Assembly: GCA_963555985.3 (NCBI GenBank)
Contig: OY820591.1
Coordinates: forward strand, 1,408,001-1,472,000
Direction of reading: 5' to 3'
Length of the DNA: 64,000 nucleotides
Source of the DNA: Dehalococcoidia bacterium
GTDB lineage: Bacteria; Chloroflexota; Dehalococcoidia; Bin125
This document shows positions 1-64,000 of this stretch, one piece after another (position 1 is the stretch's first letter; the number at the start of each line of letters is the position of its first letter). The notes under the pieces were generated by a model, which saw only the letters and a program-made list of their open reading frames with translations, did not search any database and had not been told where the DNA came from. Position numbers and translations under genes: made by a program.

Positions 1-451
1 CTTCCTGGATCAGCTCTTCGGCGACAGGCATGGAGCCCGGGGCCATGCCGCCGATGTCGGCTTGGTGAGCGCGGCTGGCGACATAACCGATTGGATCGGC
101 GCTGGATTCGGAGAAGACCGGTGAGACCATCGTCACATCGGGCAAGTGGGTACCGCCCAGGAAGGGGTCGTTGAGGATGGCCAGATCGCCTGGCCGCCAG
201 GGAGCGAGCGCTTCAACAGCGCGCACGGATTCGGGCATCGCGCCGAGGTGGACGGGGATGTGGGCCGCTTGCGCCAGCAGTTGGCCGTGACGATCGAAGA
301 CCGCGCAGGAGAAGTCCGCCCGTTCCTTGATGTTGGGCGAGAGCGCGGTATGGCGCAGGGCTGCGCCCATCTCCTCGGCGATCGACGACACCAGCGAGTC
401 GAAGATCGCCAGTCGCGCGGGATCGATGGATTGGTCGCTTGCCGTCGTCAT
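1..451 (-). CDS. Hydantoinase B/5-oxoprolinase family subunit, N-terminal part (runs off window start)
   Basis: Hand translation from ATG at 451: MTTASDQSIDPARLAIFDSLVSSIAEEMGAALRHTALSPNIKERADFSCAVFD...QAAHIPVHLGAM, a typical Hydantoinase_B N-terminus; ATGA overlap with the stop of the A subunit. Not in the ORF track. Confidence 0.9.
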   Translation of the reverse strand, partial: MTTASDQSIDPARLAIFDSLVSSIAEEMGAALRHTALSPNIKERADFSCAVFDRHGQLLAQAAHIPVHLGAMPESVRAVEALAPWRPGDLAILNDPFLGGTHLPDVTMVSPVFSESSADPIGYVASRAHQADIGGMAPGSMPVAEELIQE

Positions 452-2472
452 GGGATTCGCCTCAGCAACAAGCTGCCGTTCGGTAGTGGTTCGGCATACC
501 AACCCGGAGGGATCAGCGTGGTCGTGTCGAGTTGGACGACAATAGCCGGTCCGCCGAGGCGCTCCCTGACCAGGCCGCGCTGGAGCACTCGGGTTGGGCG
601 TTCCTGATCCCAGACGACCGGGACGATGTGGTCGATCGCTCCCGCGTCCGCAGGCGCGACGGCGCGGAGTCCGCCCTGATAGCCCTTCGCGCGGGCTTTG
701 GCTCGCGCAGTCACGACTTCGACCGGAGTTTGAGGGGTGGCGAAGGCGAAGCGCTCGCTGTGGGCGGCGTGAAAGGCATCCCGGATCGCGGACATGTCGT
801 CGAACTGCGACAGAGGCACAGTGAGTTCGTGGGACTGACCGGCATAGCGGAGGTCGGCGGCGAATTCGATCTGGACACCGTCGCGGTATCCATCAATCCC
901 GATTTCAGTCCGGGCCTGGTCTGCAATCTCGCGGAAGGCTTCGGCGAGTTGAGTGTGCTCGCCCGAATCCGCCGGATCGAGAGTGATGTGGAGGCCGCGC
1001 TCGGCGTCGCGGGTGATATCGGCAATCAACATCCCGGCCGCGCTCAACACACCGGGAGCGGCGGGGATTAACGCTTGGGGGATACCCAGCGCGTCGGCGA
1101 GATCGCAGGCGTGGAGCGGCCCTGCGCCGCCAAAGGCCACGAGCGTGAAACGGGCCGGGTCGTAGCCGCGTTCGACAGAGATCACTCGCAGCGCGCGAGC
1201 CATGTTGGCGTTGACGACATCGATCACGGCTCGCGCGGCCGTGCGTAGATCGTTCTGGAACGGCTCGGCGATCGTTGCGATCGCTGCGCGTGCGCGTTCC
1301 AGGTCAAGTTCGACCGATCCGCCGAGCTGCTGTTCCGGGCGTAAGCGTCCGAGTACGGCGTGGGCGTCGGTCACAGTTGGCAGATCACCGCGACCGTAGG
1401 CTGCCGGCCCGGGGTCCGCACCAGCGCTCTGGGGACCGACTCGCAGCGCGCCGCCGGCGTCGAACCAGGCGATCGAGCCGCCGCCGGCCCCAACCGTGTG
1501 CAGATCAACGGCGGGCGTGCGGATGGGCATGTCGTCAAGGATCAGATCGGTTCGTTCCAGCAGGCGTCCCGGACAGAGCGCGACATCGGCGGAAGTTCCG
1601 CCCATATCGAACGTGATCGCGTTGGCGAAGCCTGCTTCGTCGGCCGCGGCGAACGCGCCCGCGACGCCTCCGGCCGGGCCGGAGAGCACGGTACGGACGG
1701 CGTTGCGTCCTGCGGCGGCCGCGCTGAGGCTGCCGCCGTTCGACTGCATGATTCGCAGTCGTAAGGCGTCGCCGGGCCCGGTGCTGCGCTTCGCCAGCGA
1801 TGATTCGAGTTGATCGAGGTAGTGCGTCATGACGGGCGCGAGATATGCGTTCGCAGCGGTCGTGCTCATGCGCTCGTACTCGCGGTGCTGGGGAAGGACT
1901 TCGTGGGAAGCGGAGACGGCGAATCCGCGCTCGCGCGCACGATCCGCGGCGGCCTGTTCGTGTACGGGATTGATAAAGCTGAAGAGGAAGCAAATCGCGA
2001 TCGTGCGAGCGGTACTGTCTGCGATCGCGTCAAGCACGCGCTCCAGTCCGTCGAGATCCAGTCCGGTGACGACTTCACCGTCGGCGGCAATTCGCTCCTC
2101 CACCTCGAAGCGCAGTTCAGTAGGAATCAGCGGCGGTGTGCGCACTGGATGGAGGGCGTAGAGGTCGGGTCGCGCTTGGCGGCCGATCACGAGGGTGTCG
2201 CGGAATCCGGTGGTCGTAATCAGGGCGGTCGGCGCTCCGGTGCGGGTGAGGAGCGTGTTCGTGGCGACGGTAGAGCCGTGCACGACTTCGGTTGGCTGCC
2301 AGCCGAGGGCATTCAGACCGTCCAGGATGGCTCGTCCGGGATCCGCTGGCGTGGACGGGCGCTTGGCGATCCGGACTTCACCGGCTTCGTCGAGGTAGAC
2401 GAAGTCGGTGAAGGTGCCGCCGACATCGACGCCCAACAAGCGCCGGGGGTGCTGAGACGCGGGAGTACTCAT
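448..2472 (-). CDS. Hydantoinase A/5-oxoprolinase family subunit (ATP-binding)
   Basis: GVDVGGTFTD, VHGSTVATN, SGPAGGV, FDMGGTSADV, VGAGGGSI, GPQSAGADPGPAAYG motifs. Confidence 0.93.
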   Translation of the reverse strand: MSTPASQHPRRLLGVDVGGTFTDFVYLDEAGEVRIAKRPSTPADPGRAILDGLNALGWQPTEVVHGSTVATNTLLTRTGAPTALITTTGFRDTLVIGRQARPDLYALHPVRTPPLIPTELRFEVEERIAADGEVVTGLDLDGLERVLDAIADSTARTIAICFLFSFINPVHEQAAADRARERGFAVSASHEVLPQHREYERMSTTAANAYLAPVMTHYLDQLESSLAKRSTGPGDALRLRIMQSNGGSLSAAAAGRNAVRTVLSGPAGGVAGAFAAADEAGFANAITFDMGGTSADVALCPGRLLERTDLILDDMPIRTPAVDLHTVGAGGGSIAWFDAGGALRVGPQSAGADPGPAAYGRGDLPTVTDAHAVLGRLRPEQQLGGSVELDLERARAAIATIAEPFQNDLRTAARAVIDVVNANMARALRVISVERGYDPARFTLVAFGGAGPLHACDLADALGIPQALIPAAPGVLSAAGMLIADITRDAERGLHITLDPADSGEHTQLAEAFREIADQARTEIGIDGYRDGVQIEFAADLRYAGQSHELTVPLSQFDDMSAIRDAFHAAHSERFAFATPQTPVEVVTARAKARAKGYQGGLRAVAPADAGAIDHIVPVVWDQERPTRVLQRGLVRERLGGPAIVVQLDTTTLIPPGWYAEPLPNGSLLLRRIP

Positions 2473-2518
2473 GGCGAATCAGTCTAGGCGCGCCGGGTGC
2501 TGTGAGTGTTGCGATTGC

Positions 2519-2547
2519 TTGACCGCGTGGGGAGTCGCTCATAGCGT
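2519..2547 (+). promoter_or_regulatory. Sigma70-type promoter for rplY
   Basis: TTGACC (2519-2524), 17 nt spacer, TAGCGT (2542-2547), about 40 nt upstream of the ATG. Confidence 0.55.
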
Positions 2548-2586
2548 CAGCGAGAGCAAGCGGATCTGCGATGAGAGTGGTTGAGC

Positions 2587-3237
2587 ATGGCTGAGGCAAC
2601 CGAGTTGGTGCTGCATGTCCAGCGCCGCAACGTGACCGGCAAGAAGGTCAAGCAGCTGCGGCGGCAGGGCATCGCGCCAGGGAATGTGTACGGACGCGGG
2701 CTGGAATCGGTCGCGGTACAGGCCGAATTGTCGCAAGTGCAGCGGGTATTCCGCAGCGTCGACCGCAATGCGGTCGTGCAGCTGACCGTGGACGGCGAAG
2801 AGGAGATTCCGGTCGTGTTGCGCGAGGTGCAGCGGCATCCGGTCTCGGGCGAAGTGCTGCATCTCGACTTTTACCAGGTTGATTTGACCCGCGTGATCCA
2901 CAGTGAGGCACGGCTCGTGCTCATTGGTGATCCGGAGGCGGTTGCGAAGGGCGGCACGCTCGTGCAGTCGCTCGAGTACATCATGCTCGAGGCGCTGCCG
3001 ACCGACATGCCGTCGGAACTCGAAGTCGATGTCTCCGTACTGACCGATTTTGGTCACAACGTCCTAGTGCGCGACCTCGTGCTTGCGGAAGGCGTGCGAG
3101 CGCTCACGGACGGCACCATTGGCGTTGCCACCGTGCTCGCGCCGCGTGTTGCGGAAGAGGACGAGGAACTGGAAGAGGACATCGCGATCGAAGGCGAGGA
3201 ACCGGCGGCCGAAGAGGAAGCCGCAACAGAGGCGTAG
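2587..3237 (+). CDS. rplY: 50S ribosomal protein L25 / general stress protein Ctc
   Basis: GKKVKQLRRQGIAPGNVYG and REVQRHPVSGEVLHLDFYQV; C-terminal beta domain and acidic tail. Confidence 0.95.
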   Translation: MAEATELVLHVQRRNVTGKKVKQLRRQGIAPGNVYGRGLESVAVQAELSQVQRVFRSVDRNAVVQLTVDGEEEIPVVLREVQRHPVSGEVLHLDFYQVDLTRVIHSEARLVLIGDPEAVAKGGTLVQSLEYIMLEALPTDMPSELEVDVSVLTDFGHNVLVRDLVLAEGVRALTDGTIGVATVLAPRVAEEDEELEEDIAIEGEEPAAEEEAATEA

Positions 3238-3240
3238 GCT

Positions 3241-4326
3241 CTATTGTCCCGCGCTTTCCGATTCCGAGCGCAGGCGATCGCCTCGCAGTTGTCCGCAGGC
3301 CGCGGCGATATCCCGGCCTTTCTCAACCCGGATATTCGTCGGGATGCCGGCGGCCAGCAGCGTCTCCTGAAAGCCCAGCGTCGTGCGCCGTGACGGGCGC
3401 TCGCCAATCACGCCGGGAGACGGGTTCAGTGGGATCAGATTGACCTGCGCCCGCATCCCGCGAAGACGCTGAGCCAGACGCCGGGCATGTCCCCGCGAGT
3501 CGTTCATTCCCCGCAGTAAGACGTACTCAAACGTCACGCGTCTGCCAGTGACCTCTGAGTGGTCGCGAGCGGCGCTGATGATCTCGTCCAGCGAAGCGCC
3601 CGGCACAGGAACGAGTTCGCGGCGGAGCTCGGCATCTGGCGAGTGCAGACTGACGGCGAGATTGACCTGCGGGTGATCGGCAGCCAAGCGCCGCATCTGT
3701 TGCGGCAGCCCGACCGTGGAGACGGTGATCCGGCGCGGCGAGAGGACGAAGGCGTCCGGATCGGAGAGCCGCTTGAGCGCGTCGCTGACGATCGCATAGT
3801 TTGCGAGCGGCTCACCCATGCCCATAAACACGGCGTGCGTGAGTTCGCGTCCTTCGGCGCGAGCCCAGTCGCGCGCCAGCATCACTTGGCGGAGGATCTC
3901 GCCGACAGTCAACTGGCGGCGGAAGCCCTGGAGTCCGGTCGCGCAGAAGACGCATCCCATCGCGCATCCCGCTTGACTGGAGATGCAGACGGTGCGGCGT
4001 TCGCGCTGACTGGCGTGCTCGTGCGGCTCGTGCCGAATCAGAACTGTCTCGACTAACTCGCCGTCGTCAAGCGGGAGCAGCGCTTTGGTGGTCGAGCCGT
4101 CTGCGGAAGTCTGGGTGCTGACCGGATCCGCCGGAGGACGAATGCGCTCGGAGAGTTGACGCCGCAAGCTCGCCGGCAGGTTCGACATCCGCTCCGGATC
4201 GAGCACGCCGCGCTGGTACGTCCAGTGCCAGATCTGGCGAGCGCGGTAGGCCGGCTGTCCGCACTCGGCCACCAGCGCGGACAGGTCCTCGCGGTCCAGA
4301 TCGAGTAGGTCAATCGGAGTGGACAT
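3241..4326 (-). CDS. rlmN: 23S rRNA (adenine(2503)-C2)-methyltransferase RlmN
   Basis: CISSQAGCAMGCVFCATG (CxxxCxxC), FMGMGEPL, DIAAACGQL; ATG at 4326 preferred over TTG at 4344. Confidence 0.95.
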   Translation of the reverse strand: MSTPIDLLDLDREDLSALVAECGQPAYRARQIWHWTYQRGVLDPERMSNLPASLRRQLSERIRPPADPVSTQTSADGSTTKALLPLDDGELVETVLIRHEPHEHASQRERRTVCISSQAGCAMGCVFCATGLQGFRRQLTVGEILRQVMLARDWARAEGRELTHAVFMGMGEPLANYAIVSDALKRLSDPDAFVLSPRRITVSTVGLPQQMRRLAADHPQVNLAVSLHSPDAELRRELVPVPGASLDEIISAARDHSEVTGRRVTFEYVLLRGMNDSRGHARRLAQRLRGMRAQVNLIPLNPSPGVIGERPSRRTTLGFQETLLAAGIPTNIRVEKGRDIAAACGQLRGDRLRSESESAGQ

Positions 4327-5257
4327 CAAAGCGCTGATTTCCAAGCTCGCGAGCGCCCCGCGCGAACTCTTCCGCAGTCATTTCCCGCTTGCCCGCGCGC
4401 TGGAGGCGAGTGACGCTCAAGATGCCCTGACCCGTTGCGATCCCGATCGCGCTGTCTACGGCAACGATCCGACCAGGATCGCCGTCGTGGCCGTAGGTGG
4501 CGGTCGCCTGAGTGATCCGGATCGGCTTGCCCTCAAGACTCGCGGTTGCGCCGGGCCAGGGCGTGTAGGCGCGGATGTGGCGTTCGATGTGGTTGGCGGA
4601 TTGACTCCAGTCGATGCGCCCGGCGGACTTCTTCACGCGCCGTGCCCGCGTAGCTAGGGCGTCTTCTTGCGGCTCCGGTGTGATTGCGCCCGCAAGCCAG
4701 TCCGGGATCGTTTCAACAAGCAGCTCTGCACCGAGTGTTGAGAGTCGGTCCATGAGGGCGCCGGCGTCCTCGTGCTCCCCGATCGGCGTGCTGCGCCGGC
4801 TGAGGATTGGGCCGGTGTCTTCGGTTTCGTCCACGAGCATGATCGTCGCGCCGGTTTCGGTGTCTCCGTGCAGGATTGCGGCGGAAACGGGCGCGGCGCC
4901 GCGCCAGCGGGGTAGGAGCGAGGCGTGGACATTGAGGCTGCCATGCCGCGGAAGATCAAGGATCGCCTTCGGAATGATCTGACCGTAGGCGGCAACGATT
5001 TGTAGATCGGGTTGGAGCGCGGCGATCTGGGCGATGGCGGAGCGCCGGCGCAGCCGCTCCGGCTGGATCGCGGGGATGCCGTGCTCTGCTGCGAGTTCTT
5101 TGACTGGCGGCGGCCGTAGCTGGCGGCCACGTCCAGCCGGCCGGTCTGGCTGAGTGACCACGGCGATCGGACGCCAGGGCGTATCGAGCAGCGCTTCGAG
5201 TACAGGAACCGCGAAGTCCGGCGAACCGTAGAAGAGGACGCGGCGGGGCGTGGACAT
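4310..5257 (-). CDS. fmt: Methionyl-tRNA formyltransferase
   Basis: FYGSPDFA, VVTQPDRPAGRG, NVHASLLPRWRGAAP. Confidence 0.96.
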   Translation of the reverse strand: MSTPRRVLFYGSPDFAVPVLEALLDTPWRPIAVVTQPDRPAGRGRQLRPPPVKELAAEHGIPAIQPERLRRRSAIAQIAALQPDLQIVAAYGQIIPKAILDLPRHGSLNVHASLLPRWRGAAPVSAAILHGDTETGATIMLVDETEDTGPILSRRSTPIGEHEDAGALMDRLSTLGAELLVETIPDWLAGAITPEPQEDALATRARRVKKSAGRIDWSQSANHIERHIRAYTPWPGATASLEGKPIRITQATATYGHDGDPGRIVAVDSAIGIATGQGILSVTRLQRAGKREMTAEEFARGARELGNQRFDVHSD

Positions 5258-5288
5258 GATCCAAGTCTATGGCGGTGGACTTGGCAGA

Positions 5289-5513
5289 TTAGACGCGGAC
5301 GGCGGCGATGCTGAGTCCAACGAAGACGAGCATCAGCACGATCGTCCCGCGAAACAGCGTGCGCTCGATCCCGCGCCGGGTGCGGTAGCTGTCGCCGCCG
5401 ACGCCGCCGAAGATGTTGCCTAGACCTGCGCCCTTCGCCTGAAGAACGACCGCAGCAATCACGGTTAGCGCGATCAGGATTTGGAAGACGTTGAGGATGT
5501 CGGAGGTATCCAC
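5289..5513 (-). CDS. secG: Preprotein translocase subunit SecG
   Basis: 74 aa, two hydrophobic helices flanking LQAKGAGLGNIFGG...RTRRGIERTL. Confidence 0.92.
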   Translation of the reverse strand: MDTSDILNVFQILIALTVIAAVVLQAKGAGLGNIFGGVGGDSYRTRRGIERTLFRGTIVLMLVFVGLSIAAVRV

Positions 5514-5522
5514 GAATGCTCG

Positions 5523-6905
5523 CTAGCTGGGAATGACCGCGCGCCCCGCCCGGCGCGGGCGCACGCTGGCTTCGCCGAGTTCATGGTATGCGGTCAGGAT
5601 CGCATCGGCGAGCTTGGCAGAGTCATGTCGGTAACGGTTGCCGGTGTCGACGATGTCAGCCTGAATGAGGTGGACGGATTCGAGATCGGCTGCTCTAGCG
5701 GCGGCTGGATCATGGCGGACCGGCTCCGAGCGCCAGTTGCGCGGCAGACGCGCGCTGGCGTTGTTGTTGGCGACGACGCAATCGAAAGGCACGCCGCCGA
5801 TGTGTTCGGCGATCGTGCTCACGTGATCCTGAACGGAGTAGTGGTCGGTCTCGCCTGGCTGGGTCGCTACGTTGGAGACGTAGACCTTCATCGCGCTCGA
5901 TTCCTGGAACGCGATTCGCAGTTCCGGTACGAGCAAGTTGGGCAGCACGGAGGTATAGAGGCTGCCCGGGCCGACCACGATCAGGTCGGCGTTGCGCAGC
6001 GCGTTGAGCGTGTCGGGATAGGCCGACGGGCGGCGCGGCTCCAACATCAACTGGGTGATTTGTTTGCCTGCGGCGGTGATGTTCGATTCGCCGCGAATGG
6101 TCTCACCGTCAACGGTCATGGCCGCGAGACGCACATCTTCCAAGGTGGCCGGGAGGATGCCGCCGCGCACCGCAAGCACGCGGCCGGTTTCCTGGATCGC
6201 CTGCTCCATCCCGCCGGCGATGTCCGACATCGCCACGATGAACAGGTTGCCGAAGGAGTGTCCGGCTAGACCCTCGCCGGAGTCCTCCGGGAAGCGGTAC
6301 TGGAACAGGCGAGTCATCAGTGGTTCGGCGTCGGCCAAGGCCGCAATGCAGTTGCGCAGATCGCCCGGTGGAATGATGCCGAGATCGCGTCGCAGCCGCC
6401 CCGAGGAGCCGCCGTCGTCAGCGACCGTGACAACGGCGGAGAGGTTGTCGGTGTATTCCTTCAGCCCGCGCAGGAGCACGGAGAGTCCGGTGCCTCCGCC
6501 GATGCAGACGATCCGGATGCCGCGCGATCCGAGTCGGTGACGATGCAGCAGGTCAACGAGCGGTTCGTCAACGTTGTTGCGCCGATATCCGCTGCGTGCG
6601 GCTGCGACCAGGCTGCCGGCGAACTTGCCCACGCCAAAGCCGACGCAGAGTACGGCCAGACCGATCAGGATGCCGCCGCGTGCGGCGTAGGGCAGGAACT
6701 GGAGCGTGATGTAGTAGAACGCGCCCGGCAGCGAAACACTGACATAGAGCTCGCGCAGCAGGAACGAGACACCTAGTCCCAGCAGGCCCATGCCGATGAA
6801 GAGCAGCACGAACCAGCGCTTGACGCCGATACCGGGAACGAACCACTTACGCAGGCTGGAGGGGTCGATCTGGGCGGCGCGGGCGCGGGCGGTGTGGTGC
6901 GGCAT
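5523..6905 (-). CDS. yvcK: YvcK/UPF0052 family protein with N-terminal membrane domain
   Basis: IGGGTGLSVLLRGLK, TVADDGGSSGRLR, GHSFGNL, GPGSLYTS; N-terminal PGIGVKRW plus two TM segments. Confidence 0.92.
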   Translation of the reverse strand: MPHHTARARAAQIDPSSLRKWFVPGIGVKRWFVLLFIGMGLLGLGVSFLLRELYVSVSLPGAFYYITLQFLPYAARGGILIGLAVLCVGFGVGKFAGSLVAAARSGYRRNNVDEPLVDLLHRHRLGSRGIRIVCIGGGTGLSVLLRGLKEYTDNLSAVVTVADDGGSSGRLRRDLGIIPPGDLRNCIAALADAEPLMTRLFQYRFPEDSGEGLAGHSFGNLFIVAMSDIAGGMEQAIQETGRVLAVRGGILPATLEDVRLAAMTVDGETIRGESNITAAGKQITQLMLEPRRPSAYPDTLNALRNADLIVVGPGSLYTSVLPNLLVPELRIAFQESSAMKVYVSNVATQPGETDHYSVQDHVSTIAEHIGGVPFDCVVANNNASARLPRNWRSEPVRHDPAAARAADLESVHLIQADIVDTGNRYRHDSAKLADAILTAYHELGEASVRPRRAGRAVIPS

Positions 6906-7029
6906 TTGCAGCCACTATATGCAGCGCGCAGCGCAGGAGGTAGGGTATGCGCCAGCGAATTGGACATTCGGCGCGGACGCCGCGCCGCTCACCGGCTCCC
7001 TGGAGCCGGCTGGAACAGACGGAGTGATC

Positions 7030-8061
7030 ATGGAACAGCGACGATTCGGCGACAGCGACCTGGTGACCTCGGCGGTCGGCTTTGGCACCTGGGAGATGAG
7101 CACGACGATGTACGGCCACATCGACGTGGACGAGGCGGCCAAGGCCGTGAACATGGCGATCGACCGCGGGATCACCCTGTTCGACACGGCTGAGGTCTAC
7201 GGTCCCTACCACTCGGAGGAACTGCTGGCCAAGGCGCTCGGCAATCGGCGCAACGAGGTTGTCCTGGTGACCAAGGTCGGCTTCGACTACGACGATCAGC
7301 CGCAAGTAATCGGCCTGAACTCGAAGCGAGAGAACGTCATTGAGCACACCGAGGGTTGCCTGCGCCGGCTCAACACCGACTACGTGGACCTGATGCTGAT
7401 CCACTGGCCCGACCATGACACGCCAATCGATGAGACGATGGAAGCGCTGGAGGAGCTCAAGCAGGCCGGCAAGATCCGCCACTATGGGGTCTCCAACTTC
7501 AACATCGACATGATGGAGGAGTGCCAACGCCACGGAACGATCGTCGCCAACCAGGTCGGCTACCACATGTTCGACCGGCGGATGGAGTCGCGCGTACTGC
7601 CCTGGTGCATGGCCAACGGGGTCGGCTTCATGTCCTACGGCTCGCTCGCCTTCGGCCTGCTCACCGCCGCATTTGGGCCCGACCACGAGTTTGGAGAGGG
7701 CGACTGGCGCAGCAACGGCGTGGCGTTCAATCTGCCCCTGTTCGAGCGTGAGCGCTTCCGGCAAGAGGTCGAGATCGCCAACCGATTGGCGGAACTGGCC
7801 GACGGCTACGGCAAGACCTGCGCCCAACTCGGCATCGCCTGGGTGCTCGACCACCCCGGCGTCACCTGCGCCTTGGTCGGAATGCGCAACGAACGAGAAC
7901 TCGAAGAGAACGTCGCCGCGACCGACTGGAAGCTGACCGAGGAAATCCGCAGCGGAATCAACCAGATCTTCGCCGAGGTCGGCGTACCCACCTACCAGAA
8001 CCTCGATCAAGTCGTCCACGTCGCGCGAGCAACAGGCGCGCGCCGGAACCTCCGCGACTAA
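7030..8061 (+). CDS. Aldo/keto reductase, paralog 1
   Basis: FDTAEVYG, VTKVG, LIHWPD, GVSNF; ATG at 7030 follows GGAG and aligns with the start of paralog 2. Confidence 0.93.
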   Translation: MEQRRFGDSDLVTSAVGFGTWEMSTTMYGHIDVDEAAKAVNMAIDRGITLFDTAEVYGPYHSEELLAKALGNRRNEVVLVTKVGFDYDDQPQVIGLNSKRENVIEHTEGCLRRLNTDYVDLMLIHWPDHDTPIDETMEALEELKQAGKIRHYGVSNFNIDMMEECQRHGTIVANQVGYHMFDRRMESRVLPWCMANGVGFMSYGSLAFGLLTAAFGPDHEFGEGDWRSNGVAFNLPLFERERFRQEVEIANRLAELADGYGKTCAQLGIAWVLDHPGVTCALVGMRNERELEENVAATDWKLTEEIRSGINQIFAEVGVPTYQNLDQVVHVARATGARRNLRD

Positions 8062-8092
8062 AGCTCCCTCCCACTCACCTTCCTCGCTCCCC

Positions 8093-8135
8093 CCGGCCCC
8101 CTCTCCCTCTGGGAGAGGGTTAGGGTGAGGGCCGG
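8093..8135. repeat. REP-like palindrome (CCCTCACCCTAACCCTCTCCC-AGA-GGGAGAGGG type)
   Basis: CCCTCTCCC-TCT-GGGAGAGGG hairpin (8099-8119) plus TTAGGGTGAGGG tail, flanked by CCGGCCC/GGGCCGG. Confidence 0.75.
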
Positions 8136-8183
8136 GAAGCAGGCAGAGCGCGGCTGCCAGCAGAGAAAAGAAAGCGGCCAGTC

Positions 8184-9203
8184 ATGGAACAGCGACGCTT
8201 CGGCAACACTGACCTGGTGGCCTCGTCCGTGGGCTTCGGCACTTGGGAGATGAGCACCACGATGTACGGCCACATCGACGTCGATGAGGCGTCGAAGGCC
8301 GTGAACATGGCGATCGACCGCGGCATCACGCTGTTCGACACCGCCGAAGGCTACGGGCCCTACCTCTCCGAGGAACTACTCGCTAAAGCTCTCGGAAACA
8401 GACGCCAGGAGATTGTCCTGGTGACCAAGGTCGGCTTCGACTACGACGACACGCCGACCATGACCGGCCTGAACTCGAGTCGCAACCACATCATCACCCG
8501 AACCGAGGGCTGCCTTCGCCGTCTGAACACGGACTACCTGGACCTGTTGCTGATCCACTGGCCCGACTTCGATACGCCCATTGAGGAGACAATGGAGGGG
8601 CTCGAGGAACTCAAGCAGAGCGGCAAGATCCGCCACTACGGAGTCTCCAACTTCGACATCGACATGATGCAGGAATGCGAGCAGTACGGGCACCTTGCCG
8701 CAAACCAGGTCGGCTATCACATGTTCGACCGGCGCATGGAGTCGCGCGTGCTGCCCTGGTGCATGGCCAACGGGGTCGGCTTCATGTCCTATGGCTCGCT
8801 CGCGTTCGGCCTGCTCACCGGTGCCTTCAAGCCGGACCACGAGTTTGAAGAAGGCGACTGGCGGCGCAACCCGCTCGCCTTCAATCTGCCGCTGTTCGAG
8901 CGGGAGCATTTCCAGCGGGAGGTCGCCGTCTGCGGCCGTCTGGCGGAGCTAGCCGACGGCTACGGCAAGACGGTTGCTCAGCTCGCCCTCGCCTGGGTGC
9001 TGGATCATCCCGGCGTTTCCTGCGCCCTGGTCGGGATGAGGAACGAGCGAGAGCTTGAGGAGAACGTCGCCGCGACCGACTGGAAGCTGACCGAGGAGAT
9101 CCGCAGCGAAATCAACGCCGTGTTCGACGAGGTCGGAGTGCCCACCTATCAGAACACGCCGCAGATCGTCCACAACCCCAGAGTGGCGGCGCTTCGGCGT
9201 TAG
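8184..9203 (+). CDS. Aldo/keto reductase, paralog 2
   Basis: FDTAEGYG, VTKVG, LIHWPD; colinear and highly similar to 7030..8061. Confidence 0.93.
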   Translation: MEQRRFGNTDLVASSVGFGTWEMSTTMYGHIDVDEASKAVNMAIDRGITLFDTAEGYGPYLSEELLAKALGNRRQEIVLVTKVGFDYDDTPTMTGLNSSRNHIITRTEGCLRRLNTDYLDLLLIHWPDFDTPIEETMEGLEELKQSGKIRHYGVSNFDIDMMQECEQYGHLAANQVGYHMFDRRMESRVLPWCMANGVGFMSYGSLAFGLLTGAFKPDHEFEEGDWRRNPLAFNLPLFEREHFQREVAVCGRLAELADGYGKTVAQLALAWVLDHPGVSCALVGMRNERELEENVAATDWKLTEEIRSEINAVFDEVGVPTYQNTPQIVHNPRVAALRR

Positions 9204-9212
9204 TCGAAGGAA

Positions 9213-12074
9213 CTACCGATCATCACCCGAGCGCTCTCGATTGAGGGCGAGCAGGCGGCCCAAAATTTCGTCGTCCGAAAGATCGATCGGCCACCCATAA
9301 GCCGCGAACACCGCCGCGTCCAATGCCTCGTGCGCACCGTCGAGCCAGTCCGGCCGGCGATTGTACAAGTCGGTCATCGTCCGGTCTTGCAGGATCACCG
9401 GGTTGACATTCGCCGGGTTGAGTCGATCTTCGCGGCGTCGATTCAACTCGACCGCAGCCCTCGAGATTGCCACATAATGCTGTTGCTGCTCGTGGCTGAG
9501 GTCCGTGTCGGCCATATTCAGCGGCCACGGAAATGGAAACGTGTTGAAGCACAGGGTGTGGTTGTACCGCGGATCATTGCCAACGCCCAGTCGAGAGCCT
9601 AACGCCAGCGCCCACGTCTCATGGATGCGTGAGTGAAGGACTCCGAACACATAGTCGTCTTCTTTCGCGATTCCCACAACAGATTTGTCGATGCGGACCT
9701 GACCCTCCAACCAGACGAAGTTTCTGTACTTCGAGGTCAGGGATGTGGCCAACCAACGGCTTAGTGGCCTAGTTGCTTCTGTTAGCCCCTTGGCTGTCGA
9801 CTCGTGTCTCCACCAATCTTCGCGTAGTCGCTTGGTTGGGTGACGCTCGCGAGTCGGAAGGACATGCTCCTTCACGTACTCGTATGGAGAATCGTAAAGC
9901 GCTGCCTCCTGCCTCGATAAATCGCTCCCGAAGTCAATGATGTGGCGTCCACTAGAGCGGCCCGTTAGATCAGCCCCCGCGAAGAAAGGGAACACAACGT
10001 CGCTGTTCGGGCGTCCATTGGGGTTCCCAGGCTCGTCCAGCATCAACTGTGCTTCTGCAAATGGCACATCGAATCTGCCGGTCCGCTGACCACCGACGAA
10101 CGCGACTCCGCTGTTTTCGGTCAGTGGCACTGCGTCAACGACTCGTGGCCCCGATGACAGATCGGAGTGAATCTGAGTGACGCTTCGGCCATTCAGACGA
10201 CGGTCGGTCTCACTGCCATCGTCCTGCCCGATGATCGAAATGCGCACTGCTGCACCGTCATTGAGCCACTCTTCGTTTGGGTATGCAAAGAATATTGCCC
10301 CAGTGTCAGCGATTCTCTCGAGTACCGGACGGCTATATGACCTCCGGATTGTCTCGGTTGCCAGAAGCCCTGCCCGTTTGCTTCTACCGAGCTCAATCTG
10401 ACGCCGAGCCATCTCATGCCAGTAGACGCACAGATCAACGCGCCCATCAAATATATCGGCGTACGCAGCCCGCATTCGATCGACGGATCGTGGTTCGAGA
10501 GCCTTCATTTCCTTCGAACCGAGAAACGGCGGATTGCCGACGATGAATTCCGCCGGAGGCCATTCGGCTGGTTGACCCTCTTTAGTCAAGATCGCGTCGC
10601 GACATTCGATCTGGTCAATACGACCGAGAATCGGTTCGCGTGTAGGGTCCAATCCGTGTTCGTGATTCCACTGGAGGTGGCCAATCCAGAGCGACATCCG
10701 CGTGAGGTCGACAGCGAACTCGTTCTTGTCGATGCCGAGCAGGTTGTGCGGACCGATCCGTCGTTGCCGCGGACTGGGATCGACAGTGACTGCCCAATCG
10801 ATAAATTCCTGTTCGAGGTCCTTGAGCGCACGTAGAGCGATGTAGAGGAAGTTGCCGGAGCCGCAAGCAGGATCGAGGACGTGAACTTGGCTCAGACGCT
10901 CGTGAAATGCGCGGATCAGAGCCTTGGGTGAGCCGGGTGGAGGCTCATCCTCAAGATCGAGATGTCCGTTCACCGCGTAGTCCGCTGGCGGCTCGCCCAC
11001 GGCCGAATCGCTGGTCAGGTTCGCCCTGAGAGTAGCGAACTCAGTCCTCAGCGGGTGGAGTACCACCGGGTCCAGCACGCGCATGATGTTGTCCGGATCG
11101 GTGTAGTACGCGCCAAGTGGGGTGCGACTCTCGGGATCAAGTCCACGCTCGAACAACGTGCCGAAGATCGCCGGATCGATCCGCGACCAATTCAGTTCCG
11201 ACGTCTCCAACAGGATTTGCGCCAGGTCTTCGGTCAGCGGGAGCGTCTCCTGACTGGCCGTTGACTCGTCGAATAATCCGCCGTTGAACCAACGGATGTA
11301 ATACGCCCCAAAGGTTCGTTTGCTCTCGCTAGACATCGCTTGGAAGAGCTGCCGGAAGACCTCGTCGGAATCTTCCGCTGAGTACGCGAGGTTGTCGAAG
11401 ATGTCGCTGATCGGCTCCTGCCTGTTGCCTCGCCGGTTGCGGAACAGGCCGATGCTCTCGGCGAACATGCAAAAGACGATGCGGTTGAGGAATCTGGCAA
11501 CTACGGCTGAGTCGTGGTCTTCGGCGCGCAAGGCCTCTGCGACTTCGCCGAACTTGGCTGCCGCCGTCTCGGTGATGTAGCGCGGGTCGTTGTTAGGGTG
11601 CAACGCGTCGGGATCGCGGAAGACGTCGCGCAGAATTTTCGTGTAGTGAGACGGATTCTTCGACAGGTCCTTGAGTTCAAACCGAATCACTCGCGGGTCG
11701 GTGTTGGTGAAATTCGTGTGTATCTCGAAGCGATTCATGTCACAGACGACGAGCAGCGGAGGATTGCCTAGCCCCTCGCGGTATCCGAGCAGTTGCTCAT
11801 AGGCAGCTGTCAGGTTCTTGTTCTTGCCCTTGTACTCCCAGCCAAAACAACCTTGTTTGCGCACATCAGCCTGGCCTATCGACCCATCGGACCGCTTAAC
11901 GCCTTTCTCGAAGGCGTAGCTGACGCCCTCGGGGTCAGCATCGATCGGGTTTTCGACACCGAGCATGGCGCACAGGTCGATGAAGTGGGATTGCGCCGCC
12001 TGTGTTTCGCTGGCGGAGACCTTTCGCCATTTGGCGACGAATTCGTCCACTCTGAGTGTTGCTTCGGGCACCAT
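9213..12074 (-). CDS. MmeI/YeeA-like Type IIG/IIL restriction-modification fusion (nuclease, m6A methyltransferase, target recognition domain)
   Basis: N-terminal ADV...WEYKG PD-(D/E)XK-like motif, FNGGLF, IFGTLFE, GAYYT, motif I LDPACGSGNFL, motif IV IVGNPPFLG, C-terminal LDAAVFAAYGW. Confidence 0.9.
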   Translation of the reverse strand: MVPEATLRVDEFVAKWRKVSASETQAAQSHFIDLCAMLGVENPIDADPEGVSYAFEKGVKRSDGSIGQADVRKQGCFGWEYKGKNKNLTAAYEQLLGYREGLGNPPLLVVCDMNRFEIHTNFTNTDPRVIRFELKDLSKNPSHYTKILRDVFRDPDALHPNNDPRYITETAAAKFGEVAEALRAEDHDSAVVARFLNRIVFCMFAESIGLFRNRRGNRQEPISDIFDNLAYSAEDSDEVFRQLFQAMSSESKRTFGAYYIRWFNGGLFDESTASQETLPLTEDLAQILLETSELNWSRIDPAIFGTLFERGLDPESRTPLGAYYTDPDNIMRVLDPVVLHPLRTEFATLRANLTSDSAVGEPPADYAVNGHLDLEDEPPPGSPKALIRAFHERLSQVHVLDPACGSGNFLYIALRALKDLEQEFIDWAVTVDPSPRQRRIGPHNLLGIDKNEFAVDLTRMSLWIGHLQWNHEHGLDPTREPILGRIDQIECRDAILTKEGQPAEWPPAEFIVGNPPFLGSKEMKALEPRSVDRMRAAYADIFDGRVDLCVYWHEMARRQIELGRSKRAGLLATETIRRSYSRPVLERIADTGAIFFAYPNEEWLNDGAAVRISIIGQDDGSETDRRLNGRSVTQIHSDLSSGPRVVDAVPLTENSGVAFVGGQRTGRFDVPFAEAQLMLDEPGNPNGRPNSDVVFPFFAGADLTGRSSGRHIIDFGSDLSRQEAALYDSPYEYVKEHVLPTRERHPTKRLREDWWRHESTAKGLTEATRPLSRWLATSLTSKYRNFVWLEGQVRIDKSVVGIAKEDDYVFGVLHSRIHETWALALGSRLGVGNDPRYNHTLCFNTFPFPWPLNMADTDLSHEQQQHYVAISRAAVELNRRREDRLNPANVNPVILQDRTMTDLYNRRPDWLDGAHEALDAAVFAAYGWPIDLSDDEILGRLLALNRERSGDDR

Positions 12075-12080
12075 GATGCT

Positions 12081-13568
12081 TCACTCCGACAGCGCCGACT
12101 CCAACAACTCCGACGCCTGCTTCGGGTTCGCCTGACCCCGACTGTGGCGCATCACCTGACCAACCAAGAACTTCAGCGCCGCCGCCTTCCCGTTCCGGTA
12201 GTCCTCCACCGCGCCCTGATTCTCGGCCAGCACCTGCTCGATGATCGGCGTCAGCGCGTCCTCCCCGCTGATCTGCGACAGACCCTCGGCCTTCACGATC
12301 TTGGCTGGATCGTCTCCGCTTTCATACATCTTCTCAAAGACGGTCTTGGCCTGGGTCTTGCTGATGTCGCCCCGCTCGATCAGCTGCACCATCGCCGCCA
12401 GTTGCTTCGGTTTGACCTTGATCTCCTCAAAGCTCTGGTGCTGATTGGGGCGGTTCATCAGCCGCGTCAGTTCACCCACCATCCAGTTGGCGACCTCTTT
12501 CGGCAGGTGCGCGGGCATCGCCTCGCCCAGCGCCGCGACCGTTGCCTCGTACCAGCTGGCCGGCGTTGGCTCTTCGGTCAGCAGCCCACTCTCGAACGGC
12601 GTCAGACCGTAGTCGCGCTCGAAGCGGGCGCGGCGCTCCGCCGGCAGCTCCGGCAAGCCTGCGCGGATTGCTTCGACCGTCTCGCTGCTGGTCTGGAGCG
12701 GCGGCAGGTCCGGCTCGGGGAAGTAGCGATAGTCGTGCGCCTCTTCCTTGGAGCGCTGCGAGAGCGTGACTTCGTTCGCCTCGTCCCAGCCGCGCGTTTC
12801 TTGCGGGATCGCGCCGCCGCTGTTGAGCACTTCGGTCTGGCGCGCGATCTCGTGATGCAGCGCGTTGTAGACGCCCCGGAACGAGTTCATGTTCTTGATC
12901 TCGACCTTGGCCCCGAACTCCTCCTGTCCGACCGGACGCAGCGAGATGTTCGCGTCGCAGCGGAACGAACCCTTCTCCATATCGGCGGTCGAGACGCCGA
13001 GGTAGCGCAGAATCTGGCGCAGCTGCACGAGGTAGGTGCGCGCCTCTTCGGGCGAGCGCATGTCCGGCTCGGAGACGATCTCCATCAGCGGCACGCCGGA
13101 GCGGTTGACGTCGACGAGCGAGAAGCGCTCGCCCGCCTCGCTCTCGCGGTGCAGCAGACGGGCGGTGTCCTCCTCCAGGTGAACGCGCGTGATCCCGATC
13201 CGCCGTTGTCCCAGCTCCTCGGTCTCCACATCCATCCAACCGCCTTCCGAGAGCGGCATGTCGTACTGCGAGATCTGGTAGCCCTTCATCAGGTCGGGAT
13301 AGGGATAGTTCTTGCGGTCAAACTTCGACAGTTCCGGGATCGTCATGTTGAGCGCGAGCGCGGTGCGGATCGTCCACTCCACGGCGGTGCGGTTGATCAC
13401 GGGCAGCGTGCCCGGCATCCCCAGACAGAGCGGACAGACGTAGGTGTTGGGTTCGGCGTCGGCGTAATCGGCTGGGCAGCGGCAAAACATTTTGCTCGCC
13501 GTGCGCAACTGGCAGTGGACTTCGAGTCCAATCACGGGTTCGTAGGCGGTAGCGGTGGAGGTGGTCAT
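12081..13568 (-). CDS. gatB: Asp-tRNA(Asn)/Glu-tRNA(Gln) amidotransferase subunit B
   Basis: [58 protein letters not shown]. Confidence 0.97.
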
Positions 13569-13628
13569 GGAGTCAGTTTAGGCGCTGCGCGCATCGGCAA
13601 CGGTCTCCTCCACTCCGCAAAGCGCTCG

Positions 13629-13812
13629 GTCACTCCCGCGAGCACGCTGTCATTCCTGAGAAGGCGGGGGAATCTCGAACCACCAACCTCCAACGACACC
13701 GCCCCAAAAGCACTCCCCATCTCCACCACTCCCCAGTTCCCCGCGAACGCGGGGACCCGCTCCTCTCTCCCCCCGTTTGCGGGGGGAGATGTCACAAAGT
13801 GACAGAGGGGGG
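13629..13812. repeat. Cluster of three different REP-like palindromes
   Basis: GTCATTCC..GGAATCTC (13649-13676); TCCCCGCG-AA-CGCGGGGA (13738-13755); TCTCCCCCCG-TTTG-CGGGGGGAGA plus TGTCAC-AAA-GTGACA (13766-13804). Confidence 0.75.
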
Positions 13813-13847
13813 TCCCCACCCATCACTCAAATCAGCTACCCTGACAC

Positions 13848-13861
13848 AGAACACCAGTACT
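13848..13861. promoter_or_regulatory. Putative LexA (SOS) box
   Basis: AGAAC-ACCA-GTACT, one mismatch to AGAAC-N4-GTTCT. Confidence 0.5.
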
Positions 13862-14150
13862 TGCACTAAGAGAGTGCCGATGCCCAAGCCTCCCAACTGT
13901 CCAACACGCCCGCAAGCGCTCCGGCTACACGCGAACAAGTGCCCGAACCCATCCGGATTTGTCAAGAGAAATCTGGAGATTTCCGAATGCGCAAAATCAC
14001 AATTCCCTGTCCAGGACGGCAAAATCGATCACCACTCGCCAAAATTTCCTCCGCTGAATTCGAACATAACGATCAAACGCTCGATCTCGAACACCCCGCA
14101 CAACACGCGACAAGACCGCTCCATTTCGTCCCAGATATCGCCCAGGCCCG

Positions 14151-14203
14151 AACGGAATGAAACAAAATGAAACAAAATGAAACAAGGTGAAACAGAATCG
14201 AAC
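14151..14203 (+). repeat. 10-bp-period tandem direct repeat
   Basis: AACGGAATGA AACAAAATGA AACAAAATGA AACAAGGTGA AACAGAATCG. Confidence 0.85.
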
Positions 14204-14365
14204 GCCATTCACGCGAATTCCCCGTCCATAGCGGCGCATTCACTTCCTCCGCCCAGAAATTCCCTCTCGCCCGAACAGTCCAACCGGGCGCGGCAGGAGG
14301 GGCTGTTAGTCTGCGGGCGTGTTCTTGCGCCGTCCGCATACGGCGTCTGAGGGTATGTGCGCTCA

Positions 14366-15205
14366 ATGACCACCACGGTATTTCCGTCTCACGAACGAAT
14401 CCGCAGCCAGGCCGCGTCCGCTCACCCCCTGCGCCTGCTGCATACCTCGGATGTGCATCTGGGGGCCTACACCTCCAACCCCTTCAAGCTGCGGCCCGAC
14501 GGCGGCGAGGAACTTGAGCCGGCGCTCAAGGCGTTCCAGCACGTGCTCGATCTGGGGCGCGAGGCAGACGTGGATGTCGTGATCATCGCAGGCGACTTCT
14601 TTGACCACGTGCGCGTCAAGCGACCGTATGTCGAGGCGACCTGTCAGCTGATGGAGGCCGTGGAGCGTCCGGTCGTGATTCTGCCCGGCAACCACGATCC
14701 GCACATGCCGGAGGGCATCTATCAAAAGTTCGCCGATGCATTCCCCGCCAACGTTCACGTGATCTCGTCCGCAGAGGGCGAGTTGGTGGTGCTGGATGAA
14801 GTTGGCGTCCAGGTCTGGGGCCAGGCCCACGAGAGCTACAACGACTTCCGCCCGGCCTCGGCCCGGCCTGCTTGGATTGCGCACGGCGGTCGCCACTGGT
14901 GGCGGATCGCGATGGCGCACGGCTACTACGTGGGCACGGGTGAGTCGCGCTACTCCTACCAGATGACGGCGGACGAGATTCAGGCGCTCGACGCCGACTA
15001 CGTGGCGCTGGGACACATCGATGTGCACGAAGGCGTCGGCGACGGTTCGATACCCGCCTACTACCCTGGCGCGCCGCGTCACTCAGGCGGCGCGACGATC
15101 GTGGAATTCTCCGCAGAGAGCGTCACCGTGCGACACGAATTGCACGAAGGCGCGGGCATGGATCCGCAGACGGCCGTGCCAATGATGGCGGCGCGTCTGC
15201 ACTAG
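14366..15205 (+). CDS. Metallophosphoesterase, SbcD/Mre11-like
   Basis: LLHTSDVHLG, AGDFFD, LPGNHD, MAHG, YVALGHID. Confidence 0.85.
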   Translation: MTTTVFPSHERIRSQAASAHPLRLLHTSDVHLGAYTSNPFKLRPDGGEELEPALKAFQHVLDLGREADVDVVIIAGDFFDHVRVKRPYVEATCQLMEAVERPVVILPGNHDPHMPEGIYQKFADAFPANVHVISSAEGELVVLDEVGVQVWGQAHESYNDFRPASARPAWIAHGGRHWWRIAMAHGYYVGTGESRYSYQMTADEIQALDADYVALGHIDVHEGVGDGSIPAYYPGAPRHSGGATIVEFSAESVTVRHELHEGAGMDPQTAVPMMAARLH

Positions 15206-15236
15206 CTGATCAACCCGGTCTTGGAGAGGATGCGCC

Positions 15237-16226
15237 GTGGGCTATCGAGCGTTTGTGGTCAACAAGGACGGCGACGACTTCACCGCGTCGGTGCAGACGC
15301 TGGACGAATCGTCGCTGCCCGAAGGCGATGTCACCGTCGCCGTGGAGTGGTCGGACCTGAACTACAAGGACGGTCTCGCTTGCACGCCGAACGGCCGAGT
15401 CGTGTTCAAGTACCCGATGACGATTGGCATCGACTTCGCAGGCACGGTCGTAGAGTCGTCCGATTCGCGTTACTCGGAGGGCGATCCGGTCGTGGCCACC
15501 GGCTATGACCTCGGTACCGCGCACCCCGGCGGCTACGCGGAGCGAGTGCGCGTGCCCGCCGACTGGCTGGCGCCGCTGCCGGACGGCATGACCTCCGAAG
15601 AAGCGATGACGCTCGGTACGGCGGGGATCACGGCCGCGATGTCGGTCGACGTGATCGAGAAGGGCGGGGTCGCTCCCGATGCGGGTCCGGTGATCGTGAC
15701 CGGCGCGACGGGCGGTGTCGGTTCAACCGCCGTGGCGATGTTGGCCGCTCGCGGTTACACCGTTCACGCGAGCACGGGGAAATCCGCCGAGCACGATTTC
15801 CTGCGTGAGTTGGGCGCATCCGAGATCCTCGACCGCGAAGAACTGGCCGCAGAGTCGCGGCGGCCAATCGAGCGCGAACGCTGGGCGGCTGCGATCGATC
15901 CGGTTGGAGGATCCACAACCGCATCGATCCTGCGCCAGACCAAGTACGGCGGTGTCGTGGCGCTGTCGGGGCTGACCGGCGGCGTGGGCGTGAGCACCAA
16001 CGTGATGCCGTTCATCCTGCGCGGTGTCTCGCTGGTCGGGATTGAGTCCGTCTTCTGGCCGGGCGACGACCGGCCCCGATTGTGGGCGCGGATGGCGGAA
16101 GACTTCAGCGACCGCGACTTGCTCGATCTAGTAGAAGCGCGGATCGGGCTTGAGGATGTGCCAGAAGCGGCTGCGAAAATTCTCGCCGGCGGCGTTCGCG
16201 GACGCATTCTCGTTCGCCCGTCGTAA
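15237..16226 (+). CDS. acuI: Acrylyl-CoA reductase (AcuI/YhdH family) MDR oxidoreductase
   Basis: WSDLNYKDGLA, GIDFAG, GGYAERVRVPADWL, VTGATGGVGS, MPFILRGVSLVGI. Confidence 0.85.
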   Translation: MGYRAFVVNKDGDDFTASVQTLDESSLPEGDVTVAVEWSDLNYKDGLACTPNGRVVFKYPMTIGIDFAGTVVESSDSRYSEGDPVVATGYDLGTAHPGGYAERVRVPADWLAPLPDGMTSEEAMTLGTAGITAAMSVDVIEKGGVAPDAGPVIVTGATGGVGSTAVAMLAARGYTVHASTGKSAEHDFLRELGASEILDREELAAESRRPIERERWAAAIDPVGGSTTASILRQTKYGGVVALSGLTGGVGVSTNVMPFILRGVSLVGIESVFWPGDDRPRLWARMAEDFSDRDLLDLVEARIGLEDVPEAAAKILAGGVRGRILVRPS

Positions 16227-16250
16227 TCGTTTCAACCCTGGAGGCATGAC

Positions 16251-17171
16251 ATGCAGATCGGGATCTTCATCGGCGGCGCGGGTCCGGCGCCAAGCGTGCA
16301 GAGCATCGTTGAGCAGGCCCAGCGAGCCGAAGCGGCCGGCTTCTCGACGTTCGGTATGGCCAACATCTTCTCGCACGACGCGATGGGCGCATTGACGCTC
16401 GCGGCGGCGCAGACCGAGCGGATCGAGCTGATGACAGCGGTAGTGCCGACCTATCCCCGCCATCCCCACGCGATGGCCCAGCAGGCGCTGACCGTGCAGG
16501 CGGCGTCCGGTGGTTCTCGCTTCGTGATGGGCATCGGGCTCTCGCACAAGATCGTGATCGAGGGCATGTTCGGTTACTCCTTCGACCGCCCCGCGCGTCA
16601 TATGAAGGAATACCTCGACGTCCTGCTCCCATTGTTGAACGGCGAGCCAGTCAAGACGGACGGCGAGCACTATCGCGGCGCGGTCAGCCTCGATGTGCCC
16701 GATGCCGAGAAGCCCGTTTCCTGCATGTTGGCCGCGATGGGCCCGGCGATGCTTCGCTTGGCCGGCGCCCGCACAGACGGCACCATCCTCTGGATGACCG
16801 CCGCCGGCGTGGTCGAGTCCTACATCGCGCCGACGATCAACGCTGCTGCGGACGAAGCAGGGCGACCGCATCCGCGCATCGTGGTTGGCTTGCCGATCAT
16901 GCTGAGTTCAGATGTGGACGCGGCTCGCGCGACAGCTGCAGAACAGTTCGCCAACTATGAGCAGCTGCCGTCGTATCGCTCGATGCTGGACAAGCAAGGC
17001 GCGGCCCATCCCGAAGATGTGGCCGTCCTCGGCACCGAGGAGCAGATCGAGACGCAACTGCGCCAACTCCAGGAAGCCGGCACCACCGACTTTGTCGGAG
17101 TCGTCTTCGGCTCCGAGAACGAGCGCGCACGGACGGAAGAGTTCCTCGGCTCGCTCGCCCCGACGCTCTAG
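16251..17171 (+). CDS. LLM-class, probably F420-dependent, oxidoreductase
   Basis: TERIELMTAVVPTYPRHP, GIGLSH, LAAMGPAMLRLAG, DGTILW; luciferase-like monooxygenase superfamily. Confidence 0.85.
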   Translation: MQIGIFIGGAGPAPSVQSIVEQAQRAEAAGFSTFGMANIFSHDAMGALTLAAAQTERIELMTAVVPTYPRHPHAMAQQALTVQAASGGSRFVMGIGLSHKIVIEGMFGYSFDRPARHMKEYLDVLLPLLNGEPVKTDGEHYRGAVSLDVPDAEKPVSCMLAAMGPAMLRLAGARTDGTILWMTAAGVVESYIAPTINAAADEAGRPHPRIVVGLPIMLSSDVDAARATAAEQFANYEQLPSYRSMLDKQGAAHPEDVAVLGTEEQIETQLRQLQEAGTTDFVGVVFGSENERARTEEFLGSLAPTL

Positions 17172-17187
17172 CCTCGTCGCGCCTCGC

Positions 17188-19332
<2,145 letters not shown>

Positions 19333-19370
19333 CGTTCTGGCTCCCTGTTGCACGGTCGCAAGCTGGTGGA

Positions 19371-21245
19371 TCAGGATGCGGCTGTTCTGGGGTTGTCGGA
19401 AGGCGGAGTTCGCTGATAGAGGCTGAGAGCTTCGTCGCGGGTGCGCAAGGCTACCTGAGCGGCTGCAGCGACTTCAGGCGAGGCCTCATTTGAATCGTCG
19501 TCGCCCCGGTTGAGAGCGTCGGCAGCGAGCGCGATCTGCGAGCGGTCGAGCTCGCGTTCGAGTTCGCCGAGTTGCTGTCCGCTGAGACGCAGGCCTTCGC
19601 GCGTGCGACGCCGGCGAATGCGTTCGAGCGCTTCGCTCACGGCGGTGACGGCCTCGGAATCCGTGTACGGCGGCAAGCGCCGACCGGCAAGGCGGAGTTC
19701 TTCGCACCTCGCCTGTTCTTCAGGGGGGAGATTAGCAGCCAGCTTGGCCTCATCGGCATCGCAGTGCTCGATGGCGGCGGCGAGAATCTGCCGATCTTGT
19801 TGGTCATCGATTAGCAGCAGCGCCGATTCGTCGAGTGCTCGCGCAGCTGAGGGGTTCGAGAGGGCGAGTGTGAGGATGAAGGACTGCTGTTTGTCGCGTG
19901 GAGGAGGCGTGGAGCGTTCGCCCAATCGATCGGATTCGCTCCCGCCAGACGATGTATGACGAGCAACTTGTCCCGCCCTCCGCCGAGCCAGGAGTTGAGC
20001 GGCATCGAGACGCGCGTACGCGGCTGTGCGTCGGACGTAGCTGTCACGCAGGATTGGATCGCTGATGGCCAGTACGATTGGTACCAACTCACGGGCGAAG
20101 TTGGAACGTCCACGCGGCGTGTCAAGATCGTGTTCGTTGCGCGCCCGGTCAATCAGCCAGTCCACATAAGGCGGCGCGTCATTGACCAGCGATTGCCAGG
20201 TGTCGGGTTCCGACCGGATCAAATCGTCGGGGTCGCGCCCCTCCGGTAGCTCAATGACGCGGATGTCCGCGTCCATCCGATCCTGGTGGCTGACGGTCTC
20301 GATCCCACGGCGAGTCGCGGCTTGGCCGGCAGCGTCGGCGTCAAGTGCGAAGCGGACATCGTTGGTGAGCGGCTTCAGAAGCTGAACCTGTGCATCGGTC
20401 AGCGCGGTTCCCATCGATGCCACTGTATTCGGCGAGCCATGCATATGTGCGCTGATCACGTCGGTGTAACCCTCGACGACGATGACTGAGCCACGTTCGC
20501 GGATGTGCTGGCGGGCGAGATCGAGGCCGTAGAGGAGGCTGCGTTTCTTGAATAAGTCGGACTCGGGCGTGTTGATGTACTTGGCTGGCTCGTCAATGAG
20601 GGTGCGTCCGCCGAACCCGACTACTTCTCCGCGTGCGTTGCGAATCGGGAAGATCAGGCGGTCGCGGAACCGATCACGAGGGCCGTGCTCTGTGACGACG
20701 ATCAGGCCCGCAGCTTCGAGAGAATCGGAGCGGTGGCCTCTTGCGGTGAGGTGGTGTACGAGCGCATCGTGGTCCGCCCCGGCGTATCCGAGCGAGAAGC
20801 GCTGAATCGCTTCTTGCGAAATGCCGCGCGCAGTGAGGTATTCGCGCGCCTTCGCGCCCGCTGTTTCGTCTGCGAGCTGGTCGGCCCAGAATCGGAGCGC
20901 AGCTTCGTTCGCGCGCATGAGCTGTTGGCGTTGATCATCGCGCTCTCGTTGGCGGCTGTCGGGCGCTGACAGGGGGACGCCAGCTCGTTGCGCCAACCGA
21001 TGCAAAGCCTCGCGAAACTCGACGGCCTCCCGCTTCATCACCCAACTGAACGCATCGCCGCCCTCGCTGCACTGTCCAAAGCAGCGCCAAGTCTGGCGGT
21101 CGGGATCGACGATGAAGGAGGGCGTGTTCTCTTGGTGGAAAGGGCAACGGGCCTTGAAGGTGCGACCGCTGCGCTGAAGCGCGACCTGTTCGGCAACGAG
21201 ATCGACGATGTCGATCCTTGCCTTGACTTCATCGGCTATGGACAC
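19371..21245 (-). CDS. dnaG: DNA primase
   Basis: CHC2 zinc finger [26 protein letters not shown], Toprim VEGYTDV and LDADAAG; start GTG 21245 or ATG 21272. Confidence 0.96.
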
Positions 21246-21304
21246 GGCGATGGCCAAGAGCGATGCGCGCATTGCGCCACTTGTAGCACGGTCGGCATAG
21301 AGGA

Positions 21305-21333
21305 ACTGTATGCAGTTGGGGCGAATAATTCAA
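21305..21333 (-). promoter_or_regulatory. Sigma70-type promoter of dnaG-rpoD
   Basis: Minus strand TTGAAT (21333-21328), 17 nt, TACAGT (21310-21305). Confidence 0.55.
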
Positions 21334-21389
21334 GCCAACGAGCTACCGACGCCGGGCGAACTGGGCTGGGCGGCGACGCGATGCAGCCG

Positions 21390-23357
21390 TCACTGACTCG
21401 CATCGACGGTCAGGCGATTGTTGCCTTCGTCGGATTCGCCGAGCGAATCGTCAGGGTCGAGCACGAGCGTACGCGGGCCATCGTGAGGCTGATTGCTGAC
21501 CAAGATCTCCGCGCCTCCGGGAGGCAGCGGCTGCGCGTTCGGCGCGCGTGAGATTCGTTCAATCTCCACTCCATTCGGGCCAACCAGTGCGACTTCGATT
21601 TGGTCGGCGGCGCCGTTGCCCTGGTTGACGATCGTGATCAGCGCGTAGCCCTCGTGATTGAAGACGACCTCGTGGAATGCGAGGTCGGGGAGCTGTTGCG
21701 GTCCCTGCGTTTCTTGCTGCTCAACCTCCAGCTCGTCTTCCGTCGTCTCTTGCTCCGCCTGTTGTTCCTCCTGCGCCTGTTCTTCCTCTTCAGTTTCTGG
21801 CGTTGGGGCGCGAAGCGTGACCTGCAACGTGTTGTTGCTCGTGTCGTCGTCGATCGTCGATTCGAGCACGACGAGTGCACTGACGTCGCGATCGATTGTG
21901 AAGTCGAGGGGAATGTTCGCCGACTCTTCCGAACCGAGCGAGAGCGTGATTCGCGCCTCGTCGAGCACCGCGCCATCGTGCGAGTCAATCAAGCTGAGTT
22001 GGATGCGGGCTTGTTCGACTGATACAGCGCTGAGATTGGCGACCGTGACGTTGATGCGCTCTGCATCCGGCTCCGGCTGTCGAGCATTGATCAGAGCAAG
22101 ATCGATGTTGTCTTCTTCCTCGCCTTCATCGTCCTCGGATTCATCGTCAGCTGAATCAGCACTCTCTTCGTCGTCTTCTTGTTGCTCACTGCCGTCCGCA
22201 ATCGCCGAAATGGTGATTCGGTGATCGAAACGACGCTCATCAGCGGCAAATGCCACGAGTTGGAGTTCGTATCGTCCTGACGCGGTGAGCCAGCGCTCGA
22301 GCCCGCTAATGGTCTCGCGGTATTCGCCACTGGCCGGCAGGCTGTCAGCGGCGGAGAAGATCAGCACGGATGAGCCTAACGATCCATCGGCGGCCACTGG
22401 CGTCACGTACAAAAGGACGCTCGCCAATGGACCGGTATTCCTGATGAGCACTTCAACGTCGATTGCGAGGTCAGGCGTGAGCCGGTAGTCGTCGCCGTCG
22501 GCAGGGCTGGCGATCAGCGCGACGGCCTCGCTGGTTGAGGCGTCGGTGTTGGTCCCGCTATCTCTAACGGTGGCCGCGTTGTCGTCCTCTCCCGCTGGCG
22601 CGCTGTCGGCCTGGGCAGTCGCAGCGCCGGGAACGGAGCCAGCCGGCAGGATGTTGATTTGCAACGTCCTCGACTCAGTGCGGCCGGCCGCGTCGACGAC
22701 GCGGAACACGACCTCCACTGCGCCGATCGGTTCCGGATCCGGGGTGAAGTCTATTGACACGACATAAGCGCCATCATCACCGAGTGTCGGAGACACCGCA
22801 GCCCTGAGTTGGCCGTTGACTTCGATCTCAAAGCGAGCAATCGCCTGCGCACCGCTCGCGCGCAGCACAATGCGCACGGTCTCGCCGACGATCAGTTGTT
22901 GATTCGGCGCGAGGCCGAGCACCTCGAGCTGCAGCGCAGCTGCGATGCGGGCATCGTCGTCTGTGACTTCGACCCTGATTTCCTGCACTGCCATGCGGCC
23001 CTGTTCATCGACAGCAACGATGCGGAGATCGGCGAAACCAAGGCGTTGCGGGGTCCAGATCAGCGATCCGATGTACTTGCCGCGGTCGGCAGAGTAGACA
23101 GGAATCGCTTCGGCAATGAGTTCCTCGTCCACTGAGAGCTTGAGGCTTGTGATCGGTGTGCCGGAGGCGACGCTGACGGTGATGTTCTGCGGCTCGCCGA
23201 GCAGAATCAATGCGCCATCCTCGATTGAAACAACGACTGCCGGAGCATCGCCGTCATCACCGCCGAGCAGGCCCAGGCGGTAAATGATGATGCTGGCGGC
23301 GCCGATGATCGCGGCGATAATGATGAGAATGGCGATGGACCCGAAGCGGCTGCCCAT
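21390..23357 (-). CDS. Membrane-anchored acidic surface protein with Ig-like and two CARDB-like domains
   Basis: N-terminal TM helix; repeated beta-rich units ending AVDEQGR / VVDAAGR; LPDLAF..ITIVNQG..LDPDDSLGESDEGNN CARDB signature; D/E-rich linkers. Confidence 0.7.
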   Translation of the reverse strand: MGSRFGSIAILIIIAAIIGAASIIIYRLGLLGGDDGDAPAVVVSIEDGALILLGEPQNITVSVASGTPITSLKLSVDEELIAEAIPVYSADRGKYIGSLIWTPQRLGFADLRIVAVDEQGRMAVQEIRVEVTDDDARIAAALQLEVLGLAPNQQLIVGETVRIVLRASGAQAIARFEIEVNGQLRAAVSPTLGDDGAYVVSIDFTPDPEPIGAVEVVFRVVDAAGRTESRTLQINILPAGSVPGAATAQADSAPAGEDDNAATVRDSGTNTDASTSEAVALIASPADGDDYRLTPDLAIDVEVLIRNTGPLASVLLYVTPVAADGSLGSSVLIFSAADSLPASGEYRETISGLERWLTASGRYELQLVAFAADERRFDHRITISAIADGSEQQEDDEESADSADDESEDDEGEEEDNIDLALINARQPEPDAERINVTVANLSAVSVEQARIQLSLIDSHDGAVLDEARITLSLGSEESANIPLDFTIDRDVSALVVLESTIDDDTSNNTLQVTLRAPTPETEEEEQAQEEQQAEQETTEDELEVEQQETQGPQQLPDLAFHEVVFNHEGYALITIVNQGNGAADQIEVALVGPNGVEIERISRAPNAQPLPPGGAEILVSNQPHDGPRTLVLDPDDSLGESDEGNNRLTVDASQ

Positions 23358-23408
23358 GCATCCCCCTCGGCCGGAGTGTGTTCGCCGCCTCGGCGATGAA
23401 CCAGAGGA

Positions 23409-25691
23409 TCAGCCGAGGATTCGAGCTTCGGCCTCGGCGACCAGACGGCGGGTGCGTTCGATCACATCCGGCGTAACTGAGATCGAAGTGATGCCCCACT
23501 CCACTAAACGCTCAGCAAGGTCGGGATGTTCCGATGGTCCCTGACCGCACACGGAAACGGTAATGCCGCGCCGCCGCGCGGTGGCGATCACGTGCTCAAT
23601 CGCGCGCATGACGGCGGGGTTTCGCTCGTCGAATGTGTCAGCAAATCGCTCCGAGTCGCGGTCGATTCCAAGCGTGAGTTGGGTGAGGTCGTTCGAGCCG
23701 ATCGAGACGCCGTCGATCCCGCAATCGATGAATTCGTCGAGCAGGAAGATGTTCGAGGGAACCTCGACCATCATCCAGAGTTGGAAGCCGTCCGGCGATT
23801 GGGCGTCGCGGACCAGCCCGTAGGCATCGATCTGTTGTACGACTTGTCGCATCTCGTCGGGTGTTCGCACAAACGGGATCATCAAGTGGAGGTTGGGGTG
23901 ATCGGCTCGGACTTGTTCGAGCGCGCGCAGTTCCAGCTCAAAGAGGTCGGGCTCGCGGATGTAGCGGGCCGCACCTCGGTATCCGATCATCGGATTCTCT
24001 TCTGTGGGTTCGTGGACATCCCCGCCCGTGAGGTTGGCGTACTCGTTGGTCTTGAAGTCGGTGGCTCGATAGACGACCGGGCGAGGGTCGAAGGCGGAGG
24101 CGATCTTGCGCATGCCCTCGCCCAAGCGGCGCACATACTCGTCTTCGCGCCCGGTATCGATGAAGTTCCGTGGATGCTCACCTAGGCGGGCGATGATGAA
24201 CTCCGCTCGCAGCAAGCCCACGCCATCGACATCTCGCTGTGCGACGCGATCGGCGATCTCGGGCTCAGCGAGATTGACATAGAGCTTGGTCTTGGTGGGG
24301 ATCGGGGCGTAGAGCTCTTCTTCACGGTCATGCCACCACGAGAGCAACTCGCTCTGCTCTCCCGCATAGACCTGTCCGCCGCCGCCGTCGACAGTGACGA
24401 TGGAACCAGGCTGGAGGCTGGTGGCTCCAAGCGCGCCAACGACACAGGGCACGCCAAGTTCGCGGCTGATGATGGCGGCGTGGCAAGTGCGGCCACCGCG
24501 TTCGGTGATGATTGCAGCGGCGCGTTTCATCGCCGGTACGAAGTCGGGTGTAGTCATCTCAGCGACGAGCACGTCTCCCTCGCTGACCTGCGCCGTTTCG
24601 GCCGGGTCAAAAATGATGCGGATTCTGCCGCTGCCTACCCCAGGCGACGCAGGCGAGCCGCTCAGGAGCGGTTGCTCAATCGGAGTCGGCGCAGGAATGT
24701 CCTGCGTTTCGCCCGGCGGAGTGACCGTTGTAATCGGACGGGTTTGGAGCAGGTAGAAATCCCCGTCGACCCAACCCCACTCAATGTCCTGGGGCGATCC
24801 GTAGTGCGACTCGATTCGCTTGCCGATCCGACTGAGTTCGACGACCTGGGCGTTCGTCAGCTTTGCGCGTCCGCCGTCGGTTTCGGAGAGCGTCTGCCAG
24901 GTGTTCAGGTTGTCGGAACCGTTCGGCGAGCGAACGAGCATGCGGTCCTGGACGAAGATCTGACGATCGATGATCGCCTCGGATTGCTTGTCCACCTCGA
25001 AGTGATCGGGCGAAACCATGCCGCCTACGACAGCTTCCCCCAGACCGAACGCGGCTTCGATCACAACTCGATTCGGGTCGTTGGAGATGGGATCGACGGT
25101 GAACATGACCCCTGACGATTGGGACTGCACCATTTGCTGCACAGGCACGGCTAGATCGACGTCCAAGTGGCCCCAGCCGGCCTGCTCGCGATAGAAGACG
25201 GCTCGGGCTTCGAACAGTGACGCCCAGCAGCGCTGGACTGCCTCAACCACTTCGACCGCTCCCTCTACATTGAGGAAGGTGGCCTGCTGTCCGGCGAAGG
25301 AGGCTTCGGCGAGGTCTTCGGCTGTGGCTGAGCTGCGGACGGCGACTGGCCCTTCGCCGAGATCGCGATATGACGCTGCGATCTCCTCTTGGATTGACGC
25401 GGGCATATCCGCCTGCTCGATCGCATGACGCACATCGGCCGCGACGCGGTTGAGTTGGGCGTCGTCGTTTACGTCAAGCCCAGTAAGCAGTTGACGCAAG
25501 ACTGCCAAGAGTCCGCTCTGTTGAATGAACTGTCGATAGGCCCGGGTGGTGACGATGAAGCCGGGCGGCACCGGGATATTGGCCTGGGTGAGTTCTCCAA
25601 GATTGGCGCCCTTGCCGCCGACGAGGGCGACGGCATTGCGGCCAACATCGGCGAACCAGACGATGTTCTGGGCTTCAGCGCTCATCGGCAT
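23409..25691 (-). CDS. ppsA: Phosphoenolpyruvate synthase
   Basis: VGGKGANLGEL, AVRSSATAEDL..SFAGQQ, GGRTCHAAII (phospho-His), EENPMIGYRG, SIGSNDLTQ. Confidence 0.95.
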   Translation of the reverse strand: MPMSAEAQNIVWFADVGRNAVALVGGKGANLGELTQANIPVPPGFIVTTRAYRQFIQQSGLLAVLRQLLTGLDVNDDAQLNRVAADVRHAIEQADMPASIQEEIAASYRDLGEGPVAVRSSATAEDLAEASFAGQQATFLNVEGAVEVVEAVQRCWASLFEARAVFYREQAGWGHLDVDLAVPVQQMVQSQSSGVMFTVDPISNDPNRVVIEAAFGLGEAVVGGMVSPDHFEVDKQSEAIIDRQIFVQDRMLVRSPNGSDNLNTWQTLSETDGGRAKLTNAQVVELSRIGKRIESHYGSPQDIEWGWVDGDFYLLQTRPITTVTPPGETQDIPAPTPIEQPLLSGSPASPGVGSGRIRIIFDPAETAQVSEGDVLVAEMTTPDFVPAMKRAAAIITERGGRTCHAAIISRELGVPCVVGALGATSLQPGSIVTVDGGGGQVYAGEQSELLSWWHDREEELYAPIPTKTKLYVNLAEPEIADRVAQRDVDGVGLLRAEFIIARLGEHPRNFIDTGREDEYVRRLGEGMRKIASAFDPRPVVYRATDFKTNEYANLTGGDVHEPTEENPMIGYRGAARYIREPDLFELELRALEQVRADHPNLHLMIPFVRTPDEMRQVVQQIDAYGLVRDAQSPDGFQLWMMVEVPSNIFLLDEFIDCGIDGVSIGSNDLTQLTLGIDRDSERFADTFDERNPAVMRAIEHVIATARRRGITVSVCGQGPSEHPDLAERLVEWGITSISVTPDVIERTRRLVAEAEARILG

Positions 25692-25776
25692 GTTCCGGTT
25701 TGTTGTGCTGGTGGGCAGTGGGGCTCACGCTGAGCGTGACCAGTCGCGGCGTAGGAAGAGCGTGCACAGCGGGGTG

Positions 25777-25785
25777 ATGATATCA
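25777..25785 (-). promoter_or_regulatory. Extended -10 promoter element for ppsA
   Basis: Minus strand TG-A-TATCAT, inside palindrome GGTGAT-GAT-ATCACC (25773-25787). Confidence 0.4.
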
Positions 25786-25855
25786 CCGGGTTAACGCGAT
25801 TCTCTATTGGCCTGCGCACATTGTCCGCCATTGCCGCGTCATTTCTCGCATGAAC

Positions 25856-27700
25856 TCACTCGACGGTCACTGTCTTCGCAAGGTTGCGCGGCTGATCGAT
25901 ATCGAGCCCGCGTGCAAGCGCGATGTGGTAGCTGAACAGCTGCACGACCGGCGTGAGCGCGAACGGAGTGAGCAAGGGTGGGGCCGTCGGCACCCCAATG
26001 AAGTGGTCGACGAGTTCTTCGAGCTCCGTGTCGCCATCGTCGCCGATCGCAATGACTGGCGCGCGACGCGCTCGCACCTGCTGAATTGCGCTGATCATCT
26101 TGTCGAAGAGTGGTCCTCGAGGCGCCAGCGCGACGACCGGGAATTCGCGGTCTAGCAGGGCGATTGGGCCGTGTTTCATTTCCCCGGCCGGATATCCCTC
26201 TGCGTGGGCGTACGAGATCTCCTTGCACTTCAGCGCAGCTTCCATGGCAACTGGATATTCGATGCCGCGGCCGAGGACGAGGAAATTGGCGGCGTTAATG
26301 TGGTGTTCGGCGATTTCAGCGCAGCGTTGCTCCTGGGCCAATCCTCGCTCGACCAGCGAGGGGGTGGCAAGCAGCTGTTCTAGCACACCACTCAGTTGAG
26401 CCGGACTCAGCATTCCGCGCGCGGCTCCGAGACGGCACGCAAGCAGATAGAGCGCCGCAAGCGATCCTGTGAACGTCTTGGTTGACGCGACACCAACTTC
26501 CGGGCCGCAACGCAGCAGCAGCGCAGCGTCCGCGCGCCGCGCCGCCTCAGAACCGGGGACGTTAGTGATGGCGATCTGGGGAGCGCCCCAACGTGTGCGG
26601 ACTGCGTCCATCGCGCCCAATGTGTCGATCGTTTCGCCGGACTGAGTGATTGCGACGACCAATGTCGAGGGACCGAGAATCGGCGCGCGAAATCGGAACT
26701 CTGAGGCATTGTCACAATCGGCAGGGATACCAGCGATGTGTTCAATCCACCAGCGCCCAATCATTGCCGCATGGAGTGAGGTACCCATGCCGATGACGAG
26801 CACTCGTTCGATCCGGCGCAGGTCGTCGTCGCTGAAGGCGAGGTCGTCTTGGAGGGCGCTCGCCGGATTCAGGCGTGCGCGGCCTCGGATCGTGTCGGAG
26901 AGCGCACGAGGCTGCTCGTGGATCTCTTTCAGCATGAAATGGCGATACGAGCCGCGTTGGATCGCGACCGGGTCGAGATCGACGGTCGTTGGTGCGGGAC
27001 TGAACGAGTCTTCGCCTCGCCGGTGAATACGCATGTCGTCAGCTTGGATCGTGGCGATGTCACCATCTTTGAGGTGGTAGACGGATGTGGTGTGCGGCAG
27101 CAGGGCTGGCAGATCGCTTGCGATGAACATCTCGCCATCGCCAAAGCCAACGACGATGCCGCCCGCCGAACCGCGGCGAGCGGCGTAGATTCGCTCAGGC
27201 TGAGCGCGATGGACAGCCGCTATGGCATTTGCGCCTCGAATCAGGTCGAGAGCTTCTCGGAGCGCATCCTCAAAGGCCTTGCCACGCTTCAGCCCGCGCG
27301 AAATCAGTTGAGGGATCACCTCTGCATCGGTGTCGGTCTCAAACCGCACGCCGTTTCCCTCGAGGGCGGCGCGGAGTTCGCGGTAGTTCTCGACGATGCC
27401 GTTCTGCACCACGATCACATCACCAAGACTCGACGTGTGCGGATGCGCGTTGCGGTCCGAGGGTTCACCGTGCGTCGCCCAGCGTGTATGACCGATACCG
27501 GCGCCGCCGCTGGGCATGTCGCCGATCGACTGTTCGAGCGCCGCGAGCTTTCCTTGGCGTTTGAGCACGGCGATTGCGCCGTCGCGGTCCAGGACGGCAA
27601 TACCGGCCGAGTCGTAGCCCCGATATTCGAGCCGTTGCAGGCCTTCAAGCAGGATCGGACCGGCGGCGCGGTCGCCGATGTAACCAACGATGCCGCACAT
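25856..27700 (-). CDS. glmS: Glutamine--fructose-6-phosphate aminotransferase
   Basis: MCGIVG, LEYRGYDSAG, GHTRWATHG, ITQSGET, VASTKTF, PRNLAKTVTVE. Confidence 0.97.
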   Translation of the reverse strand: MCGIVGYIGDRAAGPILLEGLQRLEYRGYDSAGIAVLDRDGAIAVLKRQGKLAALEQSIGDMPSGGAGIGHTRWATHGEPSDRNAHPHTSSLGDVIVVQNGIVENYRELRAALEGNGVRFETDTDAEVIPQLISRGLKRGKAFEDALREALDLIRGANAIAAVHRAQPERIYAARRGSAGGIVVGFGDGEMFIASDLPALLPHTTSVYHLKDGDIATIQADDMRIHRRGEDSFSPAPTTVDLDPVAIQRGSYRHFMLKEIHEQPRALSDTIRGRARLNPASALQDDLAFSDDDLRRIERVLVIGMGTSLHAAMIGRWWIEHIAGIPADCDNASEFRFRAPILGPSTLVVAITQSGETIDTLGAMDAVRTRWGAPQIAITNVPGSEAARRADAALLLRCGPEVGVASTKTFTGSLAALYLLACRLGAARGMLSPAQLSGVLEQLLATPSLVERGLAQEQRCAEIAEHHINAANFLVLGRGIEYPVAMEAALKCKEISYAHAEGYPAGEMKHGPIALLDREFPVVALAPRGPLFDKMISAIQQVRARRAPVIAIGDDGDTELEELVDHFIGVPTAPPLLTPFALTPVVQLFSYHIALARGLDIDQPRNLAKTVTVE

Positions 27701-27709
27701 GGGGCGCTC

Positions 27710-29128
27710 TCAGTTCTTCCCCGCCGCGGGCGCCGCTGTGGTCCATGCGCGACCGTTACTGCGTTCCGGTTGGATCCGCATGGAGGCCTCAGCAGGCGCT
27801 GAGATCGACTCTAGGAGGTCGGAAAAGGTGTAGACAAACGCGATCGGCCGTTGCAGTTCGTGCTCCAGTTCGCCGGGCGTAGTGTCGTCGAGGAACTTGC
27901 GTCCGAAGTAGTCCAGTGAGGCTCTGGGGAGGAAAACTCGCTCTGCGAGATCGTGATTGCGCAACGCCTCGGCAAAGTCCCGTCCGGGAATGAGCCCACT
28001 GACGTTGACACGTTCACCGAACAGGTGGTTTGCGACTGGAATCACGTCGAAGTCGATGCCGGTGTATGCGCTGACTTCATCGGCCAGTCTTCGCAAGGTT
28101 GGCGCAATCAGTCGTCCGCACGCGAGCGATGCTCGGCTCGGAGCATCAGCAGGGGTGCGCAATCTACCTTCGCGCAGCCGACGTCGAGTTTTGCGCCAAT
28201 CGTCGATCAGCGTGCGGGTCATGCCGATCCCATTCTCCCATTGCGGGAACTCGTCATAACGGCTGGCCGAAGGAATCTGAGCACCCGCAGCGAGGTAGAA
28301 CTCGTCGCTGGGAAAAACAACGGAGCGTCCGCGCTCGCGGCGCGCTGACCGCTGCCAGCGGCGCAGTTGGCGGACGACCCGCCGCGCTTCACCGGCAGTG
28401 TGCGCGCGCATCCCGCCGTGGTTGATTCGTTCTTCGCCTTCGAGTGAGGAGCCGACAGGCACTACCCCGATAGAGGTGACGTTGCCGTGCTTGAGGAGCT
28501 CGTTCACAGTCCGGTCGAGCGCTTCACGGTCGTTGACGCCTGGACAGAGGACGATCTGTGTATGCGCTTCAATCCCGAACGAGTCGAGTCGTCGCAGTTG
28601 CTCGCGAATGTCGGGAGCGCGGGGATTGCCCAACAATTCGCGGCGGAGCTGAAGATCCGTCGCGTGGACACTGACGTGGAGCGGTGAGAGGCGCTGCTCT
28701 TCGAGGCGAGTCCAGTCGTCTTCGGAGAGGTTCGTAAGCGTGACGAAGTTGCCGTGCAAGAAGGAGAGGCGGTAGTCGTCGTCCTTGATGTAGAGCGGGC
28801 GGCGCAGCCCTTTGGGCAGGCCTTTGAGAAAGCAGAAGAAGCACTTGTTGTTGCAGATGCGGGTACCGTCGAAGGCGTCATCCTCGAACTCGACGCCGAG
28901 CGGTTCGTCGATTGGTTTTTCGAATTCGACGACTCCTTCCTCGCCTCCATGAATCACATCGAGTGTGACGAAGTCGTCCGTCGTCTGAAAGCGATAGTCG
29001 AGTTGGTCGCGGATGGGTTTGCCATTGACCGCGAGGATCCGGTCGCCCGGCTGGAGGCCGGCCTCGTCGGCAAGCGAGCCTGGTGCGACGACGCTGATTG
29101 CGCCGTTGCCGAGACGCTTACGTGTCAT
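27710..29128 (-). CDS. PDZ plus radical-SAM-like DUF512 domain protein
   Basis: N-terminal PDZ (PGSLADEAGLQPGDRILAVNG), CNNKCFFC, LYIKDDDYRLSFLHGNFVTLTN, PQWENGIGM. Confidence 0.9.
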   Translation of the reverse strand: MTRKRLGNGAISVVAPGSLADEAGLQPGDRILAVNGKPIRDQLDYRFQTTDDFVTLDVIHGGEEGVVEFEKPIDEPLGVEFEDDAFDGTRICNNKCFFCFLKGLPKGLRRPLYIKDDDYRLSFLHGNFVTLTNLSEDDWTRLEEQRLSPLHVSVHATDLQLRRELLGNPRAPDIREQLRRLDSFGIEAHTQIVLCPGVNDREALDRTVNELLKHGNVTSIGVVPVGSSLEGEERINHGGMRAHTAGEARRVVRQLRRWQRSARRERGRSVVFPSDEFYLAAGAQIPSASRYDEFPQWENGIGMTRTLIDDWRKTRRRLREGRLRTPADAPSRASLACGRLIAPTLRRLADEVSAYTGIDFDVIPVANHLFGERVNVSGLIPGRDFAEALRNHDLAERVFLPRASLDYFGRKFLDDTTPGELEHELQRPIAFVYTFSDLLESISAPAEASMRIQPERSNGRAWTTAAPAAGKN

Positions 29129-29184
29129 CGTCCGGCGGTTCTGTGTGGTTCATAGGTCAGATCCGACGCGAATGTCTTCCGAAT

Positions 29185-30060
29185 TCAGACACCCGCCTCG
29201 ATCAATTCGCCGATTGCCTCGACCCGGCTCACGACGGCCTCAATCGAGAAGTCAGGCGTCGATGCGCCGGCGGTAACGCCAATGTCCTCGTGTCCGTAGA
29301 ACCACTCGACCTCAAGCTCCGCTGCTGTTTCGACGTGGTAGGTTTCGACGCCGTTGGCGCGCGATAGCTCAGCGAGGTGGCGCGTGTTCGCGGAGTTGTA
29401 CCCGCCAACCACAATCATCAGGTCAACGTTGTCGGTCAAGTCGCGCGTGGCGGCTTGTTGAGAGGTCGTGGCATTGCAGAGCACGTTGACGACGCGGATT
29501 TCGGTGATCTGGCCAATTCGGGCGCTCATCAGGTTGGCCACAAAATCGGCGAAGCGCTCGGGCGTATGAGTGGTCTGTGAGATCACGCCGATCTTGCTCG
29601 GCAGATACTCAGGCAAGCCCTCGAGGGACTCATTCGGGATCACGATTCCGCGGCCGCGGCACCAGCCGAGCACGCCCTTGACCTCTGGGTGATTGGGGTC
29701 GCCAAAGATAATGATGGTGAAACCGCGCTCGGCCAGATTACGGGCCGCGCGCTGCGCGCGCGAGACGAACTGGCAGGTCGTGTCGATCACGCGGTAGCCC
29801 TTCGCCTCGATGTCGCGAACGACGGTTTCGCCGACGCCATGGGCGGTGATTGCTACAGTGTCCGTCTCAACCCCGTCGGCAGTGCGGTCTTCCCTCACCC
29901 GAATGCCGGTGTCTTCCAGGCGGGCGACCACCTGTGGATTGTGTACGACTTGACCGAGGGTGGTAACGAGGGTGCCGTTGGCGGCGGCTTCCTGCATCAT
30001 GTCCACGGCTCGTCGGACGCCGAAGCAGAAGCCCATATCACGGGCGCGGTGAATCCTCAT
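29185..30060 (-). CDS. ispH: 4-hydroxy-3-methylbut-2-enyl diphosphate reductase
   Basis: GFCFGVRRA, VHN, AHG, DTTC, HPEV, SQTT, CNAT, SANT, GVTAGASTP. Confidence 0.95.
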   Translation of the reverse strand: MRIHRARDMGFCFGVRRAVDMMQEAAANGTLVTTLGQVVHNPQVVARLEDTGIRVREDRTADGVETDTVAITAHGVGETVVRDIEAKGYRVIDTTCQFVSRAQRAARNLAERGFTIIIFGDPNHPEVKGVLGWCRGRGIVIPNESLEGLPEYLPSKIGVISQTTHTPERFADFVANLMSARIGQITEIRVVNVLCNATTSQQAATRDLTDNVDLMIVVGGYNSANTRHLAELSRANGVETYHVETAAELEVEWFYGHEDIGVTAGASTPDFSIEAVVSRVEAIGELIEAGV

Positions 30061-30857
30061 GCGATGGCTCCTGGCTTCTCGGTCTCGGGTGGATCAACGG
30101 CTGGCTCCTCTACGAGGTGAGCGTACACGCCACGATAAGCGGGAGGTAGCTGTTCGGCAATGGCGCGCATGAGCTGTTCATGCGCGCGGTTGATGTCTTC
30201 GCGGGTGATTCGCTTGCCGGCCGGCGTCAGGGTAAACGGTTCGGACGCCACCATTCGGACCCGGGTGCGGGCTACCAGTGAGCGCCAGCCCCCGCGCAGG
30301 TTCTCTGATCCAGTGATCGCCACGGCGACGACCGGACGTCCGGTCCGCAAGGCGAGCAACGCCGTGCCTGAATGCGCGTGCATGAGTGCGTCGGTGTCGG
30401 AGCGATGGCCTTCCGGGAACATGCCAACGACGGCTCCTTCGTTGAGCAAACGCTCGGCTTCGCGGAGCGCGAGTCGGTCGCCCATTCCCCGGCGGACCGG
30501 AAACGCGCCTGAGAGCGCGAACAGATAGCCGATGATCGGTTCCTTTTGGAACAGCTCGATCTTGGCCATGTAGCGAGGGGAACGGGGGTAGATCGCCGAG
30601 GCCATCATCGCCGGGTCTGCGGAGGAGAGGTGGTTGGACGCGATGATCACACCGGTCTCAGGAATGCGGTCGAAGTGAATCCACTCGCAGCGGACGATCT
30701 GCAGAAACGCGAGCCGGGCGAAGAAGCCGGCGACCAAGAACCAAACACGCGAAGCATTCGGCATACCGGTCATGCCGATCTGCGCGAGCGCTGCGTATTC
30801 GCCAAAAAACAGTCGGGTCAGTTGGCGGGTGATCCAGCGGTAAGCGATGCGAGTCAT
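30057..30857 (-). CDS. plsC: 1-acyl-sn-glycerol-3-phosphate (lysophospholipid) acyltransferase
   Basis: SNHLSSADP (HxxxxD), MAKIELF, FPEGHRS. Confidence 0.88.
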   Translation of the reverse strand: MTRIAYRWITRQLTRLFFGEYAALAQIGMTGMPNASRVWFLVAGFFARLAFLQIVRCEWIHFDRIPETGVIIASNHLSSADPAMMASAIYPRSPRYMAKIELFQKEPIIGYLFALSGAFPVRRGMGDRLALREAERLLNEGAVVGMFPEGHRSDTDALMHAHSGTALLALRTGRPVVAVAITGSENLRGGWRSLVARTRVRMVASEPFTLTPAGKRITREDINRAHEQLMRAIAEQLPPAYRGVYAHLVEEPAVDPPETEKPGAIA

Positions 30858-30861
30858 CGGC

Positions 30862-31587
30862 TCAGCTCACCTTCGTCGCCCGCCCGCACGCGAAAAGGCG
30901 GGCCCGAACGATCTGTTCGGCTGCGTCTACAGATTCTTCCAGCGTGAGCGCGGACGTGTCCAGGGTCACGGCATCCTCGGCCGCGAGCAGCGGCGATGCT
31001 GCTCGCCCGCGGTCGCGCGCGTCACGGCGGCGCGTCGCACGCAGCACGGCTTGAGCGTCGATCTGTTGATTCATCTGCGCCGCGCGGCGCTTCGCGCGGA
31101 CTTCCTCAGACGCTGTGAGGAAGATCTTGACGGGCGCGTCGGGCAGTACGACGGTCCCAATGTCCCGCCCGACCACGACGAGCCGGCCCTGAACGGACTC
31201 CTTTTGCTGATGAGCTACCAGTAGTTCTCGAACCTCGGCGATCGCTGCGACAACGGGCACTGCCGACTCGACATCCGCCTCGCGTAAGTGTGGAGTCGCG
31301 GCTTCGCCATTGACGAAGATGTCGAGCTCGGCGCGTCCGGCTTCATCGTTCGGCAGGAGCGCGATTTCCGCCGCTCGAATTAGTTCGGCGACGCTCTCTT
31401 CTTCGTCCAGATGGACTTCGTTGCGCAAGGCGTGCCAGGTTGCGGCGCGGTACATCACACCGGTGTCGAAAAGCCGCCAGCCGAGTCGCTGCGCGAGTGC
31501 GCGACCGACGGCGGTCTTGCCCGACGCGACCGGACCGTCAATGGCGACTAGGCGGTCCGTTCGCGTGACTGAATCAGAGTTGCCCAT
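30862..31587 (-). CDS. cmk: Cytidylate kinase
   Basis: AIDGPVASGKT, DTGVMYRA, GRDIGTVVLPDA, LTASEEVRAKRR. Confidence 0.95.
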   Translation of the reverse strand: MGNSDSVTRTDRLVAIDGPVASGKTAVGRALAQRLGWRLFDTGVMYRAATWHALRNEVHLDEEESVAELIRAAEIALLPNDEAGRAELDIFVNGEAATPHLREADVESAVPVVAAIAEVRELLVAHQQKESVQGRLVVVGRDIGTVVLPDAPVKIFLTASEEVRAKRRAAQMNQQIDAQAVLRATRRRDARDRGRAASPLLAAEDAVTLDTSALTLEESVDAAEQIVRARLFACGRATKVS

Positions 31588-31596
31588 TGCTTCATG

Positions 31597-32379
31597 TTAA
31601 TGGTCTGCTGATTCAGGTTCGCTCGTGTCCTGCTCAAGGCCGGCAGTGCGGCGCAAGAGTCGGACTTCTCGGCGCGTGAGCGGGCGAACCTCTCCGACTT
31701 TCAAATCGTGCAAGAGGATCGGCCCGAAGCGCACGCGCCGTAGGCTGATCAGAGGATGCCCAACGGCTTCACAGAGACGGCGCAACTCGCGCTTACGCCC
31801 GGTGTGCAGGGTCAAGCTGAGCCATGATGTGCGCCGACCGCGCGGTAGCACTTGGCCCGGGCGCTTCGAGCGTTTCGCTCTTGCTCGCAGTAATTCTCCG
31901 TTTTCGACGATTCCGGCGTAGACGCGATCCAGCGTCCGACCGGTCGGCGTACCGATCACCTCGGCTAGGTAAACGCGCTGCACTTCTTGAGATGGATGGA
32001 GCAAGCCGGCGATGAGCGGCCCGTCATTCGTCAGCAACAGCAGTCCTTCGGATTCGAGATCGAGCCGCCCAACCGGCACGCAGCGCCCGGCGTTCGATGG
32101 AAGGAAATCCACGACGCTTCGCCGGCCACGGTCGTCGCGGGCTGTTGAGACGACGCCGCGGGGCTTGTTGAGCGCGAAGTACCGCAGTGGTTCTGCCAGG
32201 GGAAGATCGCAGCCATCGAGTTGGAGGCCAGCAGCGTTGGAATCGATGCGGAGGGCCAGATCGGTGAGCGTTCGCCCGTCAAGAGAGATTCGGCCATCGC
32301 GGATCAGCTGCTCCGCTGCACGGCGCGAGCCGACGCCGCGACGTGCAAGAACAACGGCGATGCGAACCGCTTCATTCAT
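31597..32379 (-). CDS. rluB: rRNA pseudouridine synthase, RluB/RsuA family
   Basis: S4 domain GVGSRRAAE, LNKPRGVVST, PVGRLDLESEGLLLLTNDG. Confidence 0.88.
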   Translation of the reverse strand: MNEAVRIAVVLARRGVGSRRAAEQLIRDGRISLDGRTLTDLALRIDSNAAGLQLDGCDLPLAEPLRYFALNKPRGVVSTARDDRGRRSVVDFLPSNAGRCVPVGRLDLESEGLLLLTNDGPLIAGLLHPSQEVQRVYLAEVIGTPTGRTLDRVYAGIVENGELLRARAKRSKRPGQVLPRGRRTSWLSLTLHTGRKRELRRLCEAVGHPLISLRRVRFGPILLHDLKVGEVRPLTRREVRLLRRTAGLEQDTSEPESADH

Positions 32380-35054
32380 TGAGAAGACTCGTCTTCGTCC
32401 ACTGGTCGTGCGCCGTCCTGCTCAAGCTGCGGCGAACTGAACGCAGTTGTCTCCGCTTCTAGTGTGTTCGATGCGCTTGGCTCTGCTGGACGCCAGCGGA
32501 GCAACAGTAGGACAAGAATTACTCCACTGAGGCCTGCGGAGACGATCATCCAGGGGTTGAGAGCATCGGCGGGAACGTCAGCGGCTTTGAACACGGGCAC
32601 TCCTTCCTGCGCGTGACTGTCCTGAGTGGGCGCTGGAGCGAGCGTATCGGCAAGCCACGGTTCGACAGCGGCATCTCCCGGCGTCGGTTTGGCATTGACG
32701 ACCCAGATCGGCAGTTGGAGTGCGATTGAGAGCCCACGCGCAGGCGCTGGGATTTCGTCTGATCCATAGATGACCGAATCGATTACGACGCCGTGCGAGT
32801 CTCGCAAGATGACCGTGTCGCCCTCATCGTTGAGGCTGTTGCCGATTCGTCTCAGCGAAAGTGTGGCGCTGCCATCAGTCAGATCCGGCATCGCGCCAGC
32901 CGAGATGATCATTCGCTCACCGGGACCGAGTTCCCCGTGTATCTCCGTAGAAGAATGCTCATCGGCGATCGTCCAGCGGTTCAGAGCAATGGGTATGTCG
33001 CCGAAGTTCTCGATTTCGATCCATTCCGGGTCGCCGACATTCGGGGAAGGCATGATCTCGGTGATTCGGACAGTCGCCGGTGAGCGCGAAGGCATGATCG
33101 GCTCTTCAGTTTCCATGCTGAGAGTCCTATCTGCGTTGTCCGGCTGCTCCGGGATCGCCGGTTCTTTGCTCGGTGTTTCCGGCTGAATCATTTCTTGGCG
33201 ATCTGTCTGATGCTCGATCACCGTTCCGGGACTCGGCGGGGCGAGGAGTGGATTCCCATTCGGCGAGGCTCGATTGATGGAGGCTTGAGGCGTTGGCGCT
33301 TCTATCGTGGCGTGGGTTTGGTCGGAGCCCCAGCTCACGGAATCCACGATTTCGCCTAGGGCGTTTTTGAGAACAAGCCGGTCGCCGCCGTTTGCGAGGC
33401 CGTTGCCGATCCGACCGTCGGCAATCATCGCATCTGCCTCTGGAACCTGCGCATTCTGCGCTGCGATGACGATGGTGCCCTCGGGGGGAATGACGATACC
33501 GTCCAGCGCGTCGGAGCCATGGTTGTCGGTGATTGTCCAACCGTCCAAGTTGACCGGCTCCTGGCCTCGGTTGGTCAGTTCGAACCACTCGAACGCGGCG
33601 TCGTTTCGTCCCATCCCTGCGGCTGGGTAGACCTCGCTGATCCACACCTCCGGCTCCGAGCTCTCCTGATGGCGCCGCGGTTCGGTCTGTAATGGTCGAT
33701 TGATCTCAACTGCATCGGCGGCTGCGCCTGCTGACGGCGGAAGCGGGATAGTCTGCGCGACAGACCCGTCAGGTCGCAGCAGGCGCAGCGGTGCCCATGT
33801 TCCTGCTTTTGGGTTCAAATGTATGGCGTGGCGCGGCGACTGTTCGCTTCCGGTGACTGGTATTGCCTCCTCACCGATCCACAGCAACCAGTTGGACAAA
33901 TCGAGTTGATCTCGTGCGTCGCTCGTTAGTGTGATTTGCAGACCGGTGCGGCTGAGTGCGACTGAGGTGATTCGTAGCGGGGTTGCGCTCTGCCAGTCCG
34001 AGGGTTCCGGCGGTCGTACCCGATCAGTTTCTCGGAAATGCAGGATCTCGCCGTTCTGCGGCGCCGTGAGTTGATGAAACCGGTCGTCGGAGCCCCAGCT
34101 GGCGGTTGCGAGCCAGCGGAGATTCGGATCGCGCACGATGAGATGTCCGCCAGCCCTGGAGAGGCCGCCACCAATTGCTCCGTCAGAGTCGGGAAGGGCG
34201 ATCACATCATCGACATACTGCATGGAATTGGGTGGTGGTCGATTCCGATTGACTGCCGAAGTGATCATCAGCGTTTCTCCGGGTTTGAGCAGATGAGAAG
34301 GGAGCGTGATCCGCGACGCGGCTGTACTCAGGGTCCAGTTGACCATCACGAGCCGCTCGTCTGAGACGTTCTGCAGCGTGATCCACTCACCTGCTTCACC
34401 GACATCAATCGGCGCGACGAGCGCTGCCTTGATTCGAACTACAGAGTTCGGCGGATTTTGAACCGGCGACAGTGGGCGCGGGCGCATCTGTCCGCGCGGA
34501 TCGGCGGCATATGGGGTGGGTGGGCTTGCTCGCCCCTGTAAGCCCCGATGGTCACGAATGATGCTCTCGTTGGGTTCCGGCGCGTCGAAGTGATAGGGGC
34601 GATAACGGTCGCCCCAGCTGATCATGTCTCGAGTGATGCCCTTTGGGTCAACTAGCGCGACCAGATCCCCATCGTTTCGCAGTCCGCTGCCGATACGCGG
34701 GGTCTCCAGGATGACGAGTGTCGCGCCTAGTGGAGCGACGTGAGCGCTCGTGTGGCCAACGAGCAAGGAAAAGCTCCCGGGCTCGAGTGTGATTGTGGGG
34801 AGCGGGACGGAGATCGTGTCGTCTTCGATGCTCCAGCCTTGAAGATTGATTGGCTCGTTGCTGATGTTTTGAATTTCTACCCACTCGTGTCGATGATCGT
34901 TTGAGCCTTGGCCGGCATTTGGCAGGACCTCGCTAATCATCAGTGGGGTTGATTCGGGTTCGGCACCGGCTGTGGCAGGGATCAAGAACAGCAGAAGGGT
35001 GAGAGTTACGGTTGCGCGGAGGGTGCGGTTAACAGCTGCATTAGGACTGAACAC
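32376..35054 (-). CDS. Secreted, C-terminally anchored protein with about five lamin-tail domains
   Basis: Signal-peptide-like TLTLLLFLIPATAGA; repeats ISEV.P..EW.E..N...P.NL.GW.I.D; C-terminal TM WMIVSAGLSGVILVLLLLRWR; start uncertain (GTG 35054 or TTG 35087). Confidence 0.8.
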   Translation of the reverse strand: MFSPNAAVNRTLRATVTLTLLLFLIPATAGAEPESTPLMISEVLPNAGQGSNDHRHEWVEIQNISNEPINLQGWSIEDDTISVPLPTITLEPGSFSLLVGHTSAHVAPLGATLVILETPRIGSGLRNDGDLVALVDPKGITRDMISWGDRYRPYHFDAPEPNESIIRDHRGLQGRASPPTPYAADPRGQMRPRPLSPVQNPPNSVVRIKAALVAPIDVGEAGEWITLQNVSDERLVMVNWTLSTAASRITLPSHLLKPGETLMITSAVNRNRPPPNSMQYVDDVIALPDSDGAIGGGLSRAGGHLIVRDPNLRWLATASWGSDDRFHQLTAPQNGEILHFRETDRVRPPEPSDWQSATPLRITSVALSRTGLQITLTSDARDQLDLSNWLLWIGEEAIPVTGSEQSPRHAIHLNPKAGTWAPLRLLRPDGSVAQTIPLPPSAGAAADAVEINRPLQTEPRRHQESSEPEVWISEVYPAAGMGRNDAAFEWFELTNRGQEPVNLDGWTITDNHGSDALDGIVIPPEGTIVIAAQNAQVPEADAMIADGRIGNGLANGGDRLVLKNALGEIVDSVSWGSDQTHATIEAPTPQASINRASPNGNPLLAPPSPGTVIEHQTDRQEMIQPETPSKEPAIPEQPDNADRTLSMETEEPIMPSRSPATVRITEIMPSPNVGDPEWIEIENFGDIPIALNRWTIADEHSSTEIHGELGPGERMIISAGAMPDLTDGSATLSLRRIGNSLNDEGDTVILRDSHGVVIDSVIYGSDEIPAPARGLSIALQLPIWVVNAKPTPGDAAVEPWLADTLAPAPTQDSHAQEGVPVFKAADVPADALNPWMIVSAGLSGVILVLLLLRWRPAEPSASNTLEAETTAFSSPQLEQDGARPVDEDESSQ

Positions 35055-35436
35055 TGATCCGCTGACGGATCGTGATGTGCTCTTCAACCAGAATCGTCCG
35101 CGTAGCTGAGCTTCGCTTCGGCTTGATTAGTTCGCGAGCGGTGTCGGCAATCTTGTCGGCCAACATCGGCGCCGCGTGCCGCGCCGCCCAGTCAGCGAGC
35201 GCGGCTGTCGCGATCACTGAGGCCGCACTCCGGAGTACAGGCAGAAAGGGCGCAAGGTCTGCGCGAACCGCAGGCAGCAGGGTCGCCGGGGTGGCCGAGG
35301 TCGGTCGATTCGAGATGGCAGTGGCGGAGATCGGTCTGGATTCAGACATCTTCGGAAGCACGCCTCCGCAGCGGGCGCAATAGTTGTCCTCAGCAGCGAT
35401 GGGGAGGTCGCACCACGGGCACTCGAGCTCGGACAT
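35041..35436 (-). CDS. Hypothetical protein with N-terminal zinc ribbon
   Basis: CPWC..CARC, 131 aa, preceded by TATACT 6 nt upstream of ATG. Confidence 0.7.
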   Translation of the reverse strand: MSELECPWCDLPIAAEDNYCARCGGVLPKMSESRPISATAISNRPTSATPATLLPAVRADLAPFLPVLRSAASVIATAALADWAARHAAPMLADKIADTARELIKPKRSSATRTILVEEHITIRQRISVQS

Positions 35437-35502
35437 ACCCGCAGTATATGGCGAAGAAATCCGCTCATGAGCAGTGCCAACTCACGCTGCTCCTGTACAT
35501 AA

Positions 35503-36297
35503 TCAACCTGGGCTTGCGTCAGCCTGCTCACGTAATCGGCGTTCAACGCGATCTGTGATCTCTATGCCGTGCCCACTCGCGGCAGGTGCCGGAATCGGAG
35601 CGCCAGCTGCAATGGTCCGAAGCGAGTCGAGGATGAATAGAGATTCTCGTGCCACGCCTGCGTTTCGGATGGCTTGGAATAGTGGCGTCTCTTCATCCCT
35701 CTGGTCACCGTATTCCGCCCAGAGCGAGTCGAAGTCGGGCCCCACGATGGGGTACTGGCACCAGGTGACGGTGGGGCCGCGATCGAGCTTGGTCGTGACT
35801 CGCTGGAGCAACATGCCTGAGCGCTCTGCGCTATCGGCGATGAGTTGGTGGATGACCGATTGCCATGTGCCGATTGGGCCGCCAGGAAGCGCGGGATGGA
35901 GGTTCAGCATCGGCAGTGAGTCGCAGAGTGCGTCGGTTACTACGAGCATGTAGCCCGCGAGCATTGCGATGTCGGGCGCGTAGGCGTCAATCTGTTGGCG
36001 GATCCAACTGTCGTAATCGCGTCTCCAGGGAGCGAGTTCGCCGCTCGGATCGGAGATTGCGCCGCGAACGGCGCGGCGCCACGCTCCGGAACTGCGGGAG
36101 ATCAGTGGAATTCCTGCGGCGTTGACGCTGTCGAGAAAAGCGTCGGTGTTGCGAGACTGTCCGCGCTCGCGATTGCAGACAACGCAAGTGATCTCGGCGT
36201 CGAGTCGATCTTCTCGGATCGCGTCCAGCGCTGCATTGAGCAGCAGGCGGGAACTTTGTCCTTTAGCGGAGGCGAACCAGGCGATACGAATGGTCAT
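35503..36297 (-). CDS. purN: Phosphoribosylglycinamide formyltransferase-like protein (divergent, long)
   Basis: VVCNRERG, MLAGYMLV, LNLHPALP, KLDRGP (N/H/D triad). Confidence 0.75.
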   Translation of the reverse strand: MTIRIAWFASAKGQSSRLLLNAALDAIREDRLDAEITCVVCNRERGQSRNTDAFLDSVNAAGIPLISRSSGAWRRAVRGAISDPSGELAPWRRDYDSWIRQQIDAYAPDIAMLAGYMLVVTDALCDSLPMLNLHPALPGGPIGTWQSVIHQLIADSAERSGMLLQRVTTKLDRGPTVTWCQYPIVGPDFDSLWAEYGDQRDEETPLFQAIRNAGVARESLFILDSLRTIAAGAPIPAPAASGHGIEITDRVERRLREQADASPG

Positions 36298-36509
36298 CAG
36301 CCACCGTCTTCACGCAGCGTTTCGATCCGGAGCTCAGCCTCGTCAAGCAGCTGGTGAGCGCGGGCGCTGAGCGCGGCGCCGCGTTCGTAAGCGACCAGGG
36401 CGTCGGCGAGCGAAAGTCCACCGTCTTCAAGCTGAGCGAGTGTCAGTTCGAGGTCGTTGACAATCGTCTCATATGGCTGGTCCGGGTCGATTTGCGGTAA
36501 GTCGCTCAT
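36297..36509 (-). CDS. xseB: Exodeoxyribonuclease VII small subunit
   Basis: YETIVNDLE..LEDGGLSLADALVAYERG..LDEAELRI; follows xseA. Confidence 0.93.
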   Translation of the reverse strand: MSDLPQIDPDQPYETIVNDLELTLAQLEDGGLSLADALVAYERGAALSARAHQLLDEAELRIETLREDGG

Positions 36510-37834
36510 GAATTCTGCTCCGTTGACAGGGATTGGATTTTGGTCGCGGTGGCTTGAATCAAGCCATCTTCGAGCTGTACCGATAGCGCGTCGCCGGGAG
36601 AGACATCCCTGATGGAGGTCACGACTTGCCCTGTGCGTCCTGCAACGATGGCGTAGCCGCGGGAGATTGTGGCGCGTGGGTTGAGGGCGGCCAATTTCGC
36701 ATCGGCTGTGCCGAGCGATGCTCGGTTTCGGCTGAGCGTCAGCTGGACCGCTCGCTCGAATTCGTGCTCGCGACGGTGCAGTGAGACTCGCATTTCGGCC
36801 GGGTTGGGCGCGGCGCGGTGAAGAAGATCGAGGCTGGCGTCGAGTGATTGACGGCAGCTGATCAAGCGTAGTTCGACGGTCTGATCGATCGCGGCTCGCA
36901 GGCCGCGCACTCGCGCGGCTTCCTCTGCACGGTCAGGGGCGACCAGTTCCGCAGCGGCCGACGGCGTTGGGGCGCGTACATCGGCGACATGATCGGCGAT
37001 GGAGACGTCCGTCTCGTGACCCACTGCGCTGATGATCGGGATAGCCGAAGCGAAGATGGCGCGGGCGACCGGCTCCTCGTTGTAGGCCCAGAGATCTTCG
37101 GGCGAGCCGCCTCCGCGTCCCACGATGATCACGTCCGGCTCGTCCTCGGCGGTCAACAGGTTGAGCGCTTCGATTCCCGCGGAGATTGAGTCGGCTGCAC
37201 CCTCGCCTTGTGTCAGGCACGGACTGAGGAGTAGGGAGGCGAGCGGCCAGCGCCGCGCCAATACTTGCCGAATGTCGTGCCAGACTGCGCCCGATGGCGA
37301 GGTCACGACGCCGATTCGCCGCGGGTAGCGGGGGAGGGGGCGTTTGCGTTCGGGCGCGAATAAACCCTCAGCCTCGAGGTTGCGGAAGAGGCGTTCGTAC
37401 TCAGCTTGGAGGACGCCGTCGCCGATCGGCTGCACGGCGTCGACATTGATCTGGAGCGAGCCCCGTGGCAGATAGAGACCGGCTTGTCCGTGGACGAGGA
37501 CTTGAGCGCCCTGCTCGATCCGGACGCCCCGATTGCGACCGGCGAAGAACACGCAGGCCAGAATGCCGTCCTCATCGGCAAGATCGAAGTAGATGTGACC
37601 GCGTCCGGAACGGGTGAAGTTACGGACTTCGCCTTCGAGCCAGACATCGTTGAGGAGGGGATCGTTCTGTAGCTGTTGGTGAATGTGCGCGGCGATGCGG
37701 CCGACCGGGTGCGACTGCGGGGCAGCCGGGGGCGGAGTGATCTGTTCCGGTTCGTCGTCCCACTCGATCCGGCGCTGGGTCTTGCCGGCGGCGGCGCGGC
37801 GCGCGTGGAATCCGGTTGGGGGGCGTCGGGGCAT
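36506..37834 (-). CDS. xseA: Exodeoxyribonuclease VII large subunit
   Basis: VWLEGEVRNF..GHIYF, IGVVTSPSGA, GRGGGSPEDLWAYN, SAVGHETD, RAPTPSAAAE. Confidence 0.96.
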   Translation of the reverse strand: MPRRPPTGFHARRAAAGKTQRRIEWDDEPEQITPPPAAPQSHPVGRIAAHIHQQLQNDPLLNDVWLEGEVRNFTRSGRGHIYFDLADEDGILACVFFAGRNRGVRIEQGAQVLVHGQAGLYLPRGSLQINVDAVQPIGDGVLQAEYERLFRNLEAEGLFAPERKRPLPRYPRRIGVVTSPSGAVWHDIRQVLARRWPLASLLLSPCLTQGEGAADSISAGIEALNLLTAEDEPDVIIVGRGGGSPEDLWAYNEEPVARAIFASAIPIISAVGHETDVSIADHVADVRAPTPSAAAELVAPDRAEEAARVRGLRAAIDQTVELRLISCRQSLDASLDLLHRAAPNPAEMRVSLHRREHEFERAVQLTLSRNRASLGTADAKLAALNPRATISRGYAIVAGRTGQVVTSIRDVSPGDALSVQLEDGLIQATATKIQSLSTEQNS

Positions 37835-37871
37835 TCGTCACCCCTGTCGTTGCATGGGCGTGCGCAGAGCG

Positions 37872-38429
37872 TCAGGCGCGTTCCAGGTACTGACCGCTGC
37901 GAGTGTCAACCTTGATCGTGTCGCCCGGGCCGACGAAGAGCGGGACGTTGACGACGAGTCCGGTTTCGAGCGTCGCCGGCTTGGTGGCACCGGTGGCGGT
38001 GTCGCCTTTCACGCCCGGATCAGACTCGGACACGACGAGCGGCACGGCGGCGGGCAGTTCGACGGCCACAGGACTCTCGCCAACGATGAGTACCTCGACT
38101 TCGGCGTTTTCGGCGAGGTAGTCGAGCGCGTTCCCGACGAGATCAGCGGACAGCGGCTCCTGCTCGTAGGACTCCGTATTCATGAAGTAGAGCAGGTCGC
38201 CGTCTCGATAGAGATACTGCATCGTCTGGTGCTCGGTGCGGATGCGGCGAAACTTGGTGCCAGCCTGGAACGTGCGCTCAACGGTGTGTCCGCCGCGAAT
38301 ATCGCGGAGCTTGAGACGGGCCTGGGCAGAGCCGCGGCCTACCTTGATGTGCTCCCAGTCGACGATCTGGTACTCGTTGCCGTCGAGTTCGATCACAAAA
38401 CCGCGTTTGAGGTCGCCGGTGGAGATCAT
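37872..38429 (-). CDS. efp: Translation elongation factor P
   Basis: HIKVGRGSAQARLKLRDI, MQYLY, PGVKGDTATGATKPATLETG, VPLFV. Confidence 0.96.
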   Translation of the reverse strand: MISTGDLKRGFVIELDGNEYQIVDWEHIKVGRGSAQARLKLRDIRGGHTVERTFQAGTKFRRIRTEHQTMQYLYRDGDLLYFMNTESYEQEPLSADLVGNALDYLAENAEVEVLIVGESPVAVELPAAVPLVVSESDPGVKGDTATGATKPATLETGLVVNVPLFVGPGDTIKVDTRSGQYLERA

Positions 38430-39541
38430 GTGCGTTCGCCCATCTGCTCAATCATGCGGAGTTTGGGGGTAGCGGTGAACGAATGGAATCCGTCGGCTTC
38501 GAGTACGCCCATATCTTCAATGCGGACGCCGCCCCAATCGGGCAAGTAGATGCCGGGTTCGATCGTAATCACCATACCCTCGGCGAGTTCGTCTTTCGAT
38601 GTGGCGCCGAGATGCGGGTACTCGTGAATTTGCAACCCGACGCCGTGGCCAAGGCCGTGACCGAAGTACTCGCCGTAGCCAGCGTCGTTGATTACTTGCT
38701 GGGCAAGCTGATGGGCGTCGGACGCTTTCATGCCGGGCTCGACCATCTGCGCCGCCGTCTCGTGGGCGGCTAGCACGATGTCATAGATGTGGGGGAACCG
38801 CTGGTCGACGCCGCCGAGCGAAATGGTCCGGGTCATGTCGGCACAGTAGCCGTTGAGACGCGCGCCCATGTCGATCACAATCGGCTCGCGCTCACTGATG
38901 ACGTTGTCGCGGGGACGGGCGTGCGGACGGGCACCATGAGGACCAGCGGCGACGATGGAGTCGAAGGCCATAGCGTCGGCTCCGTGCGTCCGCGCATATT
39001 GTTCAAGCTCCCAGGCCACTCGCTGTTCACTCCAAGCTGGTTCGATTCGGCTTGTGACGTCGGCGAATGCTTGGTCGGTGAGGCGGGCCGCTTCTCGCAG
39101 GAGCTTCTGCTCGCGGGCGTCTTTGATTGCGCGCACCGGCTCAATCACGCGCTTGGTTTGGGTGAGCGAGGGGCGCTGACCAGCCGGAAGTTTGGCGGTG
39201 GCATCGCGCAGTTGCTTGTGCATCGCCACAGAGACGTCGTCCGCCTCGAATCCGAGGCGAGCGCGACCGATTGGCTGGACGAGGTCGCCCCACCAGTTCT
39301 CGACCGGGCCGACCATGCGAATGATCTCGAACTCGGGCGATTCTTGCTGTGCCTGATCGAGGTAGCGGAAGTCGGTCGCGAGTTTTGGAGGTTCGCGGTC
39401 GTCGGCCGTGATGACCAGCCAGCCGTTCGAGCCGGTGAATCCACTGACGTAACGACGGTTCGCCTCGCTGGTGACGAGCAGCGCGTTGATCTTTGCAGCT
39501 GCGATTGCTTCGCGGACTCGTTCGAGACGGGAGAGAGTCAT
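38426..39541 (-). CDS. Xaa-Pro aminopeptidase/dipeptidase (M24B)
   Basis: TDFRY, IDMGA..GYCADMTRT, FGHGLGHGVGLQIHE, TIEPGIY, GVRIED. Confidence 0.93.
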   Translation of the reverse strand: MTLSRLERVREAIAAAKINALLVTSEANRRYVSGFTGSNGWLVITADDREPPKLATDFRYLDQAQQESPEFEIIRMVGPVENWWGDLVQPIGRARLGFEADDVSVAMHKQLRDATAKLPAGQRPSLTQTKRVIEPVRAIKDAREQKLLREAARLTDQAFADVTSRIEPAWSEQRVAWELEQYARTHGADAMAFDSIVAAGPHGARPHARPRDNVISEREPIVIDMGARLNGYCADMTRTISLGGVDQRFPHIYDIVLAAHETAAQMVEPGMKASDAHQLAQQVINDAGYGEYFGHGLGHGVGLQIHEYPHLGATSKDELAEGMVITIEPGIYLPDWGGVRIEDMGVLEADGFHSFTATPKLRMIEQMGERT

Positions 39542-39999
39542 TCGGCACGTTCTGACTGGCGTGAGGCGCGCTCCTGGAGCATCGGCACCAGTGCATCAAG
39601 GGCAGCAAGGTAGCCGCGCCAGCCGAGGCCGGCGACGACGCCGTCCATGACCGGGGCGGTCACGAGGTTGTGCCGAAACGACTCGCGGGCGTGGACGTTT
39701 GAGAGATGCACTTCCATTTTGCCGCCGGGAAACGCTTCAAGGGCGTCGCGCAGCGAATATCCGTAGTGGGAGAGCGCGCCCGGGTTGATGATCAGGCCTT
39801 CGGCTGAGCGCTCCTGCTGGATGAAGTCGATGATCGCCCCTTCGTGGTTCGATTGGTACGGGCGGATCGTCACACCCCATTCCTCGGCGCGCTTGCGCAC
39901 GAGCTCTTCGATCTCGGCGAGTGTCTGCGAACCGTAGATTTCGGGTTGGCGCTGACCGAGAATGTTGAGGTTTGGGCCAGCGATCAGCAGGACCTTCAT
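39538..39999 (-). CDS. aroQ: Type II 3-dehydroquinate dehydratase
   Basis: GPNLNILGQRQPEIYG, QSNHEGAIID, INPGALSH, EVHLSNVHARE. Confidence 0.96.
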   Translation of the reverse strand: MKVLLIAGPNLNILGQRQPEIYGSQTLAEIEELVRKRAEEWGVTIRPYQSNHEGAIIDFIQQERSAEGLIINPGALSHYGYSLRDALEAFPGGKMEVHLSNVHARESFRHNLVTAPVMDGVVAGLGWRGYLAALDALVPMLQERASRQSERAE

Positions 40000-41000
40000 G
40001 GGGAATGCTCAGCTCGCGTCGGGGGTAGCGTCTGTTTGCTCAGGTGCATCTCGTCGGATTCGGAGCGGCGCTCGCGCAGCAGGTCTGCGATGCCGTCAAG
40101 CGCGTGATCAATGGTTTCGCGGCGTGCGGCATCGCTCACATGAGTGTAGATCTGCGTCGTGCTGACGCTGGCGTGACCCAGTAATTCCTGCACCACGCGC
40201 AGGTCCGCGCCTCCATCGATCATATGCGTGGCGAACGAGTGTCGCAACAGATGCGGGTGTACCGAAGCGGGCAGTCCGGCTTGCGCGGCGTAGCGCCGAA
40301 TGCCGAGTTGCACGGCGCGGGCCGAGAGCCGCCCGCCGAATCGATTGAGCCAGAGCCAGTCTTTCGATTGATCCGATACGAGCACGGGCCGGCCATCCAG
40401 CAGGTACTGTCGTAGCCGCCGCTCTGCCGGCTCTCCGAGCAGCGCGACCCGCTCTTTACCTCCCTTGCCGCGCACGATGAAGCCGTTTGCGTCGCGGTCG
40501 TAGTCGCCAAGCCGCATGTCGATTAGCTCGCTGATGCGCAGTCCTGCTCCGTAGAGGACTTCCAGAAGTGCGCCGTCTCTGAGCCCGGAGGGCGAGCGCG
40601 CATCCGGAGCCTGGAGGAGCGCATCGATCTGCTCTTCGCTCAGATATGCAGGTAGGTGCGCAGTCGCTTGCGGAATTGCGGCGAGGCTGAGCGGATCGGA
40701 ATCGAGGTTGCCTGCTTGGGTGAGCTGGCGCGTGAATGACTTAAGCGTTGACGCTCGCCGCCGGATGGAGCCGTCGGCCATGCCTGAAGTGCGCAGTTCG
40801 GCGAGGTAGGCGCGGTAATCGGCGCGGGTGAGGTCTGGGAGCGAGGTATCTTGTTGGGCGAGCCAGCGCAGGAAGTGGCGGATGTCGTTGCGGTAGTTGC
40901 GGACGGTGTGCGGCGACAGCCCGCGTCCATCGCGGAGGCGGGTGAGATAGCGCTCGAGCGATGCTTCGTCGGCTCGGTGGATATCGGCGAGGGCGTTCAC
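39996..41000 (-). CDS. xerC: Tyrosine recombinase, XerC/XerD family
   Basis: LSPHTVRNY, GLRISEL, GKGGKER, HPHLLRHSFATH, LLGHASVSTTQIYTHV; complete catalytic set; dprA-topA-xer synteny. Confidence 0.88.
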   Translation of the reverse strand: MNALADIHRADEASLERYLTRLRDGRGLSPHTVRNYRNDIRHFLRWLAQQDTSLPDLTRADYRAYLAELRTSGMADGSIRRRASTLKSFTRQLTQAGNLDSDPLSLAAIPQATAHLPAYLSEEQIDALLQAPDARSPSGLRDGALLEVLYGAGLRISELIDMRLGDYDRDANGFIVRGKGGKERVALLGEPAERRLRQYLLDGRPVLVSDQSKDWLWLNRFGGRLSARAVQLGIRRYAAQAGLPASVHPHLLRHSFATHMIDGGADLRVVQELLGHASVSTTQIYTHVSDAARRETIDHALDGIADLLRERRSESDEMHLSKQTLPPTRAEHSP

Positions 41001-41194
41001 GGCAATGACTTCATGCGACTCCTGGCGGTTGTCAATTCCACTCTAGAGAGCATTCGGATCGAGGGGGACTTTGCGGGTACTTGGAGGAGGGAGTGTTCGA
41101 GGTAGCGCGGGTGTCCGGGTTGGAGCGTTGGAAGGAATTTTGGGTCCGGTGCAGCGAATTTGCCGCCGAGGTGGAGGAATTTGCAGGTGGGTAG

Positions 41195-41245
41195 TCCAGA
41201 TTTGTCCCGATTCGGCTGGATTCGGCTGGATTTTGAGGATGTTTT
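41195..41245 (-). repeat. 10-bp-period tandem direct repeat
   Basis: GATT at 41199, 41209, 41219, 41229; minus strand AAAATCCAGC CGAATCCAGC CGAATCGGGA CAAATCTGGA. Confidence 0.75.
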
Positions 41246-41347
41246 GGGCGGAATTGGGGTGTGAGTCCGGGTTTGTCTTGATTTGCTCTGGTGGTCACGG
41301 TGGGTTTCGTTGGTTGTGGTTCGGGTGTGGACTGAGATGATCATATA

Positions 41348-41361
41348 TGTACGGGCGTTCT
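41348..41361. promoter_or_regulatory. Putative LexA (SOS) box
   Basis: Minus strand AGAAC-GCCC-GTACA followed by TATATGAT (-10-like TATGAT). Confidence 0.5.
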
Positions 41362-41395
41362 GTGGTGCGCAGGATTGAGAGGAGTGTTGTGGAGG

Positions 41396-43942
41396 TCACG
41401 GTTTGGTTGGAGAGCGGCGGCTTGCGGTGCGGCGAGCGCGACGGGTTCGACGGGGGGCCTTCGGCTCGGCGAGTAGTGCGAGGGCGCGGTCGAGGCCGAT
41501 CGTTTCGAGGTCGTCCTCGTCCTTCAGGTTTCGCCGTTCGTCGCCGGATTGCACGTAGGGGCCCCAGCGGCCCGGTCTGACGACGACTTCCTCGTTTGTG
41601 TCTGGGTGTCGGCCCAGGCTTTTGGGCCAACGGAGCCATTCGATCGCGTCTTCGAGCGTGACGTCTTCCAGTTCCATGGATTTCGGTACGGAAGCGCGTC
41701 GCGGTTTGGGGGCTTTGCGGCTGCGGGGGGACTCTCCCACTTGGACGAACGGCCCGAAGCGGCCGTTGAGCAGCCAGACGTCATCGTCGTAGTCGGGATG
41801 GCGGCCGAGCTTTCGCGGTAGTTCCTGTGCGCTGTCGAGCAGCTCGGCGGCGTGACTCAGGGTCAGCTCGGCCGGCGCGAGATCGGGCGTGAGGGGGGCA
41901 GTTCGCGCATTCTCACCGGCGCCCCGGCGGAGGAACGAGGAGCCGCTGCGGACGCGCACCTGGATATCGTTTGGGCCGACGTGATCGTCGCCGTTCGGGG
42001 CTAGTCGCAAGCCGTCCTCGGTGAGATCGAGCGCCCAGAAGGGGATCGTTGAGATCTTCTCCGCCACGCGCGTTTTCAAGCCTTCCGAGTCGTCTGCTCC
42101 GAAGTAGAAGTCGCGCAGGTGGGCTTCGGCGTCCGACTCGCCGCGCGCGATCTGGTCGAGGCGGTCTTCCATGTCGGCGGTGAACTCCGCATTGACGAGG
42201 TCGGCGAAGTGCTGGGTGAGCAAGTCGGTGACGGCGAAGCCGAGGAAGGTTGGGATGAGCATGCGTCCTCGGCGGTTGACGTACTCGCGCGCGATCAGGG
42301 TTGCGATGATCGAGGCATAGGTGCTGGGACGGCCGAGTCCGTCTTCCTCCAATTTGCGCACGAGGGAGGCTTCGGTGAAGCGAGGCGGCGGTTGGGACTC
42401 ACTACCCGTCGGGTTGAACTCCTGAAGGGTCGCCAGCTCGCCTTCGCGCAGCTCCGGGAGTAGGTTGGCGTCTCCTCCGCCTCTCGGTCGCAGGACGGCA
42501 TACCAGCCGTCAAAGAGCACGACCTGTCCGTTCGCGCTCATGACGGCCGGGTTGTCTGCGGGCCGGTCCGGGATGGGCGCTTCAATCGTGGCGCGGGTGC
42601 GTTCAACGCGCGCGTCGGCCATCTGGCAGGCGACAGTGCGCCGCCAGATGAGGTCATAGAGCTGGAAGTCATCCTCTTCGAGGAGCGAGCGGAGCGATGC
42701 GGGTGTACGGGTGATGTCGGTGGGGCGGATGGCTTCGTGCGCTTCTTGCGCGTTGCGAGTGCGCGTTCGGTAGGTGCGCCGCTCGTGATAGCTGGGACCG
42801 TACTCGTCGCGAATGAATGACGCGGCCTGCCCGAGCGCTTGATCGGAGAGGGTGACTGAGTCGGTGCGCATATAGGTGATCAGGCCGACTCGCTCGGCCC
42901 CGAGATCTACTCCCTGGTAGAGCCGCTGAGCGGCCGCCATCGTTCGCGCGGCGCCCATCCCCAGTCGATTCGACGCCGCCTGTTGCAGCGTGGAAGTGGT
43001 GAACGGAGGCCGAGGCCGGATGCTCGCTCGCTGCTTGGAGACGGAAGAGACTCGCCAGTTTGCTTGATTGAGGGCCGGCCGCAGCGCTTCGAGCGACTGC
43101 TCGGTCTCCCAGCGCTTTTCGGTCGCCCGAAGTTGTCCGGTGGCCGGATTGAAGTCTGCAGTTGCGCTTGCCAGTTCGGCTCCGCCGAGCGAGTGCAAGC
43201 GTGCGACCAGATCGCCGTGTTCCAGTCGGAAGCGGGCTTCCGCACCCCAATACTCGGCAGAGACGAACGCCATGCGCTCGCGTTCGCGCTCGACGAGGAA
43301 GCGGAGGGCGACGCTCTGCACGCGCCCGGCAGAGGTGCCTTGTCCCAGCTTGCGCCACAAGACCGGCGAGAGCGAGTAGCCGTAGAGCCGATCAAGGATG
43401 CGGCGCGACTCTTGCGCCTCCACGAGCGCCTGATCGATCTGGCGGGGCGATTGGAGCGCTGCCTGAATTGCCGCCGGCGTGATCTCGTGGAACACGATCC
43501 GTTCGTAGGGCACTTTTGGCTTGAGCACTTCGACGAGATGCCAGCCGATCGACTCGCCTTCACGATCTTCGTCGGTTGCAAGGAGGACGCGGTCGGCGTC
43601 TTTGAGTTCCTTGCGGAGGCGGGTGACGTGCTTCTTGGACTCGCTGGGGACGATGTAGTAGGGCTGGAAGCCGTGGTCGACGTCGACGGCGAAGTCGGCC
43701 CAGGGTTGGCCCTTGATTTTGGCCGGTCGCTCGGCGGCGCGGCGGGGGAGGTCGCGGATGTGGCCGAAACAGGCGCTGACGAAGTAATCGTCGTTCAGGA
43801 ATTGACCGATGGTGTCGGCCTTAGCGCCGGATTCGACGATGACGAGGGTCTTGCCGCCCTCCTGCGGAGCGGAGCGCGAACGCCGCGGCGTTGAGCGGCT
43901 TGTTCGTTTGGCCTTCTTGGACGGCGACTTAGCGTCGGGCAT
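41396..43942 (-). CDS. topA: DNA topoisomerase I (type IA) with C-terminal repeats and no zinc fingers
   Basis: LVIVES..KA, GHIRDL, ATDEDREGESI, SAGRVQS, GLITYMRTDS, QEAHEAIRPT, GLGRPSTYA. Confidence 0.96.
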   Translation of the reverse strand: MPDAKSPSKKAKRTSRSTPRRSRSAPQEGGKTLVIVESGAKADTIGQFLNDDYFVSACFGHIRDLPRRAAERPAKIKGQPWADFAVDVDHGFQPYYIVPSESKKHVTRLRKELKDADRVLLATDEDREGESIGWHLVEVLKPKVPYERIVFHEITPAAIQAALQSPRQIDQALVEAQESRRILDRLYGYSLSPVLWRKLGQGTSAGRVQSVALRFLVERERERMAFVSAEYWGAEARFRLEHGDLVARLHSLGGAELASATADFNPATGQLRATEKRWETEQSLEALRPALNQANWRVSSVSKQRASIRPRPPFTTSTLQQAASNRLGMGAARTMAAAQRLYQGVDLGAERVGLITYMRTDSVTLSDQALGQAASFIRDEYGPSYHERRTYRTRTRNAQEAHEAIRPTDITRTPASLRSLLEEDDFQLYDLIWRRTVACQMADARVERTRATIEAPIPDRPADNPAVMSANGQVVLFDGWYAVLRPRGGGDANLLPELREGELATLQEFNPTGSESQPPPRFTEASLVRKLEEDGLGRPSTYASIIATLIAREYVNRRGRMLIPTFLGFAVTDLLTQHFADLVNAEFTADMEDRLDQIARGESDAEAHLRDFYFGADDSEGLKTRVAEKISTIPFWALDLTEDGLRLAPNGDDHVGPNDIQVRVRSGSSFLRRGAGENARTAPLTPDLAPAELTLSHAAELLDSAQELPRKLGRHPDYDDDVWLLNGRFGPFVQVGESPRSRKAPKPRRASVPKSMELEDVTLEDAIEWLRWPKSLGRHPDTNEEVVVRPGRWGPYVQSGDERRNLKDEDDLETIGLDRALALLAEPKAPRRTRRARRTASRRSPTKP

Positions 43943-45035
43943 AGGTCAGTGATCCTACCTCGTGAATCATGCCTTTGAGTTCGAGTGTGGCCAGCGCGGC
44001 GGTCACTTCATGCACTGGCATGTCGGCGGCGCGCGCGAGGAAGTCGACATGGATCGGCTCTGGGCCGATCAGTGCGAGGAGCGCGGCTTCGGTGGGGTCT
44101 TCAGGCAACTGCTCGGTGAGGGTTGCTTGGCGCTCGATCGGGCCAAGCTGCAACTCGCTGGAAATATCGTCAACGCTGGTCACGAGCTTGGCGTGAGCGG
44201 TCTTGATGATCTGGTTCGCGCCTGAACTCTGCGCGGAGGTGATCGGTCCCGGCACGGCAAACACCTCTCGGTTGTAGTCGAGCGCGGAGTTTACGGTATG
44301 CCAGGTTCCCGACTTCTCGCTTGCCTCAGTCACGAGTGTCCCAAGTGTCAGACCGGCGATAATCCGGTTGCGTCGTGGGAAATGCTCCGCGCGCGAGGTT
44401 CGCCCCAGCGGGTATTCCGAGACGATCGCGCCCCCTTGCGCGACAATCCGCTTCGCCAGGTCTTTGTGTTCCGGCGGATACACCTTGTCGAGGCCGCCGG
44501 CAACCACGGCGATCGTACGCGCGCCTCGTTCGAGCGCAGTTTCGTGTGCGATCGCGTCGATACCACGGGCAAGGCCGGAAACGATGGTCAGTCCCGCGTC
44601 AGCCAGCTCCAACGTGAGTTGGCGCGTGACTTGCAGCCCGTACGGGGTTGGCCGCCGAGTTCCGACGATTGCGAGTGACCATTCGTCGCGTTCGCTGAGC
44701 GTTCCACGGACGTACAGCAATGCCGGGGGATCCGGGACCTCGCGGAGTCTGCGCGGATAGCTCGGGTCGTGATGACTGACTGCCGAGAGCCCGGACGCCG
44801 TTACGCGCTCGAGCTCGGCGGCGGGGTCGATCTGGGCTCGGCGTGTTTCCAGTTCGGTGAGGGCGCGTTGGTCAAGTCCGGCCTCGCGCAGAGCGCTGCG
44901 GTCGGCGCTCCAAGCCTCGGCCAGTGAATCGAAGTGCTGTTCGAGCGCAGCCATGCGAACCGGGCCGATTCCGGCGACGAAGGAGAAGGCGACGCGATAG
45001 GCGATGTCGTTGATGGAGGGCACAGCGCACCACAT
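43929..45035 (-). CDS. dprA: DNA-processing protein DprA
   Basis: AIVGTRRPTPYG, IVSGLARGIDAIAH, FPRRNRIIAGL, REVFAVPG, C-terminal winged helix. Confidence 0.96.
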   Translation of the reverse strand: MWCAVPSINDIAYRVAFSFVAGIGPVRMAALEQHFDSLAEAWSADRSALREAGLDQRALTELETRRAQIDPAAELERVTASGLSAVSHHDPSYPRRLREVPDPPALLYVRGTLSERDEWSLAIVGTRRPTPYGLQVTRQLTLELADAGLTIVSGLARGIDAIAHETALERGARTIAVVAGGLDKVYPPEHKDLAKRIVAQGGAIVSEYPLGRTSRAEHFPRRNRIIAGLTLGTLVTEASEKSGTWHTVNSALDYNREVFAVPGPITSAQSSGANQIIKTAHAKLVTSVDDISSELQLGPIERQATLTEQLPEDPTEAALLALIGPEPIHVDFLARAADMPVHEVTAALATLELKGMIHEVGSLTYARR

Positions 45036-46324
45036 TAGGGCGATGCGCCGTTGCTGTCACCTGTATCCGCATGGTGTCCAGGTTCGGCAACGGCCCGAAT
45101 TGCAGCGACGCGGCGGCCGTCCATCTGCTCCACGACCACCGAGAGGCCATCGATCTGGACTGTGTCGCCGACGATGGGGATGCGCCCGAGTCTGTCGAAG
45201 ACGAGGCCGGCGACCGTGTCGAAGTCAGCGGCCTCGATATGTACGCCGAGCTCTTCCAGTGAGGCGAGCGGGGCGCGGCCGTCGAGCATCAGCGCATCGC
45301 CCTCTCGCCGAGCGAGCTGATTCTCCGCTGCGGCGGGATCGTATTCGTCGGCGATTTCGCCAACGATCTCTTCGATCAGATCTTCGAGCGTGATCAGACC
45401 CGCTGTGCCTCCGTATTCGTCGAGGACGATCGCCAAGTGCACGCGTTCTTGCTGGAACTCGGTCAGGAGATCGTCGATCCGAGTGGATTCGGGAACGAAC
45501 ATTGGCTCGCGGGCGATCTTGGTGATCGGTAGGTGGGTTTCCTTCAGGATTTCGCGCAGGAGGTCCTTGGCGTAGAGAATTCCGATGACGTGGTCGACGG
45601 AGTCGGTGTAGATCGGAACGCGAGAGAAGCCGTATTCCAGCGCGTAACGGGCGGCCTTGTCGAGCGCCGTGTCGGCCGGTAGCGCGGCGATATCGGGGCG
45701 CGGAGTCATCGCTTCGCGCACCACACGGTCGCCGATCGTCATCACGCCGCGAATCATTGCGCGTTCGTCTTCTTCGAGGGCCTCGGGCTCGTGCTCGATC
45801 AGCACTTCGATGTCGGTCGGTTGGGGGGCGACACCGCGATAGCGTTGGCTGAGGCCGGTGACCATTCGCGCGGGCGCTTCGAGGATGGCCGCCGGAATCA
45901 GGAAGGCGGTATCGAGTAGGTCGATGGCGCGGACGAAGTTGAGCGCGAAGGCTTCGGGCCAGGTCGCGGCGAGGCGTCGGGGGATTGAGTGCATGAGCGC
46001 CGCCAAGATCGCGCCGATTCCACCGGTGAGCACCATCGTTTCCCAGCGGAAGCCGGTTTCCCGAAGCACGATGTAGAAAGCGGCTGTAAAGGCGGCGGCG
46101 ACGGCGACGCTGCGACCGACCGCGAATGATCCGAGCGCTCGTTCGCGATCTTGAGTGATTTTCTGTAGTCGCTGCGCGCGTGGATTGTCCGGCGCTCTGC
46201 TCGCGAGCAGTCGCGCACGCGAGCGGCTCAGGCTGATCACGCCGGCCTCGGCGATCGTCTCCAGCGCAAGCAAGGCCACCGACAGGATCAGAAACACGAG
46301 GGCGATGATTGAGCTCTCGCTCAT
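45035..46324 (-). CDS. CNNM/CorB-like (HlyC/CorC) protein: DUF21, CBS pair, CorC domain
   Basis: N-terminal TM helices, [56 protein letters not shown]. Confidence 0.9.
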
Positions 46325-47760
46325 CGCGACGCCTCCGATCCGGTCTGGCCTCGTTGGCGTTTCGCTCGGCCCGCGGGGGTTGCTCGTGCGGGCGACCCGA
46401 CGACATTGGCGTCAGGCGACACGTCTTTCGTGACCACCGATCCCGCGCCCGTTCGCGCGCGTGCTCCAACGTTGATTGGGGCGACGAGCATCGTGTCAGA
46501 GCCGATGAATGCATCTTCGCCGATACGGGTTTGGTGCTTGATCGCGCCATCGAAGTTGCAGGTGATCGCGCCGGCTCCGATGTTCGTGCGCGCGCCCACA
46601 TCACAGTCTCCGAGGTAGGAAAAGTGGCCAACCTGGACTCCTGCGCCGAGGCGGGCGTTCTTGAGTTCGGCGTGGGTACCAATGTGGACATGTTCGCCAA
46701 GCTCGCAGCCGGGGCGAATCGTGCTGTAGGGGCCGACTTCGACGTGATTGGCGAGCGTTGAGCCGCGCACCGTGCAGGACTCGAGCACGCAGGACTCGCC
46801 GGCGGTTGAGTCTTCGAGGACGGCCGCCGGCCCGATTCGCGTTCGGCTTGCGATGGCGGTGCGTCCTCGGATATGCGACCCGGGTTCGATCACAACGCCT
46901 TGTTCGATCTGCGCTCGTGCGTCGATCCAGACAGCGGCCGGGTCCACGATGCGCACGCCATCGGCGAGTAAGCGACGGCAGATTCGTCGTCGCAGGGCCG
47001 CTTCGGCGTCGGCGGCGTCCGACAGGTTTTCGACGTTGAGCCGGCCGTCGGGCAGGGGAACGCTGACGGCATGTGCGACACCGAGTTCGGCCGCGACTGC
47101 AACAGCGTCGGTGACGTAACGCTCGGGAACATCCTCGCAGCGGGACGGGAGTCGAGTCAGGGCGCGCCAGAGAAACTCTCCCTCGAATCGATAGACGCCG
47201 ACGTTCACTTCTCGGAGTTGGCGTTGTTCTTCAGTTGCTTCGCGCCATTCGACGATGGCGCGGAGCTGATTCTCGTGTCCGCGCACGATTCTTCCCATTC
47301 GCGCTGGATCATCGACTACGGCAGTGAGCACGTTGGCGGCGCGCCGTTCGGCGCGAAGGAGCGGGATCAGTTGACCGGGGGAGACAAGTGCAAGGTCGCC
47401 GTTGATGACGAGTATCTCTTCGGCGTCGTGGACGTATGGTCGCGCGCAGAGGGCTGCGTCCGCTGTGCCAAGGGGGAGCGGCTGGGTTGCGAAGGTCAAT
47501 TCAAGCGCGTCCGGTGCGTCTGCGACTGTTTCTGTGCGGATTTCGTCTCCGACGCTCCCGGCTGGAACTATGACCACTGCGTGGCAGACACCGCTCTGGG
47601 CCAGGGCATGAAGCACGTGAGAGGCGATTGCGCGCCCGCAGAGAGGGTGTAAGACCTTGGGCCGGTCGCTGTGCATTCGTGTGCCTCGCCCGGCGGCGAG
47701 GACCACAGCGGTGGGTGTTTGGGTCGGGTCGGGTTCTGGTGGGTCGTCTTCGGTCTGCAA
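46321..47760 (-). CDS. glmU: Bifunctional UDP-GlcNAc pyrophosphorylase / GlcN-1-P acetyltransferase
   Basis: LAAGRGTRM..PKVLH, LGTADA, HFSYLGD, NIGAGAITCNFDG, hexapeptide repeats. Confidence 0.93.
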   Translation of the reverse strand: MQTEDDPPEPDPTQTPTAVVLAAGRGTRMHSDRPKVLHPLCGRAIASHVLHALAQSGVCHAVVIVPAGSVGDEIRTETVADAPDALELTFATQPLPLGTADAALCARPYVHDAEEILVINGDLALVSPGQLIPLLRAERRAANVLTAVVDDPARMGRIVRGHENQLRAIVEWREATEEQRQLREVNVGVYRFEGEFLWRALTRLPSRCEDVPERYVTDAVAVAAELGVAHAVSVPLPDGRLNVENLSDAADAEAALRRRICRRLLADGVRIVDPAAVWIDARAQIEQGVVIEPGSHIRGRTAIASRTRIGPAAVLEDSTAGESCVLESCTVRGSTLANHVEVGPYSTIRPGCELGEHVHIGTHAELKNARLGAGVQVGHFSYLGDCDVGARTNIGAGAITCNFDGAIKHQTRIGEDAFIGSDTMLVAPINVGARARTGAGSVVTKDVSPDANVVGSPARATPAGRAKRQRGQTGSEASR

Positions 47761-47808
47761 ACCGAACTCCGGCTATCCACACCAACGGCGTCTGCGCTGT
47801 GTCGAATC

Positions 47809-47855
47809 ACGCTAGGGAGGCGACTTGCGGAGTGTCAACCGGCGCGCCGGTTGAC
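47809..47855. promoter_or_regulatory. Divergent glmU/alaS promoter region with perfect 22-bp palindrome
   Basis: GTCAACCGGCGCGCCGGTTGAC (47834-47855); minus strand TTGACA, 18 nt, TAGCGT toward glmU. Confidence 0.5.
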
Positions 47856-47967
47856 GGCCTTATTCGCTCATGTACGCAGGCATATACTTGCTGACTGAGG
47901 TCGTGTTTGGGGCGGCTAGGCGTCTCGCGCGGCCGATTCCGCCATTCACCGCAGCGAAGTGCGTGCC

Positions 47968-50625
47968 ATGGACGCTCAGACGATCCGACAGACGTTTACC
48001 GATTTCTTCGTCGAACGAGACCATCTCTCCGTTGCGAGCGCGCCCCTCACTGCTCCGGGCGACCCGACCTTGCTCTTCACCAGCGCGGGCATGGTGCCGT
48101 TCAAGCCGTACTTTCTCGGCGAAGCGCAGCCGCCGCACCACCGCCTTACGTCGATCCAGAAATGCTTCCGCACGACGGACATTGACGAAGTGGGCGATGC
48201 CTCGCATCTGACGATGTTCGAGATGCTGGGGAACTTCTCGCTGGGCGACTACTTCAAGGCTGAAGCGCAGGCTTGGGCTTGGGAGTTGGTCACCGACGTG
48301 ATCGGGATTCCCCCTGAGCGGCTGGTCGCGACGGTGTTCACGGACGACGATTTCGCCTACGACCAGTGGAAGAAGATTGGGTTGTCGGACTCGAAGATCT
48401 ATCGCTATGGCGAGGATCAGGGGAATTTCTGGGCGGCGGGACCGACTGGCCCGTGCGGGCCATGTTCGGAGTTGCACTACGACATGCGGCCTGGATATCG
48501 CGAAGGGACAGGACCAGCAGAGGCGGAGGAGAAGTGGCTGGAGATCTGGAACCTGGTCTTCATGCAGTGGACCCGATTCGACGACGGCACGCGCGCGGAT
48601 CTCCCGGCGCAGAGCATCGATACGGGCGCCGGCCTCGAGCGCTGGGCGATGATGCTTCAGGACCAGGACAACCTCTACGACACCGATCTGTTCGCCCCCT
48701 TGCTCGACTACATCGGCGCGCGCTGCGATCTGGAGTACCACTCTGCCGACGAGGCTCAACGCCGTGCGATGCGCGTTGTCGCCGAGCACGGCAGGGCGAC
48801 GACCTTCCTCGTCGCTGACGGCGCGATTCCGGGGAACGAGGGTCGCGGCTATGTGCTGCGGCGGTTGATTCGGCGAGCGCTCTACATGGCCGATTCACTC
48901 GGGATTGAGGACGACCTGCTGTCAGATCTGGCGATCCATGTTCGTGGGGTGATGGGAGCCTGGTATCCGGAACTGGACGAACATGCCGCGCTGGTCGCCA
49001 ATGTGCTGGACCAGGAGGAGCATCGCTTCCGGCGGACGCTCTCGACCGGCCGGACGCTGTTGGAGGGACGAATTGCGAAGCTGGGCGCCGAATCCATCAG
49101 CGGTGCGGATGCGTTCGAGCTATACGACACCTATGGGTTGCCGTTTGAGGTCACAGCAGAAGTCGCGCGAGAGAACGACGCGCTTGATGACGAGGAGCGG
49201 GTGCGCGCTGAGTTCGAGTCGGCGCTTGAGGAGCAGCGCGAACGCTCGCGCCAACAGGCGACGTTTGCCTATGACGAAGATGCTGCCCGTTATGCGGAGC
49301 TTGACATTGCGACTGAATTTGCTGGCTACGAGTCCATCGAGGTTAGGGCGGAGATCGTCGCGATCGTTGCCGATGGCGAGCGCGTGGCGCGGGCGTCAGC
49401 TGGTGAAGATGTGAGTGTGGTGCTTGACCGCACATCGTTCTATCCGGAAGGCGGCGGACAGGTCGGCGATACCGGATGGCTGCGGGGCGACGACTCGCAG
49501 GTTGACGTTTCGGATACACGCGCGTTCGGGGATGTGATTGCGCATGTTGGCAAGGTCGTATCAGGCGGTATCTCGGTTGGCGACCGGATTTCAGCGACAG
49601 TGAGCCGCGCACGACGCGCCGACGCAGCTCGGAACCACACAGCGACGCACCTCCTGCACGCGGCCTTGCGCACAGTGCTGGGCGACCACGTGCGTCAGGC
49701 CGGTTCGCTGGTCGCGCCCGATCATCTGCGCTTCGACTACACGCAGCCGGAGGCTCCGAGTCCCGGCGAGCTGCGCCAAGTGCAGCAGCTCGTACAGGAG
49801 CGAATTCGGGAGAACATTCCGGTGAATACGGAGGAGATGGCGTACGAAGACGCGCTCAAGACGGGCGCGATGGCGATCTTCGGTGAGAAGTATGAGACGG
49901 CGGTCCGGGTCGTCGAGATCTGCGATCCCGCGCCGCACGTGCACGACTGTTTCAGCAAGGAGCTCTGCGGTGGGACGCACGCGCCGGCGACAGGCTTTGT
50001 GGGCGCATTCCAGATCATTTCCGAGAGCAGTGTCGGCGCGGGCGTTCGCCGCATTGAGGCGCTGACCGGCGGTACCGCGTCACAGTGGACGGACGAACGG
50101 CTCGACACGTTGTCAGAAATCGCCGGAGCCTTCCGCGCAACTCCCGATACAGTCTCGGATCGAATTGACCAGCTCAGGACTGAGTTGAACGAGATGCGAC
50201 GCCGCTTGCAGGCAGTCGAGGCGAAAACAGGTGCAACAACAGCCGAAGCATTGGCCTCAGCTGCCGTCAATGTCGACGGCGTCGCTGTGGCCGCCGGACG
50301 GGTCGCGGTGGAATCAGCCGACGCGCTGCGGCGAGCAGGAGACGAGGTTCGGCGACAGCTGCTCGCGGGCGGCTCGGAAGGCGCGATCGTGCTCGGCGCA
50401 GAGGCGAACGGGCGGCCGCTTTTCGTCGCGATGGCGACTTCGGGGGCAGTTGAACGGGGCGTCAACGCCGGACGCCTGATCGGCGGAATCGCTCGTATCA
50501 CAGGCGGCGGCGGCGGCGGCAAGCCCGATATGGCGCAGGCCGGAGGCAGAGACGCTTCTAAGCTGGACGAAGCGTTGGCAGCCGCGGTTGACGCGGTCCG
50601 TTCGCAGCTGGGAGTCGCAGACTGA
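47968..50625 (+). CDS. alaS: Alanine--tRNA ligase
   Basis: DPTLLFTSAGMVPFK, QKCFRT, HLTMFEMLGNFS, GPCGPCSE, DTGAGLER, NHTATHLLH, ELCGGTH, GGGGGK..AQAGG. Confidence 0.97.
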   Translation: MDAQTIRQTFTDFFVERDHLSVASAPLTAPGDPTLLFTSAGMVPFKPYFLGEAQPPHHRLTSIQKCFRTTDIDEVGDASHLTMFEMLGNFSLGDYFKAEAQAWAWELVTDVIGIPPERLVATVFTDDDFAYDQWKKIGLSDSKIYRYGEDQGNFWAAGPTGPCGPCSELHYDMRPGYREGTGPAEAEEKWLEIWNLVFMQWTRFDDGTRADLPAQSIDTGAGLERWAMMLQDQDNLYDTDLFAPLLDYIGARCDLEYHSADEAQRRAMRVVAEHGRATTFLVADGAIPGNEGRGYVLRRLIRRALYMADSLGIEDDLLSDLAIHVRGVMGAWYPELDEHAALVANVLDQEEHRFRRTLSTGRTLLEGRIAKLGAESISGADAFELYDTYGLPFEVTAEVARENDALDDEERVRAEFESALEEQRERSRQQATFAYDEDAARYAELDIATEFAGYESIEVRAEIVAIVADGERVARASAGEDVSVVLDRTSFYPEGGGQVGDTGWLRGDDSQVDVSDTRAFGDVIAHVGKVVSGGISVGDRISATVSRARRADAARNHTATHLLHAALRTVLGDHVRQAGSLVAPDHLRFDYTQPEAPSPGELRQVQQLVQERIRENIPVNTEEMAYEDALKTGAMAIFGEKYETAVRVVEICDPAPHVHDCFSKELCGGTHAPATGFVGAFQIISESSVGAGVRRIEALTGGTASQWTDERLDTLSEIAGAFRATPDTVSDRIDQLRTELNEMRRRLQAVEAKTGATTAEALASAAVNVDGVAVAAGRVAVESADALRRAGDEVRRQLLAGGSEGAIVLGAEANGRPLFVAMATSGAVERGVNAGRLIGGIARITGGGGGGKPDMAQAGGRDASKLDEALAAAVDAVRSQLGVAD

Positions 50626-50628
50626 GCC

Positions 50629-51141
50629 GTGGCTGTTACGTGTCTGATTGGACTGGATCCGGGCGAACGCTGGATCGGCGTTGCCCGGGCTGCGCAGGAT
50701 TCTTCGCTTGCGCTGCCTGTCGGCACGATCGACCGGGCAGCTGTCGGCGGAGCTCCCGAAGCAGTCGCTCAGGCGCTGCGGTCAATGTTGGGCGGAGATA
50801 CGGTGGCTGCGATCATCGTGGGAGCGCCACTGCGGCCTGACCATGCGGAAGACGCCCAAGCTGCGGCCTTCCGTGCCTTCGGTGAGAGTGTCGCTGCTGC
50901 GGTGGGTGTCGAGTGCTTCGCGCAGAACGAACGCTTTACGAGTGTGGAAAGGGAGTTCCCATCAAGCACGCCCCGCAGGCAGCGCGACCGCAAGGCTCGA
51001 CGTCCTGGGGGTAAGAGCGCGTCGCGTCGGCGACGCGAGCGGGAACGCTCACATGCGGCCGCGGCCGCACGAATATTGCAGCGATGGTTGGATGAACAAG
51101 GCGCTCGGACGCAGCCGAGCAGGGCGGGCGGAGGCTGGTGA
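50629..51141 (+). CDS. ruvX: YqgF/RuvX family RNase H-fold nuclease (divergent)
   Basis: GLDPGERWIGVA, IIVGAP, NERFTS, AAARILQRWLD; alaS-ruvX-mltG synteny. Confidence 0.85.
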   Translation: MAVTCLIGLDPGERWIGVARAAQDSSLALPVGTIDRAAVGGAPEAVAQALRSMLGGDTVAAIIVGAPLRPDHAEDAQAAAFRAFGESVAAAVGVECFAQNERFTSVEREFPSSTPRRQRDRKARRPGGKSASRRRRERERSHAAAAARILQRWLDEQGARTQPSRAGGGW

Positions 51142-52217
51142 GCGGGAATCATCGTGTTCTCGTCTATGCGGTCGTCGTTGTGTTGTGTCTAGTCGCATTG
51201 GCGCTCTCCGCTCGAGCGATGCTGCGCAGTACGGACACGATCCTGGCCGCCCCGGCCAAGCCGCCCACCATCGAAGCGGTGAGGACGACTGCGGTCGAGA
51301 TTTACAGCGGCGACACATCGGCCCAAATTGCGCGGCGGCTGGTTGAGGCCGGCGCGATCACCTCCGTGCGGCGATTCGAAATTCTCGTACAGCTTCTGGG
51401 CTGGGACCGTCGCCTCGAACCCGGCGTGTACTCATTTGAGCCAGGCCTAACCACGCTTGAGGTCGCCCTGCGGATACACTTCGGCGAGACTTCACCGTGG
51501 CGCGTCACGATCCCGGAAGGGCTCAGGGTCGAGCAGGTGTCGGAATTGCTGATTGGGGCAGAGATCGTGACTGCCGGCGCACTCTCGGCCGCTCTCGCCG
51601 ATCCCGGAAACGCGATCGGAACGTTGGCAGCGGAGCGACCCGCAGGCGTCTCCTTGGAGGGTTATCTCGCTCCGAGTACGTATTCGTTCCCGCTTGGCGT
51701 CAGCGCGGATCAGGCTGTGCGGCTCATGCTTGAGCGCTTCGACGAATCACTGACCGCCGACCTTCGTGGGCGAATTGCATCATCCGGCCGGAGTCTGCAC
51801 GAGATCTTGACGATCGCCTCAATCATTGAGCGTGAGGCTCTGTTTGACGAGGAACGTCCGCTCGTCTCGGCGGTCATCTGGAATCGACTCGCGATCGGAA
51901 TGCCGTTGCAGATGGACTCGACTGTGCAGTACTCGCTTGGCTCCATTCCAGGTGAGGTGGGACGTTTCGGGTATTGGAAGCGATCGTTGACCTTCGATGA
52001 TCTGGAAGTGGTCGCGGAGCATAATACGTACGTGGTGGCAGCGCTTCCGCCAGCACCGATTGCCGGCCCGAGCATCGCTTCGATCCTCGCTGCCGCCGCT
52101 CCCGCAGACGTCCCCTATCTCTACTTCGTCGCACGCGGCGACGGGTCGCATGCCTTCGCAGCGACGTTCGAGGAGCACGAAGCCAATATCGAGCGCTACC
52201 ACGGAGGTGGGGAATGA
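51138..52217 (+). CDS. mltG: Endolytic transglycosylase MltG
   Basis: N-terminal TM, VTIPEG, LEGYLAPSTY, ASIIERE, NRLAIGMPLQMDSTVQY, YLYFVA. Confidence 0.93.
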   Translation: MSGNHRVLVYAVVVVLCLVALALSARAMLRSTDTILAAPAKPPTIEAVRTTAVEIYSGDTSAQIARRLVEAGAITSVRRFEILVQLLGWDRRLEPGVYSFEPGLTTLEVALRIHFGETSPWRVTIPEGLRVEQVSELLIGAEIVTAGALSAALADPGNAIGTLAAERPAGVSLEGYLAPSTYSFPLGVSADQAVRLMLERFDESLTADLRGRIASSGRSLHEILTIASIIEREALFDEERPLVSAVIWNRLAIGMPLQMDSTVQYSLGSIPGEVGRFGYWKRSLTFDDLEVVAEHNTYVVAALPPAPIAGPSIASILAAAAPADVPYLYFVARGDGSHAFAATFEEHEANIERYHGGGE

Positions 52218-53089
52218 GCCTGCGGGTGGGCGTGATCGGACGGCCTGTCGCACACAGCATCTCGCCGCGTTTCCAGCAGGCTGGCTTCGATCAGGCCGGG
52301 ATCAAGGCTCGATACGAAGCGTGGGATCTCGCGCCCGGTGAACTCGAATCGTTCATCGGAAGCTTGCGCGACGAAGATGCGCTCGGCGCGAATGTGACGA
52401 TTCCGTACAAGGAGGCGGCCCTGCGGCACATGGACGGTCTAGATCAGACGGCGCGGTTCGTCGGAGCGATCAATACGATTGTCAACACCGGCGATGCGCT
52501 GCAGGGCTACAACACTGACGTGACCGGTTTTCAACGCTCACTTTCGGAGGCCAAGTTTGAGCCGTCCGGGTGTCACGCGCTCTTGTGGGGTGCGGGCGGT
52601 GCCGCCCGCGCTGTGGCTTGGGCGTTGATCTGGCGCGGCGTCTCGGCACTGACGATCGTGAACCGAACTGCGGTGAGGGCGGGACGCCTCCGGCACGATC
52701 TCGCGTCCGCATCAGCCGGCGTAAGGCTTCGCGCTCTTAGTGCGAGCGATGATGGGGTCGGCGAAGCACTGAGCGCGGCTGACCTCGTTGTGCAATGCAC
52801 GTCGGTTGGACTCGCCGGGAGCGAAACGGCTGGGCAACTGCCTTTCGATCCCGTCGCATTGCGAACCGATGCGTTCGTTGCCGACCTCATCGCAAACCCG
52901 CGCCAGACTCCGCTCATCAAGGCGGTGCAGAAGTCCGGGAGACGTGCGATCGGCGGTTTACCGATGCTCGTGTATCAGGGTGCGGCCGCGTTCGAACTCT
53001 GGACGGGTCGGGCCGCGCCGACGGACACGATGCTCCGCGCTGCAGACGCGGCGATGGCGAAAATGGAAGCGAGGGCGTCCGATGAATGA
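52214..53089 (+). CDS. aroE: Shikimate dehydrogenase
   Basis: GRPVAHSISP, GANVTIPYK, GAINTI, YNTDVTG, GAGGAARA, GLPMLVYQG. Confidence 0.95.
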   Translation: MSLRVGVIGRPVAHSISPRFQQAGFDQAGIKARYEAWDLAPGELESFIGSLRDEDALGANVTIPYKEAALRHMDGLDQTARFVGAINTIVNTGDALQGYNTDVTGFQRSLSEAKFEPSGCHALLWGAGGAARAVAWALIWRGVSALTIVNRTAVRAGRLRHDLASASAGVRLRALSASDDGVGEALSAADLVVQCTSVGLAGSETAGQLPFDPVALRTDAFVADLIANPRQTPLIKAVQKSGRRAIGGLPMLVYQGAAAFELWTGRAAPTDTMLRAADAAMAKMEARASDE

Positions 53090-53744
53090 AGGGGTGACGA
53101 TTGCCTTTGCGATCATCGCCGCCGTGTTCGGCGGGATCGGGTTGCTGCTGTTCAAAGAGGCGCGGACGCATCGATTCTGGCGGCAACTGGTCGCGGACAA
53201 CGATCTAGAGGCGATTCGGGGCATCCTTGAGCAGGAGATCGACCATTGGAGGACACAGCGGCCGCCAAAGGAGGTCAGCGCGGCGGTTTGGGCCGGGGTG
53301 CAAAGCATGGACCTCGTGAGCGCATCGGCCGAACATGTTCATATCAGCACGTCCGCTGATCCGGAATTTGGTGTGGCCGACGGCAAGCGCCAACAGACGG
53401 CTTCGTCGCTTGACACGGCATATGCGACCGCACTGAGGCTGGTGGAGATGATTTTCTACGACGTGCCGGACTTTCGCCCCGATCATGTGCGGATCGATGT
53501 GTATACGACGTTCCGAAATGAGGAAGGCGCAGCTGAAGCGCGCCCGATCTTGTGTGTGCAGGCAGACCGAGCAGACGCCTTGAGCCTCGACTGGAACCAG
53601 CCGCCGGGCCGACTTGCCCGAGAATTCGTAACCACGGCGAACCGCGCACCTAATGGAGAACCCAGACCTATTTTGCTTCCCCGCGACGAATTTGTAGAGT
53701 TGGACGAATCGCGTGACGATGCGTCTCCAGCGATACCGCGCTAG
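53082..53744 (+). CDS. Hypothetical protein with a single N-terminal TM helix
   Basis: MNEGVTIAFAIIAAVFGGIGLLLFK..., overlaps aroE stop; protein-like composition. Confidence 0.75.
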   Translation: MNEGVTIAFAIIAAVFGGIGLLLFKEARTHRFWRQLVADNDLEAIRGILEQEIDHWRTQRPPKEVSAAVWAGVQSMDLVSASAEHVHISTSADPEFGVADGKRQQTASSLDTAYATALRLVEMIFYDVPDFRPDHVRIDVYTTFRNEEGAAEARPILCVQADRADALSLDWNQPPGRLAREFVTTANRAPNGEPRPILLPRDEFVELDESRDDASPAIPR

Positions 53745-53788
53745 AGCCGTCGGGAGATATGGTGGCGGCGGCGAGAAAGTAGACGCGA

Positions 53789-54988
53789 ATGGCGAGTCTG
53801 CGTTGGTTTACAGCGGGTGAGTCTCACGGACCCGGACTCACCGTGATCGTAGACGGCGTGCCGGCCGGCCTGCATTTGAGTGAGGATGACATTCGACAGC
53901 AGTTGTCGCGACGGCAAAAGGGCTACGGTCGGGGCGGTCGGATGAAGATCGAACGCGACTACGCCCAGATCCGGGGCGGTGTGCGGCAGGGGAGGACGTT
54001 TGGCAGTCCGATTGCGTTGTGGATTGAGAATCGGGATTTCGACAAGGGTACCGGGCCGGACAAGCGCCTCTGGCGCGAGACGATGGCGCTCGATCCGGTC
54101 GATCCACCACCAACGCGGATCACGCGCGTGCGACCCGGTCACGCAGATCTCTCGGCGTCGCTGAAGTACGGCTACGAGGATGTGCGGGACTCGCTGGAAC
54201 GAGCGAGCGCGCGCGAGAGCGCTGCGCGCGTGGCAGCTGGGGCGGTTGCGCGCCGGCTTTGTGAAGAGCTTGGTTGCGAGTTCAACAGCCATGTCGCGCA
54301 GATAGGAGCCGTGACGCTCGATCCAGCCACAGAAATCGACTGGGCCGAGGTTGAGGCCTCGCCCGTCCGTTGCGTTGACCCATCAGTCGGCCAAAAGATG
54401 ATCGACGCGATCAATGACGCGAAGCGCGAGGGCGACACATTGGGTGGGATCGTGGAGGCGCGCGTAGCCGGAGTCGCATTCGGGCTTGGCTCGCACGTCC
54501 AGTGGGATCGCAAACTCAGCGGCCGGATCGGTCAGGCCCTGCTGTCGATGAACGCATTCAAGGGAGTTGAGATCGGGGACGGGTTCACAGGTGCCGGACT
54601 GACCGGCCGAAATTATCACGACGTGGTACTTCCGCAGGACGCATGGGGCGACCGCCCTTGGCGTCGGCGGACGAATCATGCTGGAGGCATTGAGGGTGGC
54701 ATCTCGAACGGCGAGGATTTGGTCGTCCGAGTCGCGGTCAAGCCAATTGCGACGTTGGCTCATCCGCTGCCTTCCGCCGATCTGGTGACCGGTGAGCGAG
54801 TGGAGGCGCACTACGAGCGCTCAGACGTGTGCGTCGTGCCGGCTGCCGGGGTGATTGTCGAAGCAATGCTCGCTCTCGTGCTTGCCGATGCGCTGTTGGA
54901 GAAGTTCGGCGGCGACGCACTGTCGGAGACGCGGCGCAACATGGACGCCTTTCTGCGGACAGCGATCCCGCGAGGTGAGTGGTCGTGA
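53789..54988 (+). CDS. aroC: Chorismate synthase
   Basis: TAGESHG, RRQKGYGRGGRM, RPGHADL, ERASARESA, NHAGGIEGGISNG, ERSDVC. Confidence 0.97.
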   Translation: MASLRWFTAGESHGPGLTVIVDGVPAGLHLSEDDIRQQLSRRQKGYGRGGRMKIERDYAQIRGGVRQGRTFGSPIALWIENRDFDKGTGPDKRLWRETMALDPVDPPPTRITRVRPGHADLSASLKYGYEDVRDSLERASARESAARVAAGAVARRLCEELGCEFNSHVAQIGAVTLDPATEIDWAEVEASPVRCVDPSVGQKMIDAINDAKREGDTLGGIVEARVAGVAFGLGSHVQWDRKLSGRIGQALLSMNAFKGVEIGDGFTGAGLTGRNYHDVVLPQDAWGDRPWRRRTNHAGGIEGGISNGEDLVVRVAVKPIATLAHPLPSADLVTGERVEAHYERSDVCVVPAAGVIVEAMLALVLADALLEKFGGDALSETRRNMDAFLRTAIPRGEWS

Positions 54989-56730
54989 GCGTTCCTGTTG
55001 GTCTGAAGCGCGTCGTGCTGATCGGATTTAGCGCCACCGGCAAGTCGGTGCTCGCGCCGTTCATCGCGGAGCGGCTTGGCTGGAGCGCCGTGGACCTTGA
55101 CGTTGAGATCGAGCGTGCGGCGGAGAGATCGATTCCGCAGATTTTCGAGCAGGAGGGTGAGGCAGGGTTCCGCGCGCGCGAACGCGCCGCTGTTCGGGAA
55201 GCGGCAGCGCGCGACGGACTCGTGATCGCTACGGGGGGTGGCGTGTGGCTCGACGCTGCGAACCGCTCAGCTCTGGCTGAATCCGGATTCGTGGTCACGT
55301 TGGAAGCTCGGGCGGCGACAATTCTGGCTCGCTACGCCGAGACCGAGCAGGGAACGACGGAAGTACGACCGTTGCTCGCAGGAGCGGATCCGCGGCGGCG
55401 GGTGGAGACACTGAAGGCACAGCGGCAACCGTTCTACGCACTGACCGATCTCACCGTCCACACGGACGAAGTCGAGATCGGCGAAGCGGTAGACGAGATC
55501 GTTGATAGCGTTGCGCGCGGCGCTGGACGTGCGCTCGCCTCTGACGCGCGTCTGCGTGAGATGCAGCTAGGCCCCGGCGTCGATCCGCCCCCGGTCAGCG
55601 ATTTTGGGCCGCACGTAGGTTGTGTGGTCGATGCGGGATCAGCTCGATATCCGGTCTATTGCGCCTGGGGTCTGTTGGCAGAGAGCGGCGATATCTTTGA
55701 CCGACTCGGATTGAGCGGACGTGTGTTCCTGATCGCAGATCAAGCGGTGATGGATTCGCATGGTGAATCGGCGCGGGCGTCGCTTGAGCGGTCGGGTCGA
55801 GATGTTGTCCGTTATGCAGTGCCGTCTGGCGAGGCGAGCAAGTCGCTCGAATCGTTGGCTGAGTTGTATGCGTGGATGTCCGATTACCGGGCGGAACGGC
55901 GGGATACGGTCTTGGCTTTAGGCGGCGGAGTGACGACAGACCTTGCCGGGACTGTGGCGGCGACGTATCTGCGCGGGATGCCGATGGTTCACGCACCGAC
56001 GACGGTGCTGGGCATGGTTGACGCCGCGATCGGGGGCAAGGTCGCGATCGACTTGCCGAGCGGCAAGAATCTGGTCGGTGCGTTTTATCAACCGCGTGCA
56101 GTGCTGGCGGACGCCGCGACGCTCGTCACGCTACCCCAGCGCGAGTTACGGTCGGGCTTTGCCGAGGTGATCAAGCACGGGTTCATTCGCGACCCGGAGA
56201 TGCTCGGTCAGCTGGAACGTGATGCGGAAGTGCTACTCGATCCTGCGGCGGCAGAGCATGACGAGCGGCGACGGGAACTGCTGGTGAACACAATCATCCG
56301 AAATCAGGCGATCAAGGCAGCTGTGGTCTCGGCTGACGAGCGTGAGTCGGATCTCAGAGCGATTCTCAACTATGGACACACGCTCGGACATGCGATTGAG
56401 GCGGTGACGGGATACAGCGCCGTGCTGCACGGCGAGGCTGTGGCGATGGGAATGGTGGCAGTTGCGGAGATGGGCTGCGCAATGGGGCTGATCGATGAGG
56501 CTGTCGTGATGCGGCATCGGACGCTGCTCCAGCGCTTTGGCTTGCCGACGCAGAGTCCTGGTGGGCTTGAGCGGTCGGCTCTGCTGGAGGCGATGTCGCG
56601 GGACAAGAAGGTGGTCGGCGGGAGGCAGACTTGGGTGCTGCTTGAGAGCGTTGGCGCGCCGGTCGTGCGCAACGACGTGCCGGCGGAGGTAGTGGCGGAA
56701 GCGATTGACCTGGTGGTTGGCGCGACGTGA
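54985..56730 (+). CDS. aroKB: Fused shikimate kinase / 3-dehydroquinate synthase (AroK-AroB)
   Basis: LIGFSATGKS, GEAGFRARE, IATGGG (AroK); GEASKS, LGGGVTTDLAG, DAAIGGK, KNLVGAFYQP, LNYGHTLGHAIE (AroB). Confidence 0.93.
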   Translation: MSVPVGLKRVVLIGFSATGKSVLAPFIAERLGWSAVDLDVEIERAAERSIPQIFEQEGEAGFRARERAAVREAAARDGLVIATGGGVWLDAANRSALAESGFVVTLEARAATILARYAETEQGTTEVRPLLAGADPRRRVETLKAQRQPFYALTDLTVHTDEVEIGEAVDEIVDSVARGAGRALASDARLREMQLGPGVDPPPVSDFGPHVGCVVDAGSARYPVYCAWGLLAESGDIFDRLGLSGRVFLIADQAVMDSHGESARASLERSGRDVVRYAVPSGEASKSLESLAELYAWMSDYRAERRDTVLALGGGVTTDLAGTVAATYLRGMPMVHAPTTVLGMVDAAIGGKVAIDLPSGKNLVGAFYQPRAVLADAATLVTLPQRELRSGFAEVIKHGFIRDPEMLGQLERDAEVLLDPAAAEHDERRRELLVNTIIRNQAIKAAVVSADERESDLRAILNYGHTLGHAIEAVTGYSAVLHGEAVAMGMVAVAEMGCAMGLIDEAVVMRHRTLLQRFGLPTQSPGGLERSALLEAMSRDKKVVGGRQTWVLLESVGAPVVRNDVPAEVVAEAIDLVVGAT

Positions 56731-57017
56731 CCAGTGGGTTTGTGAGAATGCAGGTACTTGTCCATGGCCGCGTGCAGATGGTCGGGTATCGGATGTTCAC
56801 GGAGCAGGAAGCGACGCGGATCGGGTCGATCAGCGGCACGGTCCGCAATCTGGCTGACGGATTGTCTGTGGAAGTGATCGCAGAAGGAGCGCGCACCGAC
56901 TTGGAGAAGCTCTTGGAGGAACTGCGAGTTGGTCCGCCGCACGCGCTCGTGCGTGAGGTTGAGGTGTCGTGGCACGAGGCGACGGGTGAATGCGACGGAT
57001 TTGCGACGATCCTTTAG
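56727..57017 (+). CDS. acyP: Acylphosphatase
   Basis: VHGRVQMVGYR, GTVRNLADG.SVEVIAEG, GPPHALV. Confidence 0.92.
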   Translation: MTSGFVRMQVLVHGRVQMVGYRMFTEQEATRIGSISGTVRNLADGLSVEVIAEGARTDLEKLLEELRVGPPHALVREVEVSWHEATGECDGFATIL

Positions 57018-58273
57018 CTAGTACCGGTATAGGTCCTTGCTCGCTCGACCTTGATCGGAAACTGATCCATCCCACGCAGGATGGAGTTTGGCTTGTAGCT
57101 GGGCGCGCTGGAGCCAAACTCGATCTGCTCGAAGCGTTCGAGCAGGACTTCAAACGCGATTCGCCCTTCCAGCCGCGCCAGGGGCGAACCGAGGCAGAAG
57201 TGGATGCCGCGGCCGAAGGCGATGTGATTGTTGTGTTCCCGAGTGATGTCGAGTTGATCGGGATCGTCAAACTCGGCCGGGTCACGGTTGGCGGCGGCGA
57301 GGACGAATGCGACGCGGTCACCGACGTGCACGGTGCGGTTACCCAGTTGCATGTCGGCGGCAGCGGTCTTGGGATCCATCTGGACAGGCGGGTCATAGCG
57401 CAGCAGCTCTTCGATCGCGTTGGGCAGAAGTTCTGGTTGACTGCGCAGGAGCTCCAGCTGGTCGGGATTCTCGATCAGTGCCTTGGCACCGTTGCCGATC
57501 AGATTGGTGGTGGTTTCGTTGCCGGCCAGCAGGAGCAGGTTGAGCGTAGAGATCATCTCGTGGCGGCTGAGACGGTCGCCTTCTTCATGAGCTTCGATCA
57601 GGCGGGTTGTGAGGTCGTCGGCGGGCGAGTCTCGGCGCAGCTCAACGTGGCGGTTGAAGTACTCGTAGAGCGCGACAGCGGCGTCGGCGGCGCGCTGCTG
57701 TTGGTCGGGTGTCAGGCCCGGGTTTCCGCCGAGGATGAAGTCGTCGGACCACTGGCGGAATTCTGCGCGCTGCTCGGTGGGTACGCCGATCATTTCGGCG
57801 ATCACGATCGTGGGCAGCATCGAGGCGAGGTTAGCCATCAGGTCGAATTCGTCGGAGTCGGCGACTTCGTCGAGCAGGCCGTGCGCGATTTCACGCACGC
57901 GGTCTTCCATCCTGCTGACCTGGCGCTGCGTGAAGGCGCGCGAGACGAGTCCGCGCAGGCGTGTGTGATCGAGCGGATCACGGTTGAGCATCGAAGCGTC
58001 GGTGAGGTCCGGACCGTCGCGGGCGGGATCACCATCGTCTTCCTGGACATTGGAGAACCGTTCCCAGTCGACGATCATTTCGTTGACGTCGTCGTAGCGA
58101 GAAACGAGCCACATGTTGGTGACTGCGCTGTAGTGGTAAGGATCGCGCTCCAGCAGTTGGCGGTAGGTGGGGTAAGGATTGGCGATCACGTTGATATCGA
58201 GCGGGTTCCAGGCGACGCCGGTTTCGCGCAGTTCTTGCTCAAGCAGGTCGCGCGGAGAGATTTCAGTGGTCAT
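57014..58273 (-). CDS. Cytochrome P450 (1)
   Basis: HTRLR, AGNETTT, EELLRYD (ExxR), FGRGIHFCLG heme Cys. Confidence 0.95.
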   Translation of the reverse strand: MTTEISPRDLLEQELRETGVAWNPLDINVIANPYPTYRQLLERDPYHYSAVTNMWLVSRYDDVNEMIVDWERFSNVQEDDGDPARDGPDLTDASMLNRDPLDHTRLRGLVSRAFTQRQVSRMEDRVREIAHGLLDEVADSDEFDLMANLASMLPTIVIAEMIGVPTEQRAEFRQWSDDFILGGNPGLTPDQQQRAADAAVALYEYFNRHVELRRDSPADDLTTRLIEAHEEGDRLSRHEMISTLNLLLLAGNETTTNLIGNGAKALIENPDQLELLRSQPELLPNAIEELLRYDPPVQMDPKTAAADMQLGNRTVHVGDRVAFVLAAANRDPAEFDDPDQLDITREHNNHIAFGRGIHFCLGSPLARLEGRIAFEVLLERFEQIEFGSSAPSYKPNSILRGMDQFPIKVERARTYTGTS

Positions 58274-58404
58274 TGGATCATCCTTTTCTGATCAGTCGCG
58301 GGCAGCCGGCTCCGGCATGGCGCCGGTGAAACTGTGCGGGCTAGGGTGGTCTACGCCGATGTAGCGGGGCGCGAGTAGGCAGCCGGGGCGCTGCTTGGAT
58401 AGGT

Positions 58405-59679
58405 TCATGATGCGGCAGCTGCGGTGACGAGGCTGCGACGATGGACACGGATGGGGAAGTCGTGGAGGCCGCGGAGGACGACATTGGGCTTGTATTGAGG
58501 CAGTTGGGTACCGAACTGGATGTCGTCGAAGCGTTCGAGCAGGACTTCGAAGGCGATCTTGCCTTCGAGCCGGGCAAGCGGCGCGCCGATGCAGTAGTGA
58601 ATGCCGCGGCCGAAGGAGATGTTACCGGTATCTTCGCGGGTGATGTCGAGCGTTTCGGGGTCGTGGAAGACTTCGGGGTCGCGGTTGGCGCTGCCGATGA
58701 TGAGGGTCATGCGGGATCCGGCCGGGAGGGTGCGATTGCCGAGTTGGACGGTTTGCGTGGTGGTGCGGCCGTTGACCTGGACGGGCGCGTCGTAGCGCAG
58801 CAGTTCTTCGAGCGCGTTGTCCAAGAGTTCGGGCTGCTCGCGCAGGAGCTGGAACTGGTCGGGGTGTTGGAGGAGGGCGCGCAGGCCGTTGCCGATCAGG
58901 TTGGTGGTGGTCTCGTTGCCGGCGACGAGGAGCAGGCGCAAGGTGACAACGATCTCCCTGGAAGTGAGGGTGTCACCCTCCTCCCTGGCGTCGATCAAGC
59001 GTTGGATCAGGTCGTCCTGCGGATCGGTTCGGCGCCGCTCAATCGCTTCGGCGAAGTAGGCGTCGAAGATCTCGCCGGTCGCATCGATGCGCTGCGCTTC
59101 ATCGCTGGAGACGTTGGGTTCGAGCACGCGGGCGAATATGTCGGACCAGTCCTTGAATTGTTGACGATCCTCGGTCGGTACACCGATCATTTCGGCGATC
59201 ACGACGGTAGGCAACAAGGCGGCGAGATTGGCCATCAGGTCGAACTCGCCCTGGCCGTCGACTTCGTCGAGCAGGGCGTGGGCAGTGTCGCGGACGTGAG
59301 CTTCCATCTTGGCGATCTGGCGCGGGGTGAAGGCGCGGTTGACGAGGCCGCGCAGGCGGGTGTGATCGGGCGGGTCGAGCGAGAGGAAGCCGGTGACTTC
59401 GCCGCTCGCCGTGGTGTTGCCGCGGGCGCTGGAGTAGGTTTTCCAGTCGCGCAAGACGGCATCGACGTCCTCGTAGCGAGAGACGGCGTAGTTGCCGATC
59501 AGGGGCGAGTAGTGGACCGGGTCAGTCTCGCGGAGCTTGACGTAGTTGGGGTAGGGATTCTGGATGTAGGCGGGATCGAGGGGGTACCAGACGACGCCGG
59601 ATTGCCAGCGCTCCTGCGCGAGTTTGGTTCTGATGTAGAGCGGGCGGATCGCCCGGCGCAGTGTCGTCTGGAGTGGCAT
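58405..59679 (-). CDS. Cytochrome P450 (2)
   Basis: DPPDHTRLR, AGNETTT, EELLRYD, FGRGIHYCIG; ATG 59679 follows GGAGG..GAGG (alternative ATG 59703). Confidence 0.95.
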   Translation of the reverse strand: MPLQTTLRRAIRPLYIRTKLAQERWQSGVVWYPLDPAYIQNPYPNYVKLRETDPVHYSPLIGNYAVSRYEDVDAVLRDWKTYSSARGNTTASGEVTGFLSLDPPDHTRLRGLVNRAFTPRQIAKMEAHVRDTAHALLDEVDGQGEFDLMANLAALLPTVVIAEMIGVPTEDRQQFKDWSDIFARVLEPNVSSDEAQRIDATGEIFDAYFAEAIERRRTDPQDDLIQRLIDAREEGDTLTSREIVVTLRLLLVAGNETTTNLIGNGLRALLQHPDQFQLLREQPELLDNALEELLRYDAPVQVNGRTTTQTVQLGNRTLPAGSRMTLIIGSANRDPEVFHDPETLDITREDTGNISFGRGIHYCIGAPLARLEGKIAFEVLLERFDDIQFGTQLPQYKPNVVLRGLHDFPIRVHRRSLVTAAAAS

Positions 59680-59820
59680 GTCCTCAGCCTCCCTGTCGCT
59701 CATGAGCGTCTGTGACCTTGTTCAGGTTAGGGCTTGTTCATATCTCCCGGTGGGGCACGGGAACTTTTGAGGGGAATTGGCGAATTTGCTGTTGTGAGCT
59801 GAGAGTTCGTTTGTGAGGTG

Positions 59821-59860
59821 ATCAGATTTGGTCAGGTTTGGTCAGATCTCGCTCGATTTG
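59821..59860 (-). repeat. 10-bp-period tandem direct repeat
   Basis: Minus strand CAAATCGAGC GAGATCTGAC CAAACCTGAC CAAATCTGAT. Confidence 0.75.
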
Positions 59861-60033
59861 CGGGGTGTTTTTGCGCGGTTTGCGTGGGTTGGTCAGGGGT
59901 GTTTGGGTTGTCGGCGTGGGGGTCATGTCGGTCTCGCTGGCTGGTCATTAGGGATCATTAGATCGAATAAGAGTGCTGCCTCGTTGATGTGGTGAGCGAG
60001 TGTGTTCGGGTGAACAGTCGGCGTCAACGCGGG

Positions 60034-60102
60034 GAGATTCCCGTGACAAGCGGGGGAATGACGGAGTGGGGATTGAGGCGTGCTCCCGCGTGAAGCGGGA
60101 GC
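60034..60102. repeat. Two REP-like palindromes
   Basis: 60034-60062 reads GTCATTCCCCCGCTTGTCACGGGAATCTC on the minus strand (same ends as 13649-13676); GCTCCCGC-GTGAA-GCGGGAGC at 60082-60102. Confidence 0.72.
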
Positions 60103-60113
60103 TGTGAGCGGGA

Positions 60114-61475
60114 CTAGTCAGCGGCGGCTACTGCGGTTGGAGCGATGAAGGATTTGGCGCTGGCACGGTCGACCCGGAGGTCGAGGTGCTTGAGGCCCCG
60201 GAGGACGATGTTGGGCTTGTACTCGGGCGTGCGGGTACCGAAGCGGATGTCGTCGAAGCGTTCGAGCAGGACTTCGAAGGCGACTTTGGCTTCGAGGCGT
60301 GCGAGGGGCGCTCCGAGGCAATGATGGATGCCGCGGCCGAAAGAGATATTGCCGGCGTCCTCGCGGGTGACATCGAGCGTTTCGGGGTCGCTGAATTCTT
60401 CAGGATCGCGGTTGGCGCCGCCAATCAGGAGCGACACGCGAGTGCGAGGCTTGACGGTCTTGTCGCCGATCTGGACCTCTTCCAGGGCTGTGCGTCCGTC
60501 GAGCTGGACGGGCGAGTCGTAGCGAAGCAGCTCTTCGATCGCATTGGGGATGAGTTCGGGCTGCTCGCGCAGGAGTTGGAGTTGCTCCGGGTGTTGGAGG
60601 AGGGCGCGGAGCCCATTGCCGATCAGGTTGGTCGTGGTTTCATTGCCCGCCACCAGGAGCAAACGCAGGGTGACCTGGGTTTCGTCGGTGGTCAGCGTCT
60701 CGCCTTCCTCCTCGGCCATCACGAGCCGGGAGACGAGGTCGTCGGTGGGATCGTGGCGGCGCTGCTCAATGATCGGCGCGAAGTAGTTGCGGAACTCTGC
60801 GGCGGTCTCGATGACGATCCGCCCCTCCTCTTGAGTGAGGTTCGGCTCGAGCACGCGGGCGAAGCGATCGGACCAGAGCTTGAACTGCTCGCGGTCCTGG
60901 CTCGGCACACCAATCATCTCGGCGATCACGACCGTCGGCATCAGGGCGGCCAGATTCGACATTAGGTCGAACTCGTTGCTGTCGCTCGCTTCGTCCAGAA
61001 GCGCGTGGGCGGTCTCGCGAATGTGCTCTTCCATTTTGGCGACCTGACGCGGGGTAAAGGCGCGATTGACCAATCCGCGCAGGCGGGTGTGATCGGGCGG
61101 GTCCAGTGAGAGGATTGAAGGAGTGAGTTCGTCGCGCGTGCTTTCGTTGGAGACGTTCATCGCCTCGCCGTTGCGCGGGTCGCTGCTGAACTGTCGCCAG
61201 TTGCGGAGGATGGCGTCGACATCCTCGTAACGCGAGACCGCTACCGCGCCGGTGAGCGGGCTGTAGTGGTAGGGATCGCGCTCGCGCAGTTCTTTGTAGG
61301 TCGGGTAGGGGTCGGCGATGAACTTGGGATCGAGGGGATACCAGACGACGCCGGACTGGATGCGTTCCTGGAGCAGGCGGGCGCGGATGTAGAGGGGAGC
61401 GATGGCTGAGCGGACGAGGTCACGGGTGGCCATAGGAGCTTGCTTTCGTGGCGTTGCGGCGGGCGTGCGGTTCAT
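60114..61475 (-). CDS. Cytochrome P450 (3)
   Basis: DPPDHTRLR, AGNETTT, EELLRYDSP, FGRGIHHCLG; start 61475 or 61433. Confidence 0.95.
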   Translation of the reverse strand: MNRTPAATPRKQAPMATRDLVRSAIAPLYIRARLLQERIQSGVVWYPLDPKFIADPYPTYKELRERDPYHYSPLTGAVAVSRYEDVDAILRNWRQFSSDPRNGEAMNVSNESTRDELTPSILSLDPPDHTRLRGLVNRAFTPRQVAKMEEHIRETAHALLDEASDSNEFDLMSNLAALMPTVVIAEMIGVPSQDREQFKLWSDRFARVLEPNLTQEEGRIVIETAAEFRNYFAPIIEQRRHDPTDDLVSRLVMAEEEGETLTTDETQVTLRLLLVAGNETTTNLIGNGLRALLQHPEQLQLLREQPELIPNAIEELLRYDSPVQLDGRTALEEVQIGDKTVKPRTRVSLLIGGANRDPEEFSDPETLDVTREDAGNISFGRGIHHCLGAPLARLEAKVAFEVLLERFDDIRFGTRTPEYKPNIVLRGLKHLDLRVDRASAKSFIAPTAVAAAD

Positions 61476-61542
61476 GCGCGGACGCTAGAGCGATGCTAGG
61501 TGAGTTGGAGCAATCGTGGTATGGCAGGGGAGAGCGGTGCGG

Positions 61543-62859
61543 TTAGTCGAGGGGGTGGTCCCAGTCGACCATGATGACTTCGCACTCTTGGCCGGCGTGG
61601 ACTCGTTCTTGGTTTTCGGGGCAGACGGCGTAGCCGTTGGCGAGAGCCATTGAGGTGAGGACGCCGCTGCCCTGGGGTCCGGTGAGGCGGGCGCGCCAGC
61701 GTCCGTCTTGGTCGCGGCGGAGGATGGCCCTGGCGTAGACGCGACGCCAATCGGTGTTGACGATGTCCTCTTCGGCGATGGCGCGGATGGTTGGGCGGGG
61801 TTGCGGTTGGCGTCCCATCAGCTTGTAGATCGCGAGGCGTCCAAAGAGTTCGAAAGCCAAGAGGGAAGAGACCGGATTTCCGGGTAGGCCGATGTGGGGC
61901 ACTTTGCGGCCATCGGGGGCGGTGAACTGGCCGAAGGCGAGCGGCTTGCCCGGCTTCATGCGCACGGTCCAGAAGTCGATCGCGCCTTCTCGGGCCAGGA
62001 CTTCTTTGACCACATCGAAGTCGCCACGGGAGACGCCGGCCGAGGTGATCACGAGGTCGGCGGATTCAAGCGCTTCGTTGATCTTGGCGGTCAGCGCTTC
62101 GATCGTGTCCTGAGCGATACCGAAGCGCAGGGGGACGCCGCCGTACTGCTGGACGAGGGCGCTGAGGCCGTAGGAGTTGGAGTCGTAGATCTTGCCCGGA
62201 GCGGGCGGCTCGCCCGGGATTAAGAGCTCGTCGCCGGTGGAGAGGATCGCGACTTTGGGGCGGCGAATGACAGCGACGTCGCTGACGCCGAGTGAGGCGA
62301 GGACGGCGACTTCCGGTCCGCGCAGGACTGCGCCGGCTTCGAGTACTTGCTGTCCCCGGCGCACATCCTCGCCGCGGCGGCGGATGTTGTTGCCGACTCC
62401 GGCGGCTTTGAGGATGCCGACGTCCTCGATTGCGGCGTGCTCCTGGCCGGGGGCGCGCAAACCTTCTTCATCGGTTTCTTCGAAGGGCACGATGGTGTCG
62501 GCGCCGGCGGGCATCGGCGCGCCGGTCATGATCCGCATCGCCTCGCCGGGTCCGACCGCTTGATCAGCGAGGTAGCCGGCGGCGAGTTCTCCGATCACGC
62601 GCAGGCGTACGGGTGTCGCTTCGGTCGCGCCGTCGGTGCTGGCCGACTGGACGGCGTAGCCGTCCATGGCAGTGTTGTCGTGCGGGGGGATGTCGAACGG
62701 GGCGGTGATCGAGGCGGCGAGCACCTGGCCAACGGCTTGATCGATCGGGCGCGACTCCGGGCGCAGCGGTTCGCAGAGGGCGAGGATGCGTTCGAGAGCG
62801 TCCTCGACCGGGAGCATGGCGGCGGGCGGCTCGGTGGCGCGCGGGGTTGTGTTGGTCAT
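61543..62859 (-). CDS. moeA: Molybdopterin molybdotransferase MoeA
   Basis: PPHDNTAMDGYAV, IMTGAPMP.GAD, LSTGDEL, SAGVSRGDFD, MKPGKP, GLPGNPVS. Confidence 0.95.
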   Translation of the reverse strand: MTNTTPRATEPPAAMLPVEDALERILALCEPLRPESRPIDQAVGQVLAASITAPFDIPPHDNTAMDGYAVQSASTDGATEATPVRLRVIGELAAGYLADQAVGPGEAMRIMTGAPMPAGADTIVPFEETDEEGLRAPGQEHAAIEDVGILKAAGVGNNIRRRGEDVRRGQQVLEAGAVLRGPEVAVLASLGVSDVAVIRRPKVAILSTGDELLIPGEPPAPGKIYDSNSYGLSALVQQYGGVPLRFGIAQDTIEALTAKINEALESADLVITSAGVSRGDFDVVKEVLAREGAIDFWTVRMKPGKPLAFGQFTAPDGRKVPHIGLPGNPVSSLLAFELFGRLAIYKLMGRQPQPRPTIRAIAEEDIVNTDWRRVYARAILRRDQDGRWRARLTGPQGSGVLTSMALANGYAVCPENQERVHAGQECEVIMVDWDHPLD

Positions 62860-62894
62860 CGGCGCTCTCGATTGCGGCTGCGAGTTGAGCCGGG

Positions 62895-63143
62895 CTAGAC
62901 CTGGATGGTGAGGCAGGTGGTAGTGCGCTTGACGCCGCTGACAGTCTGGATCGCGTCGGTGATACAGGCGCCGAGCTTGTCGAGGTTTTCGGCTTCGACT
63001 AGACAGATCACGTCGAAGGGCCCGGTGACCATCTCGACAGAAGTGATCTGGGCGGCTTGGTGGTGAAGTTCTCCGAGCTCGACTGCGACCTGTTTGGCGG
63101 TGCCAACTTCAGCCTCAATCAGGACATAACTTTTGACTGCCAT
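62895..63143 (-). CDS. Stand-alone Lrp/AsnC ligand-binding (RAM) domain protein
   Basis: 82 aa: SYVLIEAEVG..VTGPFDVI..IQTVSGVKRTTTC; no HTH. Confidence 0.85.
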   Translation of the reverse strand: MAVKSYVLIEAEVGTAKQVAVELGELHHQAAQITSVEMVTGPFDVICLVEAENLDKLGACITDAIQTVSGVKRTTTCLTIQV

Positions 63144-63186
63144 GGGTGCGGGCTTTCCTGCTCGAACGTCGGAAACGATGGCTTCC

Positions 63187-63237
63187 AGCTTACCAATGGC
63201 TCCATGAGGCTGAGTATGTGATCGCGATTGGTAGGCT
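63187..63237. promoter_or_regulatory. Back-to-back extended -10 promoters forming an inverted repeat
   Basis: Minus strand ATTGG-TAAGCT (63197-63187) and plus strand ATTGG-TAGGCT (63227-63237). Confidence 0.5.
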
Positions 63238-63293
63238 AATGGAGACGACTCCAGCCAACAGGGCGGGATGGTTATCCGAGGCGGAGAGCGGCT

Positions 63294-64000
63294 ATGCCGA
63301 CAGCGGTTGATGTGGACGCGCTGGAGCGTGAGGCTCTGGAGGAGTTGGAAGCAGCGGTAGACGAAGCGACGCTGGAGGCGTGGCGGTTGGCATGGTTAGG
63401 CCGGCGGGGACGGCTGACGGAGGTGTTGCGGGGGTTGCGCGAGTTGCCGGCGGAAGAGCGTCCACGCTTGGGCGCAGCGGCGAACGCTCTCAAAGGAAGG
63501 CTCGAAGCAGCGCTGGAGGATCGGCGCCAGAGGATCGTGCTGACGGTCGCGGCCGGGCCGGCGCTCGATGTGACGCTGCCTGGACGGCGCGGGTCGATGG
63601 GATCGCTGCATCCGGTGACCTTGACGCGGCGGTTGATGGAGCGCACCTTCCGGGACCTCGGATTCGATGTGGTTGAGGGCCCAGACGTGGAGCTCGAGGA
63701 GTACAACTTTGACCGGCTGCGGATTCCCGCGGGTCATCCGGCGCGTGATCTATGGGACACGATCTGGATCGCGGATGACGGCACAGGCGGCCCACGGCAG
63801 CTGTTACGCACGCACACGTCGCCGATGCAGATTCGGTATCTAGAACGGCGGAAACCGCCGATTCGAGTGATTGTTCCAGGCACGTGTTACCGCTATGAGG
63901 CGGTCGATGCGACGCATGAGTGGATGCTCACGCAGATTGAGGGGTTGGCGATCGACGAAGGGATTTCGTTCGCCCACCTGAAGGGGACGCTGGAGTCGTT
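63294..64000 (+). CDS. pheS: Phenylalanine--tRNA ligase alpha subunit (runs off window end)
   Basis: Hand translation: MPTAVDVD...LDVTLPGR..GSLHPV..YNFDRLRIPAGHPARD..LLRTHTSPMQIR..PGTCYRYEAVDATH. Not in the ORF track. Confidence 0.96.
   Translation, partial: MPTAVDVDALEREALEELEAAVDEATLEAWRLAWLGRRGRLTEVLRGLRELPAEERPRLGAAANALKGRLEAALEDRRQRIVLTVAAGPALDVTLPGRRGSMGSLHPVTLTRRLMERTFRDLGFDVVEGPDVELEEYNFDRLRIPAGHPARDLWDTIWIADDGTGGPRQLLRTHTSPMQIRYLERRKPPIRVIVPGTCYRYEAVDATHEWMLTQIEGLAIDEGISFAHLKGTLES

Follow-up and report, generated by a model that had tools for sequence, protein, structure and literature searches.

Bacteria are held to copy their chromosome from a single origin. The locus described in this report recalls several systems in which DNA synthesis or DNA packaging starts elsewhere. 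In phage lambda, the origin is located within the initiator gene O, and its activation depends on transcription from the upstream promoter pR (PMC7466680). In Bartonella, run-off replication linked to a gene transfer agent, to be seen beside prophage escape replication, starts from a single bidirectional origin that has a helicase of its own and a capsid cluster at the same place (PMC2697382). For the inducible stable DNA replication of E. coli, the review passages that treat it report no sequence-specific origin (PMC7326373).

The elements that we describe, called array cassettes here, are built on an array of 10-bp units, often with a LexA-type promoter box before it and a tail of AATT-type words after it, and some carry a helix-turn-helix (HTH) gene. 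With lambda they share repeats inside the gene of a DNA-binding protein and an upstream promoter that is, by prediction, released by damage (PMC7466680). They differ in having 10-bp units instead of lambda iterons, in an HTH that has no sequence likeness to O, and in their number, about 100 dispersed chromosomal copies, most of them without a gene. Further, there is no AT-rich unwinding tract beside the arrays, where the tail consists of AATT words within C-rich spacers, and no helicase-loader gene accompanies the cassettes, whose neighbour genes vary. With the Bartonella system they share an extra phage-like start beside domesticated packaging functions (PMC2697382), but they form many candidate polar sites and have no helicase, and the portal (PF04860) and capsid (PF05065) were not found with these two models in a 96%-complete genome. 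The likeness to pac and the small terminase of SPP1/SF6 and P22 lies in about 100 bp of bendable, phased DNA in or beside an HTH gene (PMC4737164, PMC8575938), in polar action and in a terminase under SOS-type control; in contrast, the cassette HTH protein is no demonstrated small-terminase homolog, the cassette footprint lies upstream, and no prophage is present. SOS-linked, oriC-independent synthesis is the point of contact with inducible stable replication (PMC7326373), although the candidate sites here are, unlike those in E. coli, defined by sequence. Like REP/BIME elements (PMC3733652), the cassettes are dispersed, intergenic and non-coding, and one of them, copy A, carries REP-like hairpins; unlike REP/BIME-RAYT systems, they carry a regulated-type promoter and a phased array, and the genome yielded no Y1 HUH transposase or reverse transcriptase. 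Judged by their sequences, the cassettes thus appear to belong with neither the lambda-type origins, the small terminases nor the RAYT-REP systems, and their closest working parallels are Bartonella run-off replication and inducible stable replication. A literature search, with subscription papers and supplements outside its scope, returned no description of the family.

The window analysed is a 64-kb stretch of contig C1 (1,408,001-1,472,000) of a 3.33-Mb genome (65% GC, 96% complete; G000 below). Copy A lies between gatB and a calcineurin-like phosphoesterase gene (Table 1). This gap measures 849 bp in G000 and 136-156 bp in all five relatives of genus g7, and copy A is therefore an insert of about 0.7 kb, lineage-specific and non-coding. 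In two g8 relatives the same gap holds REP hairpins and nothing else; the adjacency of the two genes is kept at 15 of the 29 relative loci compared. The empty sites are too diverged for the junctions of copy A to be placed. Short-read contigs from three runs of one study (possibly the source sample itself) reproduce copy A without difference, so it is no assembly error. An MmeI-like restriction-modification gene (9213-12074) lies directly behind gatB. The phosphoesterase, the target of copy A's predicted promoter, has motifs that we take to be SbcD-like.

Table 1. Coordinates of copy A, its surroundings and related features (window positions, except where contig C1 is named)
Feature	Position	Strand	Remark
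gatB	12081..13568	-	upstream neighbour of copy A
Degenerate GTCAT-type REP-like imperfect palindrome	13649..13676	+	separate repeat family stacked before the cassette
Small hairpin	13740..13753	+	remnant of a second REP-like unit
REP2 double hairpin	13763..13812	+	about 150-265 genomic copies, by method; type that flanks two DUF559 nuclease genes
Predicted -10 element	13835..13842	+	position as in HTH-gene leaders
LexA-type box GAAC-N4-GTAC	13849..13860	+	just 3' of the predicted -10
ATG (13880) and 96-codon frame, pseudo-ORF	13880..14170	+	no Pfam match; frame not conserved
First phased module	13952..14060	+	four degenerate 10-bp units, then words at 21-bp steps
Main array	14144..14203	+	six 10-bp units, each ending GAAC or GAAAC
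Tail	14215..14264	+	three AATT-type words at 21-bp steps (14216, 14237 (degenerate), 14258)
Resumed host sequence	14303..14356	+	conserved across the empty sites of five genus-g7 relatives
Calcineurin-like phosphoesterase gene	14357..15205	+	downstream neighbour of copy A
Copy B	41130..41400	-	box 41360-41349, two arrays, AATT at 41181, 41160 and 41139; no REP
Copy C	59770..60062	-	REP-like palindrome 60062-60034, 10-bp array near 59850-59815, short tail
LexA-type boxes before five apparent genes (see text)	C1 1266062, 1285774, 1685785, 1036225, 2980423		

An earlier reading of the window, made from its sequence only, had named a palindrome, a LexA-like box, 10-bp units and AATT-type words in copy A, and all of them are present at their positions. 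The single palindrome that it recognised is genuine, but the REP2 double hairpin at 13763-13812 (about 150 matches) had escaped it. Short, tagged palindromes of many copies, by which REPs are known, were found at the hairpins 13649-13812 alone. They are separate repeats, and their membership of the unit, as had been supposed, is not supported, since no REP lies close to 56 of the 95 payload-less arrays. Against a profile of HTH-gene leaders, the leader of copy A scores 10.3 bits, whereas none of 100 shuffles exceeded -3.2. One HTH gene, at C1:37153-37830, resembles copy A's array and tail in its 3' part. The first phased module, with AATT/AAAT words at 14001, 14022 and 14043, is common to copy A and two paralogues. 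The periodicity of copy A by itself is not significant (p 0.078). An orthologous copy from another study (one contig, depth 5) has one array unit fewer and two +1 indels within the 96-codon frame; since this frame is not conserved, we regard it as a pseudo-ORF. A protein-coding copy A was rejected on the lack of a Pfam match, on the frame broken in the ortholog and on the single-base indels that dominate in copy B's subfamily. No part of the 64-kb window matched Rfam at gathering thresholds. From its retained parts, copy A appears to be a derivative of an HTH cassette in which promoter, start codon, array and tail are kept and the HTH is absent. The suggestion of eroded genes is partly right, as copy A retains leader, ATG and tail from HTH genes.

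Copies A, B and C had been presented as the three largest intergenic gaps of the window, all A/C-rich on one strand and with their parts in the same order. The composition is as described (A+C 0.64, 0.69 and 0.68, against a genomic 250-bp mean of 0.49, sd 0.07). The ranking is about right, because the four other gaps that rank above B and C by our own gene calls are covered by long ORFs. The common order stands only in part, because copy B has no palindrome and copy C no box; in the latter, neither a match to the box pattern nor a leader of any family profile was found. Nor is the divergence of primary sequence complete: some 45 relatives share about 70% identity with copy B, and copy A has two relatives. 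Copy B points into a tyrosine recombinase gene (39996-41000, XerC-like) located behind topA. Its leader fits that of the terminase cassettes described below, and its array matches another HTH gene than copy A's. Empty orthologous sites, which the sequence-only reading had proposed to look for, were found for copy A in the g7 relatives and for copy B in G024. The topA-recombinase gap of G014 (C1 near 3,197,400; L136) contains both a REP and a 10-bp array, oriented the other way round from copy B, apparently an independent insertion at the same site.

Lag-10 arrays occur in 92 of the 941 intergenic regions of at least 150 bp, compared with a mean of 2.2 and a maximum of 5 in 20 dinucleotide shuffles. 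On C1, intergenic arrays number 91 at lag 10, 44 at lag 20 and at most 9 at any other lag from 4 to 25. A box GAAC-N4-GTHC lies up to 400 bp upstream of 30 of the 92 arrays (1.3 expected, maximum 4), a tail of at least two AATT(C/T) words lies downstream of 39 (3.1 expected, maximum 8), and box and tail occur together in 23. The box spacer is 4 in 31 of 92 arrays; spacers of 2, 3, 5 and 6 account for 2-4 each. The proposed dispersed family with box, array and tail therefore exceeds what shuffled sequence gives.

The helical phasing that had been suggested is also evident. Of 67 intervals between AATT words, 43 measure 21 bp; in the B cores, AA/TT/AT power is highest at a period of 10.5 bp, and the distance from ATG to array steps by 10 in the 45-copy B subfamily. 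Among 29 aligned B cores (the rows of the 45 that have both anchors), 26 of 34 indels are single bases, in agreement with the non-coding nature assigned to the family at the outset. The cassette unit is thus non-coding and phased like double-stranded DNA. A structured RNA was rejected, the cores folding no better than shuffles (z 0.84, -0.97 and 0.05).

Some copies are old and inherited, since two arrays (C1 1172128 and 1397702) occupy orthologous sites in G000 and G018. Most sites are lineage-specific, the array being absent from 14 of 16 orthologous gaps in relatives. Near 3,314,260 on C1 of G018 (L103), a bare 10-bp array lies directly behind what we presume to be the RNase P RNA gene. Contigs C2-C11 of our genome are alternative haplotypes of C1 (95-99% identical), with cargo genes swapped in fixed slots; none of the seven differences listed between them and C1 is the presence or absence of an array. 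There is also a 1.07-kb insertion element in 10 near-identical copies (e.g. C1 128570-129586), one of them within an HTH-cassette tail.

The box motif shared by the cassettes overlaps the -10 of the recA promoter, and the genome has a lexA gene, at which no box stands out clearly. This GAAC-N4-GTWC-like promoter box fits a Chloroflexota-type LexA operator, which upholds the original identification of the box. A predicted -10 and box are conserved upstream of the repeats of HTH genes, making a candidate promoter that reads into the repeats. Boxes also stand before genes that, judged by their protein starts, resemble dnaX, comM, rarA, yebC and the gene of a photoproduct-lyase-like enzyme.

The HTH family numbers 21 genes in the genome, and its proteins consist of an N-terminal HTH, long helices and a disordered tail. 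It shares leader, array and tail with the cassettes, and the expectation that intact copies would be linked to an HTH gene was therefore sound. In 11 of the 19 HTH genes on C1, the 3' part reaches a lag-10 score of at least 20 (99th percentile of shuffled sequence, 19). The array pattern extends to related genomes. It was found in 6 of 41, namely in six of the eight that have the HTH family and in none of the 33 that do not; these co-occurrences span three related genera, and the genomes are not independent. The HTH protein has no catalytic domain and nothing initiator-like beyond a generic HTH, and among 14 picked hits no catalytic fusion or additional Pfam domain was found. A profile search with the family returned the same family and repeat-HTH proteins; one query of viral contigs and annotated phages returned no relatives.

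A second kind of cassette carries a LexA box and a small terminase-like gene, in some copies joined by a large terminase gene, and mostly has no array. The large terminase is present in five copies in G000; its readable motifs, taken to be those of the ATPase and nuclease, suggest an intact enzyme. Terminase cassettes occupy 27 loci on C1 of G000 (e.g. L043-L047; in relatives, L141-L148). They are single-copy and G/T-rich in most relatives, and amplified, 3'-truncated and A/C-rich in G000 and G018.

Mobility had been proposed for these elements. Recent duplicates of HTH and terminase cassettes have a fixed 5' end at the leader and a variable 3' end, and lie among variable REP stacks; no inverted ends or target duplications were seen at their ends, so no defined mobility mechanism emerges. 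Copy A is MITE-like in being an internally deleted copy of a gene-bearing element. Retro- or HUH-type mobility was rejected, as neither PF00078 nor PF01797 (Y1 transposase) was found in the 96%-complete genome. The REP2 type flanks both DUF559 nuclease genes (L048, L049), and REP2 hairpins are inserted in frame within coding sequences of the HTH family (L037:366-1355) and of the terminase (L148:1351-2820).

The strand skew, which the earlier reading ascribed to the element, is regional and continues over kilobases of host genes. In those near arrays, four-fold sites are enriched in C and A on the strand of the element, in either gene orientation. Across the genome, the residual skew of 5-kb bins has an sd of 0.163 (0.019 expected), with no replichore-scale pattern. 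The ramp occupies 10-30 kb upstream of an element, with an upstream tail of 20-30 kb in the averaged profile, and drops within 6-10 kb on the downstream side, where the fall is placed 2-4 kb beyond the element; for HTH genes, terminase cassettes and box-bearing arrays, the end of the ramp is 3-5 kb downstream. Element orientation agrees with the sign of the local skew for 156 of 177 REP2 clusters; among arrays this is so for 84 of 105, among terminase cassettes for 25 of 27 and among HTH genes for 17 of 19. The step across each element was measured with its own payload masked and with 1000 circular shifts as the null. It amounts to 0.109 at HTH genes (15 of 19 positive, p 0.002), 0.116 at terminase cassettes (23 of 27) and 0.056 at payload-less arrays (64 of 95). 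Arrays with an intact box have a step of 0.099 (23 of 29), against 0.037 (41 of 66) for those without (one-sided p 0.03). Terminase cassettes mostly lack arrays yet show the step; the array is therefore not needed for it. At lone REP2 the step is 0.013 and not significant (35 of 76 positive, p 0.24), and at clusters of 2-3 REP units it is 0.072 (36 of 53).

Four relatives show the same arrangement. The comparison took in 12 HTH genes with their flanks from G014, G018, G019 and G022 (for G022, the skew map covers about 0.67 Mb of 3.0 Mb). A C-shift precedes every one of the 12, with a mean of +0.23 that drops to +0.03 between 3 and 9 kb downstream, and 11 have a positive step. One ramp in G014, about 100 kb long, reaches its maximum at an HTH gene and vanishes within 5 kb. 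Thus, in G000 and four relatives, promoter-bearing cassettes and not lone REPs mark the edges of polar patches. At copy A, the silent sites of gatB are C-shifted on the element strand (+0.12, vs -0.03 in the G024 orthologue), and those of the phosphoesterase stand at -0.09 (vs -0.05 in G024). Genes upstream of copies B and C lie mostly at -0.1 to -0.34, vs +0.05 to +0.13 in G024. Each of the three copies is therefore shifted against G024 in the expected direction, the step of copy A itself being small. In genus g3, which has the terminase and no HTH family, local skew is very strong (loci L012, L218); sense C reaches 0.95 in gatB of G002, and raw skew is +0.27 to +0.30 at dnaA of G011.

The polar tract is anchored at the element, treats the two strands unequally and is strongest where the promoter is intact. 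The shift is mainly one of C vs G, and simple deamination is therefore insufficient to explain it. A symmetric resection footprint (G/T to the left of the element, A/C to the right) was rejected, since the observed pattern is the opposite, as was a sharp bidirectional origin exactly at the array, since the fall sits 2-4 kb downstream. Attempts to use dnaA as a control of direction failed. In G000, an HTH gene only 5.5 kb from dnaA confounds the flip there, the relatives contradict one another (G022 is flat, and the flip of G019 has the reverse sign), and in G008 the strand that would be leading by the position of dnaA is rich in C. The proposed direction of synthesis follows from the rule that leading strands are generally G-rich (PMC9836097).

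Since a LexA-type promoter and helix-turn repeats meet at the edges of skew ramps, the cassettes are likely candidates for damage-switched, one-way start sites. We propose that they are SOS-inducible sites of polar DNA synthesis with the HTH proteins as putative binders and with copy A as a non-autonomous member, a reading to which we assign a probability of roughly 0.4. In this scheme, the SOS response would lift LexA from the cassette box, and transcription from the cassette promoter would run into the array. An HTH oligomer would bind one face of the helix and bend the DNA, and host replication or recombination proteins would then start a tract running back through the cassette into upstream host DNA. 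Unequal treatment of the strands would, over time, write the ramp of C/A vs G/T. A locally over-copied cassette might occasionally be pasted at a new site, frequently one with REP hairpins around it. Copies without a payload, A among them, would use HTH protein made elsewhere, in trans. The array cassettes are a real and undescribed family; the mechanism is plausible, but the case for it is indirect.

An important question is whether the cassettes cause the patches or may be mere passengers of them. An unknown polar process, perhaps DUF559-type nicking at oriented REP clusters or old inversions, could make the patches, into which REPs, HTH genes, terminase cassettes and arrays would insert with the local polarity, acquiring the composition of the patch; the arrays would then serve the HTH protein in autoregulation or as structural sites and take no part in synthesis. 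Orientation of REP2 is indeed the best single predictor of local skew, explaining more of its variance (R2 0.355) than do arrays (0.157; both together, 0.419), yet it is the cassettes that show the step, not lone REP2, and of the 51 arrays that have no REP closer than 1.5 kb, 42 nevertheless agree with the skew, which peaks locally at them. G024, which has neither the HTH family nor the array pattern, has ramps and steps near REP clusters, a point in favour of passengers. So is the terminase cassette, which is G/T-rich and off the step where it is single-copy in relatives and A/C-rich in its amplified copies in G000. Comparison of orthologous regions cuts both ways. Collinear, un-inverted orthologues in G018 lack the shift (6 of 6 for HTH genes, 9 of 11 for arrays, p 0.014), and inversions were thus rejected as the sole cause of patches, although local inversions elsewhere may have contributed. 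With G024 as the reference, however, arrays show no significant lineage-specific shift (9 of 16, p 0.71), and a weak skew of the same sign persists at the empty sites of relatives. An insertion bias of this kind would leave unexplained both the phasing and the retention of the box in copies 30% diverged. We consider it somewhat unlikely that the cassettes are passengers only.

Another possibility is that the HTH protein is the DNA-recognition subunit missing from the LexA-box terminase, the phased DNA wrapping around an HTH ring in the manner of pac. The large subunit would cut, and repair of the one-ended break, whether within the cell itself or once a borrowed capsid had transferred the DNA, would prime polar synthesis. 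The large terminase occurs in 8 of 8 HTH-bearing genomes, and its small partner subunit has no HTH, although some HTH-free genomes also have the terminase and the two models for portal and capsid found neither. The leader of copy B fits that of the terminase cassettes, which are fixed at the 5' end and variable at the 3' end. Known systems offer a precedent for the geometry, in that the HTHs of a small terminase lie one helical turn apart on its ring (PMC4737164) and P22 pac lies inside terS and acts with polarity (PMC8575938). Homology searches weigh against such an identity. The HTH family and the small-subunit family are matched by hhalign with a probability of 0.03, Foldseek matches of the HTH protein to terminases have E values of 0.1 or worse, atlas leads stay below 0.9, and two small-terminase PHROGs are each matched by 2 of 17 HTH members, with matched stretches that, where given, cover no more than the HTH. 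This link to the terminase is, in our judgement, unlikely.

Could the cassettes instead be portable SOS promoters or LexA decoys, which put neighbours under damage control or soak up LexA, the array being a relic of tandem duplication? Cassettes contain 71 of the 146 high-scoring intergenic boxes, and 70 of 95 payload-less arrays aim at a co-oriented downstream gene, as A does at the phosphoesterase and B at the tyrosine recombinase. However, 66 of the 95 have no intact box, 14 of 16 orthologous gaps do without the array, and neither the phasing nor the upstream ramp would be explained; this account is quite improbable. It is a shade more improbable still that the transcript matters as a Rho-loading site or protein-binding RNA, for although it is predicted to be C-rich, G-poor and unstructured, as Rho utilisation sites are, with Rho present and promoter and start kept, the 21-bp and 10.5-bp phasing suits B-DNA, the bias extends kilobases upstream of the promoter and into antisense-oriented genes too, and Rho is also found in array-less genomes.

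Returning to the cassettes as SOS-inducible start sites, a further and more doubtful step would be to view the whole chromosome as colonised by about 100 selfish, SOS-fired mini-origins, which would have fired frequently enough in evolution to wipe out the skew between oriC and terminus and put patchwork ramps in its place, with coupling to a domesticated, capsid-less terminase a possibility. If this were true, the organism would have a sequence-defined, multi-origin bacterial chromosome, built on an HTH initiator and its phased site and including non-autonomous copies like A. The cassettes offer candidate sites, a candidate protein, a switch (LexA) and a predicted place and direction for extra synthesis, and they supply, for the first time, a candidate cause of the strong strand skew that is spread in patches through the genomes of this clade. 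They may also represent a route by which DNA elements without a transposase spread. Even if they prove to be passengers, they constitute an undescribed, helically phased element with an SOS box that is common to three genera.
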